Shown here: positions 1-44,307 of the stretch, one piece after another
Layout of the letters: each line of letters begins with the position of its first letter
How positions within the stretch are numbered: position 1 is the stretch's first letter
NCBI GenBank assembly: GCA_013152575.1
Contig: JAADGB010000119.1
Location: 1-44,307, forward strand
DNA: 44,307 bases
Origin: Thermoproteota archaeon
GTDB taxonomy: Archaea; Thermoproteota; Thermoprotei_A; Sulfolobales; Acidilobaceae
Reading direction: 5' to 3'
Translations under genes and position numbers: made by a program
Notes under the pieces: model-generated
The model's input: the letters and a program-made list of their open reading frames with translations, nothing else
Databases searched by the model: none
What the model was told of the DNA's origin: nothing

Positions 1-563
1 TGGGGGAATCTGTCAATGAAGTCTGATGCGGGTATGAGCTTTACTCTCTCCAGGGTCTTGGCTATTAATTCTAGCCTCTCTTCTTTGGATTCTCCTATTC
101 CATGTACTAGCAGGGGTTCTTCTAGTATGTCTTTGACCCTGAACCTTGGGTTGAGGCTACCATAGGGGTCTTGGTAGATCATCTGTATGTCTCTCCTGAT
201 CGGCTTATACTTCTTCTCTGGAAGGGATAGGATCTCTACCCATCCCCCATCTGTCTCTGTTACTCCTAGCTTGTGGAGTTTCTCGAGAGTCTCCTCCCTA
301 GGCTTGAAATGGGCTGTTCCCTTAGTTATTGGGACGAGCTTCATGAGGGCTTTGCCTGTGGTCGTCTTTCCACAACCGCTCTCTCCAACAAGGCAGAATA
401 TCTCCCTCTCCCTTAGGTTGAAGGAGACGCCGTCTACTGCTCTCACGAAGAGCTTAGCCTTACCAGTGATTACGTCGAGGATGCCCCTCCTAACGGGGAA
501 CCATACGTGGAGGTCGTTTACCCTGAGAATCTCCTCTCCAAGCTCAATCCTATAGTAGCTCAT
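1..563 (-). CDS. ABC transporter ATP-binding protein, OppF/DppF-like (N-terminal part only; the gene runs off the left edge)
   Basis: This ORF is absent from the ORF track because it has no stop in the window. My reverse-strand translation from ATG 563-561 reads MSYYRIELGEEILRVNDLHVWFPVRRG...FCLVGESGCGKTTTGKALMKLV...IQMIYQDPYGSLNPRF. It has a Walker A motif (GESGCGKT) and the QDPYGSLNPR motif typical of Opp/Dpp F-type ATPases. It starts 7 nt after the upstream ATPase stop. The listed + ORF 187..555 is its antisense shadow. Confidence 0.9.
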   Translation of the reverse strand, partial: MSYYRIELGEEILRVNDLHVWFPVRRGILDVITGKAKLFVRAVDGVSFNLREREIFCLVGESGCGKTTTGKALMKLVPITKGTAHFKPREETLEKLHKLGVTETDGGWVEILSLPEKKYKPIRRDIQMIYQDPYGSLNPRFRVKDILEEPLLVHGIGESKEERLELIAKTLERVKLIPASDFIDRFP

Positions 564-569
564 ACCCCT

Positions 570-1535
570 TCACCTCTTAACATGCAACCAGCACGCGACC
601 CAGTGGTTCTTCTCGACCTCCTGTAATGGTGGGTCCTCCTTGTCGCATGGCTCGAACCTCTTCGGACATCTTGGGTGGAATCTGCAGCCCTGCGGTGGCT
701 TCCTGAGGTCTGGTGGGGTCCCTGGGATGTATTCGAGCTTGTGTATGTCTCCCTTCAGCCTTGGCACGGCCCTTATTAGGGCTTGAGTGTAGGGGTGTAG
801 GGGTTTCTCGAATATCTCCTCTGCACTACCGAACTCGACGATCTTACCCGCGTACATTACCGCTATCTTCTCTGAGAGCTCCGTCACGACGCCTAGGTCG
901 TGGGTGATGAGGATGATGCTTATGTTCTTCTCCCTGTGGAGCCTCTTCATCAGGTTGAGGATCTGGGCCTGGACTACCACGTCGAGGGCAGTTGTCGGCT
1001 CGTCTGCTATAATGATGTCTGGCTCCATGGCTATGGCCATTGCTATGACGATCCTCTGCTTCTGTCCTCCCGAGAGCTCGTGGGGGTAACGCTCGAGTAT
1101 CTCCGGTGGGAGTCCTACCGCCTCGACGAGTTGCTCGGCTTTGCTTAGGGCCTGTTCCCTCTCCATACCCATATGGTACATGAGTGGCTCGATTATCTGA
1201 TCTCCCACCTTATAGACGGGGTTTAGGGCGTTCATAGCTCCTTGGAATATCATGCTTATCTTACGCCATCTAATCTTCCTCCTAACCTCTGCCTCACTCA
1301 TCTTCGTTATATCGATGCCATCTATCTTTATCGTGCCACTCACTATCCTGCCCGGGGGAGGTACGAGCTTCATCAGACTCCATGCTAGAGTGCTCTTTCC
1401 ACAACCGCTCTCTCCAACAATTCCCAGGGTCTCTCCACGGTTCAGCCGGAGTGATACCCCGTCAACAGCTCTTACTACTCCTCTTAGCGTGAAGAAGTAT
1501 GTTCGTAGATTGTCGACTTCTAGCACGGTTGACAT
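570..1535 (-). CDS. ABC transporter ATP-binding protein, OppD/DppD-like
   Basis: Corresponds to ORF track 570..1547. It has Walker A GESGCGKST, signature LSGGQKQR, Walker B IIIADEPTTALD, and an oligopeptide-type C-terminal extension with CRFHPRCP. I prefer ATG 1535 (MSTVLEVDNL...), which is preceded by GGTGAGG, over GTG 1547. Confidence 0.93.
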   Translation of the reverse strand: MSTVLEVDNLRTYFFTLRGVVRAVDGVSLRLNRGETLGIVGESGCGKSTLAWSLMKLVPPPGRIVSGTIKIDGIDITKMSEAEVRRKIRWRKISMIFQGAMNALNPVYKVGDQIIEPLMYHMGMEREQALSKAEQLVEAVGLPPEILERYPHELSGGQKQRIVIAMAIAMEPDIIIADEPTTALDVVVQAQILNLMKRLHREKNISIILITHDLGVVTELSEKIAVMYAGKIVEFGSAEEIFEKPLHPYTQALIRAVPRLKGDIHKLEYIPGTPPDLRKPPQGCRFHPRCPKRFEPCDKEDPPLQEVEKNHWVACWLHVKR

Positions 1536-1620
1536 CCTAACCCTCACCGAAGCGGTAATTCTACTTCAACATAGTCTGGTGTTTAGGGATAAATATGTGG
1601 GGGAAAGGAAGTATTATAAG

Positions 1621-1660
1621 GTAAATAAAAAGGTTAAGAAATAAATTTTTGGTTGGTTGT
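1621..1660 (-). terminator. Oligo-T tracts downstream of the binding-protein gene (candidate intra-operon terminator/attenuator)
   Basis: On the minus strand the sequence after the stop reads ...AAAAATTTATTTCTTAACCTTTTTATTTACC, with several T-runs of the kind used as archaeal terminators. A TTATAATA box follows before the next gene. Confidence 0.35.
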
Positions 1661-1667
1661 TTTAAGC

Positions 1668-4313
1668 TTACTTCCTAAGGTAGTAATAGGCGGCAGCTAG
1701 TATTATGATCACTATTATGATTGCCGCTATTGTTGTTCCACTTATACCGCCAGCGGCAGTTGTCGTTGTGGTCGTAGTCGGTGATGGAGCAGTTGTCGTG
1801 GTCGTTGGTGATGGGGCCTGAGTGGTGGTCGTAGTCGTTGTGGTCGTGGTTGTAGTCGTGGTGGTTGTTGTCGTAGTCGTGGTTGTGGTGGTCTGGGTGG
1901 TCGTGGTCTGTGGTGCTACTAGGTGGACTACCTGGCTGTCAAGGGCTGGGTTGGAGTAGCCCTTCGGGTAGATCATTAGGCTGAGCTGGTAGTAGCCTTC
2001 TGGCATGTCCTTTGGTAGTATGACCTGGAACTGTCCTGCTCCTGTTGAGGTTATGTTGAGGAACAGTGACTCGAAGGTGTCTAGGTTAATTAGTACTGCG
2101 AATGGTAGTATCTGGTTGGCCTGTGCTGGCTGGCCGTTTAGCTCGATGCTTAGTGTGGCGATTACACTACCAGCCTTGTTCGGGGTGACTGGTAGCACGG
2201 TTGTGGTTACTGATACTGTCTTCGGCGATAGCTCCTCGAGTATGACCTGTGGGTCTAGTGGGAACTCCATCCATCTCTTGAGGGTTACCTGGTCGTTTAC
2301 GCTGTCATAGCTGTCTAGGTAGTATGGTCCCTCACCGATTAGTAGGTGGCCGTGGGTGTTTGCGAAGGCTACTAGGTTGTCAACTCTCTGCTGCCACTCG
2401 CTTAGGGTTAGTAGGCCCATGTCGATTAGATCCTGTACCCAGGATGGCGGGTTGTCTCTGGCTGCTAGTGTTAGGTTGACCATCTTCTGTACCTGGGTTG
2501 GGTCGATTAGGTGGATTGCGTAGATGCCTTGGTCAGGGTTCTGGCTCCTGTAGTCCCATACGTAGCCCTGGCCGCTCTTGACTAGTAGGTCCATTGCAGC
2601 GTAGAGCTCTAGTGGAGTGCTTGCCCATAGGTCAGCGGCGCTTGCTACAACGCCTGGGTCAATGTGGTCGTAGTCAGTGTATACTGCTATCGCGGTTGCG
2701 TTGAGTATCTTTACTGCCTTGAAGGTTGCTAGGAAGGTTGCATAGTTCCTAGCTACTCTTGCCTCATACCATGGGTCCTGGGTGGTGTTGGTGCTGGTGT
2801 CCTTACCCCACTCGAATATGATTGCTATTGGTGCCAGCATGTCCGCGATTGTCATCTGGGTTCCGTCGTGGTACTTGACCTGTGGGAGTAGGTGGTAGTT
2901 GAGTATGACCTCGTTGGCTACAGTCTGTCCAGCGATTCCTGCTTCAGCAGCCGTCTGGAACCTGTGGGCTGAGGCGTTGTAGAGTATGGCGTCTGCTGGT
3001 ATGGTTGCGTTCTTCTCTACCTTGTAGGTGGTTGAGTTGCCTGGGCTCCAGCCAGGCTCACCGTCGGTTATCCTTGACATTACTCCGAATGGGAAGTATA
3101 CGGCGGCCCTAACCGCTACTGCGCTGTACATGTCTGAGAAGCCGCCTACTGGGTTCCATACCCATCCTTCCTTGTAGACGTACCTGTTGCTGAAGTATAC
3201 GGTGTCACCCTTTGAGTACTGGAGTGCTGCGTAGGTGAACTCGTTCCATGGGGTTGCCTTGGGGCTCTGGATGATACCGCTTAGGTCCTTGGATGCAATG
3301 AGTATGTCAGCGGTTGCTACTACGAATATTCTAATTGACTCCTGGAATCCGAGCCAGGTACCCTCGTTGACCATCTGCCAGAACTGTTCCTCGCTCGTGT
3401 AGTTTCCAGTGTCTAGCCACTCTGCTAGCTTGTCGATGGTCTGGTTCTGGTAGTCACCGCCCCAGGAGACGTCTGGGACGCCGCCCCACCAGCCGCTGTA
3501 GAACCATACGAAGTTACCGTAGTCGTACTTGGTCATGCCAGTGATTCCCCAGCCCTCGGTGTAGATCTGCCACTCACAGGCGCTGGGGTCTCCGAAGTAG
3601 ACTATCTGGATTGCACCTGAGAAGTCCTTGTATAGGTAGTCGACCGTTATTCCTACTTCCTCTAGCTTGTGGGCTACTAGCTCACCGATGTCCTTTCTCT
3701 CGTCCTCGACTCTTATGATGAACTTCACGGTTACAGGCTGCCCGTTGTAGTACCACTTTCCATCGTTGCCCTTGGTTGCTCCTAGCTCCTGTAGGGCCTC
3801 TTCTAGTAGCTGCTTACCGTACTGCTCGCCCTTGTTCTCGATTAGGAACTGGATCTTGAGGGCTGTACCTACTAGGTATGGGTAGTCTGGGTCGAATGGG
3901 GTCCATGGGATGTACTGTGGGATGCCATAGCCCTTGAGGATGTTGGCGACGATCTCGCTCCTTGGAACTAGGAACTGTAGGGCGAACCTGGCCTTCCTGT
4001 TGACGAAGATGTTCAGGCTACCGTCTGAACAGTGGTTGGGGTTGACTAGGAGGTTGTCCATACCGCTGTAGGGCGTGATTAGGTTGAAACCAGCCTCTTG
4101 TAGCCTCATGGCCGCGTCAGGATTGTCTACTGGGAAGAGTCTTGCCTGGGTGTCGCCCGTTATGAGGCTTCCTATGGCGTTGTTGTCCTCTTCGATCCTC
4201 TTTGTTATTATCGTCTGAACGTATTGAGCGCTGCTAACCAGCGAAGCTGCCAATGGGAGCACGAATAGTGCTATCATGAGTATTGCGATTAGCTTCTTCA
4301 AGACGCATCTCAC
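1668..4313 (-). CDS. ABC transporter substrate-binding protein, family 5 (peptide/oligosaccharide type), C-terminally membrane anchored
   Basis: 881 aa. It has an N-terminal signal/TM segment (LIAILMIALFVLPLAASL), a large binding-protein body, a 51-residue Thr-rich linker, and a C-terminal TM helix ending YYYLRK. It is embedded between permease and ATPase genes. An alternative TTG start at 4301 (MKKLIAIL...) lies 8 nt after GGTGA. Confidence 0.85.
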   Translation of the reverse strand: MRCVLKKLIAILMIALFVLPLAASLVSSAQYVQTIITKRIEEDNNAIGSLITGDTQARLFPVDNPDAAMRLQEAGFNLITPYSGMDNLLVNPNHCSDGSLNIFVNRKARFALQFLVPRSEIVANILKGYGIPQYIPWTPFDPDYPYLVGTALKIQFLIENKGEQYGKQLLEEALQELGATKGNDGKWYYNGQPVTVKFIIRVEDERKDIGELVAHKLEEVGITVDYLYKDFSGAIQIVYFGDPSACEWQIYTEGWGITGMTKYDYGNFVWFYSGWWGGVPDVSWGGDYQNQTIDKLAEWLDTGNYTSEEQFWQMVNEGTWLGFQESIRIFVVATADILIASKDLSGIIQSPKATPWNEFTYAALQYSKGDTVYFSNRYVYKEGWVWNPVGGFSDMYSAVAVRAAVYFPFGVMSRITDGEPGWSPGNSTTYKVEKNATIPADAILYNASAHRFQTAAEAGIAGQTVANEVILNYHLLPQVKYHDGTQMTIADMLAPIAIIFEWGKDTSTNTTQDPWYEARVARNYATFLATFKAVKILNATAIAVYTDYDHIDPGVVASAADLWASTPLELYAAMDLLVKSGQGYVWDYRSQNPDQGIYAIHLIDPTQVQKMVNLTLAARDNPPSWVQDLIDMGLLTLSEWQQRVDNLVAFANTHGHLLIGEGPYYLDSYDSVNDQVTLKRWMEFPLDPQVILEELSPKTVSVTTTVLPVTPNKAGSVIATLSIELNGQPAQANQILPFAVLINLDTFESLFLNITSTGAGQFQVILPKDMPEGYYQLSLMIYPKGYSNPALDSQVVHLVAPQTTTTQTTTTTTTTTTTTTTTTTTTTTTTTQAPSPTTTTTAPSPTTTTTTTAAGGISGTTIAAIIIVIIILAAAYYYLRK
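1758..1910 (-). repeat. Low-complexity coding repeat (ACN)n that encodes the Thr-rich stalk of the binding protein
   Basis: On the plus strand this appears as runs of ggt/cgt/tgt triplets. It translates as QTTTTQT(n)QAPSPTTTTTAPSPTTTTTTT. It is in frame with the CDS and is not an independent element. Confidence 0.9.
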
Positions 4314-4412
4314 CCTTTATTACGGGTCATAGTAACATTATCGTGGGAAGACCTTTATAAATTATTTGGGAATAGAACCAATCAATAAAAGAAATATGTT
4401 ATAATTTATTGC

Positions 4413-6029
4413 TTATCTCTGTAGTTTCGGCGCCACTATAGGCTCGATAGCCCTACCTATCAGGAGGAACGTTGCAGAGAATATTACAAGGGCTAATCCC
4501 GGGAAGATGTACATCCACCACCATCCTGTCGTCACTGCCTTCACGTTGTATGCCAGCTGTAGCATCTTACCCCATGTCGGCGCGGCAGGGTCACCGAATC
4601 CTAGTAGGGCCAGGCTAGCCTCAGCCACGATGATTCCTGGTATAGCTAGTACTGCGATGGCCATGGTGTACGGGTATATCTGTGGGAAGATGTGCTTGAA
4701 GACTATCTTCCTCGTTGGGACTCCAACCGCCTTCGCAGCCTCAATGTACAGCTGCTCTGATATCTGCAGGGCCATGCTCCTAACGACTATGACGGGTCCA
4801 GCCCATGACAATGCTATCATTATTATCGCCAGGGATTTCAGCGTGATTGTACCGAATGCGTATGAGATCGCTATTAGGATAGGGAGGAATGGTAGCGAGA
4901 GCATCACGTCGGCGATCCTCATCAGGATCTCCCCCTTGATGTCCTTCCAGTAGCCTGCTAGTGTACCGTAGATTGCTCCGATGAATGTTGATATGAATGT
5001 TACCGTGAATCCTAGGAGGAATGCATATGGTAGCCCGAGTAGCAGGCCTAGGCCTATGGGCCTAGAGTAGACGTCTGTCCCGAAGAACCCGTAGCAGTTG
5101 CCCATGAGCTTTAACTCATAGTGCTCTATACCTATACTGTCCTGGAGCTTGTCGGCGAAGTCGGATAAGACTATCGCGTACATTGCCACGTGTACCTTGT
5201 AGGTTCCCGGTAATCCTACCATTGTCCCGTTCTCGCTGGTAGCGAATATAACTCTTGGATCGAACCTCGTCTCGTTCCTTACCGGTAGTCCTAGATCACT
5301 GTATAGGGTCTTGAGGGTGTCATCCATTGTTGTACCGATCCATCTAGAGTTCTTGTAGTTATAGAGGGTCTCCGGGAGAGCCTGGTAGGTTACGTTTCCA
5401 TCAACAACCTGTTTTGTAACTGAACCATAGATCGGGATTATGTTGGTGATGTTCTGCTGTCCCTGACTGTATAACTGTCCTGCATAGAATATCTTGGCTA
5501 TTAGCCCGTCAGGCCTCTCAATGTACATCCAGCCCGAGCTTACAATTACCGTACCGTTGGCTTGGAGGTCCGAGGGGACCCTGAGTGTTAGTAGGAGTCT
5601 CACATCGCTCGGCAACGCCTGGCTCGTCAGGTTTATGGTTCCATCATAGCTCACGTAGGCGATCTTATACATGCCCATCTGGAGTATCGGTGTGAATTGA
5701 GTGTTCAAGAGATCGTAGACGTCCGGCGCCACTATCTTCAAGTCTTCGGGAATCGTATCCATTACCTGGTAGTTCTCCTTGAGCGACTCTAGGGTCAACG
5801 TCTCGGTGGGGAATTTATCGCTTACAACCCAGCATGGTGGAACTGTTGATGGATACCTGAAGGGGTAGTAGGATTGCTTGCCCTGCTCGTAGAGCTTCAT
5901 GCCATCTGGGTAGTAGGCTGCGACCGCGTAGAGTGCCAGTATAACCTGGATGAGGAGGAGGGCAATACCGATCTTACCGCTCCAGGTCCTGAGGACGATC
6001 CTCATATTCGACTTGAAATTGTCAAACAC
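4413..6029 (-). CDS. ABC transporter permease, OppC/DppC-like, with a large extracytoplasmic insert
   Basis: 538 aa. An N-terminal TM helix is followed by a roughly 300 aa soluble insert and then a permease core with an EAA-type loop (YIEAAKAVGVPTRKIVFKHIFPQIYPY). The GTG start at 6029 lies 5 nt after GGAGGTGA. Confidence 0.88.
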   Translation of the reverse strand: MFDNFKSNMRIVLRTWSGKIGIALLLIQVILALYAVAAYYPDGMKLYEQGKQSYYPFRYPSTVPPCWVVSDKFPTETLTLESLKENYQVMDTIPEDLKIVAPDVYDLLNTQFTPILQMGMYKIAYVSYDGTINLTSQALPSDVRLLLTLRVPSDLQANGTVIVSSGWMYIERPDGLIAKIFYAGQLYSQGQQNITNIIPIYGSVTKQVVDGNVTYQALPETLYNYKNSRWIGTTMDDTLKTLYSDLGLPVRNETRFDPRVIFATSENGTMVGLPGTYKVHVAMYAIVLSDFADKLQDSIGIEHYELKLMGNCYGFFGTDVYSRPIGLGLLLGLPYAFLLGFTVTFISTFIGAIYGTLAGYWKDIKGEILMRIADVMLSLPFLPILIAISYAFGTITLKSLAIIMIALSWAGPVIVVRSMALQISEQLYIEAAKAVGVPTRKIVFKHIFPQIYPYTMAIAVLAIPGIIVAEASLALLGFGDPAAPTWGKMLQLAYNVKAVTTGWWWMYIFPGLALVIFSATFLLIGRAIEPIVAPKLQR

Positions 6030-6044
6030 CCATGGTCACCTCCA

Positions 6045-7175
6045 TTATGCCCTCTTAATCCTCGGGTCGAGCAGCGTGTAGAGTATGTCTAGTATCAGCC
6101 TAGTCACCAGGTATAGCAGTGTTGTAACGTAGGTCAGCACCGTTAGCACGGCGACGTCGTTAGCCGTAATAGCGTCCCAGTAGAGTTTACCGAGGCCTGG
6201 CCATTCGAAAATCAACTCGGTGATTATAGCTCCGGCGAACACGCTCAGGACTATAGCGAATAGTACAATGGTCACTATTGGTGGAGCCGCCGCCCTTAGA
6301 ACATGCTTCCGGAGCACGACCGTCTCGGGTAGGCCCTTGGCTCTAGCCACCATTACGAAGTCTTCGTTGAACACGTCTAGCAGGATGTTCCTCATACGGT
6401 AGGCCGTGTCTCCAACGCTCAATACTGTGACTGTTATGACTGGTAGTGCCGCTTTTGATAGGAGGTTGCCTATATCGTGTGGATCTATGTTCTCCGTCAC
6501 CTTCGGGAAGATATGGTATTTCTGCGTGAAGAAGTAGATGAATACCATCGCCAGCCACCACCATGGCATGCTGACGCTGAAGACGCTCCAGCTGACGATG
6601 GTATTGTCCAGTAGGCCGCCCGGCCTCCTAGCGGCGTAGAGGGCTAGGGGTATTGCTATGAGTAGGGTTAGGGCGGATGACGTGGTGAAGAGGAGGACGC
6701 TGAAGGGGACCCTCTCGAGTATGATGTGGTAGGCGTTCTTGTCTCCCTGCTTATACCAGAAGAAGCCCCTCGTCTCCAGCGTGGCGCTTGAGTTGACTGG
6801 TTGGAATGTGAGCATCATCTTAGTATATCTGCTCGCAACTACATACCATGGCTTGTCGAGGCCACGATTATGTATCTCCTCCATAGTTAACTTATCTATC
6901 CACCAACGCAATGCTTCCTGCTCTAGCGTCTCGTTGTTGATTGGTAGGTTGTTCTCCTTGAGGTACTTGACGTACTGGTTAATTATATACTCCTTATACT
7001 GCTGGCCCCCAGGTTGGCGTAGCTGTCCGACGACCAACTGCTGCATCTCCTGCCTTATAGCCTGCTTCTGCCTGTCCGTGAGGGGGCCAGCGAATATAGC
7101 GGCGACAATGAATGTGACTATCACTAGCACTATGAGGAAGTTAATCAGCTTCACTGCCAGCCAGCGCACATCCAA
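6045..7175 (-). CDS. ABC transporter permease, OppB/DppB-like
   Basis: 376 aa and multi-TM. It has an EAA loop (FVMVARAKGLPETVVLRKHVLRAAAPPIVT) and the C-terminal LDPRIK typical of the B-type permease. TTG at 7175 or GTG at 7169 are both possible starts. Confidence 0.88.
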   Translation of the reverse strand: MDVRWLAVKLINFLIVLVIVTFIVAAIFAGPLTDRQKQAIRQEMQQLVVGQLRQPGGQQYKEYIINQYVKYLKENNLPINNETLEQEALRWWIDKLTMEEIHNRGLDKPWYVVASRYTKMMLTFQPVNSSATLETRGFFWYKQGDKNAYHIILERVPFSVLLFTTSSALTLLIAIPLALYAARRPGGLLDNTIVSWSVFSVSMPWWWLAMVFIYFFTQKYHIFPKVTENIDPHDIGNLLSKAALPVITVTVLSVGDTAYRMRNILLDVFNEDFVMVARAKGLPETVVLRKHVLRAAAPPIVTIVLFAIVLSVFAGAIITELIFEWPGLGKLYWDAITANDVAVLTVLTYVTTLLYLVTRLILDILYTLLDPRIKRA

Positions 7176-7200
7176 TCACCAATCCATATATTGGTCACCA

Positions 7201-7218
7201 GGCCAGCAGCTGCTGGCC
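7201..7218. promoter_or_regulatory. Perfect 18-bp palindrome GGCCAGCAGCTGCTGGCC just upstream of the ABC operon promoter (candidate operator)
   Basis: The palindrome is exact. It lies about 10 bp beyond the palindromic TATA-like CCAATATATGG (7184-7194) that precedes the first permease gene, and it sits in the divergent gap to ORF 7304. Confidence 0.35.
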
Positions 7219-7303
7219 TAAACCATACACTCCCCTTAAACCCTCCCCTCACTGACTCTAAAATTATTAGCCCTAGAACAACAGGGGGAACTGGGTATAG
7301 GTT

Positions 7304-7906
7304 TTGGCTAGGGTCAAGATATACCTGCCATACTACATGGTTGAACCCGTCAACGATGACGTCCCAGGCAGGAGATTCTACGGGGAAGCACACCTAAGCC
7401 TGAAAACCGCATGGTACAGGATGCTAGTCCTAGCAACCCCGAAACAACTCCCCTTCGAGAAGGTCCCCGTAGGGGGAGTAAAGCTCGACCCACTAGTGGG
7501 TCCCCGTGAGTATGGTTTAAGGATTGAAGAGGCGTTAAACCGAGCCCAGGAAATATACGCTAGCAAGCCAGCCTTCAAGATAGGCGGGCTACGAGGCCTC
7601 CTACGCATGATGTATGACGGGCTCCGTGGGAGGAAGGCGAAAGCCGGGCCCGAGCTGGAGGCGAGACTCATACTCCACTATACTGTGGAGGTCCTGGGAT
7701 TCGAACCCGGGTCAAAGCTGCGAGTATATCCTGAAACGCTCTGGCTCCCGGTAGAGATAGGCTACTCCGGGAGGACTATTACGAACGCCTACATTGTATC
7801 TGGCGGTAGGAGGGAGGAGTTCCCCCTACTAGTAAAGTTCGCGAGACTAGACCCCAATGTTAGGAACGCCTTGTTAAATGCAGTCAACGGCTGGAAACCT
7901 TTATAG
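7304..7906 (+). CDS. Hypothetical protein (basic, 200 aa)
   Basis: Long ORF with a TTG start and no motif I recognise. Its codon style matches the neighbouring genes, and no competing ORF on the opposite strand has a recognisable motif (the 97-aa minus ORF 7378..7671 looks like an antisense shadow). Confidence 0.5.
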   Translation: MARVKIYLPYYMVEPVNDDVPGRRFYGEAHLSLKTAWYRMLVLATPKQLPFEKVPVGGVKLDPLVGPREYGLRIEEALNRAQEIYASKPAFKIGGLRGLLRMMYDGLRGRKAKAGPELEARLILHYTVEVLGFEPGSKLRVYPETLWLPVEIGYSGRTITNAYIVSGGRREEFPLLVKFARLDPNVRNALLNAVNGWKPL

Positions 7907-7930
7907 TACTAGATTTATCAGTATTATGTA

Positions 7931-8194
7931 GTGGCCGAGGTGTATCCAATGGCTCTCGCAATCGTTATGATAAACGTCGAGGTAGGTAAGGAGAACGAGA
8001 TATTCGAGAAGCTCTTCGAGCTACCCGAGGTAAAAGAGGTATACATGGTATACGGCGTACACGACGTAATAGCAGTAATAGAGGCCGACACAATGGACTC
8101 CCTAAGGACACTGATCACAGAGAAGATAAGGAGGATGGATGGAGTAAAGAGCAGCATGACAAGCATAGTTGTAATGCACAAGAAGAAAGAGTAG
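7931..8194 (+). CDS. Stand-alone Lrp/AsnC-type ligand-binding (RAM) domain protein
   Basis: 87 aa. The pattern ALAIVMINVEVGKENEIFEKLFELPEVKEVYMVYGVHDVIAVIEADTMDSLRTLITEKIRRMDGV is the beta-alpha-beta-beta-alpha-beta RAM pattern (V..v..v.G.yD....v...d...l..f....i). There is no HTH part. Confidence 0.65.
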   Translation: MAEVYPMALAIVMINVEVGKENEIFEKLFELPEVKEVYMVYGVHDVIAVIEADTMDSLRTLITEKIRRMDGVKSSMTSIVVMHKKKE

Positions 8195-8216
8195 ACCTAG
8201 AGCCCCGGGACCCCAA

Positions 8217-9602
8217 GTGGATAAGAGTAACCCGGTAGACTCCAAGGATTCTTTCCCATACCCATTCACCCTAGCCATAGATGACTCCGACACCCCATGG
8301 GGAGGATGTACTACACATCTAGCATGGCTCCTCCTGAGAGAACTATCATATTATATAATATTAGGAGACTACCCGCTCCTCGTCAGGCTAAACCCAGTAG
8401 TCCCAAGGAAGACCCGGGGAAACGCGGCGGTAGTCATCAGGGGATACTCGAGGGTCCCTCAGGAGGAGCTGCTAGAGAAGGCCATTAACCTGGCAGAATC
8501 GTATAGTAGCAGAAGGCCTCCAGGCAAGGGACCCGGCATAGCACTATACAGGGATGTTGATGCATGGAGGGTCCCTCTCCTCAGGAGACTCTACCAGATG
8601 GCTCTTAGAACCTACATCCCACGGGATACCATAAAGAGGGTAGCGAGACGCCTAGACCTCGAGGTCACTGGAGATAGCGGGGTTGTTGGAGCGACAGTCT
8701 CCTTGGCAGCGTTAGCCCCATGGGACCCCTACACCTACGAGCTCATCGCCTACCGGAGAGACGAGTACATGGATAGGGAGAGGTGTGTTGAAAGGGACCC
8801 CCGCCTCGCCTCTGAGGAGAGCCTGTGCTCCTTCGCAAACTATGACCTATTGCAGGGTAAGCTGGCATCCGCACCCGGAGGCCCGGACCCCGTCCTCGCA
8901 GGGTTCAGGGGGAGGGACCCCTCCTGTCTAGGCAAGCTATCCAATCTCCTATGCGAGGAACCCGCTGGATGGGTGCTCTATAGAAGTAACCAGCATACAG
9001 GGATAACTGGAGAGGGACCCGGGTCCCTCAACCCCAGGCCCTACAACTATGTAAGATTAAAGGGAGTAGTCAAAGCCCCGCCTAGGGAGTCCCCGGGGGG
9101 ACACGTATTCGTAGACCTGGAGACGGGCTGGGGGGACGTTACAGTAGCGTTCTATCGTGAGACGGGTCCCTTACGTGACGCTGCTAGGATGTTGAGACCC
9201 GGCGATGTGATAGTGGTGGAGGGAGGAGTAATCCCTAGGAGTAAGGGTCCCACGCTGGCAGTCGACGTGATGCATGTGGAGAAGCTGGCTGGGGAGATTC
9301 ATTATGTGGCCCCGAGATGTCCTAGGTGCGGGTCTAGGATGAAGAGTATGGGTAGAGAGAAGGGTTATAGGTGTGAGAAGTGTGGCTTCAGGGACCCCAG
9401 TGCCTCTCCCATTCCGATACTTTCTCCTAGGAGGCTCGTTCCCGGGAGATACACGCCTAGTGTTTCATCTGCAAGACACCTTACAAGGTTCAACTGGTGG
9501 AGTCCAAGCACCGGGTTCGAGCCTCAGACATTGAGGGTTGATTGTGTTGCTTCCTATGGGCCTGAGCCTCCTCTGTTAGCATATGGTAGGAGTTCATGTT
9601 AA
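8217..9602 (+). CDS. tiaS: tRNA(Ile2) 2-agmatinylcytidine synthetase TiaS
   Basis: 461 aa. It has the N-terminal LAIDDSDTPWGGCTTH motif (family motif DDTDS..GMCTT) and a C-terminal zinc ribbon, CPRCGSRMKSMGREKGYRCEKCG. Size and domain order fit TiaS. Confidence 0.88.
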   Translation: MDKSNPVDSKDSFPYPFTLAIDDSDTPWGGCTTHLAWLLLRELSYYIILGDYPLLVRLNPVVPRKTRGNAAVVIRGYSRVPQEELLEKAINLAESYSSRRPPGKGPGIALYRDVDAWRVPLLRRLYQMALRTYIPRDTIKRVARRLDLEVTGDSGVVGATVSLAALAPWDPYTYELIAYRRDEYMDRERCVERDPRLASEESLCSFANYDLLQGKLASAPGGPDPVLAGFRGRDPSCLGKLSNLLCEEPAGWVLYRSNQHTGITGEGPGSLNPRPYNYVRLKGVVKAPPRESPGGHVFVDLETGWGDVTVAFYRETGPLRDAARMLRPGDVIVVEGGVIPRSKGPTLAVDVMHVEKLAGEIHYVAPRCPRCGSRMKSMGREKGYRCEKCGFRDPSASPIPILSPRRLVPGRYTPSVSSARHLTRFNWWSPSTGFEPQTLRVDCVASYGPEPPLLAYGRSSC

Positions 9603-9615
9603 CCATTTGTTAAAC

Positions 9616-9636
9616 ACCCCCTTGTTTCCACTGGAG
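9616..9636 (-). repeat. ORB element copy 1 (minus-strand reading CTCCAGTGGAAACAAGGGGGT)
   Basis: The dyad TCCAGTGGA(AAC) plus G-string matches the archaeal Orc1/Cdc6 origin recognition box. The 13-mer GTTTCCACTGGAG is identical to the copy at 9887-9899. Confidence 0.65.
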
Positions 9637-9878
9637 AATTGTGGGGTAGGGGAGGGACCCCACCGTTTCATATGGAATTATTTCTGGTTTGCGTTTGTTT
9701 TTAGTGTTGTGTTGTGGTATTCTTTGATGATGTTTGTATATTGATGAGTTATGCCCTTATTCCTATGCATGGGGTTTGAGGGACCCTCTGATAGGGTAGT
9801 GAGGGCCTAGTTTAGTTGATTCCACTTGAATTACTGGGGTGTGGGGGTCCCTCAACTAGTCTACACTGGTTTAAATAG

Positions 9879-9899
9879 ACCCCTCAGTTTCCACTGGAG
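9879..9899 (-). repeat. ORB element copy 2 (minus-strand reading CTCCAGTGGAAACTGAGGGGT)
   Basis: It has the same 13-mer and G-string as copy 1. It lies 263 bp away in the same orientation. Confidence 0.65.
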
Positions 9900-9979
9900 C
9901 CCACTATTCCCCATTATATCCTCCCCCAGCCATACACCATGGGTGGTGAAGACTCCTGGCACAATGCGATGCGAAGAGG

Positions 9980-10660
9980 ATGGCGGCTAAGGGTGCCCTC
10001 GAGCTCCTAAAGGGGTTAGACATTGACAGGCTGGGAGTGGGTACTGGGTCGACTGTTGCAAGATTCATAGAGTTGCTTGAGGAGGAGAACATCAAGCCCA
10101 GGGTTGTGGCTGCCTCAAGCCTCGACACGGCCCTCGCATTATCTGAGAAGGGGTACAATATCATCCATCCAAGCCTGACACCAGTGCTAGACGCCTATGT
10201 CGACGGGGCCGACGAGGTTGATCCACAGGGCAGGCTGATCAAGGGTAGGGGTGCGGCCCTCCTAGGGGAGAAGATACTCGCCTCCCAGAGCCGCCTAAAC
10301 ATAATCATCGTGACTAGTGAAAAGCTGGTTGAGGCTCTTGGCTCGAGGAAGCCTGTGCCAGTGGAGGTCGTGAGGGACTCTATACAGCCAGCTCTAAGGC
10401 TGATTAGGAAGCGATACCCCAACGCGGTTGTGAGGAGGGGTCAGGGTAAGGATGGCCCTGTGGTGTCTGACTGGGGCGGGGTTATAGTAGACGTGTATAC
10501 GGGTCCCTTGAGGGACCCCCTGGAGGCTGAGATGTTCCTGAAGAGTATACCTGGAGTGGTCGAGACAGGGCTCTTCATAGGCTATACAGACTACGTCGTG
10601 GTTGGAAGGGAGGATTGCCGGTGGGAGGTGTTCAGGTACGAGCGAAGCAAGATACCATAG
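9980..10660 (+). CDS. rpiA: Ribose-5-phosphate isomerase A
   Basis: 226 aa with the RpiA motifs GVGTGSTV, DGADEVD and KGRGAALLGEKILA. Confidence 0.9.
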   Translation: MAAKGALELLKGLDIDRLGVGTGSTVARFIELLEEENIKPRVVAASSLDTALALSEKGYNIIHPSLTPVLDAYVDGADEVDPQGRLIKGRGAALLGEKILASQSRLNIIIVTSEKLVEALGSRKPVPVEVVRDSIQPALRLIRKRYPNAVVRRGQGKDGPVVSDWGGVIVDVYTGPLRDPLEAEMFLKSIPGVVETGLFIGYTDYVVVGREDCRWEVFRYERSKIP

Positions 10661-10703
10661 GAGCGCCGAGGAGCTCTTGGAGTCGGAGCCCCCAGCCCAG
10701 TGG

Positions 10704-11066
10704 ATGGATAGGGTGAGGACAGCCGCCTACTCTAACAGGTTCGTGGTAGTCTGGAGGGACCCCCTGATAGCCGTATACCTAGGTGAGAATGGGGACTACG
10801 TCATAGTCGAGGGATACTATTGCAGCTGTCCAGGCTTCACAATGCGGACGACTAGGAAGGGGATCATGGGGTGCACCCATGTCTACGCGTTCCGGATAGC
10901 TCTGCGGGAGGGGCGTTACAGGGACGTATCCAGTAGTCTTTCTCCTGGAGAAGTAGTCTCGATCGTTTGGGAGGCCCTGACGGGTCCCTACGCGTATAGT
11001 GTTAGGAGGCTGCTGGCGTTAGCCGATGAGGTGGGCTACGACCACGATGACGGCGAAGACGGTTGA
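10704..11066 (+). CDS. SWIM zinc-finger domain protein
   Basis: It has a CxC-x15-CxH signature (YYCSCPGFTMRTTRKGIMGCTHVYA). ORF track gives 10602, but that start overlaps rpiA by 59 nt, so I prefer ATG 10704 (MDRVRTAAY...). The start remains uncertain. Confidence 0.6.
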   Translation: MDRVRTAAYSNRFVVVWRDPLIAVYLGENGDYVIVEGYYCSCPGFTMRTTRKGIMGCTHVYAFRIALREGRYRDVSSSLSPGEVVSIVWEALTGPYAYSVRRLLALADEVGYDHDDGEDG

Positions 11067-11180
11067 GGCTAGAACCAGTGTTATAGGGGACATCTTAACC
11101 TTACCCTCGTACTCGTCGTAGAAGGCTATTAGTCCAGCAGCGCTCATTGGCCCTCCTTCTCTCTTCCTCTTCTTCGCCAT
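11019..11180 (-). CDS. secG: Preprotein translocase Sec61-beta subunit (archaeal SecG)
   Basis: This 53-aa ORF is below the ORF-track cutoff. My translation is MAKKRKREGGPMSAAGLIAFYDEYEGKVKMSPITLVLASTVFAVIVVVAHLIG. It shows the basic N-terminus, the GLI.FYDE motif, and the C-terminal TM helix typical of archaeal Sec61-beta. Confidence 0.8.
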   Translation of the reverse strand: MAKKRKREGGPMSAAGLIAFYDEYEGKVKMSPITLVLASTVFAVIVVVAHLIG

Positions 11181-11302
11181 CTACATCATCCCCGTGTATA
11201 GTTCTGAGCCGTGTAGGGCAATTAAGTGTTGAGGGCCGGTATCTGGTGGGACTGTAAAGATTAGTTGAAGGGACCCTCCCCTCTACAGGCTGGGGATCGG
11301 GA

Positions 11303-11578
11303 TTGGAGCTAACAGTGAAGTGTTTGGCGGAGGCTATGAGGAAGGCCTATCTTGAGAGGGATCGGGATAGGGGGCTATACAAGACCTTTGCATGGCTGGT
11401 CGAGGAGGTCGGTGAGCTGGCCGAGGCCCTGCGCACCGGTGACGTGGATAAGATTGGGGAGGAGATTGCCGACGTTATCGCCTGGACAGTCAGTATAGCC
11501 AACCTACTCGGTATAGATGTGGAGGAGGCCCTCAAATCCAAGTATGGAGGCGACTTATCGGCTAGTGGATGCGGCTAG
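11303..11578 (+). CDS. MazG-like nucleotide pyrophosphohydrolase (small all-alpha NTP-PPase)
   Basis: 91 aa. It has the motifs FAWLVEEVGELAEAL and EEIADVIAWTVSIANLLGIDVEEAL (EExxE...ExxD metal-binding helices). The start is TTG. Confidence 0.75.
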   Translation: MELTVKCLAEAMRKAYLERDRDRGLYKTFAWLVEEVGELAEALRTGDVDKIGEEIADVIAWTVSIANLLGIDVEEALKSKYGGDLSASGCG

Positions 11579-11618
11579 ACTCCATAGGGGTCCCTCAAGG
11601 GACCCCACCTAGTACTCT

Positions 11619-12365
11619 TCAAGCGTTCTTGAAGGCCTCTATAACCATGGCCAGCTTAGATGGATCCTCTTCGGCCAGGGTCCCTGTGACTAGTCCATCG
11701 GCGCCAGCCCTGGCTAGGGCTCTAGCCGTCTCGGGGTCCCTCACTCCCCCTCCAACTATTAGGATCGGGTCGAGCCCGCTGGCCCGTAGGAGTTTCTTGG
11801 AGTACATTACAGCCTCTGGGGGCACGGGTTTTGGAGCGCCGCTCCCGGCCTCCAGGTATATTACCTTGGAGCCCATCATGGCCCCGGCTAGAGCGTGGAT
11901 GGCTACGAGCTCGGGGTGCTCGTAGGGTATTGGTTTAGCCCTCCCGATATAGCCGGCTGCCCCTCCATACCCTACTATGATGTAGGATGTTGGTATGGGT
12001 TCGAGGCCCATCCTCAATACTATGGGGGCCGCCTGCACCTGTACACCGGTTAGATAGTATGGATCCATACTGTTCAAGAGGACCATGAAGAAGACGGCGT
12101 CTGCCTCGGGGGTCAGCCCGTTCAGGTTCCCGGGGAAAAGGATGACTGGGAGGCCGAGGCTCTTAACCCTCCTAACGGTCTCCGACAGGGTAGGCTCGTG
12201 CACCCCAGTAGAGCCGCCTATGAGGATTACATCGGTGCCAGCGTCGCGGGCTATGGAGGCCCTCCTATACGCCTCCTCTGGGTCATCCTTGTCCGGGTCT
12301 ATTAGAGTGAAGTGGATCCTATTCTCCTCCGATAGCCTCTTCAGCCTCTCCAGGAGCTTCCCCAT
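11619..12365 (-). CDS. Geranylgeranylglyceryl phosphate synthase (PcrB/GGGPS family)
   Basis: 248 aa with IHFTLIDPDK near the N-terminus, IGGSTGV, and IVGGGVRDPETA at the C-terminal phosphate-binding site. Confidence 0.88.
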   Translation of the reverse strand: MGKLLERLKRLSEENRIHFTLIDPDKDDPEEAYRRASIARDAGTDVILIGGSTGVHEPTLSETVRRVKSLGLPVILFPGNLNGLTPEADAVFFMVLLNSMDPYYLTGVQVQAAPIVLRMGLEPIPTSYIIVGYGGAAGYIGRAKPIPYEHPELVAIHALAGAMMGSKVIYLEAGSGAPKPVPPEAVMYSKKLLRASGLDPILIVGGGVRDPETARALARAGADGLVTGTLAEEDPSKLAMVIEAFKNA

Positions 12366-12654
12366 GCTCTACTCCCTCTTCCTCGGCAGCCATACACTCC
12401 TCGAGCCTATTCTCATAGACTAGGTCGACGACCTTATTGTAGACGTCCACCCTGTCTAGGACTTCCGGTACCTCGAACTCGCAGTGCAGCCCACATGTAC
12501 CGCAGCGTACGATTGCCCTCTTTATCCTCAGCTTATCGGTCTTCTTGAAATCAACAGTTAGCGTCATGCTACCGCATCTTGGACACTGGAAGTATCTTGG
12601 CGGCAGCGTCCTCTTCTTAACTATCTTCTTCCTCCTCTTTCTCCTCCTACCCAT
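12319..12654 (-). CDS. elf1: Transcription elongation factor Elf1 homologue (zinc ribbon)
   Basis: It has a basic N-terminus (MGRRRKRRKK), four Cys (CPRCGS...CGTCG), and VDVYNKVVD, which resembles the Elf1 EPVDVY motif. The tail is acidic. It overlaps the GGGPS start by 47 nt. Confidence 0.75.
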   Translation of the reverse strand: MGRRRKRRKKIVKKRTLPPRYFQCPRCGSMTLTVDFKKTDKLRIKRAIVRCGTCGLHCEFEVPEVLDRVDVYNKVVDLVYENRLEECMAAEEEGVEHGEAPGEAEEAIGGE

Positions 12655-12757
12655 TCCTTAGCACCACTTCATTATTCCAGGAGAGCCACTTACCCGTGGT
12701 GTTATTTATTTTGATCACCATTGGTTCTAGCTGGAGCCAGTGTAAGGGTGTGTAGTG

Positions 12758-14008
12758 ATGGTCGAGTACAAGGTGAAGGACCCCTCCCTGGCAGGTGAGG
12801 GTAGGAAGAAGATTGAGTGGGCTGAGATGCACATGCCAGTCCTCATGCTACTAAGGAAACGCTACTCTGGGGAGAAGCCGTTGGAGGGCTATAGGGTGTC
12901 AATGGTCCTCCACGTGACTAAGGAGACGGCGGTACTTGCTAGGACCGTGAAGGCATGGGGAGCCGAGGTATACTTGGCGGCGAGCAATCCATTATCGACC
13001 CAGGATGATGTAGCCGCGGCTCTAGCAGAGGATGGGATCAACGTGTTTGCATGGAGGGGTATGAGCGAGGAAGAATACTTCTGGGCCATTGAGAAGATGG
13101 CATCAGCCAACCCGGACTTCGTGGTCGACGATGGCGGGGACCTCCACGTATACATACATGAGAAGAAACGGGAGGCTGCAGAGAAGATTATTGGTGGAAC
13201 AGAGGAGACTACGACGGGAGTGATCAGGCTTAAGGCCCTCGAGAAGGCTGGCCGCCTTCTATACCCGGTATACGCGGTGAACGATGCATACACCAAGTTC
13301 CTATTCGACAACCGTTATGGCACTGGCCAGAGCACGGTCGACGGCATACTCCGTGCAACAAACATACTCCTAGCCGGTAAGCGGGTGGTAGTGGCAGGCT
13401 ATGGATGGGTAGGTAGAGGTATAGCTATGAGGATGAGGGGTATGGGAGCCAGAGTCATAGTAACCGAGGTGGACCCGATAAGGGCGTTGGAGGCTGTCAT
13501 GGATGGATTCGAGGTAATGAGCATGGATGAGGCGGCGAAGATAGGAGACGTGTTCGTACCCGCCACTGGCAACACCGACGTGATAAGAAAAGAGCATATA
13601 CTAGAGATGAAGGATGGTGCAATCCTAGCCAACGCGGGTCACTTCAACGTTGAAGTCAGTGTGAAAGACCTGGAAGAGATCTCTACAGGCAAGAGGTTGA
13701 TACGTCCATACCTGGAGGAGTACACGCTGAAGGACGGCAAGAGAATATACCTACTCGCTGAGGGGAGGCTGGTTAACCTGGTAGCCGCTGAGGGGCATCC
13801 CAGCGAGGTCATGGATATGAGCTTCGCCAACCAAGCACTAAGCCTCCTCAGGTTGAAGAATGAGGGAAGAAGCCTCAAGCCAGCAGTGTACCAGGTTCCG
13901 AGGGAGCAGGACGAGATGGTTGCCAGGCTAAAGCTAGAGTCCATGGGTATAAGGATAGATGAATTGACGGAGAAGCAGAAAAAATACCTCGCTAGCTGGA
14001 AGGCCTAA
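12758..14008 (+). CDS. ahcY: S-adenosyl-L-homocysteine hydrolase
   Basis: It has [26 protein letters not shown] at the N-terminus and the NAD-binding site [32 protein letters not shown] prefer ATG 12758, one codon inside the track start. Confidence 0.95.
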
Positions 14009-14961
14009 TCCTCTACCCTTCCCCTCCTCCTATTCAAGTAGAGGATAGCGGCTCCCAGTATAGACAGGGATACGAGGGCTAGTACTTCTCCACCATCTAT
14101 TCCACCGGGTGATGCTAGGCTTCCTCCAACTAGGTGTGCCGGCTTATAGAAGGTCACGTTAACCCAGTCAATTATGTGGAGCTCAGTGTATAGACCGGTT
14201 GCTGCAGTGAAGCCAAGGTAGGGCTGCGGGTTATGGAAGGTTACGAGGTTTGTCGAGTTGAAGATTGGGGTCCCTATCGGCGTCTTGCTTGTCAGGTTCA
14301 CATTGTCCCAGACGGTTACTGTTAGATAGCCTGTGATATAGGTTGGTGTCACGTTTATGCTCTGGAAGAACACCTTTGTGTAGAGCCACTTGTTTAGTAT
14401 GGGCCCAGTGTAGTAGATGTAGCTGTGATAGTATGAGGGTACAGAGGCGGAGGCCAGAGCTATGTGTGGCACGGTAGGCTCGCCCGTATTCTGGTAGGGA
14501 TCGTATTCTATGAGGAAGCCGGTGCTCCCGTTGAGTCTCGCTCCCATGTTTTCTCCTCCAAATCCTAGGACTAGGTTGTGGTAGAAGGTGAAGGCTAGGC
14601 CATCGGCTGGGTATGCTGTTGTAGAGTTGCCTATGAATGATATGAAGTCGACTTCCCACGCAGTATAGTTCCTCATATCCGGGCTCTTTAGATAGATTCC
14701 GGCATCTGCTCCACCGCCATTATTCGTGATGTACACCCATCCCGCCGCGGGGTCCCATACTACTTCGGTTGAAGTCGCATTGAGCGGGCTTCTCAATATG
14801 TACCAATTTGCACCCGCTGCGGTATCGTTTGAGTAGTAGAAGTCGTCTGTAAAACTCCACGCTACCTGGTATGGCTGAGCTTGGGCCGGGCTTACATAGA
14901 AGGGGAGCGTGAGGACTAGGACCAGGAAAAGGGCGGGGAGATACCGGGATCTGTATAGCAA
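14005..14961 (-). CDS. Secreted, C-terminally anchored protein with an L-type (legume-like) lectin / ConA-like domain
   Basis: It has a signal peptide ([19 protein letters not shown]) and the motif [13 protein letters not shown], which resembles the DGLAFF motif of legume-lectin domains. It carries many N-x-S/T sequons and a C-terminal TM helix followed by RRRGR. The start is TTG, with GAGGT about 10 nt upstream. Confidence 0.55.
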
Positions 14962-15075
14962 GATATATTACCTCGTGTCGCCGGGTATCCCTCAGTCCAG
15001 TATTAAAGCGTGTTATAATGTATTAGTTAATATGATAGTGTGAGAATATCATGGGAGCTATCTAGAATAGACGGG

Positions 15076-15152
<77 letters not shown>

Positions 15153-15344
15153 TTTGACTTTATGGTAGAGCCCCCGAAAGTTGGGGGTTTCAAGTAGAGG
15201 GTAATTAAAGATTTACACCATTTTCCGAGGGGTAGGTGGTTGCTCAGTGGAAAGTCGGTCTTCATCCCCGATTCTGGGTCCGCGTCGCTCCACCATCCTC
15301 ATAGCCATGTGTTATAGTTAGGGGTTGGAAGGTTATGTTCTGTT

Positions 15345-17222
15345 CTACTCTTGCTTGGGGGCTTCTCTCCTGGTTGGTTCGACTGGCGTGGTTGGTAGCT
15401 TGATCTTGGCGTGTCTAGCCATTTCTCTCAGTATGGCGTTCTTTGACACGAGGCCTACTAGTCTTCCCTCAGAGTCTACTACAGGTAGCCCGTCCACGTT
15501 CTCCTCCTTCAACGCTTGTATCGCCTTGAGGACGGTGTCTCGTGGGCTGAGCTTCGTCTTTACTGGTGTCATTGCATCACTTACTATAAGTGGCATTACC
15601 TTGACGTACCTACCCATCTTTCTGCCAGCCCTGATTAGCTTCCTCACCCAGACTAGGCGCCTGCTCTTTCGTGCTATTAGTGAGTCCTCATAGGCTACGA
15701 AGGGTAGTCTATTGGCGCTGACGACGCCGTATACGTTGTCGCCTTCAGCAACTACCAGTGCGTCTAGCATGAAGGTAGTCATCTTGTTTATAGCATGGGC
15801 AAGGCTGTGGTGTGGGTGTACTCTTGCAGTTTTTACTGGTATCATTACGTTCTCAACGTAGAGCTTACCGGTCTGGTGTCTCGCGTATGCTTCGATCAAG
15901 TCGTCCTTTGTAATGAAACCTATAGTGTTACCATTCTCGTCCTCGACTATCACAACCTCAGCGTTATTCGATAGCATTGTGAGTGCAACGTTCTCCAACG
16001 GCTCATCGGCCTTCACTCGTGGCACTACCTTAGTCATGACGTAGTCTATGAAGAACTTGTCATATACTCTCCTCCTCCATATGGGTCCCTTCAGTGCTAT
16101 CGCCTTCAGCATGTTCCACTTTGATACGACTCCCACAATGCGTCCCGCGTCGTCGAGTACTAGTAGGTAGTCTGTTCTCCTCCTCAGCATTTCACGCCGG
16201 GCGTGCTCTACGGTGTCGTTTATGGTGATTGCTGGTAGCTCCTCTCTTGCTACCTCCCTAGCAGTTACTCCAAGCTCTCTGTAGACTCCTTCCGGCGCTC
16301 TTGTTACTACCTCCTGTATTAGACTCTGTTCTGTACGATAGTATACGCGCTCCTCTCTTGCAACAGGCTTGGGTAGTGGCAGAGGCTTTACTGGCACTCT
16401 TCCAGGCTTCGCACCCTCTAGGTATACCTTCACGACGTCTGCCTGTGTTAGTATACCTACAACTCTCCCCTCATCGTCTACTACTGGTAGAATCGAGAAG
16501 TCGTTCTCAGCCATAACCCTGGCAGCCTCTTCTATCGGGGTGTCAGGCGTTGCTACGACTACTCCACGAGTCATAATCCTCCTGACCTTTGCAGGGGTAA
16601 CGATCTTCCCAGCCTTGATCTCTCTATGGAACCTCCATCTCCCCTTCCTGATGAGGTCGAAGGGAGTTATGATGCCTATTGGAACGGGCTCCTCCTTGCT
16701 CCTAACAACTACTAGGGCTGGTACGCCCTTGAAGACGAACTTGGACCATACCTTATTCACCGTCGTATCTGGTGTTACAATATAGTCTTCGAGGCCCTCG
16801 ACGGTCATTGCCTCAGAGACGGTCTCGGCCAGCGGCTTGAACCCCCTCGCCTGGAAGGCGGAGATCAAGTCTCTCAGGGATACTACGCCAACTATTCTCT
16901 CGTCCTCGTCAACCACCGGAGCAGCGTCTACCTTGAACTCCTCCATTATCCGGAATGCTTCATCAATACTCTGATCCATTCTAAGTACTGGATGGTCTCT
17001 TGCAACATCTACTACTCTTAGCGGGGATTTCGCGCTTGTCGGGATTATCGCCTCTATCCTCGTAAGGAAGCCTGAGTACTTACCCGTCTTCTCGTCGCGT
17101 ACGATTGGGATTATCCTCTCCTCAGTCTCGCGGAATAGTACCCTTATACTGGATAACGGTGTGTTTGGTAGCACCTTCCTCGCGGGTTCCCTCATTACTT
17201 CCCATATCTTCATAAGCCTCAC
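15345..17222 (-). CDS. Multi-CBS-domain protein (about eight CBS motifs, four Bateman modules)
   Basis: 625 aa made almost entirely of repeated CBS-like units. Examples are IIPIVRDE..G.LTRIEAI, AAPVVDEDERIVGVVSLRDL, ILPVVDDEGRVVGILTQADV, YLLVLDDAGRIVGVVSKWNM, VVIVEDENGNTIGFITKDDL and GLPVVDSEGRLVGLVSKNAI. I see no other domain. Confidence 0.85.
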   Translation of the reverse strand: MRLMKIWEVMREPARKVLPNTPLSSIRVLFRETEERIIPIVRDEKTGKYSGFLTRIEAIIPTSAKSPLRVVDVARDHPVLRMDQSIDEAFRIMEEFKVDAAPVVDEDERIVGVVSLRDLISAFQARGFKPLAETVSEAMTVEGLEDYIVTPDTTVNKVWSKFVFKGVPALVVVRSKEEPVPIGIITPFDLIRKGRWRFHREIKAGKIVTPAKVRRIMTRGVVVATPDTPIEEAARVMAENDFSILPVVDDEGRVVGILTQADVVKVYLEGAKPGRVPVKPLPLPKPVAREERVYYRTEQSLIQEVVTRAPEGVYRELGVTAREVAREELPAITINDTVEHARREMLRRRTDYLLVLDDAGRIVGVVSKWNMLKAIALKGPIWRRRVYDKFFIDYVMTKVVPRVKADEPLENVALTMLSNNAEVVIVEDENGNTIGFITKDDLIEAYARHQTGKLYVENVMIPVKTARVHPHHSLAHAINKMTTFMLDALVVAEGDNVYGVVSANRLPFVAYEDSLIARKSRRLVWVRKLIRAGRKMGRYVKVMPLIVSDAMTPVKTKLSPRDTVLKAIQALKEENVDGLPVVDSEGRLVGLVSKNAILREMARHAKIKLPTTPVEPTRREAPKQE

Positions 17223-17409
17223 CTCCTAAATTACGCGTGATATACTCATATCAACCTATGGAAGTAGTCGAACCCAAGATATAATAAAGGTCTGGGGAGC
17301 ATTATCTATTTGAATGCGTGCAACAGGGGAGCCGATGGATACCCCGACGAGCAACGCCGAGACAAGAGGAAGGTAGAGGAGCAGACACGAGAAGCAGAGG
17401 TGGTGAAGT

Positions 17410-17679
17410 ATGGCAGGTGGAAACGGTGCAAGCGCAGTACTGTGTCCGAGATGTAAGGTACCCATGATATACCTGATGGAGGCGGAGAAGAGTAGCAACG
17501 AGAGGAGGATAACCAGATACTATAGGTGCCCAGCCTGTGGCACCAAGGTAGTCGTTGAGAGACTCCTCGTAAGGATAGTGGATGGAAAGATAAGGATATA
17601 CAACATGTTAACAAAAGACCGAGAAGTAATATACGCCAGGCCACAGCCGAGGCCGAGGCGTGGAAGAAGGCACAGATAG
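17410..17679 (+). CDS. Small zinc-ribbon protein with an Arg-rich tail
   Basis: 89 aa with CPRC...CPAC and the C-terminal tail RPQPRPRRGRRHR. The ATG is preceded by GAGGTGGTGA, and T-tracts follow the stop. Confidence 0.55.
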   Translation: MAGGNGASAVLCPRCKVPMIYLMEAEKSSNERRITRYYRCPACGTKVVVERLLVRIVDGKIRIYNMLTKDREVIYARPQPRPRRGRRHR

Positions 17680-17692
17680 CCCAGTGCATCCC

Positions 17693-17706
17693 TCATTTTA
17701 TTTTAT
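17693..17706 (+). terminator. Oligo-T terminator candidate
   Basis: CATTTTATTTTATCC lies directly after the zinc-ribbon ORF stop. Confidence 0.4.
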
Positions 17707-17755
17707 CCCTCGCATTGATACCATAGAATATACCGGGTCATCTCTTCATTAGGAG

Positions 17756-18373
17756 GTGCATGATAGAGAGTTGAGCCTACGAGGCTGGATAAACGATCTC
17801 AGAACAGTCACAAAGATATACCAGGATGTAAAGTCTATTGCAAGAAGAATGTTCATCACGAACTCCATAGACAGCATCATAGCCGCCCTAGGAGTCGGAG
17901 TAGGAGGATACACCCCGGACGTCAACGCGAAGCTACTAGCCATGAGCATAATAGGTGGAGGCGTGGCAATGGGATTCATCAGCGCCACGCTAGGAGTCTA
18001 CCTGTCCGAGAGGGCTGAGAGGCTCAGAGAGTTCAAAGACCTCGAGAAAAAGCTGGCAGCGAGCCTAAAAGAAAGCGTCCATTGGAAAGCAGCTAGACTA
18101 GTCCCAATATACGTAGCCTTATGGAGTGGCTTCGGCGCAGTGATCTTCCCACTATTGATTGCACTACCATTCGCAATGGCCGGGCTAGGAATTATCTCCA
18201 ATCCAACAGCATATCACGGAGCCCTCTCAGTAGGACTATTATCAATGGCGTTCCTTGGATTGTACCTGTCAAGGGTGAGTGGAGAAAACCCGTTACACTC
18301 CCTGGCAAGGACGCTCGCTATGGGTGTATTGGCTATAGTATTGGTGTCCGTGCTGAGATTCATAGTAATCTAG
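17756..18373 (+). CDS. VIT1/CCC1-family (DUF125-like) integral membrane protein
   Basis: ARRMFITNSIDSIIAALGVGVGG...GGGVAMGFISATLGVYLSERAE fits the VIT-family pattern (R..v.g..DG...lg...G, then SM..geY.Se). A coiled linker and three C-terminal TM helices follow. GTG 17756 or TTG 17771 are both possible starts. Confidence 0.55.
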   Translation: MHDRELSLRGWINDLRTVTKIYQDVKSIARRMFITNSIDSIIAALGVGVGGYTPDVNAKLLAMSIIGGGVAMGFISATLGVYLSERAERLREFKDLEKKLAASLKESVHWKAARLVPIYVALWSGFGAVIFPLLIALPFAMAGLGIISNPTAYHGALSVGLLSMAFLGLYLSRVSGENPLHSLARTLAMGVLAIVLVSVLRFIVI

Positions 18374-19617
18374 TCCCATACAGTCTTGTCTGAGACCATT
18401 GTGTAGAATATCCCGACTAGTTTCTTCAACTCGTCGAGGCTTATGTACTCGTCAGGAGCATGGGCCACCTCTCCTCCCGGACCATAGGATAGCGTCTTAA
18501 CCCCCTTGCTAGTATAGTATCTCAAGTCTAGGCCTCCTGGACACACGATAGGCTCACTCACACTCACTCCATGTATTGAAGCGGCCTTTACCAGGGCACG
18601 ATATAGTTCTCCCGGCTCATTAATGGCTGGTTCCATCATAGCAGTATACTCTACAGTATAATCTAGGCCCAGGCCGTGTCCAACCCATCTTAGGACAGCC
18701 TCGAGCTCCTTCTTTACCTCGTCAACTGTCTCTTCCGGTATAAGCCTCCTATCTATGGTAAAGTAGAACTCTCCTGGCACCTGGTTCGTCTTCCCTCCGC
18801 CACTAACGCCTGCTTCTCCTCCAATCATAATAGTCGGGTGCATTGACTCCTCCGGTATAGTCTTGTATTTACTCCTCTTCCGCGATAATATCGGTGCATA
18901 TGCTGATAACAGTTCTAAGGATAATCGGGCTCCGAGGAGGAACGCATTCTTCCCCCTCCACGGCGTACTCCCATGAGCGTTGACTCCCTTAACTTTCACC
19001 TTAGCCCATAACAGTCCTTTATGCCCATGCCAGGGATAGTTCAGCCCGCTTGGCTCCGGTATTATAACGTAGTCTGGCAGGTTTCCAGCGAGTAACTCCT
19101 CTACGAGGTAACCAGTTCCGCACTCACCGCCTATCTCCTCGTCTGGCACGAAGGCGAGTTCGATATCGTGGTAGGGCTGAGAGCCTGACTCGTGGACAGC
19201 GTATACGGCACCCATGACGGCCGCGATTCCTCCCTTCATATCAATAGCTCCTCTACCATAGAGTCTTCCATCCTTGATGACTGGCTTGAAGGGGTCTGTC
19301 ACGGTCCAGCCCTGGCCTCCAGGGACCACATCATAGTGGCCGTTGAAGTGTATCCTCTTACCTGATAGTCCCTTCACTCTTCCGAGAACAATGTATCGAG
19401 GGTTCTCTCCAGCCGATTTACAGTTCCTGGATTGGTAGCTCTTGGGGACCTCGATTACCTCAGCGGAGTCAGCGATCCTTGAGAGCTCCTTATAGAGGAG
19501 GTCGCTTATCTTATCATAGTTCTCCCCGCTAGGAGATACGCTTGGTATCTCGATAAGCTTCTTCAAGAGATCAACCGAGTACTCGTATCCTCTATCAACT
19601 AGGCTAGTTACATCCAA
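18370..19617 (-). CDS. M20-family metallo-deacylase (ArgE/DapE/LysK-like)
   Basis: 415 aa with HFNGHYDVVP, AIDMKGG and FVPDEEIGG (M20 metal ligands) plus a C-terminal HAPDEY. The start is TTG after GGTGGAG. Confidence 0.85.
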   Translation of the reverse strand: MDVTSLVDRGYEYSVDLLKKLIEIPSVSPSGENYDKISDLLYKELSRIADSAEVIEVPKSYQSRNCKSAGENPRYIVLGRVKGLSGKRIHFNGHYDVVPGGQGWTVTDPFKPVIKDGRLYGRGAIDMKGGIAAVMGAVYAVHESGSQPYHDIELAFVPDEEIGGECGTGYLVEELLAGNLPDYVIIPEPSGLNYPWHGHKGLLWAKVKVKGVNAHGSTPWRGKNAFLLGARLSLELLSAYAPILSRKRSKYKTIPEESMHPTIMIGGEAGVSGGGKTNQVPGEFYFTIDRRLIPEETVDEVKKELEAVLRWVGHGLGLDYTVEYTAMMEPAINEPGELYRALVKAASIHGVSVSEPIVCPGGLDLRYYTSKGVKTLSYGPGGEVAHAPDEYISLDELKKLVGIFYTMVSDKTVWD

Positions 19618-19740
19618 GACGCTCCACCACAGGATTCAATTACTGTTGGGGGGAGTGAGGTGGCTATAATGATTTGCATAGGAACTAGGCGGCTATAGAA
19701 ACAACTAGGTCGAATAGAGGCTGCACGGCCTCTTCCAGTA

Positions 19741-19775
19741 CGCCCCCGGGAGGCGCCTGCCTCCCCCCGGGGGCG
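19741..19775 (-). terminator. Very GC-rich hairpin immediately 3' of the AdoMetDC-like gene
   Basis: In CGCCCCCGGGAGGC-GCCT-GCCTCCC(CCC)GGGGGCG, the arms pair over about 14 bp with a 3-nt bulge. The structure starts 5 nt after the stop. Confidence 0.35.
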
Positions 19776-19779
19776 ATTC

Positions 19780-20157
19780 CTATTCCAGGCTTCTGTCGAA
19801 GTAGCCGGTCTCTACCTTCTCAGGCTGTAGTGCTTCTACGATGTAGTTGAAGGCTGCATATGGGTCTGTGTGGCTTCCACAGCTGTATACGTCTACGGTT
19901 GCGAAGTTGTACTCTGGCCATGTATGGATGGTGATGTGGCTCTCGAGGATCACAGCCACGATACTCACTCCCTCACCAATCTTCCACGATTTTACATCGA
20001 GAATCGTCATGTTCCCGAGCTCCGCAGCGTTTCTAACGATCTCCTCCAAACGGTGTGGGTCTCTTAGGATGTCATTGTTACGGCAGTTTATGAGGTTGCC
20101 GTACACGTGCTTCCCTACTACTCTTGCCTCATCGTATCTTGCTAGCTGCATCTCCAT
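19780..20157 (-). CDS. Pyruvoyl-dependent S-adenosylmethionine decarboxylase proenzyme family (SpeH-type; could be the crenarchaeal arginine decarboxylase paralogue)
   Basis: It has HVYGNLINC and [28 protein letters not shown], which contains the E-S self-cleavage site and the TWPE motif. I prefer ATG 20157 after GGTGAT over GTG 20166. Confidence 0.85.
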
Positions 20158-20293
20158 AGTAATCACCCCCCTTTATAACCCCCTGCAATAGAGAGGGGGG
20201 TAATTGTAACAAATTAAAGTTTGACCCCCCTCAACCTGGATAATCTAGCGAGCCGAGGACGACTAGCCCCCCGGGAAAGGATGGTGCTGATGA

Positions 20294-21211
20294 TTGCTTA
20301 ACACGCTGAACAGTATGTGGAGCGACCTAGTAGGGTTCACTAAAGCTATCGGGGGAGGCATAGTCCCATACCTGGCCGCCGTCACAGTCTACATAGCTAG
20401 TTCACTAGTCTGGGGGACCCGCTGGTACATAATCTTACGAAGGCTTGGAAGCAAGGTGTCCTTCAAGAACGTCTATACCGCTATAATGGGTGGCATCCTC
20501 TTCAACAACATCACGCCCACCCTTAAACTGGGGGGCGAGGGGTTTAGGGCGGCTTGGCTGAGGCTCACCGAGGACGTGCCTACGGAGAGGTCGCTTCTAT
20601 CAATCCTCTATGAAAGGGTGACAGAGGTACCGGGGGTGGTCATAGTAGCCCTCATAGCAATACTATCCGGGCTGGGCAACTACCTAGGGATAAACTACCT
20701 ACCAGCGATAGCCCCCTTCATACTAGCGTCATCATGGATCCGTAACAAGATCGATGAGGTTAGGGGCAGGCTCCGAGGGGACGTGTCAAGCCTCCTAAGA
20801 GACTGGCGCCTCACAATACAGGCAACACTCCTCAGCATAATCTTATGGCTTATGGACATGCTGAGATTCTATTTGATCGCGCTTGCAGTCGGCGTACACT
20901 TATCCATTGGCGCCGTCGCTCTGTTATCAATCTCCTACCTGGTACTGAGTTTTGGACCAACACCTGCGGGCATCGGTTTCGTTGAAGGAGGATTAACAGG
21001 GCTCCTGGTAGGGCTCGGGGTCCCTGTGGGTAGTGCTGGGCTAATCGTCTTGGGAGAGCGTCTTATTTCAAGCGTTTTATCAAGCCTCCTAGGCTTGCTC
21101 CTGGTAACGGTTAGAGGAGGCATTAAATTATTCAAGGAGGCTTCGAGGATAGCTAGGGAGGAGCAAGAAGTTGGAAAATCTAAGGATAGTGCTGGCATCA
21201 GACTGGTATAG
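20294..21211 (+). CDS. Flippase-like membrane protein (LPG-synthase TM / UPF0104 family)
   Basis: 305 aa and multi-TM. WGTRWYIILRRLG...FNNITPTLKLGGEGFRAAWL matches the conserved R...l...g and P...GGE..R motif of this family. It overlaps the following glycosyltransferase gene. Confidence 0.7.
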   Translation: MLNTLNSMWSDLVGFTKAIGGGIVPYLAAVTVYIASSLVWGTRWYIILRRLGSKVSFKNVYTAIMGGILFNNITPTLKLGGEGFRAAWLRLTEDVPTERSLLSILYERVTEVPGVVIVALIAILSGLGNYLGINYLPAIAPFILASSWIRNKIDEVRGRLRGDVSSLLRDWRLTIQATLLSIILWLMDMLRFYLIALAVGVHLSIGAVALLSISYLVLSFGPTPAGIGFVEGGLTGLLVGLGVPVGSAGLIVLGERLISSVLSSLLGLLLVTVRGGIKLFKEASRIAREEQEVGKSKDSAGIRLV

Positions 21212-22466
21212 ACCAAGGAAAGGCGGGGTTGAGACGGCAATATACAATATAGCGAGAACCCTCCTCAGACACGGTCATGAGCCGATAATCGTCACCCATC
21301 AGAACCGCGAGCTCCCAGACCCAGAACCCTTGGAGTACGATGATGGGGTCCCTGTGGTTAGATTCAAGGTCCCGATAAAGGGAGACGACTATACTACCAG
21401 CAGAAAGGCCGCGGTCCTCCTACACGACTTCCTGAAGCATAATGCGGTGGACGTCGTCCACGGCCACTCGATGGTTTCACCATTTGCCATGATGGCAATA
21501 CATGTAGCGAAGGGATTCCTAGGAATACCAACTGTTGCTACTCATCATAGCCTGATAGCCGAGGACCTCAACCCGATTCATAAGCTCATGATAAGGTATG
21601 GGGCTTCCCGGGTCGACGTGTTAACGGCCGTGTCGAGCGTGTCGAAAAGGGATCTCGAGGAGATAGTGGGCAGACCAGTAGAACTGACATATAATTGCCT
21701 TGATCTGAGCGAGTGGCTCGACGCTGATGGAATAGACTTGGAGGGCGATCCTATACTCCTATTCGTCTCCAGGCTCACAGAAAGGAAGAACCCCCTGCTC
21801 GCGTTGGAAGCATTTAGGCGGGTGTTGAGGGAGTCTCCTAAAGCCCGTTTGTATATCATAGGGTGGGGACCCCTTGAGGAGAAGGTTAGGAGATATATTT
21901 CCCTGAATAACCTTGAGGGCAAAGCAATACTTGTAGGCGGATTAGAGAGGGATGAGGTCAAGAAGTACATGGCATCCAGCGACATATTCCTAATGCCGGG
22001 TAGGAAGGAGGCCTTCTCCCTCGTCACGCTAGAGGCCCAGGCACACGGGTTGCCAGTCGTGGGGTTCAGAGACACTGGGGTCGAAGACATAATAGTTGAT
22101 GAGGAGAACGGATACCTTGTCGAGACAGATGAGGAGTTCATCGAGAAAACAGTGCTTCTCTCATCGGATGAAGAGTTGAGGATCAAGTTCTCCGCCCACG
22201 CAAGGATAAACGCCAAGAGATTCGACTGCGATAGACTCTACGAGAGGTACATGGAGATCTACAGGTTGGCTCTCGACAACTGCTCTAGGGAGAAGAGATT
22301 CCTTCTTTATAGCCTGTTCAGACTAGCTAAACTCGACCCTGTAAAGCCCGGTGAATGGTGTGAGTCGAGAAAGCAGGAATACTACCAGCTGCCGCCTAAG
22401 AGGAGTTGTGTTCCTCACATTCGACGTAGAGCCAGACGCGCCACCATACCAGTCAGACAGCTATAA
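21171..22466 (+). CDS. Glycosyltransferase, GT4 (GT-B fold)
   Basis: It has an N-terminal RIVLASDWYRPRKGGVETAIYNIARTL and the EX7E region EAFSLVTLEAQAHGLPVVGFRDTGVEDIIVDEENGYLVE. A tail of about 70 aa extends beyond the GT core and overlaps the next gene. Confidence 0.88.
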   Translation: MENLRIVLASDWYRPRKGGVETAIYNIARTLLRHGHEPIIVTHQNRELPDPEPLEYDDGVPVVRFKVPIKGDDYTTSRKAAVLLHDFLKHNAVDVVHGHSMVSPFAMMAIHVAKGFLGIPTVATHHSLIAEDLNPIHKLMIRYGASRVDVLTAVSSVSKRDLEEIVGRPVELTYNCLDLSEWLDADGIDLEGDPILLFVSRLTERKNPLLALEAFRRVLRESPKARLYIIGWGPLEEKVRRYISLNNLEGKAILVGGLERDEVKKYMASSDIFLMPGRKEAFSLVTLEAQAHGLPVVGFRDTGVEDIIVDEENGYLVETDEEFIEKTVLLSSDEELRIKFSAHARINAKRFDCDRLYERYMEIYRLALDNCSREKRFLLYSLFRLAKLDPVKPGEWCESRKQEYYQLPPKRSCVPHIRRRARRATIPVRQL

Positions 22467-23121
22467 GGGGGTCGAGGAGGGCATACCCTGGATCCTAGAT
22501 TTCCTCGATAGCGCCGGGGTAAAGGCTACATTCTTCATCACAGGGGTTGTCGCCAAACGATACCCCGAGTTAGTCAAAGAAATAGTCGGTAGAGGGCACG
22601 AAGTAGGGAGCCATGGCCTCGACCACACACGCCTTGATAAGCTTCCCCGCGAAGAGGCTGCGAGAAACATACGTGAGAGCCTAAAGATCCTATGGGGGTT
22701 TTATAACGTGAGGAGTTTCAGGGCCCCCAACCTCCAGCTCCCATCATACCTGATTCCTAGTCTAAGGGGGTTGGGGATCACTGTAGATTCAAGTATAGCC
22801 GTTTACAAGAAAGGACACATGAAGGCTCCAGGATGGGTTCGGGGTGTACTAAGGGTACCAGCAACGGTTACCAGCAGCACGATTAGGCTTCCAGGCGTAT
22901 TGGCGAGGAGACTGACGCTTCCAAGCTCGAGGCAGTTCCACGTACTCTTCTATCATCCATGGGAGTTCGTCAGGATAAGGAGAAAGCCACTATATCGCCC
23001 AGATATCTGGATGCGCACAGGAGACTATGCTAGGAGGATGCTCGAGGCTATTATCCAGGAGGCGTTCGAGAGGGGGTTCAAGTTTGAAAAACTAGGAGAT
23101 GCCCCAAGTTTGTGTGGCTAA
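22408..23121 (+). CDS. Polysaccharide deacetylase (NodB homology / CE4)
   Basis: It has FLTFDVEPD (TFDD-type motif 1) and GHEVGSHGLDH (H-S-x-x-H motif 2). ORF track gives 22351. I prefer GTG 22408, which gives MFLTFDVE and shortens the overlap with the GT gene. Confidence 0.8.
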   Translation: MFLTFDVEPDAPPYQSDSYKGVEEGIPWILDFLDSAGVKATFFITGVVAKRYPELVKEIVGRGHEVGSHGLDHTRLDKLPREEAARNIRESLKILWGFYNVRSFRAPNLQLPSYLIPSLRGLGITVDSSIAVYKKGHMKAPGWVRGVLRVPATVTSSTIRLPGVLARRLTLPSSRQFHVLFYHPWEFVRIRRKPLYRPDIWMRTGDYARRMLEAIIQEAFERGFKFEKLGDAPSLCG

Positions 23122-23172
23122 TCACGTATAATCCCGCTGGTACACACAAAGGGTATTGCTGAGGGTGGAGAT

Positions 23173-23946
23173 TTGGCGTCGGTAGGGTTGGGAGCGGTTA
23201 CGGGTCTTTACTCTACTTACTCGTTCCAATCAGCTATCCTGATCGATAACAAGATAGTTTATGATAATGTCAAGAAGAGCCTGGAGGCGTCCTCATCTGA
23301 GAGGGAAGGATACACGGGAGTGAGATCCGTCGTTGGAGGCTACAAGGACCTGAGGCTAGCCCTCGTACAGATCCCTCCCTATCCGCAGGCGGTCGTCGAG
23401 GTAGTCTCTGAACTGTACCTACTGGGTGCTAGAAGGATCATTTTGATAGGTAGAGGTTACAGGTTGTCTAGGAGGCTCCCGCCAGATACTGTGTTGATCA
23501 CGATGGGCGCTATACCTCGAGACGCTGTTTCACAGAAGATAGCGCCGAGAGGGGCCCCGCTACTCGCATCACAGCCGCTATACTCGAAGGTCAGGGGAAT
23601 CGCTAGCCTAAGGTTCCCAGATATAGAATGGGTACAGGGATTGACCGTGACACTTGACTCTCTCAGGATGAAGTGGGTTCTCCCTGAAGCCGAGGACCTG
23701 GTCGGCACTAGAGGAGTGTTCGTCGCCGATTCCCTTGTAGCTCCACTATACGCCCTACAATACGAGTATGGTAACCTAGAGGCGGTAGCACTAATCACCG
23801 CGTTCAGACAATATAGCAGGGTCCCCACGCCCATCGAATCGCCGGCTGATGCCTACAGCAAGCTGTTGGATAAGGAGGCTAAGATACAGAACATACTATA
23901 CACTGTTGCCCTGGAAGCTCTCGCGTCTAGGGGAGAGGAGGGCTAA
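23173..23946 (+). CDS. Nucleoside phosphorylase (PNP/UDP) superfamily-like protein with a divergent active site
   Basis: VVEVVSELYLLGARRIILIGRGYRL...DTVLITMGAIPRD follows the PNP_UDP pattern (eL...G....i.iG.aG.l...GDvvi...ai..d). The usual EME motif position reads VADS. This call rests on pattern only. Confidence 0.35.
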   Translation: MASVGLGAVTGLYSTYSFQSAILIDNKIVYDNVKKSLEASSSEREGYTGVRSVVGGYKDLRLALVQIPPYPQAVVEVVSELYLLGARRIILIGRGYRLSRRLPPDTVLITMGAIPRDAVSQKIAPRGAPLLASQPLYSKVRGIASLRFPDIEWVQGLTVTLDSLRMKWVLPEAEDLVGTRGVFVADSLVAPLYALQYEYGNLEAVALITAFRQYSRVPTPIESPADAYSKLLDKEAKIQNILYTVALEALASRGEEG

Positions 23947-23951
23947 CTACT

Positions 23952-24164
23952 ATGAACGTACCAGACACAGACAGGACAATGAGGGATATAATAGACGACA
24001 TACTAGTCAGGTTCGAGATGCTAGAGAAAGAGCTATACTCCTTCTCCAAGGAGGCCAGGTATAAGGGTAAGATTGCCAGGATAAGGGACTGGGTTGATGA
24101 TATCCACGATTTATTGCTGGAGTTGAAGAAAGCCTCAGAGTCTAGTCAATCCTCTCAACAATGA
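23952..24164 (+). CDS. Small helical/coiled-coil hypothetical protein
   Basis: 70 aa with an ATG start 6 nt after the previous stop and heptad-like charged helices. Its last 23 nt overlap the convergent NfeD gene. Confidence 0.4.
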   Translation: MNVPDTDRTMRDIIDDILVRFEMLEKELYSFSKEARYKGKIARIRDWVDDIHDLLLELKKASESSQSSQQ

Positions 24165-25569
24165 GGAGGGGTCCCTCCTTCCCTACTACTCTAATCCTTT
24201 CACCCGGCTTTATCACTCCACTCCTACTCACGGCCTTCCAGTATTCACCCTCTACTATCACGAAGCCAGGCTTGTCCTCTCCTATCTCGTCTACTGCACG
24301 GCCTTCCTCGCCAACGATACTCCACACTATCGGCTTCTTCTTCCTAACCTGTATAATCTTGTATACGATGAACGCGGTCAACACGGCGAAGCTTATCCCC
24401 ACACCATAAATCGCCTTTATGAGGGAACTCGCGTATTCCGGCGAGATGGCGAAGCCGGTGCTTCCTAATGGTAGAAGGGCTATTCCAAGGACTATCATGG
24501 CTATACCTGTGCCGCCGATGACGCCGAAGCCTGGAGTGTAGAACTCTATTATTAACAGGAGTGCTCCTAGCCCCAGTAGGATTAGGCTGGCCGTGTTGGG
24601 GTTAAACCCGGTTCCCACCAGGCCCATGACTAGGAGGAGTGCTCCTATCGCGGCTGAAGCGTAGTGTCCTGAGGCGAGGCCGAATAGGATGATCAGCATA
24701 CCCATCGAGACTAGTATCCCTGATAGTAGGGGGTCTGAGAGTGTGTGTAGAAGCGTTATCCTGGGGCCTGGAGGGATCTCCTCGTATTGCCCGTTAAGCT
24801 TGAGCAGTACTGTGTCGCCGCTTGGAAGCGCTACAATGGAGCCATTTAACTGGTTTATCAAGTCTGGCATGTCTTTTGCTATCATGTCTATGACGTGGTA
24901 TCTGAGGGCTTCCTCCGCTCCATAATTATCGTTCTTTAATATGAACCTCACTAGCGCCGTGGCGTTTCTGCCTCTCGTGGCTCCATGCTCACACAATACT
25001 TTAATTATAGGATTAATTATTTTTGACTCGTTTATTGGTTCGTAGGCGCCTGTCGAGGGATTATAGGCCACGGGCTGGAGGGACCCTATTATCGTTCCAG
25101 GCTGCATAGCTGCGACATGAGTAGAGACTAGGATGAGGGTCCCCGCGCTCTCAGCCCACTTATTCACTACGAAACCCACTACAGGGACCCGGGCATTGCT
25201 GATATTGGTGACAATATTCAATGCGGCATCAACGTATCCTCCTGGCGTATTGAGTCTGAGTACCAAGACGGCGTTGTCCTGCTCAGCCTTGGTTATCGCC
25301 GCCTTAACATAATCAGCCATCGCAGTATCTATTACTCCAGTTATGTCTATGTAGTAGACTTTTGGGCCTACAACTCTATCATAGCCTGTATTGTTGGGCA
25401 TTAACCCATACTTCTTCTCTATGCTTCCACAGTACTTCTGGCCGAGATCTACTGTTTCCTGAATAGTTGTCGCGTTTTCCTCCTGTGCGATGGCTATCGA
25501 GGCGATCGACGCGAATATAACCACGAGTAGGACGAGTAGGAGGGTTTTCCTCTTGTTGGCCCTGTTCAT
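24142..25569 (-). CDS. NfeD-family membrane-bound ClpP-class serine protease (stomatin-operon partner)
   Basis: It has a signal/TM segment, a protease domain (VLVLRLNTPGGYVDAALNIV...WAESAGTLI), four or five TM helices, and a C-terminal NfeD OB-fold (VIVEGEYWKAVS...GERIRVVGKEGPLLIVE). It lies 4 nt downstream of the stomatin gene. Confidence 0.88.
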   Translation of the reverse strand: MNRANKRKTLLLVLLVVIFASIASIAIAQEENATTIQETVDLGQKYCGSIEKKYGLMPNNTGYDRVVGPKVYYIDITGVIDTAMADYVKAAITKAEQDNAVLVLRLNTPGGYVDAALNIVTNISNARVPVVGFVVNKWAESAGTLILVSTHVAAMQPGTIIGSLQPVAYNPSTGAYEPINESKIINPIIKVLCEHGATRGRNATALVRFILKNDNYGAEEALRYHVIDMIAKDMPDLINQLNGSIVALPSGDTVLLKLNGQYEEIPPGPRITLLHTLSDPLLSGILVSMGMLIILFGLASGHYASAAIGALLLVMGLVGTGFNPNTASLILLGLGALLLIIEFYTPGFGVIGGTGIAMIVLGIALLPLGSTGFAISPEYASSLIKAIYGVGISFAVLTAFIVYKIIQVRKKKPIVWSIVGEEGRAVDEIGEDKPGFVIVEGEYWKAVSRSGVIKPGERIRVVGKEGPLLIVERID

Positions 25570-25573
25570 AACC

Positions 25574-26419
25574 TTACTCCCTTCTCTCCTTGTGCTTCTC
25601 GACTGCTGAGGCTACGCCAATCATCTCGGCTGCCTGTTGTACGCCTGTGGAGGAGCTTATCACTATGAGGTTCTTCTCCTTGGCTATCTCTACTAGCGTC
25701 TGTAGCTCTCTTAGTCTCAGGGCGGCCGGGTGTGCTTCGTAGAATGAGGCCGCCTCGGCCATTATCTTCGCTGCCTGCCTCTCACCTTCCGCCTCGATTA
25801 TCCTCGCTCTCCTCCATCTCTCGGCCTCTGCCTGCTTAGCCATGGCTCTTAGCATTGATTCGGGTAGCTTTACCTCCTTGAGAGTCACGGCAGTTACCTT
25901 GATGCCCCATGGGTCTGTTAGTACGTCGAGTATCTCCTGGAGTTTCTTGTTTATCTCCTCCCTCTTTGTGAGGAGATCGTCTAGCTCAACTTGGCCTATG
26001 ACGTCTCTGAGCGTTGTCTGGGCTAGCATGAGTACTCCATAGTGGAAGTTCTCTATCTTCGTCACCGCCTTCACGGGGTCGAATACCTTATAGTATACTA
26101 CGGCGTCAACCCCGACGGTGACGTTGTCCTTCGTGATAGTCCTCTGTTCCGGTACGTCCGCCGTTACTATTCTAAGGTCTACTTTGATGAAGTTGTCTAC
26201 GAAGGGGATTATGAAGAAGAGGCCAGGTCCCTTTGCTCCTAGGAGACGGCCAAGCCTGAAGATTACTGCTCTCTCGTACTCCTTTACGACCTTTATGCTC
26301 ATAGAGAGGAATATTAGTATTATAAACAGGATTATTAGTAGCTGGACCAGCGATGTTGACAGGCTCGGCGCGCTCGGCGCCTCAGCTGTTGCAAACATAA
26401 AGATTAACCAGTCAAGCAA
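25574..26419 (-). CDS. Stomatin/prohibitin-family protein (SPFH / band 7)
   Basis: It has an N-terminal TM helix followed by VKEYERAVIFRLGRLLGAKGPGLFFIIPFVD, and a C-terminal coiled coil (AEAERWRRARIIEAEGERQAAKI). The start is uncertain (TTG 26419 or ATG 26398). Confidence 0.92.
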   Translation of the reverse strand: MLDWLIFMFATAEAPSAPSLSTSLVQLLIILFIILIFLSMSIKVVKEYERAVIFRLGRLLGAKGPGLFFIIPFVDNFIKVDLRIVTADVPEQRTITKDNVTVGVDAVVYYKVFDPVKAVTKIENFHYGVLMLAQTTLRDVIGQVELDDLLTKREEINKKLQEILDVLTDPWGIKVTAVTLKEVKLPESMLRAMAKQAEAERWRRARIIEAEGERQAAKIMAEAASFYEAHPAALRLRELQTLVEIAKEKNLIVISSSTGVQQAAEMIGVASAVEKHKERRE

Positions 26420-26516
26420 TCACGGGCACCTCACTGCGTCAATGCAATACTCCAGCCTTTTATAGTTAAGATATAATCAATCCATATAACAATAAGGTAT
26501 CCTGGAGGAATCGGAG

Positions 26517-26957
26517 TTGGCCAAGACCCCTGGCAAGGTCATCGCGTCTAGGCTGGAGAACGAGCTCGCCAACCTGTTATGGTCTATGGGCTATGCAGTG
26601 GTTAGGGGTCCCTCGAGCGGATCCGGTGTGAGGAGGAGATACCAGCCGGATATAGTCGCGATAAAGAACGGGGTTGTACTAGTCATTGAGGTCAAGAAGG
26701 CGAGGGAGGGGAAGACAGTCTACATACCGGAGAGGCAGGTCAAGGGGCTGAAGGAGTTCGCCTCTAGGGCTAAGGGCCTCGCCCTGGTAGCTGTGAGGAT
26801 TGCCGGCCTCGGCTGGAGGATCCATAAGTTGGAGGATCTAGACTATACGAGGAATGGTAACGCTCGGATCGAGTCGCCGGAGTCTGGGTTGAGGATTGAG
26901 GTTTTCGACGAGCTCCTATTCCCAAAGTCACGTCGTATAACCGAGTGGACTGGTTAG
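26517..26957 (+). CDS. hjc: Holliday junction resolvase Hjc
   Basis: SRLENELANLLWSMGYAVVRGPSSGSG...PDIVAIKNGVVLVIEVKK matches the archaeal Hjc catalytic core (E...R.P.SG...PD..A....iE.K). The TTG start follows GGAGG. Confidence 0.88.
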   Translation: MAKTPGKVIASRLENELANLLWSMGYAVVRGPSSGSGVRRRYQPDIVAIKNGVVLVIEVKKAREGKTVYIPERQVKGLKEFASRAKGLALVAVRIAGLGWRIHKLEDLDYTRNGNARIESPESGLRIEVFDELLFPKSRRITEWTG

Positions 26958-28516
26958 AAGGGGATTATTCTCAGCTCGTATCCGGCTTTCTCGGCTAGCT
27001 TTCTCAACCGCTTTACTCTCCTAGCCGTGAGCTTTGGACTGTAGCGTGGGACCCTAACGATTATCACCCTATCTCTGACCTCTACGCTCGCGTCTGGGAG
27101 CATCTTCAGGATACGCCTCTCGACGTCTTCTATTTGCTTCTTGCTCTTCTCTCTGACTGGCACGACCATTGTCTGCTCTCCGAACGTGTAGATCTCGTAT
27201 TCTAGTTCTCCGGTTAGGAAGTCTCTCACTTCGACTACGGGCCTCGATAGTTCAGCCTCTCTCAGCCCGGTCGGTAGCTTTACGGTTATCGATAGCTCGT
27301 ATACCTTCTCCACTCTACCCTCGTTGATGAATATGACAGTATCTATTATGCTGGGTATCATTCCAAGCTCTACTCTGCGTATGAATCTCTGTATAGCGTC
27401 TATTGGTGTAGTCGCGTGTACTACGCCGACCATTCCTATTCCAGCGAGCCTGAGGTCTACGTAGAGTTGGAAGTCTTCGTCGCTTCTTAGCTCGTCGTAG
27501 AACGTGTAGTCGGGCCTCGATAGGAGTAGTATGTCGTGGAGCTCGCCTAGGTCTGCATAGTTCTTGGAGTACTGGGTTACCGTTGAGGGGAGCCTCATGT
27601 CCCTTGGAGACTCTATGGTCTTTACGATCTTGCCCTTGCTAGCGTAGAATTCTGCTAGCGCCTGAGCGAAGGTGGTCTTACCCATACCAGGGGCTCCAGC
27701 TATCAGTATACCCTCCGCTCTCTCCATGAGCCTGTTCAGGAGCTTCTCGGGGATATTGTAGTCTTCAAGCTTCAACTTGACTATCGGTCTGACGGCTGTG
27801 ATCTCCCAGCCCTCGCTTAGAGGAGGCCTAGTTATCACTATCCTATAGTCGTGTAACTGTACTATTGTAGAGCCTGGCCGGTCGATTTCCACGAATCCAT
27901 CCTCCAGCAGGGAGGCGGCTTCGATTACCTCCCTTGCAATCTCCTCTACGTCTTTCCTGGTTAGGGGTTCGGTCGATATGGCTACGAAGGCCCACTTCCC
28001 CGGCCTCCCTATCTTGGCCAGCGGAGGTGCTCCCTCCTTCAGGTGTACGCTCATGGTCTTGTCGGTGAAGAACTCTTCTAGCTTCAGCCTCCTCCTCTTA
28101 GCATCGGCTGGGAAGATGACTGGTATTCCCATAGCCCTAGCTGCCTCTAGCTGGACCTTGTCGCTTGTGATGAGAGAGGCTCCTGCCTTCCACGCATAGT
28201 CTCTCACGAGCTTCTTCACTAGATCTAGGGTTAGCTCTCTAGGATACCTGATCTCGTCATCGACTACTACGACCTCGATTACCTCTCCCGAGGAGTCTAT
28301 TAGCCGGGACAGCTCGCTTAGCCCCGTGAAACCGTGGGATAGACCCCTCCTAGCCTCGGAGTAGAGGTACTCGACTATCGATTTATGGACAAGTATTCTT
28401 CCCGCTATCCGTCCTTCCTGGATTAGGCGGCGGGCCGTGCCGTCAACCACGGCGTCTATGTCCACTACGTATAGTCCTTCTCTTTCCACATGCGATCCCC
28501 AAACCGTGCCATCCAA
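26954..28516 (-). CDS. PIN-domain / P-loop ATPase / KH-like protein (archaeal PilT-family ATPase of the COG1855 type)
   Basis: It has an N-terminal PIN-like segment (LYVVDIDAVVDG...ITSDKVQLEAARAMGIPV) and Walker A ILIAGAPGMGKTTFAQALAEFY. The C-terminal region fits the KH tail known for this family. The start could be GTG 28489. Confidence 0.75.
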   Translation of the reverse strand: MDGTVWGSHVEREGLYVVDIDAVVDGTARRLIQEGRIAGRILVHKSIVEYLYSEARRGLSHGFTGLSELSRLIDSSGEVIEVVVVDDEIRYPRELTLDLVKKLVRDYAWKAGASLITSDKVQLEAARAMGIPVIFPADAKRRRLKLEEFFTDKTMSVHLKEGAPPLAKIGRPGKWAFVAISTEPLTRKDVEEIAREVIEAASLLEDGFVEIDRPGSTIVQLHDYRIVITRPPLSEGWEITAVRPIVKLKLEDYNIPEKLLNRLMERAEGILIAGAPGMGKTTFAQALAEFYASKGKIVKTIESPRDMRLPSTVTQYSKNYADLGELHDILLLSRPDYTFYDELRSDEDFQLYVDLRLAGIGMVGVVHATTPIDAIQRFIRRVELGMIPSIIDTVIFINEGRVEKVYELSITVKLPTGLREAELSRPVVEVRDFLTGELEYEIYTFGEQTMVVPVREKSKKQIEDVERRILKMLPDASVEVRDRVIIVRVPRYSPKLTARRVKRLRKLAEKAGYELRIIPF

Positions 28517-28603
28517 CTATTCTCGATTGACTCCAGGCTCTACCCAGACCGTATAAGTTTATCACACCCCATGATACGACGATTGTTATTCAATTGGGTG
28601 TAG

Positions 28604-29479
28604 GTGGTGTTCGACGTCCTAATCACTGGCTCCATCCTATATACTGGCCGCGAGATAATCAAGGACGGCTACGTGTATATTAAGAACGGTAAGATAATCG
28701 ACTATGGCCAGAGCCCTGTCCCCGAGGACTACACTTACGTCAACCTGATCCTAGGGGGTAGTGGGAGGATCATAGTACCTAGCCTAACCGCTGTGATAGA
28801 CGCGGTTTCATACCCGCTTAGACTGAGCTCCCCAAGCCTCAAAGAGAGGGTAAAGTTCTACGGGAAGATACCGCCCTCAGAGGCTGTAACCCTATCACTG
28901 CCAGCCGTGTATGAAGCGCATATGGCTGGAATAGGCCATGTTATAATTGAGTACACTAGCTTGGAGCTACCCAATACGCTCCGATCCCTTATCGGAGGCA
29001 AGTATGGGCTAGCCTACCCCTCCTGCAACGGTAAGCCTCCCGGAGAACCGCCAAGCGTGATAACAGTATATGGAGAGGGCTGCGGTGATTCCGGCCAGGT
29101 TGAGGTAAGGGATGGAAGCGGTTATGTTGGTGGAGAGAGGGTTCTAGCATTATTCAACAGGGCGACATACTCTAGGCTAGACGGCGACCCCCTCACAGAG
29201 AGTAACAGGTTCAGGGAGGCTATCGGCTTGAAGCCGGCTACTATAGAGAAGAACGAGAGAGCTGAGATAGCAGTCTACAACGCCTCCCGCCCTCCGGGCA
29301 TGTTCCTCGACAAGGCGGGAGAGGACGTGATAAGGAGAATATACGTCTCGGGTGCTAGGCTTGAGACGCTAATGGTTGGAGATGCTATACTGGTTGATCA
29401 AGGAGAGCACCTCTATATTGTTGAAAAGCACTTCTCCGAGGCCAGGAGGGCTGGATTGAGGATCTTGGAGCGTCGCTGA
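28604..29479 (+). CDS. Amidohydrolase-fold-related protein lacking the HxH metal motif
   Basis: Both ends look like amidohydrolase beta-sandwich segments: DVLITGSILYTGREIIKDGYVYIKNGKIIDYG at the N-terminus and AEIAVYN...VGDAILVDQGEH at the C-terminus. The position of the usual PG(L/F)IDxHxH motif reads VPSLTAVIDAVSYP. At 291 aa it is short for the family. Confidence 0.45.
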   Translation: MVFDVLITGSILYTGREIIKDGYVYIKNGKIIDYGQSPVPEDYTYVNLILGGSGRIIVPSLTAVIDAVSYPLRLSSPSLKERVKFYGKIPPSEAVTLSLPAVYEAHMAGIGHVIIEYTSLELPNTLRSLIGGKYGLAYPSCNGKPPGEPPSVITVYGEGCGDSGQVEVRDGSGYVGGERVLALFNRATYSRLDGDPLTESNRFREAIGLKPATIEKNERAEIAVYNASRPPGMFLDKAGEDVIRRIYVSGARLETLMVGDAILVDQGEHLYIVEKHFSEARRAGLRILERR

Positions 29480-29528
29480 TCGAGGGCTTCCACATCCCCC
29501 GGGTGAGGGTTCGGGCGTGAACGAGCGC

Positions 29529-30722
29529 TCATCCGCCTATTTCATATTCTGATACTTGGATCCTATATTTTCCTAGGACCTTGCCTAGCTCGTCGTTGAA
29601 GATCGCGGGGTCTCCCCGGGGCGTTGGGTCTACACCCATCCTACAGGCTTCTATCTGCCTACTCACTATATCATAGAGGCCTATCCTGTGCACTATCCTC
29701 ACTACTTCATCCTTATCCATTCCCGAGACAGGCCTCACTACAGGCAACGTTACGCCGGAGCCTATGAGCCTCATATTCCTAACAGTCTGCGTAGCGACCT
29801 GGCCTATACTCTCACCAGTCACGAGGGCCTCGTACCCCTTCTCTACAGCTATCCTCTCGGCCTCCACTAGCATCAACCGCCTCATAACCAGCACCCTATA
29901 CTTTGGCCTGACATTGGATGCCACCGTGCTGGCAACATCCCTGAAATCCACCACGTAGAGTTTGAGCCTTCTACCATGGACCCACTCTCTAGCCAGGGCT
30001 TCAGCCGCCTCCATCATTATATCATATACTTCCCTCACGCCTATGTCGAAGAAGACGAGGTCCGCCGGGGACCCCCTCTTCATAACTAGCCATGCGGCAG
30101 CTGTGGAGTCAAAACCCCCGCTGAATAAGACGAGGGTGGGTTCCTCACTCCCCAGGGGTAGACCGCCGGGTCCCTCAATAATCCTATCATAAAGGTATGC
30201 TCTGTTCCCCCTCACTTCTACATATGCTATGTAATCCGGCTTATGGAGGTCTACACGGCTAGCCCCGAGTTCGAGTAATCTCGCCCCGAGCTCCTTCTCA
30301 ACGTCTAGGCTTGTGAAGTCGTGTACTCCCGTTCTACGTGCAGTTACTCTGAAAACCTTCCCCTCCACTCTAGGGGCAAAATACTCCGCTGCCTTCTCCA
30401 CGAGGTCGTTGAGATCGTTGAAATCCACGACTTTGGCGGGGGATGTAGATTTAACCCCGAAAACACGTGCAGCCGATATAGCTGCTTTTTCCGCATCGCT
30501 GGGGTCCCTTATCAGGATCCTGCCCTGCAGTCTCTCGATGCGACCCTCGACTCCACGCCTCTGCATGGCTTCCTCAATGTGCTTGGCCAGTAGCCTCTCG
30601 AGCCTCGGCCTCGTGTGTCTCCCCTTCACTGCTATCTCAGAGTATCGGACTATCACTACCTCCTCCACTATCGCCCCCCGCCTGGAGTAACCGTCTCGGC
30701 CGGCATTGATTAACCTGTCCAT
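29529..30722 (-). CDS. thiI: tRNA 4-thiouridine synthase ThiI (THUMP + PP-loop)
   Basis: It has IVRYSEIAVKGRHTRPRLERLL (ferredoxin-like/THUMP start) and the PP-loop LVLFSGGFDSTAAAWLVMKRG. Confidence 0.9.
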   Translation of the reverse strand: MDRLINAGRDGYSRRGAIVEEVVIVRYSEIAVKGRHTRPRLERLLAKHIEEAMQRRGVEGRIERLQGRILIRDPSDAEKAAISAARVFGVKSTSPAKVVDFNDLNDLVEKAAEYFAPRVEGKVFRVTARRTGVHDFTSLDVEKELGARLLELGASRVDLHKPDYIAYVEVRGNRAYLYDRIIEGPGGLPLGSEEPTLVLFSGGFDSTAAAWLVMKRGSPADLVFFDIGVREVYDIMMEAAEALAREWVHGRRLKLYVVDFRDVASTVASNVRPKYRVLVMRRLMLVEAERIAVEKGYEALVTGESIGQVATQTVRNMRLIGSGVTLPVVRPVSGMDKDEVVRIVHRIGLYDIVSRQIEACRMGVDPTPRGDPAIFNDELGKVLGKYRIQVSEYEIGG

Positions 30723-30754
30723 TCAATACCAAGGGTATAACTGGAGGGTGCGGT

Positions 30755-31204
30755 GTGAAGAGAGTCTCATTCAAGTGGAGGGAGGGTTACCTGGTCCTCA
30801 CGGATAATAATGGAGAGCTGGTCGTTGAGGCCTCGAATTCCACGATAACCTTCACTGTGAGAGAGGTGTTGGTTAAGGGGTTATTCGAGGGCTTGAGGGA
30901 GTACGTGGAGGGGGGTAGGGGGGAGTGGAAGACGGTATACATTGACCTCGCGTTTCCACTCAAAGGGAAGCCTAAGCCGGTTGACGTGGCATTTGCCAGG
31001 CATGTCGACACATATGTTGGGGGATTCGGCTTAAGCTACACAGTTATAGAGGGGGTAGGCCACTACATAACAGTCTATCCCCCTCCAGGAGCCCTCTACG
31101 ATCACGCAATAATCTACGATGATGGAGTAGCCCTGAGAACCCTGTCTAGGAGGAAAGTCTATATCCTAGAGGAGAATAATACTCGTAAAATCATACTACT
31201 CTAG
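30755..31204 (+). CDS. Hypothetical protein (149 aa)
   Basis: GTG start 4 nt after GGAGGGTG, divergent from thiI. It looks beta-rich and I recognise no motif. Confidence 0.5.
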   Translation: MKRVSFKWREGYLVLTDNNGELVVEASNSTITFTVREVLVKGLFEGLREYVEGGRGEWKTVYIDLAFPLKGKPKPVDVAFARHVDTYVGGFGLSYTVIEGVGHYITVYPPPGALYDHAIIYDDGVALRTLSRRKVYILEENNTRKIILL

Positions 31205-31230
31205 CCTGGGCTAGGGGGAGGGTCCCTTCC

Positions 31231-32130
31231 TTGATAACACGCCTAGAAGTAGATCATGACGCGTTGATGAGACTATCCAGGATAGTATCCAGGATAAGTA
31301 AAGAGGATCACCGTTTCAACAGCCAGGATCTACCTGGCTCTACGACTAGGGAAGAAGCGGTAATGTTCTACACGATCCTATACTCGATAGATTACGGGCT
31401 TGGCTTGGAAGAGAAGAAGCGTCTAGCCAACGCCCTATGGAGTATCCTAGAGGAGAGAGGGTTCAACCATGACTTCCTACTCGGACTAGACGGGAATGGG
31501 TTGAATACGCTTCTAAGAGGGTATGGGGTTAGAATGCCTAGGCCAGAGTTAAGAGCCATGCTTCTAAGAGACCTCTCCCGTAAGGTTGAGAAGTTATACA
31601 ACGGATCATACTACGCTGTGGTAGTTGAATCACATGGACAGCTAAGATACAAGAACGGGGGGTTCATTGATAGGCTACAAGACTTCTACGCTTACAGGAG
31701 CCCGGCCTACTCTAAGGCATATAGGCTTGCAATCCAGCTCTACCGTGTTGGAGTCCTGCCAGCCCATGACTTGTGGAACGCTGGCGTATCGGTTGACTCG
31801 GCTCTAGTCGGCCTAGCCGTGAGGTATGGCCTTGTTAGGGTTAGCGACAGCCTCCTCGAGAGGATAGCTCTTGGCACACCGTTGGACCCGGAGACTGATA
31901 GGGTTCTCCGCGAGTATGTTTTCATGGCGTATAGGCTGGTGGCTCAGGAGGCGGGCGTTGATCCATTCACTCTAGATGGTTTGCTTAGAATCATCTATAA
32001 TCGATACTGTAAGTATAGGTCGAGTCAACCTGGTGAATCGGCTGGAGAGGACATTGGATGTATGGGTTTGAGGGACCCTCGGCTATGGGTGAGGGACCCC
32101 CTCCCTCCACAGGATTCATGGTGGGATTAA
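31231..32130 (+). CDS. HhH-GPD-superfamily-like protein (resembles archaeal AGOG 8-oxoG glycosylase / DUF2419 queuosine-salvage family)
   Basis: 299 aa. GVSVDSALVGLAVRYGLVRVSDSLLERI resembles the VD(T)H..R...R.G helix-hairpin-helix segment of this superfamily. The overall helical pattern fits. No exact family assignment is possible by eye. Confidence 0.35.
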   Translation: MITRLEVDHDALMRLSRIVSRISKEDHRFNSQDLPGSTTREEAVMFYTILYSIDYGLGLEEKKRLANALWSILEERGFNHDFLLGLDGNGLNTLLRGYGVRMPRPELRAMLLRDLSRKVEKLYNGSYYAVVVESHGQLRYKNGGFIDRLQDFYAYRSPAYSKAYRLAIQLYRVGVLPAHDLWNAGVSVDSALVGLAVRYGLVRVSDSLLERIALGTPLDPETDRVLREYVFMAYRLVAQEAGVDPFTLDGLLRIIYNRYCKYRSSQPGESAGEDIGCMGLRDPRLWVRDPLPPQDSWWD

Positions 32131-32195
32131 TGGCTGACGGATAACCCAGTTTATCCTCGGCGTGTATAATGTTTAGGGTGGGGAGTTGAAGGGTA

Positions 32196-33275
32196 ATGGT
32201 GTCAGGAGAACTCGATAGGGTAGAGGAGGTCTCAGGCCAGGGTATCCCGGCCTGGGGGTATGCGCTTGGCGGTCCAAAGGTTGGTTCCGGGCCGGGCGCC
32301 GTTACGAGGGGAGCTATGTGGCTCAACCTACCGAGGGCCGGTACACGTGTCGAGAGGCTACTCTTATCCATTGGTATATTCACTGATCGCGAGGTCCGTA
32401 CACCTATCTCGTGGAAGCTCGTAGTGGATGGCGTCTCGATATCGAGGGAGTTCAGGCCGCACTTCGTTGTTGAGACCGATGATGGCTACTATATGAAGGC
32501 TATCTATGACGTGAAGCCTGTACTGGCAGGTAGGGTCTTGAGGCAGGAGAGCCATAAGATCCTAGTCTACAGGGACGCGGTTCACCCGATTAGGGTTGCA
32601 GACGCCCTCCTATATGCAAGGTTCGAGAATGAGAAGGCTAGATATGCTGTATCCTACTATACTGGCGCCGTTGCACTAGAGCCGGGAGAGCACTACAAGG
32701 TGGACGCCGACATAGGGAGGAGCTTCGGCGGGAAAAGGACAGCTGGCGTTATACTGCATTCTCCCTATCACGACTCTGCCTTCGAATTGATAGCAGGCGG
32801 TTCAAGGCCAGAGAGAGCCGTAGGCCACGGGGTACACTATATCGAAGTCACTGTACCCTACAAGGGGTCCCCTGTACCAGTATCTCTGAGATACGTTGAT
32901 CCAGGCTTCAAATTCTACCCAAGGATCGCCGTGCTGACAGAGGTTATAGCCACCGAGCTACTAGCTCCTGCCCCGGAGCCGAAGCTCGTTATCGAGTCCG
33001 TTGAGGCTAGTGATACAAGGGTTAGGGTTAAGGGGATTGTTGAGAACGTCGGCGATGACGTTCTCGACTCCACAATGCTAGTCGTACTAGCCCTTGGAGC
33101 TAGACTCGCTAGGAAGACGCTGCCGCCAGTTGATCCTGGGAAGAGCATCGACTTCTCACTTGAATTCGATATATCGAGGCTCCCGATTAGGCCCTCGAGG
33201 GCCAGTATAAGGTTGATATGGCGGAGGCTGGGGGAGACTAGGCTCGTATCGGAGGAGATACAGATACCCTCCTAG
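32196..33275 (+). CDS. Hypothetical beta-rich protein with a CARDB-like C-terminal module and no signal peptide
   Basis: 359 aa. The ATG lies about 30 nt after a TATAATG box. The C-terminal 90 aa (KLVIESVEASDTRVRVKGIVENVGDDVLDSTMLVV...PPVDPGKSIDFSLEFD) follows the CARDB pattern (N.G......v.l......l..l..g.s....f). Confidence 0.5.
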   Translation: MVSGELDRVEEVSGQGIPAWGYALGGPKVGSGPGAVTRGAMWLNLPRAGTRVERLLLSIGIFTDREVRTPISWKLVVDGVSISREFRPHFVVETDDGYYMKAIYDVKPVLAGRVLRQESHKILVYRDAVHPIRVADALLYARFENEKARYAVSYYTGAVALEPGEHYKVDADIGRSFGGKRTAGVILHSPYHDSAFELIAGGSRPERAVGHGVHYIEVTVPYKGSPVPVSLRYVDPGFKFYPRIAVLTEVIATELLAPAPEPKLVIESVEASDTRVRVKGIVENVGDDVLDSTMLVVLALGARLARKTLPPVDPGKSIDFSLEFDISRLPIRPSRASIRLIWRRLGETRLVSEEIQIPS

Positions 33276-33541
33276 CGGCCTCTCCTAAAAATGTATTCTC
33301 GGAGGGGAGGGGCTAGATTATAGCAGTCGTGTCCCCTCTCCAATAGTCCCATCTCTATGAGGGCGTCGATCTTCTCCTGGGGGTCCCTCACTCCAAGCCT
33401 CTCCAGTTCTTTCAAGGCCCTCAGGTCGCCGACTGACACGTTCTTGTAGAAGTATTCGAATACTATCCTGAGATCCTTTGGGAGCTTGCGGGCCTTGTCG
33501 AGTAATTCGCTGGCCTCGGCTAGGATCTCGTCTACACTCAT
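33272..33541 (-). CDS. Small helical hypothetical protein (possible winged-helix)
   Basis: I prefer ATG 33541 (MSVDEILAEASELL...), preceded by GAGGGTGGAG, over the track start 33589. It shares a CTAG stop with the convergent gene. Confidence 0.45.
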   Translation of the reverse strand: MSVDEILAEASELLDKARKLPKDLRIVFEYFYKNVSVGDLRALKELERLGVRDPQEKIDALIEMGLLERGHDCYNLAPPLREYIFRRGR

Positions 33542-33609
33542 GTACTCCACCCTCAGGTTTATCGGCCCAGTCCTGCAACCGACAACCAATCCGGGGATAG
33601 GGGAGGCAG

Positions 33610-34473
33610 GTGGCTAATAGGCTATTGAGGCGGATTGCCGAGGAGGTCTTAGGGGAGGAGAAGGCTCGGCTGATATGGTCGAGGCTCGACATAGTCGGTG
33701 ATATAGCTATACTGAAGAAGCCACTAACGGATTCGATAACCGTACCTGACCTAGCTAGAGTGGCGGAGGAGCTCGTGAGAAGGCTGCCTTACATTAAGAG
33801 TGTTTGGCTCGCAGAGTCGCCAGTAGAGGGACCCTACAAGACCCGCCGGTTCACACACCTAGCCGGTGAAGAGAGGAGTGAGACCGTATACGTCGAGCAT
33901 GGATGCAGGTTTAAGGTTGATATAAGGAGGGTATTCATAACTCCACGGCTCAACTACGAGCACCTAAGGATTGCTAAACTGGTCTCCCCCGGAGAGGTTG
34001 TAGTGAACATGTTTGCCGGCGCAGGCCTCTTCTCTATAATCATCGCCTGCAAGTCAAAGCCGAGGAGAGTGTACAGTATTGATATCAATCCGGACGCCTA
34101 CAGGTACATGGTTGAAAACATAGAGCTGAACAAGGTAGGAGATACTGTGATCCCAATCCTAGGAGACGCTGCCAAGGTTATAGTAGAGGAACTAAGTGGC
34201 GTGGCTGACCGCGTGCTTATGCCACTGCCAGAGCTAGCCCTAGACTACCTTCCCTACGCTGTGAGAGCTCTGAGGGGTAAGGGAGTGATCCATGTATACC
34301 TCCATGTGAGTACGCCTAAGGGAACCGATCCACTTAAGACCTCTGAACAACTGGTGAGGGATAGGCTCAGAGAGCTAGGAGTGAGGCACATGGTGCTGGG
34401 ATCGCGGAAGGTAAGGCCGGTCGCACCGAGAACCATGCAGACAGTAGTAGATGTGGTGGTTGAGAGTGGCTAG
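33610..34473 (+). CDS. trm5: tRNA (guanine37-N1)-methyltransferase Trm5 family (Met-10+ type; possibly the bifunctional Taw22/Trm5a form)
   Basis: It has the SAM-binding motifs VVNMFAGAGLFSIIIA and YSIDINPDAYRYMVENIELNKV, and ends with a RVLMPLP motif. The GTG start follows GGGGAGG. Confidence 0.85.
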   Translation: MANRLLRRIAEEVLGEEKARLIWSRLDIVGDIAILKKPLTDSITVPDLARVAEELVRRLPYIKSVWLAESPVEGPYKTRRFTHLAGEERSETVYVEHGCRFKVDIRRVFITPRLNYEHLRIAKLVSPGEVVVNMFAGAGLFSIIIACKSKPRRVYSIDINPDAYRYMVENIELNKVGDTVIPILGDAAKVIVEELSGVADRVLMPLPELALDYLPYAVRALRGKGVIHVYLHVSTPKGTDPLKTSEQLVRDRLRELGVRHMVLGSRKVRPVAPRTMQTVVDVVVESG

Positions 34474-35074
34474 GAGGAAGCCCTGGGTTAAAGTAAAGGA
34501 CGATGCCGTGAAATCAATCCTACTGGAGAGAGACGTGGGTTATCTCGACGTAGGGATAGGGCCGATACTGGAGACACTGAACTCGGTCAAGAACATTGCT
34601 ACCACCAGCAGCTGCCTTGGCAGGATCGCTATAGTAGAGGGGATAGTACACTGGGGTCGAGACGAGGATTCGAGGATTGCATACAAGACCCATGGTAAGA
34701 TAACGCCCGAGGCGATCCTACGCGTGTTATCCAGGGGGTTCTCCAACCTATGGCTTAAGGCTACGGGCCCAATACTACACGCACGAACGAATAGCCTGGA
34801 ATGCGCACTACACATGTTATCCAAGGCTAGAGAGAACGGTTTCAAGCATAGCGGCATAATCTCTCACGGAACACCCAGCGGCACCGTAGTTGAGTTGATG
34901 AGTGCATCACAGCTGTCTACCCCGCTTGTAGTGAATGGAGTAGTGGTCATCCGGATGGGCCGTGAATACCTCGAGGCGTTAGCCAGCAAGGCCAATAGTA
35001 CTGTTGAAGAGGGGAGGAGAAGGCTTAGGTCGTTTGTTGACTCCCTTCTCGCCGACCCAGGCCCCTGCGGATAG
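34466..35074 (+). CDS. taw3: tRNA wyosine-derivative methyltransferase Taw3 (TYW3 homologue)
   Basis: It has ATTSSCLGRIAIVEG (the TYW3 S-S-C-x-G-R-I motif), followed by ILHARTNSLE and a GFKHSGI region. The GTG at 34466 overlaps the trm5 stop (GTGGCTAG). The track start 34451 is also possible. Confidence 0.8.
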   Translation: MARRKPWVKVKDDAVKSILLERDVGYLDVGIGPILETLNSVKNIATTSSCLGRIAIVEGIVHWGRDEDSRIAYKTHGKITPEAILRVLSRGFSNLWLKATGPILHARTNSLECALHMLSKARENGFKHSGIISHGTPSGTVVELMSASQLSTPLVVNGVVVIRMGREYLEALASKANSTVEEGRRRLRSFVDSLLADPGPCG

Positions 35075-36071
35075 CCCTCCAGTATATGGATAAGGGACCC
35101 CTACCATCACATTCGCTGCAGATTTTCTTGGCTAATGCCGTTTCACAATTGTAGGGCCTGTATCTCCGGGCCCTCTCAAGGATTACCTCCGCTAATACAC
35201 TAGCAGTCGTCCTAGGCACTAGTCCTGTGGAGTAAAGCAATTCCTCCACGTATTCTTGCGGGGCGTTCACGTTGGCTAGAAATGTGACTAGCATATAGAA
35301 CTCTTCGGGCGTCATCGACTTCTCCGACGCTGATCTATCGATTATCTCCCTGATACATAATGGTATCTTCTCCGGGTCAAACTCTCCCAGCACTCCCCAG
35401 TCAAGTTTTGACGCCATCATCCTACCAAGCTCGGCTAGTTTTTGGAGATCGACCTCGTCATATATGCCGACTATACTCTCTATGTGTTGTCTAACCTTCG
35501 CTGCTAGGAAGTTCTTGAAGTTCTGAGCATCCAGGTAGACTCTGCCACCTAGCGGGAAAGAGTTTACAAGCCTCCACCTTGGTTCCACTAATCTGCTGGC
35601 AACCACTAGATAGTCGCTTAGTGGTAACGAGTACTGGAGGAGTCGTGGTAGTATGCCACGACGCTTACTATAGAGCCAGTTTATTACTAGATTTGAGGAT
35701 TCAACCCTGAGACCCAGGGCTCTAGCCAGCGTCATTAGGCCTGCCTGCGATTCATCCTCCAATAGTTTCCGAACTCTGTCGGCTTCAGCATCCGCTAGTC
35801 TCCTGAGGAGCCTCAGTGACCCCGACTTTGCTACAGCGGCCAGTGCGGCGTGGAAGGATAGGACCTCTTCCCATGTATCTCTACCTATCTGTTCAGGGAG
35901 TCCCTCCCGTGAAAGCACGGCTTCAAGCCTCTTCTTTGCCAGGTTGATGGCTTCTTCGGACTCGAGTAGCTCTTCTATTGGCCCATAGTAGTCGATCTCT
36001 TTCCTGGCGTATTCGCTTAGCTTTACCGTGAATGGGTATTTGGCCTGCCACAGCAATTCCTGAGCCTCCAT
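35025..36071 (-). CDS. priL: DNA primase large (regulatory) subunit PriL
   Basis: It has an N-terminal KYPFTVKLSEYARKE and the Fe-S domain cysteines IPLCIREII ... YNCETALAKKICSECDG. It is collinear by eye with my recollection of Sulfolobus PriL. Confidence 0.85.
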   Translation of the reverse strand: MEAQELLWQAKYPFTVKLSEYARKEIDYYGPIEELLESEEAINLAKKRLEAVLSREGLPEQIGRDTWEEVLSFHAALAAVAKSGSLRLLRRLADAEADRVRKLLEDESQAGLMTLARALGLRVESSNLVINWLYSKRRGILPRLLQYSLPLSDYLVVASRLVEPRWRLVNSFPLGGRVYLDAQNFKNFLAAKVRQHIESIVGIYDEVDLQKLAELGRMMASKLDWGVLGEFDPEKIPLCIREIIDRSASEKSMTPEEFYMLVTFLANVNAPQEYVEELLYSTGLVPRTTASVLAEVILERARRYRPYNCETALAKKICSECDGRGPLSIYWRAIRRGLGRREGSQQTT

Positions 36072-36122
36072 ACTGGAAGGGGATCACTTGAATATTATGT
36101 TCGGAGGGTTTATTGAATATCA

Positions 36123-36980
36123 ATGGGTAACACCTGTCGACTCGTCGAGGGACCCGCCTTGTCCAGGGACGATTGTGGATTCATATGTGAGAGACTATTG
36201 GGCCAGCGTCACAGTAGGTGGATTGCTAGGGCTCTCAGGAAATGGCTTGATAGAAGGGACCCCTCGTGCTGCTATCATGAGCTTTCAAAGATGGAGCCCG
36301 GCTATTATGGTTGGAGTGTTATGGTATCAGACTTTGAAGAATTCTACAAGAGGATGAGTGGCAAGCGTAAGATTAGGCTGCCCGAGCCATTAGCTGAGAG
36401 CGGCGTTGATACACTTGCAGCATTAAGGTCTAGGCGTAGTAGGCGTAGTTATGCTAGGAAGCCGTTGGGTCTGGGAGAGCTTGCTACACTTTTGTACTAT
36501 ACTGTTGGGATCACTGGGAGAGCTTGGTGGGGTGGCCCTAAGAGGACGTATCCAAGTGCTGGCGGATTGCAGCCTGTTGAGGCTTATGTGGTCTCACTCA
36601 ATGTTGATGGTTTGGAGCAGGGAGTATATCATTATAATCCCGGCGATCATTCTCTAGAAGAAATCTACACTGGCGATGTAGGGGAGAAACTCTACAGGGC
36701 TTGCCTAGACCAGGAGCACGTGCTTGAAGCACCAGCGAATATTGTATTGACAATTGTTTACTCGAGGACGGCTTCAAAGTACGGGTTGAGGGCCTATAGG
36801 TATGCAGTCATGGATGTAGCCTTCGCTGGCGAGAACGTCTACCTGGTAAGCGAGGCACTAGGACTAGCTACTGTCGCTGTTGGCGCATTCTATGATGAAA
36901 TGCTATGCAATATACTAGGCGTGGATTGTGAATGGGAGTATCCGATGCTCGTTTTCCCAGTGGGATGGCGGCAAACCTAG
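36123..36980 (+). CDS. SagB-type dehydrogenase domain protein (nitroreductase superfamily) with a Cys-rich N-terminal extension
   Basis: It has LRSRRSRRSYARKPL, YPSAGGLQPVEAYVV and GVYHYNPGDHSLEEI. The enzyme core starts near 36321 (MVSDFEEFYKR). The frame is open from ATG 36123, which sits about 32 nt after an AATATTAT box, so I keep the long form. The start is uncertain. Confidence 0.75.
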   Translation: MGNTCRLVEGPALSRDDCGFICERLLGQRHSRWIARALRKWLDRRDPSCCYHELSKMEPGYYGWSVMVSDFEEFYKRMSGKRKIRLPEPLAESGVDTLAALRSRRSRRSYARKPLGLGELATLLYYTVGITGRAWWGGPKRTYPSAGGLQPVEAYVVSLNVDGLEQGVYHYNPGDHSLEEIYTGDVGEKLYRACLDQEHVLEAPANIVLTIVYSRTASKYGLRAYRYAVMDVAFAGENVYLVSEALGLATVAVGAFYDEMLCNILGVDCEWEYPMLVFPVGWRQT

Positions 36981-37001
36981 CCCGAGTCAAAACCGGAGGT
37001 A

Positions 37002-38426
37002 ATGGCAACGTTAAATTCTGATGTATACGATGCATATCGTGGTGAAACCTACTTGGCCAGTATAGCTAGGAGAATAGCTGAGTGGGCTTATTCGCTCTCC
37101 TACGACCAGCTACCGGCTGAAGTGATTGAAGAGGTTAAGAAGAGGTTCATCGACAGCCTCGGAGTAGCGGTCGGAGCATACTATGAGGAACCAGTCAAGA
37201 TAGCGAGAGCCATCGCTAGGGGTACTGCTGGCTCCCTCGTAAGGGCCACGCTCTGGGGGACAAGGAGTCTAGCCGCAGCGGATCACGCTGACTTCGCCAA
37301 TGGCTGTGCTACAAGGTACTTCGACTTCAATGATACCTACCTGTCAAAGGAGGCTCTACACCCGAGCGACTCGATCCCCGCAGTCATAGCCGCAGCGGAG
37401 ATAGTTGATGCACCCGCTGAGAGGATAGTTGAGGGTATTGTAGCGGCGTATGAGGTAATCGGAGCCCTAGCAGACGCATATAGTGTAAGGTCGAGGGGAC
37501 TAGACCATACGGTATACATCAATATAGGCAGTGCTGTTGGAGCTGCCAAGGTACTAGGCTTAGACGTCGACCGGTTCGAACACGCAGTCAACATTGCAAC
37601 CAACACAAGCCTAGCCCTCAGACAGACCCGAGCAGGAGAATTATCAATGTGGAAGGGATGCGCTGCAGCTCACGCATCGAGGAACGGGTTGTTCTCAGCC
37701 CTTCTAGCCTGGAAGGGTATGACGGGTCCCTCACCAGTCTTCGAAGGCGAGTTCGGCTTCTTCAACGTAGCACTCTGCGGTGACAAGTTCGAGCTACCCG
37801 AGCTCGGCGGGTCAAAGTATAGGATAATGAAGACGAGCATCAAGTACTGGCCCGTCGAATACCACTCAATGTCAGCGGTTGAGGCAGCGCTCAACATAGT
37901 CGAGAAGGTCGGCAGGATCGACCCGGACCAGGTCGAGGAGATCAAGCTGGATACCTTCACCGTCAGCTACAAGATAATTGTGAAGGACCCGGAGAAGTGG
38001 GACCCGAAGACCAGGGAGACCGCCGACCACAGCCTACCATATATTGTAGCGGCCGCGCTGATAGATGGAAGAGTATGGCTGGAAACCTTCAAGCCAGAGC
38101 GCTACCTGGCAGAGGATGTCAGAAAGCTAATGAAGAAGATGAAGGTGGAAGTCGACCCCAAGGCAGACGAACTCTACCCTGATGGAATCCTGAACAGGAT
38201 CACGATAAAGTTCAAGGATGGGAGAACAATCAGCGAGGAGAGCACCTATCCGCCCGGGCACTTCATGAACCCACTCGATAGGAGCGGTGTGGAAGAGAAG
38301 TTCCTACGCCTAGTGACACGCTACGTTGACGAGGCCAGGGCAAAGGAGTTCTTGCTGAAGGCGTGGAGCCTGGAGAAGGTTGAGGATATAGGAGGCCTCC
38401 TCAGACTGCTAGCCGTTGAGGACTAG
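37002..38426 (+). CDS. MmgE/PrpD-family protein (2-methylcitrate dehydratase-like)
   Basis: 474 aa. It has a PrpD-type N-terminus (IAEWAYSLSYDQLPAEVIEEVKKRFIDSLGVAVGAY) plus HPSDSIPAVIAAAE and ADHSLPYIVAAAL motifs. Confidence 0.85.
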   Translation: MATLNSDVYDAYRGETYLASIARRIAEWAYSLSYDQLPAEVIEEVKKRFIDSLGVAVGAYYEEPVKIARAIARGTAGSLVRATLWGTRSLAAADHADFANGCATRYFDFNDTYLSKEALHPSDSIPAVIAAAEIVDAPAERIVEGIVAAYEVIGALADAYSVRSRGLDHTVYINIGSAVGAAKVLGLDVDRFEHAVNIATNTSLALRQTRAGELSMWKGCAAAHASRNGLFSALLAWKGMTGPSPVFEGEFGFFNVALCGDKFELPELGGSKYRIMKTSIKYWPVEYHSMSAVEAALNIVEKVGRIDPDQVEEIKLDTFTVSYKIIVKDPEKWDPKTRETADHSLPYIVAAALIDGRVWLETFKPERYLAEDVRKLMKKMKVEVDPKADELYPDGILNRITIKFKDGRTISEESTYPPGHFMNPLDRSGVEEKFLRLVTRYVDEARAKEFLLKAWSLEKVEDIGGLLRLLAVED

Positions 38427-39640
38427 CGCCTCCTCCTCGTTATCTTCACCTTTTTCTGAACTCCTAACACGTAGTATCCTCCGATAACTCCGAGGAGTGC
38501 TCCTATGAAGAATGCGGCTATTGATATTGCTCCTTCCTTCTGTATCCTTTCTGTTAGCCTCTCTATCTGGTAGTCCCTCACCTTAACCTCATTCTTCCAG
38601 TAGGACTCGCATCCCTGATACTCTGCCAGCGTCTTTGTCAGGTTCTCGTTCTCCTTGGTTAGGTTTGATAACCTCTCCTTGAGCAGGTTTAGCGTATTGT
38701 TGAACTGATCTATCAGCTCATTAGTGTATACTACTACTTTGAAGTCCTCAGCGGCTCCAGGGTAAGCGTTCTTTATCGGTTCCTCGAGGCCTGCGGCTAG
38801 TATCGCGTAGGGATCGTAGCCTGCCGCTACTAGTCTCACGCCAGCCGCTACGGGGGCCCCTCCTGGATAAGCCGCTGTTAGGAGAATGTATCCTGAGGTC
38901 GCATTATAGGGGTTCTCTTGGAGGTCGCTGGGGTAGATTCCTCCAGCTTCTGCGGGGCTTACATATCCTGGCAGGTTGGAGTACCCGGCGATGAATTTCA
39001 GGGTGTTGGTGTTGTTTGCCTGCTTTAAACCGAGCAGTGCTATTGCGTCTAGGCCTAGGCCTGTTGACATTAGTGTCACGTTGGTTGTCTGTATGGTTAG
39101 TGATGCCCCAGAATAGTATGATATTGCCTGCGTCCATAGGTCGGCTATGCTTTCATTGACTGGTACCACTAAGTAGTACATTGTGGGGCCTGAGGGTGCA
39201 GTGAGTACTATGTCGATGTATGGTCTGAAGGAACCCATTATTATCCTGAGGGTTAGGGTAGAGTCTCCCACAGTCCCCGTGAAGTCGGCTTCTACCAGGT
39301 CTGGGGATCTCTGTATGACTTGATAGCTTGTCCAGTTCACCTTTTGCGTTAAGCCCTCGCTGACGTAGAGGACGTCTATGGCTGGTAGGCCTTTTGGATT
39401 TACTTGGAGGGCTGGTTTCTCGTTTTTGGTCGCGTATAATACGGTGGGGGAGTTGGTCTTCTTATTAATAATTAATTCATTATAAGTTGTCTTAATTATT
39501 ACAGTCTGGTTGGTCTCCGTCACATTCAGATACGGAGTTGGAATAGCTTGGCTCAGGACCGTCTGGGCCGATGATATCGGAGAGTAGATGAAGAGGCTCG
39601 CCAGCACCAGTGCTATCAGGACAACCGCAACCTTCTTCAA
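38423..39640 (-). CDS. Surface protein: signal peptide, beta-rich ectodomain, coiled-coil stalk, C-terminal TM anchor
   Basis: It has a signal peptide (VVLIALVLASLFIYSPISSAQ) and many N-x-S/T sequons. A heptad region (LIDQFNNTLNLLKERLSNLTKENENLTKTLAEY...IERLTERIQKE) is followed by a TM helix and KKVKITRRRR. Confidence 0.6.
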   Translation of the reverse strand: MKKVAVVLIALVLASLFIYSPISSAQTVLSQAIPTPYLNVTETNQTVIIKTTYNELIINKKTNSPTVLYATKNEKPALQVNPKGLPAIDVLYVSEGLTQKVNWTSYQVIQRSPDLVEADFTGTVGDSTLTLRIIMGSFRPYIDIVLTAPSGPTMYYLVVPVNESIADLWTQAISYYSGASLTIQTTNVTLMSTGLGLDAIALLGLKQANNTNTLKFIAGYSNLPGYVSPAEAGGIYPSDLQENPYNATSGYILLTAAYPGGAPVAAGVRLVAAGYDPYAILAAGLEEPIKNAYPGAAEDFKVVVYTNELIDQFNNTLNLLKERLSNLTKENENLTKTLAEYQGCESYWKNEVKVRDYQIERLTERIQKEGAISIAAFFIGALLGVIGGYYVLGVQKKVKITRRRR

Positions 39641-39658
39641 TATCTGACACCAAAAGGG

Positions 39659-39674
39659 GGTTAGGCCTCTAACC
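39659..39674. promoter_or_regulatory. Palindrome GGTTAG-GCCT-CTAACC between a TATA-like box and the start of the surface-protein gene (candidate operator)
   Basis: The 6-bp arms are exact. On the minus strand the palindrome follows AAACAATAATAAACC and precedes the TTG start by about 20 nt. Confidence 0.25.
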
Positions 39675-39727
39675 GGTTTATTATTGTTTAGAATAGCCTT
39701 TTCATTAGTGCAGGTGAAACGAGCATA

Positions 39728-40135
39728 TTGAAGAGCGGGTGCAAGAAACCATTCAAGGCGAAAGTATTCAGCGGACTAGGAGAAGGAGAGTTCTACGTGA
39801 GCATCTATAGCCGTGGCTTTAGAGTTAAGCTGGGCATAACACCCTATCCCGGGACATTGAATGCGAGGCTAATAGATGAGGATGTCGATGAATTCAATAA
39901 ATGCCTCAACAGCGTTGATGGTGTTAAGATCGATCCACCACCGATCCCGAACGCAAAACTTGCACCCGTAATAGTGTATCCCGCACATCTCAACGGGTAC
40001 CCTGTGTGGATAGTGAGACCCATGATAACAGTGTATAAGAGAGACGTGGTTGAGCTGATAGCTGATGTTAGACTCCGAGATCTCTTAGGGTTGAGTGATG
40101 GATCAATTATAGAAATCTACCTGAGGGATGAATAA
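39728..40135 (+). CDS. ribK: CTP-dependent riboflavin kinase (archaeal RibK)
   Basis: KVFSGLGEGEFYVSIY and ITPYPGTLNARL match the MJ0056-type motifs (SGLGEG..f and PY.GTLN). The C-terminus reads SDGSIIEIYL. The start is TTG. Confidence 0.85.
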   Translation: MKSGCKKPFKAKVFSGLGEGEFYVSIYSRGFRVKLGITPYPGTLNARLIDEDVDEFNKCLNSVDGVKIDPPPIPNAKLAPVIVYPAHLNGYPVWIVRPMITVYKRDVVELIADVRLRDLLGLSDGSIIEIYLRDE

Positions 40136-40140
40136 TCTAG

Positions 40141-40212
40141 TGTTGGCCGCGGGGAACCTCCCACTCATCCATACCCCGTAACGGGATGTTGTGGGAGAGC
40201 GGGGCCGCGGCC
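40141..40212 (-). ncRNA. GC-rich two-stem hairpin followed by ACA: candidate H/ACA-like guide sRNA, or alternatively a 3'-end hairpin shared by convergent genes
   Basis: Minus-strand RNA: GGCCGCGG-CCCCGCU-CUCCCAC-(26 nt with a CCCG/CGGG mini-stem)-GUGGGAG-GUUCC-CCGCGGCC-A-ACA. It has a perfect 8-bp lower stem, a 7/5-nt internal loop and a perfect 7-bp upper stem. The ACA lies 14 nt from the base of the upper stem. I could not find a canonical K-turn. Confidence 0.3.
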
Positions 40213-40243
40213 AGTAGATTATGAGATGTTGTGTCCGTGTCTA

Positions 40244-41629
40244 TTAGTGTTTCTTGGGTTTTTCTCCTAGGTGTCTCATGAGTAATCTGGCTGCCACTAT
40301 GAGGGAGTCCCATACTGGTGCTAGTGGAGGCGCGTATCCTATGTCTGACGCGAAGAGATCCCATACCGTGCCTCCTGTTGTTAGTAGTGATGCTATAACA
40401 TTGATTCTCCATAGGACTGTCTCGCTCTTACCAACGCCTTGAGCGCCCAGTAGCTTTCCTGTGTCAGCGTCTGCTATGATCCTCAGTGTTAGAGGGGCTG
40501 CTCCTGGTATGTAGTGGGCTTTCGTCCTAGCGTTGAGCGTGGCCTCTACAACGTTGTAACCCAGCTTTTCAGCCTCAGCCTTTGAGAGTCCTGTCCTGGC
40601 TACCACCATGTCGAAGGTCTTGAATGTGCTGGTTCCAACACTGCCTGGGAATACGGCCTCTCTCCCTGCAATGTTGCTGCCGGCGACGTATCCTTGCTTG
40701 TTAGCGATTTGTGCGAAGGGTCTCCACACCATTCTACCAGTTACCAGGTCTTTGTGTTCGACAGCGTCGCCTACTGCGTATACGAAGTCGATGTTGGTCC
40801 TCATGTGCTCGTCAGTCCATATTGCACCGGTTTCCCCAATCTTCACTCCGATCTGTTTAGCTAGGTCGACGTTTGGCTCTATCCCAACTCCTACTATGAA
40901 TAGGTCTCCTTCAATCTCTCCGTTATCAGTCACTATTGAGACTGTCTTTCCGTTTGTTATCTTGAACTCCTTGACCGGGGAACCTGTTACGACGTTTACC
41001 CCCTTTGATCTGAGCTCGTCTTCCACTTGCTTAGCTAGGTCTGGGTCGAGAGTCCTTGGTGCCACCTGGTCTAGTGCCTCGACTAGGGTTACCTTTAATC
41101 CTATGTTTGTCAGCGTCTCTGCGAATTCCAGGCCGACATAGCCTGCACCGACTATGACTGCCTTGGACCCTGATCTTAGCTTGAGAGCGTAGTCTCGTAT
41201 CTCCTTGGCCGTGTCGAGGTGTTTAATGTAGAATACGTTTGACGCCTCGTTTATCTCAGGCCATATCTTCGGGGCCTTACTCCTGGCTCCTGTCGCGAGG
41301 AGGAGGTAGTCGAACTCTATCTTGTCCTCTCGACCCGTCTTTAGATCCTTAAAGTATACAGTCTTAGTATCTAGGTCGATGCTGGTTACTTCGGTTTCTA
41401 GTCTTAGGTCTATTCCCCTCTTCTTAGTGAATTCTTCCGGCGTGTAGTATACTAGGTCGTTCAGCCTCTTTACAATGCATCCCACATGGTATGGTATACC
41501 ACATAGTGCGAAGCTTACCCAACTCGTCTTCTCGAATACCACGACGTCCATTGACTTGTTTAGTCTCTTTGCTCTTGACGCGGCGGCCATTCCAGCCGCT
41601 CCGCCACCGATTACTACTAGCCTAGTCAT
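40244..41629 (-). CDS. CoA-disulfide reductase / NADH oxidase family flavoprotein
   Basis: It has an FAD site (LVVIGGGAAGMAAASRAKRL), the single redox Cys motif SFALCGIPY, and an NAD(P) site (AVIVGAGYVGLEFAE). Confidence 0.88.
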   Translation of the reverse strand: MTRLVVIGGGAAGMAAASRAKRLNKSMDVVVFEKTSWVSFALCGIPYHVGCIVKRLNDLVYYTPEEFTKKRGIDLRLETEVTSIDLDTKTVYFKDLKTGREDKIEFDYLLLATGARSKAPKIWPEINEASNVFYIKHLDTAKEIRDYALKLRSGSKAVIVGAGYVGLEFAETLTNIGLKVTLVEALDQVAPRTLDPDLAKQVEDELRSKGVNVVTGSPVKEFKITNGKTVSIVTDNGEIEGDLFIVGVGIEPNVDLAKQIGVKIGETGAIWTDEHMRTNIDFVYAVGDAVEHKDLVTGRMVWRPFAQIANKQGYVAGSNIAGREAVFPGSVGTSTFKTFDMVVARTGLSKAEAEKLGYNVVEATLNARTKAHYIPGAAPLTLRIIADADTGKLLGAQGVGKSETVLWRINVIASLLTTGGTVWDLFASDIGYAPPLAPVWDSLIVAARLLMRHLGEKPKKH

Positions 41630-41752
41630 GGAATCACCGTTCTCTCAAGTGTAGGATGCGGATTATTGTATTTACTCAATACGTCTCTTCTACGAGCATT
41701 AATTAGCCCCGTATCCTGGCTTAATAGAACAAAAAGGGGGGTATCGTGGCGC

Positions 41753-42955
41753 TTGCCGCACCTGGAAGCCGATATTGGCGTAGTCCATGGAAGGATAGTT
41801 GAAGGCCTAAAGATCCCGTTCTACAAGGACGTATACTTCGAGACGGTGTTCATCCCAGGTTTCAGCGATACACACGCGCACCCCCAGGTTATTGATGCTG
41901 GACTCGACACTCAAGGGACGTTTTGGAGGAATAGCTACGAGTGGCTTGACGAGAGAAAACTCCATATCGATGAGGTCATGGTTAGGCAGGATATTGGACT
42001 CTCCACTAGGCTCGCGGAGCTCGCACTAAAGAGAGCTGTCCTCGAAGGAGTCACGATGATAGCATTTACAGGGGTTTTGGAGGCAAATCTGAAGGCAAGG
42101 TTGAGATTCCCAACCGGTCCCAGGCTAGTGCTATTGCCTACATTGATGGATAAGAAGGGTTGGAGTACCCCGCAGGACGTCTCCCGCCTGTATGAAAAAT
42201 ATAAAAAATATATAAGCGATAGTCTATTAAGAATAGGCGTGTTTGTCCACAGCCTAAAATGGGCTGGCCCGAAGACCTTCTACGGTGCCATAGAGCTAGC
42301 CTCTAAGGGCCGCATGCCTCTCGGACTCCATCTATCTGAGGGCGTAAGCGAGGGGGACCTGTTCAAGTCTAGGATGGCGGTAGTCGATAGACCACCAAGA
42401 ATAGTGGCTGTCCACTGCATCGACGACGATCCAGGTATTCTCGGAATCAGATGTTCCTCATGCCCTGCCTCGAACATGCTGCTCTACAACCGTACTCGCG
42501 AAAGCCTCAAAGGGGTCACGAGTTTTGGCAGTGATTGGCCCCATCTCCTGGGATCGGTTCCTCGCCATCTAGGCCTTATCCTGAAGATATTCCCGGGCCG
42601 GCTCAGCGAAGTTTTAAGGAGGATTACAACTGGTGGATACCAGGATTATGGTGTGTCGCATACAGGTGATCTAGTAGCCTATGATGTCCCGCTCGATAGG
42701 GTCTTGACTGGTAAGCCTCTCCCAAAGCTGGTTATGGTTGCTGGTAGCGTTGTTGTCGAGGAGGGAGCGATCAAGGAGACTGGTGAAACGCTAAGGGTGA
42801 TAGAGAAAGAGACGTTGGAGGTTTCCAAGTACGTGGGCGAGGTCTACGGAGACGGTACTCCACCCCTGGTACCGGGTCCTCAGTATGTGTGGGATATAGT
42901 AGAGGGTCTAGGGGGAGAGCCTCGAATACACCTGGCCAGGAAAACGCCTGTCTAA
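41753..42955 (+). CDS. Metal-dependent amidohydrolase (chlorohydrolase/deaminase-like)
   Basis: It has FIPGFSDTHAHPQ (HxH motif), a later HLSE, and VAVHC. The C-terminus reads GDLVAYDV...VMVAGSVVVEEG. The track start 41666 adds a non-conserved leader, so I prefer TTG 41753 after AAAGGGGGGT. The start is uncertain. Confidence 0.75.
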   Translation: MPHLEADIGVVHGRIVEGLKIPFYKDVYFETVFIPGFSDTHAHPQVIDAGLDTQGTFWRNSYEWLDERKLHIDEVMVRQDIGLSTRLAELALKRAVLEGVTMIAFTGVLEANLKARLRFPTGPRLVLLPTLMDKKGWSTPQDVSRLYEKYKKYISDSLLRIGVFVHSLKWAGPKTFYGAIELASKGRMPLGLHLSEGVSEGDLFKSRMAVVDRPPRIVAVHCIDDDPGILGIRCSSCPASNMLLYNRTRESLKGVTSFGSDWPHLLGSVPRHLGLILKIFPGRLSEVLRRITTGGYQDYGVSHTGDLVAYDVPLDRVLTGKPLPKLVMVAGSVVVEEGAIKETGETLRVIEKETLEVSKYVGEVYGDGTPPLVPGPQYVWDIVEGLGGEPRIHLARKTPV

Positions 42956-43273
42956 TTCCTCTAGTATCAATGAAACCATCTCAGCTAGGCTCGCGGGATC
43001 TGAGCCCTCTACCACTATCCTCACAATGGGGCGTGATAGAGGCATCTTTTCACTTCCTGGAAAGAGAGGTGTGACTTTAACGAGCAGTTTTCCACACGCG
43101 TGGATTGACCAGGATGGGGTCTTTGAGGTTTTATCACAGCTAGTCGATAGAAGCTCGGAGAGGGCGTTTATCACGTTAGGGATTATCATAGGGTCCCTCG
43201 ACTCTATATCTAAGAAGGCCTTGTAGCATTCACTCAACACTATACCCCTCGAATCACGGGGGCTAGAGTCCAC
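42908..43273 (-). CDS. Hypothetical protein, possibly a Pcc1-like KEOPS subunit
   Basis: 121 aa. AFLDIESRDPMIIPNVINALS and IVRIVVEGSDPASLAEMVSLILEEL loosely follow the Pcc1 pattern (a.i.i.f.s...A..v..al, then l.i...a.D..aLRa..nS.lr.l). This is a weak, by-eye call. Confidence 0.3.
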   Translation of the reverse strand: MDSSPRDSRGIVLSECYKAFLDIESRDPMIIPNVINALSELLSTSCDKTSKTPSWSIHACGKLLVKVTPLFPGSEKMPLSRPIVRIVVEGSDPASLAEMVSLILEELDRRFPGQVYSRLSP

Positions 43274-43319
43274 CTAATATTATGCCCTAGCCCCTACACT
43301 TAGAATTATTGGAGGTTCC

Positions 43320-44156
43320 GTGGGATTGAGCGATAGGGACTTGGACAAGCTAAAGCAGGCACTCATGCTCACTTTGTCAGTGCCTGTGAAGCCGGGTGCA
43401 GTTCATAGGTTGCGGTTAGATGCCTTGTTTGAGGCTAGACTGTCAGAGGCAGTGGTTCTAACAAGGTATATGGAGGAGGCTTATGAAAAAGGAGTACAGC
43501 TCGCCAAGGGAAGTGTTGATACCAAGAGTTTGGGCTTGGGGAAACTGTATTCTCAAGCTGTGATAGACGCCTTCGACTTCGTGGGGAAGAGACCGCTTCC
43601 CGGACTCTTCTACTCAGGTATAATGTTATCCGTCGTAGCTGGTTACTCTAGTGAAACGGGAAAGGACGTTATCACAGAGGCCAACAAGCTAGTCAGGCTA
43701 GTACCCTACGGTAGCGACGTGGAGGATACTCTAGCTCTTATAGAGGGCTTGGAGGGTGTAGGTGCAAGCGATCACTTACTAGCCCTAGATCAGCAGGGAA
43801 TAAGCAAGAGAAGTGTAAGGCTACACGCACTATCGATTGGTGATGTCGCTGAAAAGCTTTCATCAATTGATAAGGGATTTCTGTATAACCTCAGAGGATA
43901 TGGCCTATTGAAGGAAACCGCCAACTCACTCCTAACATGCAGTAATCTTGTAGAGGCGATCCTTAGAGCATACTATTATCTTGGAGTCAAGATGGAGATA
44001 TTCAAGAGGATTAATGAGGGAACAAGCTTAATGAGATACTTCATGGAATTGGACAGGGGAGAATACAAGAAGAGATACGATAATGATCAACTACTAGGAG
44101 CAGTTCTATTCGTGGCAGGCCTAGTGCATCTAAGAAAGAGTCTACCACTCCCATAA
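43320..44156 (+). CDS. CitG/MdcB-family (triphosphoribosyl-dephospho-CoA synthase-like) protein
   Basis: ALMLTLSVPVKPGAVHRL resembles the CitG N-terminal motif AL..E....PKPGLVDR. The 278-aa helical protein matches the size of archaeal family members. Confidence 0.4.
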   Translation: MGLSDRDLDKLKQALMLTLSVPVKPGAVHRLRLDALFEARLSEAVVLTRYMEEAYEKGVQLAKGSVDTKSLGLGKLYSQAVIDAFDFVGKRPLPGLFYSGIMLSVVAGYSSETGKDVITEANKLVRLVPYGSDVEDTLALIEGLEGVGASDHLLALDQQGISKRSVRLHALSIGDVAEKLSSIDKGFLYNLRGYGLLKETANSLLTCSNLVEAILRAYYYLGVKMEIFKRINEGTSLMRYFMELDRGEYKKRYDNDQLLGAVLFVAGLVHLRKSLPLP

Positions 44157-44307
44157 TAGCGTTTAATTCAACTACTTCATATTGAAAAACATCCTAGAGC
44201 CGTAGGTATCATGCCTGAAGCGATTCCCCAGGCCGTGTTAATTTCTTTCAGTCAATGTAATGGTCTGATGTTAAGTGCACGATTTCATGAGATTTATTCA
44301 CAGTTAA

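Follow-up and report, generated by a model that had tools for sequence, protein, structure and literature searches.

A predicted oriC1-type replication origin downstream of tiaS in an uncultured Desulfurococcales archaeon

Does a repeat-bearing intergenic gap that has no initiator gene beside it represent an archaeal origin of replication, and if so, of which type? The gap lies at positions 9603-9979 of the 44,307-bp stretch of DNA that was analysed (the window). It separates two genes on the same strand, tiaS (tRNA-Ile2 agmatinylcytidine synthase; 8217-9602, + strand) and, as the right-hand flank, rpiA (ribose-5-phosphate isomerase A; 9980-10660, + strand). These were the neighbours named in the original prediction, and both are borne out by Pfam domains, namely the four domains TiaS_TCKD, TiaS_FLD, OB-fold and Zn_ribbon_TiaS in the first protein and Rib_5-P_isom_A in the second. 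The gap had been put forward as an Orc1/Cdc6 origin built on origin recognition boxes (ORBs), an assignment that is strongly supported by the match of the boxes to consensus, the archaeal distribution of their motif, a conserved architecture, and colinearity with the Sulfolobales oriC1 and its ucm element. Origins of the oriC1 type have been dissected experimentally in Sulfolobus and have also been mapped in Aeropyrum. Judging from sequence, we place the probability at close to nine in ten that this gap is the chromosomal replication origin oriC1, of the Orc1-1-dependent type, of an uncultured member of the Desulfurococcales. The observation itself is confirmed, and the predicted origin is of the ordinary, well-studied oriC1 type.

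Exactly two copies of the repeat GTTTCCACTGGAG are present in the window (9624-9636 and 9887-9899), each on the + strand. Read on the - strand, the two copies extend to boxes of 21 nt each, CTCCAGTGGAAACAAGGGGGT (9616-9636) and CTCCAGTGGAAACTGAGGGGT (9879-9899), which both match CTCCAGTGGAAACNNNGGGGT with 0 mismatches. These are the outer full boxes, ORB1 and ORB4 respectively, with ORB4 in direct orientation relative to ORB1 and ORB2. Compared with the 'common' ORB of Ori-Finder 2, TCCA[CG]T[TG]GAAA[TC][GA]AAGGGGT, ORB1 matches at 19/20 positions and ORB4 at 18/20 (PMC4164010). A single intergenic region here holds at least two full ORBs, each a TCCA-N-GAAAC dyad followed by a GGGGT G-string, as is characteristic of ORB origins. 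The long form of ORB1 probably extends to ~9606 (TTGTTAAAC-A-CCCCC), and that of ORB4 spans ~9868-9906 (TTTAAATAG-ACCCC...GGAGCCCAC). The core TTTCCACTGGAGCC is the same as that of Pyrococcus furiosus ORB2, a box bound by Cdc6/Orc1 in gel shifts (PMC1904270).

Two degenerate boxes lie between the outer pair. ORB2 (TTCCATATGAAACGGTGGGGT, 9657-9677, - strand) is mismatched at 4/18 specified positions and begins 41 bp past the ORB1 start, while ORB3 (TTCCACTTGAATTACTGGGGT, 9820-9840, + strand) is mismatched at 5/18 and is inverted relative to ORB2. The dyads of both point towards the A+T-rich region, giving an inverted ORB pair around a candidate duplex unwinding element (DUE), with the same polarity as in Metallosphaera javensis (L033). 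With 4 and 5 mismatches, ORB2 and ORB3 are poor matches when taken alone, so they are credited mainly by position and conservation. The position and orientation of ORB2 are kept in all relatives, and the ORB3 homologues in relatives are closer to canonical, for example ATCCAGTGGAACTGGTGGGGC in L003 and CTCCACAGGAAACAGAGGGGT in L100. We thereby recover what the original prediction described, namely two exact copies of the repeat and two degenerate ones, one in the same orientation and one inverted, with the degenerate pair bracketing a candidate unwinding element; the degenerate copies correspond to ORB2 and ORB3 of oriC1.

Repeats of this kind could in principle be a product of chance, or members of a dispersed, MITE-like family with no specific function. 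When only the 13-mer is considered, at up to 2 mismatches, its frequency is indeed not significant for the window (2 found, 1.07 expected). The extended 21-nt boxes, in contrast, are far above chance: order-1 Markov random sequences give an expectation per window of 0.045 matches at ≤3 mismatches, 0.4 at ≤4 and 3.8 at ≤5, and the window has 7 matches at ≤5 mismatches, of which 4 fall inside 284 bp. The ORB cluster is far above chance expectation. Other evidence against a dispersed repeat is that the window holds no further copies, that the boxes are conserved almost perfectly at a syntenic site, and that the motif is, among the matches listed, restricted to archaea. An exact motif scan of ~186,000 species genomes gave at least 120 loci, with ~35 random matches estimated for the whole collection. 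By title, 118 of the 120 matches listed are archaeal, and 36/120 of the 8-kb blocks encode a Pfam-confirmed Orc1/Cdc6, at a median distance of 268 bp from the box. Among the matches listed, the motif is thus almost confined to Archaea, often with orc1 close by. We consider the chance that these boxes lack specific function to be negligible.

The inter-ORB region (9678-9819) is the candidate DUE, with an A+T-rich core at ~9660-9777. Base counts for 9666-9775 (T 56, G 27, A 17, C 10) and an A+T content that peaks at 71% over 80 nt, compared with an average of 48% (sd 5.6) for the window, confirm the T/A-rich, GT-skewed stretch noted earlier. This stretch is not unique, being the joint third-richest of the window; two other intergenic stretches exceed its peak. 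Its sequence differs among relatives, with the exception of one 11-bp element, GTTTGTATATT, at 9732-9742 on the + strand between ORB2 and ORB3. This element, ucm, is the presumed site of the nucleoid-associated protein UBP. It agrees with GTTTGTATAAT at 10/11 positions, is the sole match at ≤1 mismatch in the 44-kb window, and corresponds to the ucm oligonucleotide of Dhanaraju et al. 2025 (PMC12141716). A ucm inside the unwinding element is a trait specific to Sulfolobales and Desulfurococcales. We see it in the same orientation in 13/13 origin loci that share the layout, Sulfolobales oriC1 included, and offset by 61-76 bp from the start of ORB2 in the loci for which the offset was computed. 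In S. islandicus, oriC1 firing needs each of ORB2, ORB3 and ucm, and mutation of ucm abolishes firing; both A. pernix origins likewise contain ucm (PMC12141716).

The description of the gap in the original prediction did not include ucm. A gene for UBP was also sought in the window: five small proteins, either unannotated or of Zn-ribbon type, gave no match in sequence searches against the PDB, and a 111-aa protein encoded at 12319-12654 was rejected as a UBP candidate as it is an Elf1 homolog. No Rfam family was matched in 9300-10300 at E ≤ 1.

The arrangement of the boxes is widely conserved. Downstream of tiaS, four boxes in the order -,-,+,- are found in relatives whose TiaS is 94% (the nearest found), 68% and 62% identical, and the four-box layout stands beside tiaS in every relative examined, although the intergenic DNA around the boxes has diverged. 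ORB4, for example, is 20/21 identical to its counterparts in the relatives with 68% and 62% TiaS identity, while the entire gap is 63% and 49% identical. An ORB cluster follows tiaS in the window and in L001-L005, L100, L108, L096, L126 and L127; the layout recurs in 10 further loci, which come from uncultured Desulfurococcales, Acidilobaceae and Pyrodictiaceae MAGs and from the cultured Stetteria hydrogenophila. Caldisphaera lagunensis carries a comparable set of boxes with weaker matches. The Stetteria boxes are located at ~27.5-27.8 kb of contig DRR667203_1, and those of Caldisphaera at ~549.1-549.4 kb of CP003378.1. ORB1 is found at the equivalent place in L002, L005, L003 and Stetteria (L126), and a fourth box with the position and orientation of ORB4 is also present in L100, L096, L032 and Stetteria. 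The spacing of ORB1 and ORB2 is held at 41-42 bp in L002, L005 and L003, as well as in the Sulfolobales loci L033 and L011.

Across this clade, the origin is anchored at the conserved 3′ end of tiaS. Its other neighbour, rpiA, is an inconstant partner: in Stetteria and Caldisphaera it is replaced by a 2-oxoacid:ferredoxin oxidoreductase operon, and the ORBs still adjoin tiaS. This bears on the proposal that the repeats are a promoter or operator for rpiA, or a terminator or regulator of tiaS, unrelated to replication. A gap between two same-strand genes would suit such a role, as would the TATA-like string TTTAAATA (9870-9877), which immediately precedes ORB4 and lies ~100 bp before the start of rpiA. 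A regulatory role for the downstream gene is, however, hard to reconcile with boxes that stay with tiaS when that gene changes, and with a motif that, among the matches listed, adjoins orc1 genes across archaeal phyla. The TATA-like string itself has a counterpart at the same offset from ORB1 (TTGTTAAAC) and from the outer boxes of several relatives, with similar strings such as GGTTAAC and GTAAAT. We therefore rejected TTTAAATA as a TATA box overlapped by ORB4, as such strings better fit the distal part of a long ORB than a promoter. Overall, a transcriptional role with no link to replication seems very improbable.

The absence of any orc1/cdc6 gene from the window, claimed at the outset, was upheld: with an Orc1 profile built from 27 sequences, the best match that hmmsearch --max returned over all six frames had E = 4.4, and Pfam scans of the predicted window genes showed no Cdc6 domains. 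For whiP, NCBIfam returned no match on ten hypothetical window proteins. An adjacent initiator gene, which is a typical but not universal trait, is lacking here; origins that do not adjoin cdc6 genes are already documented in Aeropyrum pernix, a known exception (PMC5333045). Leftwards, the window has just 9.6 kb beyond the origin, and this is the side on which relatives carry the gene. Among relatives with long contigs, the two closest, GCA_027044035.1 and GCA_015521085.1, have 19.2 kb between the boxes and the orc1-1 ortholog; Stetteria has 50.6 kb. In L128, orc1-1 is followed by a gene with an Endo_dU domain (PF01949). The initiator gene is probably ~19 kb away, just beyond the window edge. 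The origin had been called physically uncoupled from its initiator gene, which stands as far as the window is concerned and probably overstates matters for the chromosome: in the relatives, orc1-1 is displaced from the boxes, yet not far off.

Distance from the initiator gene is one of several observations that would suit a conserved Orc1-binding array that no longer initiates, or rarely does so, whether as a dormant origin or as a regulatory or architectural Orc1 site. Pyrococcus Orc1/Cdc6 binds ORB clusters outside the initiation site, for example inside the dp1 gene (PMC1904270), and dormant origins are reported in Haloferax mediterranei (PMC4595724). A skew signal is also absent at the locus: cumulative GC skew climbs almost monotonically through the 44-kb window and does not turn at 9.6-10 kb. 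The window is short and comes from a probable multi-origin crenarchaeon; GC skew is weak in such organisms, so that the lack of a turning point says little for or against an origin. Against dormancy, we see that the full module of an active oriC1, comprising inverted ORB2 and ORB3, an A+T-rich spacer, and ucm in its proper place and orientation, has been kept as a unit over wide divergence. In A. pernix, both known origins are active by MFA and neither lies beside a cdc6 gene (PMC10769869, PMC5333045). In the relatives, the 6-10 kb around orc1-1 held no further ORB cluster and hence no obvious candidate for another Orc1-1 origin; within 10 kb of A. pernix orc1 (L133) there is likewise no ORB. 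Taken together, an array that seldom or never fires is distinctly unlikely. From the polarity, spacing and conservation of the motifs, together with the homology to oriC1, we infer instead that proteins bind this gap and that it fires in this organism.

By homology to studied origins, Orc1-1 monomers, made elsewhere and acting in trans, would occupy the four ORBs in a fixed polarity. Across the ~140 bp A+T-rich region, ORB2 and ORB3 point towards each other, and when bound by ATP-Orc1-1 they would recruit the MCM helicase to this region. UBP sitting on ucm in the middle of this region may aid the activation of MCM or its departure from the origin, and replication would then proceed bidirectionally. 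ORB1 and ORB4 would serve as high-affinity outer sites, probably stabilising or nucleating initiator loading. A WhiP-dependent origin, like Sulfolobus oriC3 or A. pernix oriC2, was rejected on the grounds that classic ORBs are present and that Pfam and NCBIfam scans of window proteins show no initiator-like gene adjacent. The Sulfolobus oriC3 has neither ORBs nor mini-ORBs (PMC4010727).

These data leave the current understanding of archaeal replication unchanged. They do place the predicted principal origin of an uncultured hyperthermophile lineage within ~300 bp, with all of its putative cis elements identified, which may be of use for MAG annotation, for growth-rate estimates based on origin-proximal read depth, and for databases of origins. 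The loss of origin-initiator adjacency, known from A. pernix, appears to be clade-wide, and to be a modest shift of tens of kilobases and not a true separation. One evolutionary scenario, which we regard as rather unlikely, is that oriC1 split from orc1-1 once in a clade of Desulfurococcales, Acidilobaceae and Pyrodictiaceae, and was then fixed to the tiaS 3′ end with a derived fourth, direct-orientation long ORB, leaving orc1-1 19-51 kb off on the same side and in the same orientation. If true, this would offer a natural system in which to ask why origins and initiator genes are usually linked. If distance and orientation were under selection, passage of the oriC1 fork could time the dosage or transcription of the initiator gene, or read-through from tiaS into ORB1 and ORB2 could modulate firing.

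Among known systems, the Pyrococcus/Thermococcales oriC is one point of comparison; to our knowledge, no ucm or UBP system has been reported there. It has in common with the window the dyad core TTTCCACTGGAGCC, the side on which the C/G-string lies, and A+T-rich DNA flanked by inverted ORBs, but differs in its longer spacer from dyad to G-string (34-bp ORB), its many mini-ORBs, and its adjacent cdc6 gene (PMC1904270).

Closer in lineage is A. pernix oriC1, which also belongs to the Desulfurococcales, is of the Orc1-1 type, and has an initiator gene that does not adjoin the origin (PMC5333045). Its ORBs are of 22 bp (PMC1904270). In the Acidilobaceae MAGs L100 and L108 we see the dyad form CTCCACAGGAAAC, and the window carries CTCCAGTGGAAAC. 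The former is also the ORB dyad of A. pernix. Grainge et al. 2006 reportedly found four ORBs at A. pernix oriC1, arranged as two pairs that flank A+T-rich DNA, and Robinson & Bell 2007 reportedly describes the A. pernix origins.

Finally, the locus can be set beside oriC1 of the Sulfolobales. In Sulfolobus and Saccharolobus this origin is reportedly Orc1-1-dependent, with ORB1-3, as attributed to Robinson et al. 2004 and Samson et al. 2013. In M. javensis (L033) and a Sulfolobales MAG (L011), the boxes lie 66-103 bp from an orc1 gene, and in L033 its product is the Orc1-1 ortholog (E=3.7e-165 to S. solfataricus Cdc6-1, 2qby_A, compared with E=8e-58 to Cdc6-3). Both of these loci share with the window the same ORB sequence, with dyad and GGGGT G-string, and the 41-bp spacing of ORB1 and ORB2 in the same polarity, followed by an inverted ORB3. 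The dyads of ORB2 and ORB3 face an A+T-rich spacer, and ucm lies between these two boxes, oriented as in the window. The genetically defined ORB2-ucm-ORB3 core of Sulfolobus islandicus is, by sequence comparison, kept across the Desulfurococcales and Acidilobaceae loci examined. The two types differ in that Sulfolobus oriC1 has three boxes and the present locus four, the extra one being the outer ORB4 in direct orientation. The spacer is also longer, with 142 bp between boxes in the window compared to 88 bp in L033; the whole ORB3-DUE-ORB2 unit of S. islandicus is 130 bp (PMC12141716). In Metallosphaera, tiaS and pcrB are likewise found within 2-5 kb of the origin. Unlike in the Sulfolobales, orc1-1 is not adjacent here, and tiaS occupies the flank that orc1-1 holds there. 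As tiaS lies on the ORB1 side in the window and on the ORB3 side in Metallosphaera, the flanks of the origin have been rearranged.

The gap between tiaS (8217-9602, + strand, in which Pfam recognises four TiaS domains) and rpiA (9980-10660, + strand) spans 377 bp (9603-9979) and matched no Rfam family. It contains the only two exact copies of GTTTCCACTGGAG in the 44.3-kb window (9624-9636 and 9887-9899), and the extended - strand sequences of these two sites are CTCCAGTGGAAACAAGGGGGT (9616-9636) and CTCCAGTGGAAACTGAGGGGT (9879-9899). Boxes were scored against the template CTCCAGTGGAAACNNNGGGGT, which has 18 scored positions, and at up to 5 mismatches we see seven matches in the window, four of them inside 284 bp. 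Numbered from left to right, these putative origin recognition boxes (ORBs, the sites bound by Orc1/Cdc6) are ORB1 (9616-9636, - strand, 0/18 mismatches), ORB2 (9657-9677, - strand, 4/18), ORB3 (9820-9840, + strand, 5/18) and ORB4 (9879-9899, - strand, 0/18). Order-1 Markov random sequence gives 0.045 chance matches per window at up to 3 mismatches, 0.4 at up to 4 and 3.8 at up to 5. A+T content, which averages 48% (sd 5.6) in 80-nt windows, rises to 71% in the spacer between the two inner ORBs, and the dyads of ORB2 and ORB3 are turned toward this spacer with their G-strings outward, as in a Metallosphaera javensis locus (L033). The original prediction had described two exact motif copies, two degenerate copies and a T/A-rich, GT-skewed stretch at about 9666-9775, for which the + strand counts are T 56, G 27, A 17 and C 10; each of these elements was found where it had been placed. 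The GC skew of the window is uninformative on origin position.

The 'common' ORB derived from DoriC is TCCA[CG]T[TG]GAAA[TC][GA]AAGGGGT (PMC4164010), and in our own comparison the full boxes agree with it at 19/20 and 18/20 positions. The ORB4 core, TTTCCACTGGAGCC, is identical to that of Pyrococcus furiosus ORB2, which was bound by Cdc6/Orc1 in gel shifts (PMC1904270). A motif scan with CTCCASWGGAAACNRRGGGGT against one genome per species (185,579 bacterial and archaeal species) gave at least 120 loci, where we estimate about 35 matches by chance for the whole collection; among the matches listed, 118 of 120 are archaeal by title, from many archaeal lineages. All ORFs of the 120 listed loci, taken as 8-kb blocks, were clustered into families, and Orc1/Cdc6 was the largest family, found in 36 of these 120 blocks (Pfam Cdc6_C, Cdc6_lid and AAA_22) at a median of 268 bp from the box. 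Consensus, archaeal distribution and initiator linkage are three independent lines which, at the level of sequence, identify the window motif as an ORB, as had been proposed. One of the two 'bacterial' contigs, CAXRJJ010000104.1 (labelled Yoonia sp.), has a PcrB-like protein 995 bp from its box and is probably misbinned archaeal DNA.

The source organism belongs to the Desulfurococcales and is uncultured; the TiaS proteins nearest to that of the window are 94% (loci L001 and L002), 68% (L005) and 62% (L003 and L004) identical to it. The order tiaS-gap-rpiA is kept in all five of these loci, and ORB4 is identical at 20/21 positions in the 68% relative and in a 62% relative, where alignment of the whole gap gives 63% and 49%. 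The genome scan also recovered ORB clusters adjoining tiaS in MAGs of Acidilobaceae (L100, L108 and L032), Pyrodictiaceae (L096) and Desulfurococcales (L079), and the tiaS loci of the cultured Stetteria hydrogenophila (L126) and Caldisphaera lagunensis (L127) have the same four boxes and a comparable, weaker set, respectively. The layout -,-,+,- is common to all of the close relatives, to Stetteria and to the MAGs of Acidilobaceae and Pyrodictiaceae; it comprises two same-strand boxes, an A+T-rich spacer, an inverted box and a fourth box oriented as the first two. In both Stetteria and Caldisphaera an oxidoreductase operon replaces rpiA downstream; the gene is swapped and the boxes are kept, and therefore the ORB element moves with the tiaS 3' end and not with rpiA, which argues against an rpiA operator. 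A role as promoter or operator elements is contradicted by this difference in the downstream gene. Chance occurrence or a dispersed repeat was also considered, and is ruled out for the window by statistics and syntenic conservation.

Some loci differ in detail. As annotated, the tiaS reading frame contains ORB1 and ORB2 at its 3' end in Stetteria (L126 11316-11387) and ORB1 in L003 (11388-11408); gene and origin appear to overlap in these lineages, unless stop codons were mis-called. For two other Thermoprotei MAGs, a putative small conserved ORF (beginning ATGAGCAGAGA...) splits the ORB cluster between the inverted and last boxes (L027 ~4100-4440; L037 ~1140-1500). Conserved hypothetical proteins are encoded directly downstream of rpiA (154 aa, 10602-11066, + strand) and upstream of tiaS (200 aa, 7304-7906, + strand). 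Their counterparts occupy the same place in the closest relatives, and that of the 154-aa protein does so in Acidilobaceae loci too. Neither matched Pfam or NCBIfam, and PDB gave no match for the 154-aa protein.

Between ORB2 and ORB3 lies GTTTGTATATT (9732-9742), a match to ucm, an 11-bp motif that was first noted in all three Sulfolobus and both Aeropyrum pernix origins and is bound by UBP, a 111-aa nucleoid-associated protein (Dhanaraju et al. 2025, PMC12141716). This element is absent from the original prediction. At up to one mismatch, GTTTGTATAAT has this single match in the window. The core (G)TTTGTATAA(T/A) is found in 13/13 origin loci of this layout, both Sulfolobales loci included, always in the same orientation; at the loci for which the offset was computed, it is 61-76 bp away from where ORB2 starts. 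Examples of the GTTTGTATAAT-like copies are those at 2365-2375 in L033, 11443-11453 in Stetteria and 11467-11477 in Caldisphaera. Linker-scanning mutagenesis of Sulfolobus islandicus oriC1 showed that firing needs only ORB2, ORB3 and ucm (PMC12141716). As all three are present, the genetically defined core is whole in the window, with the predicted elements in the right order and polarity and at approximately the right spacing.

The outer boxes, ORB1 and ORB4, have longer conserved flanks, with TTGTTAAAC or TTTAAATAG ahead of the C-run, and the ORB4 dyad is followed by GGAGCCCAC. An A/T-rich extension past the C/G-string (9606-9615 and 9868-9878; TTGTTAAAC, TTTAAATAG, GGTTAAC or GTAAAT) is also present in L100, L108, L032, L096, L127, L033 and the Sulfolobales MAG locus L011, which points to a 'long ORB' some 35 bp in length, resembling the 36-bp S. 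solfataricus ORB. The TATA-like string in this extension is probably not a TATA box, and its reinterpretation as part of the long ORB again speaks against promoter or operator elements. Palindrome-like units (GAGGGACCC / GGGTCCCTC) repeat at 9652-9661, 9776-9786 and 9845-9855, one of them abutting ORB2 on the G-string side and two of them making up a perfect 11-nt inverted repeat (TTGAGGGACCC / GGGTCCCTCAA) that brackets ORB3. The units are kept in L001, L002 and L005, and not clearly in L003.

By homology, Orc1-1 would be supplied in trans and bind the ORBs as monomers, one per box and with a fixed polarity, the near-perfect ORB1 and ORB4 probably serving as high-affinity sites. At the inverted pair ORB2/ORB3, ATP-Orc1-1 would recruit MCM to the A+T-rich spacer, UBP on ucm would promote MCM activation or exit, and synthesis would start near the spacer/ORB3 junction, where the start has been mapped in S. 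solfataricus (PMC12141716).

Both L033 and L011 have three boxes at a distance of 66-103 bp from an orc1 gene, with an ORB1-ORB2 spacing of 41 bp and an inverted third box as in the window. The best PDB match of the L033 Orc1 is S. solfataricus Cdc6-1 (2qby_A, E=3.7e-165), followed by A. pernix ORC1 (2v1u_A, 6e-126), Cdc6-3 (8e-58) and ORC2 (3e-21), and we assign it as an Orc1-1 ortholog. The literature places 'oriC1 directly upstream of cdc6-1' and classic ORBs at oriC1 only (PMC4010727), and on this orthology the L033 locus is therefore the oriC1 of the literature. The L033 origin has tiaS 2 kb and pcrB 5 kb away, so window and L033 have a neighbourhood in common, albeit with rearranged flanks. 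The window's pcrB is 1.7 kb from the origin. By BLAST only, homologs of PcrB (GGGP synthase) lie 0.9-2.6 kb from an ORB match in L012, L014, L036, L072, L080, L109, L111 and L112, which include Nitrososphaeria, Bathyarchaeia and Thermoplasmatota, with orc1 too in four loci; the origin-pcrB linkage may be ancient and widespread.

The origin had also been predicted to be physically uncoupled from its initiator gene. This holds within the window, where a 27-sequence profile (hmmsearch --max, six frames) found no Orc1/Cdc6 (best E 4.4), Pfam scans of the predicted genes found no Cdc6 domains, and whiP had no match, on the basis of a lack of matches and not of a whiP model. Leftward of the origin, however, just 9.6 kb of sequence is in the window, and in relatives orc1-1 lies 19-51 kb away on that side. 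Orc1-1 orthologs of the clade were found with the A. pernix ORC1 sequence from the PDB alignment: at 138,269-139,510 in GCA_027044035.1 (JALUDN010000069.1; ORBs ~118,755-119,039, separation 19.2 kb), at 98,025-99,266 in GCA_015521085.1 (ORBs ~78.5-78.8 kb, ~19 kb) and at 78,445-79,692 in Stetteria (Logan contig DRR667203_1; ORBs 27,534-27,817, 50.6 kb). All three genes lie on the side upstream of tiaS and share its strand; orc1-1 of the window organism would lie about 10 kb past the window's left edge if synteny holds. An Endo_dU (PF01949) domain gene always follows orc1-1 and a putative tRNA gene precedes it (L128 of GCA_027044035.1, where orc1-1 is at 6001-7242, L129, and L131/L132 of Stetteria). 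The window itself encodes two replication/repair proteins, neither adjoining the origin: a protein that weakly matches the large subunit of DNA primase (Pfam DNA_primase_lrg, E=4.8e-6; 35025-36071, - strand), 25 kb away, and the Holliday junction resolvase Hjc (26517-26957, + strand), 17 kb away.

The surroundings of the three orc1-1 genes have no ORB out to 6 kb, and those of A. pernix orc1 have none out to 10 kb. That the boxes form a dormant or purely architectural Orc1 site is unlikely, given that no other ORB cluster lies near orc1-1 and that the full functional core is conserved. On sequence, architecture, conservation and homology, we consider the locus to be an oriC1-type origin of an uncultured lineage, with a probability of about 0.88. 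Such an origin fits known biology fully; what is added is a precise anatomy, including ucm, and origin-initiator non-adjacency in the clade as a displacement of 19-51 kb. [quoted passage not shown] From this record and the positions in relatives, we conclude that the initiator gene has a displacement of tens of kilobases from the origin; it appears clade-wide and, with the A. pernix precedent, is not new in kind.
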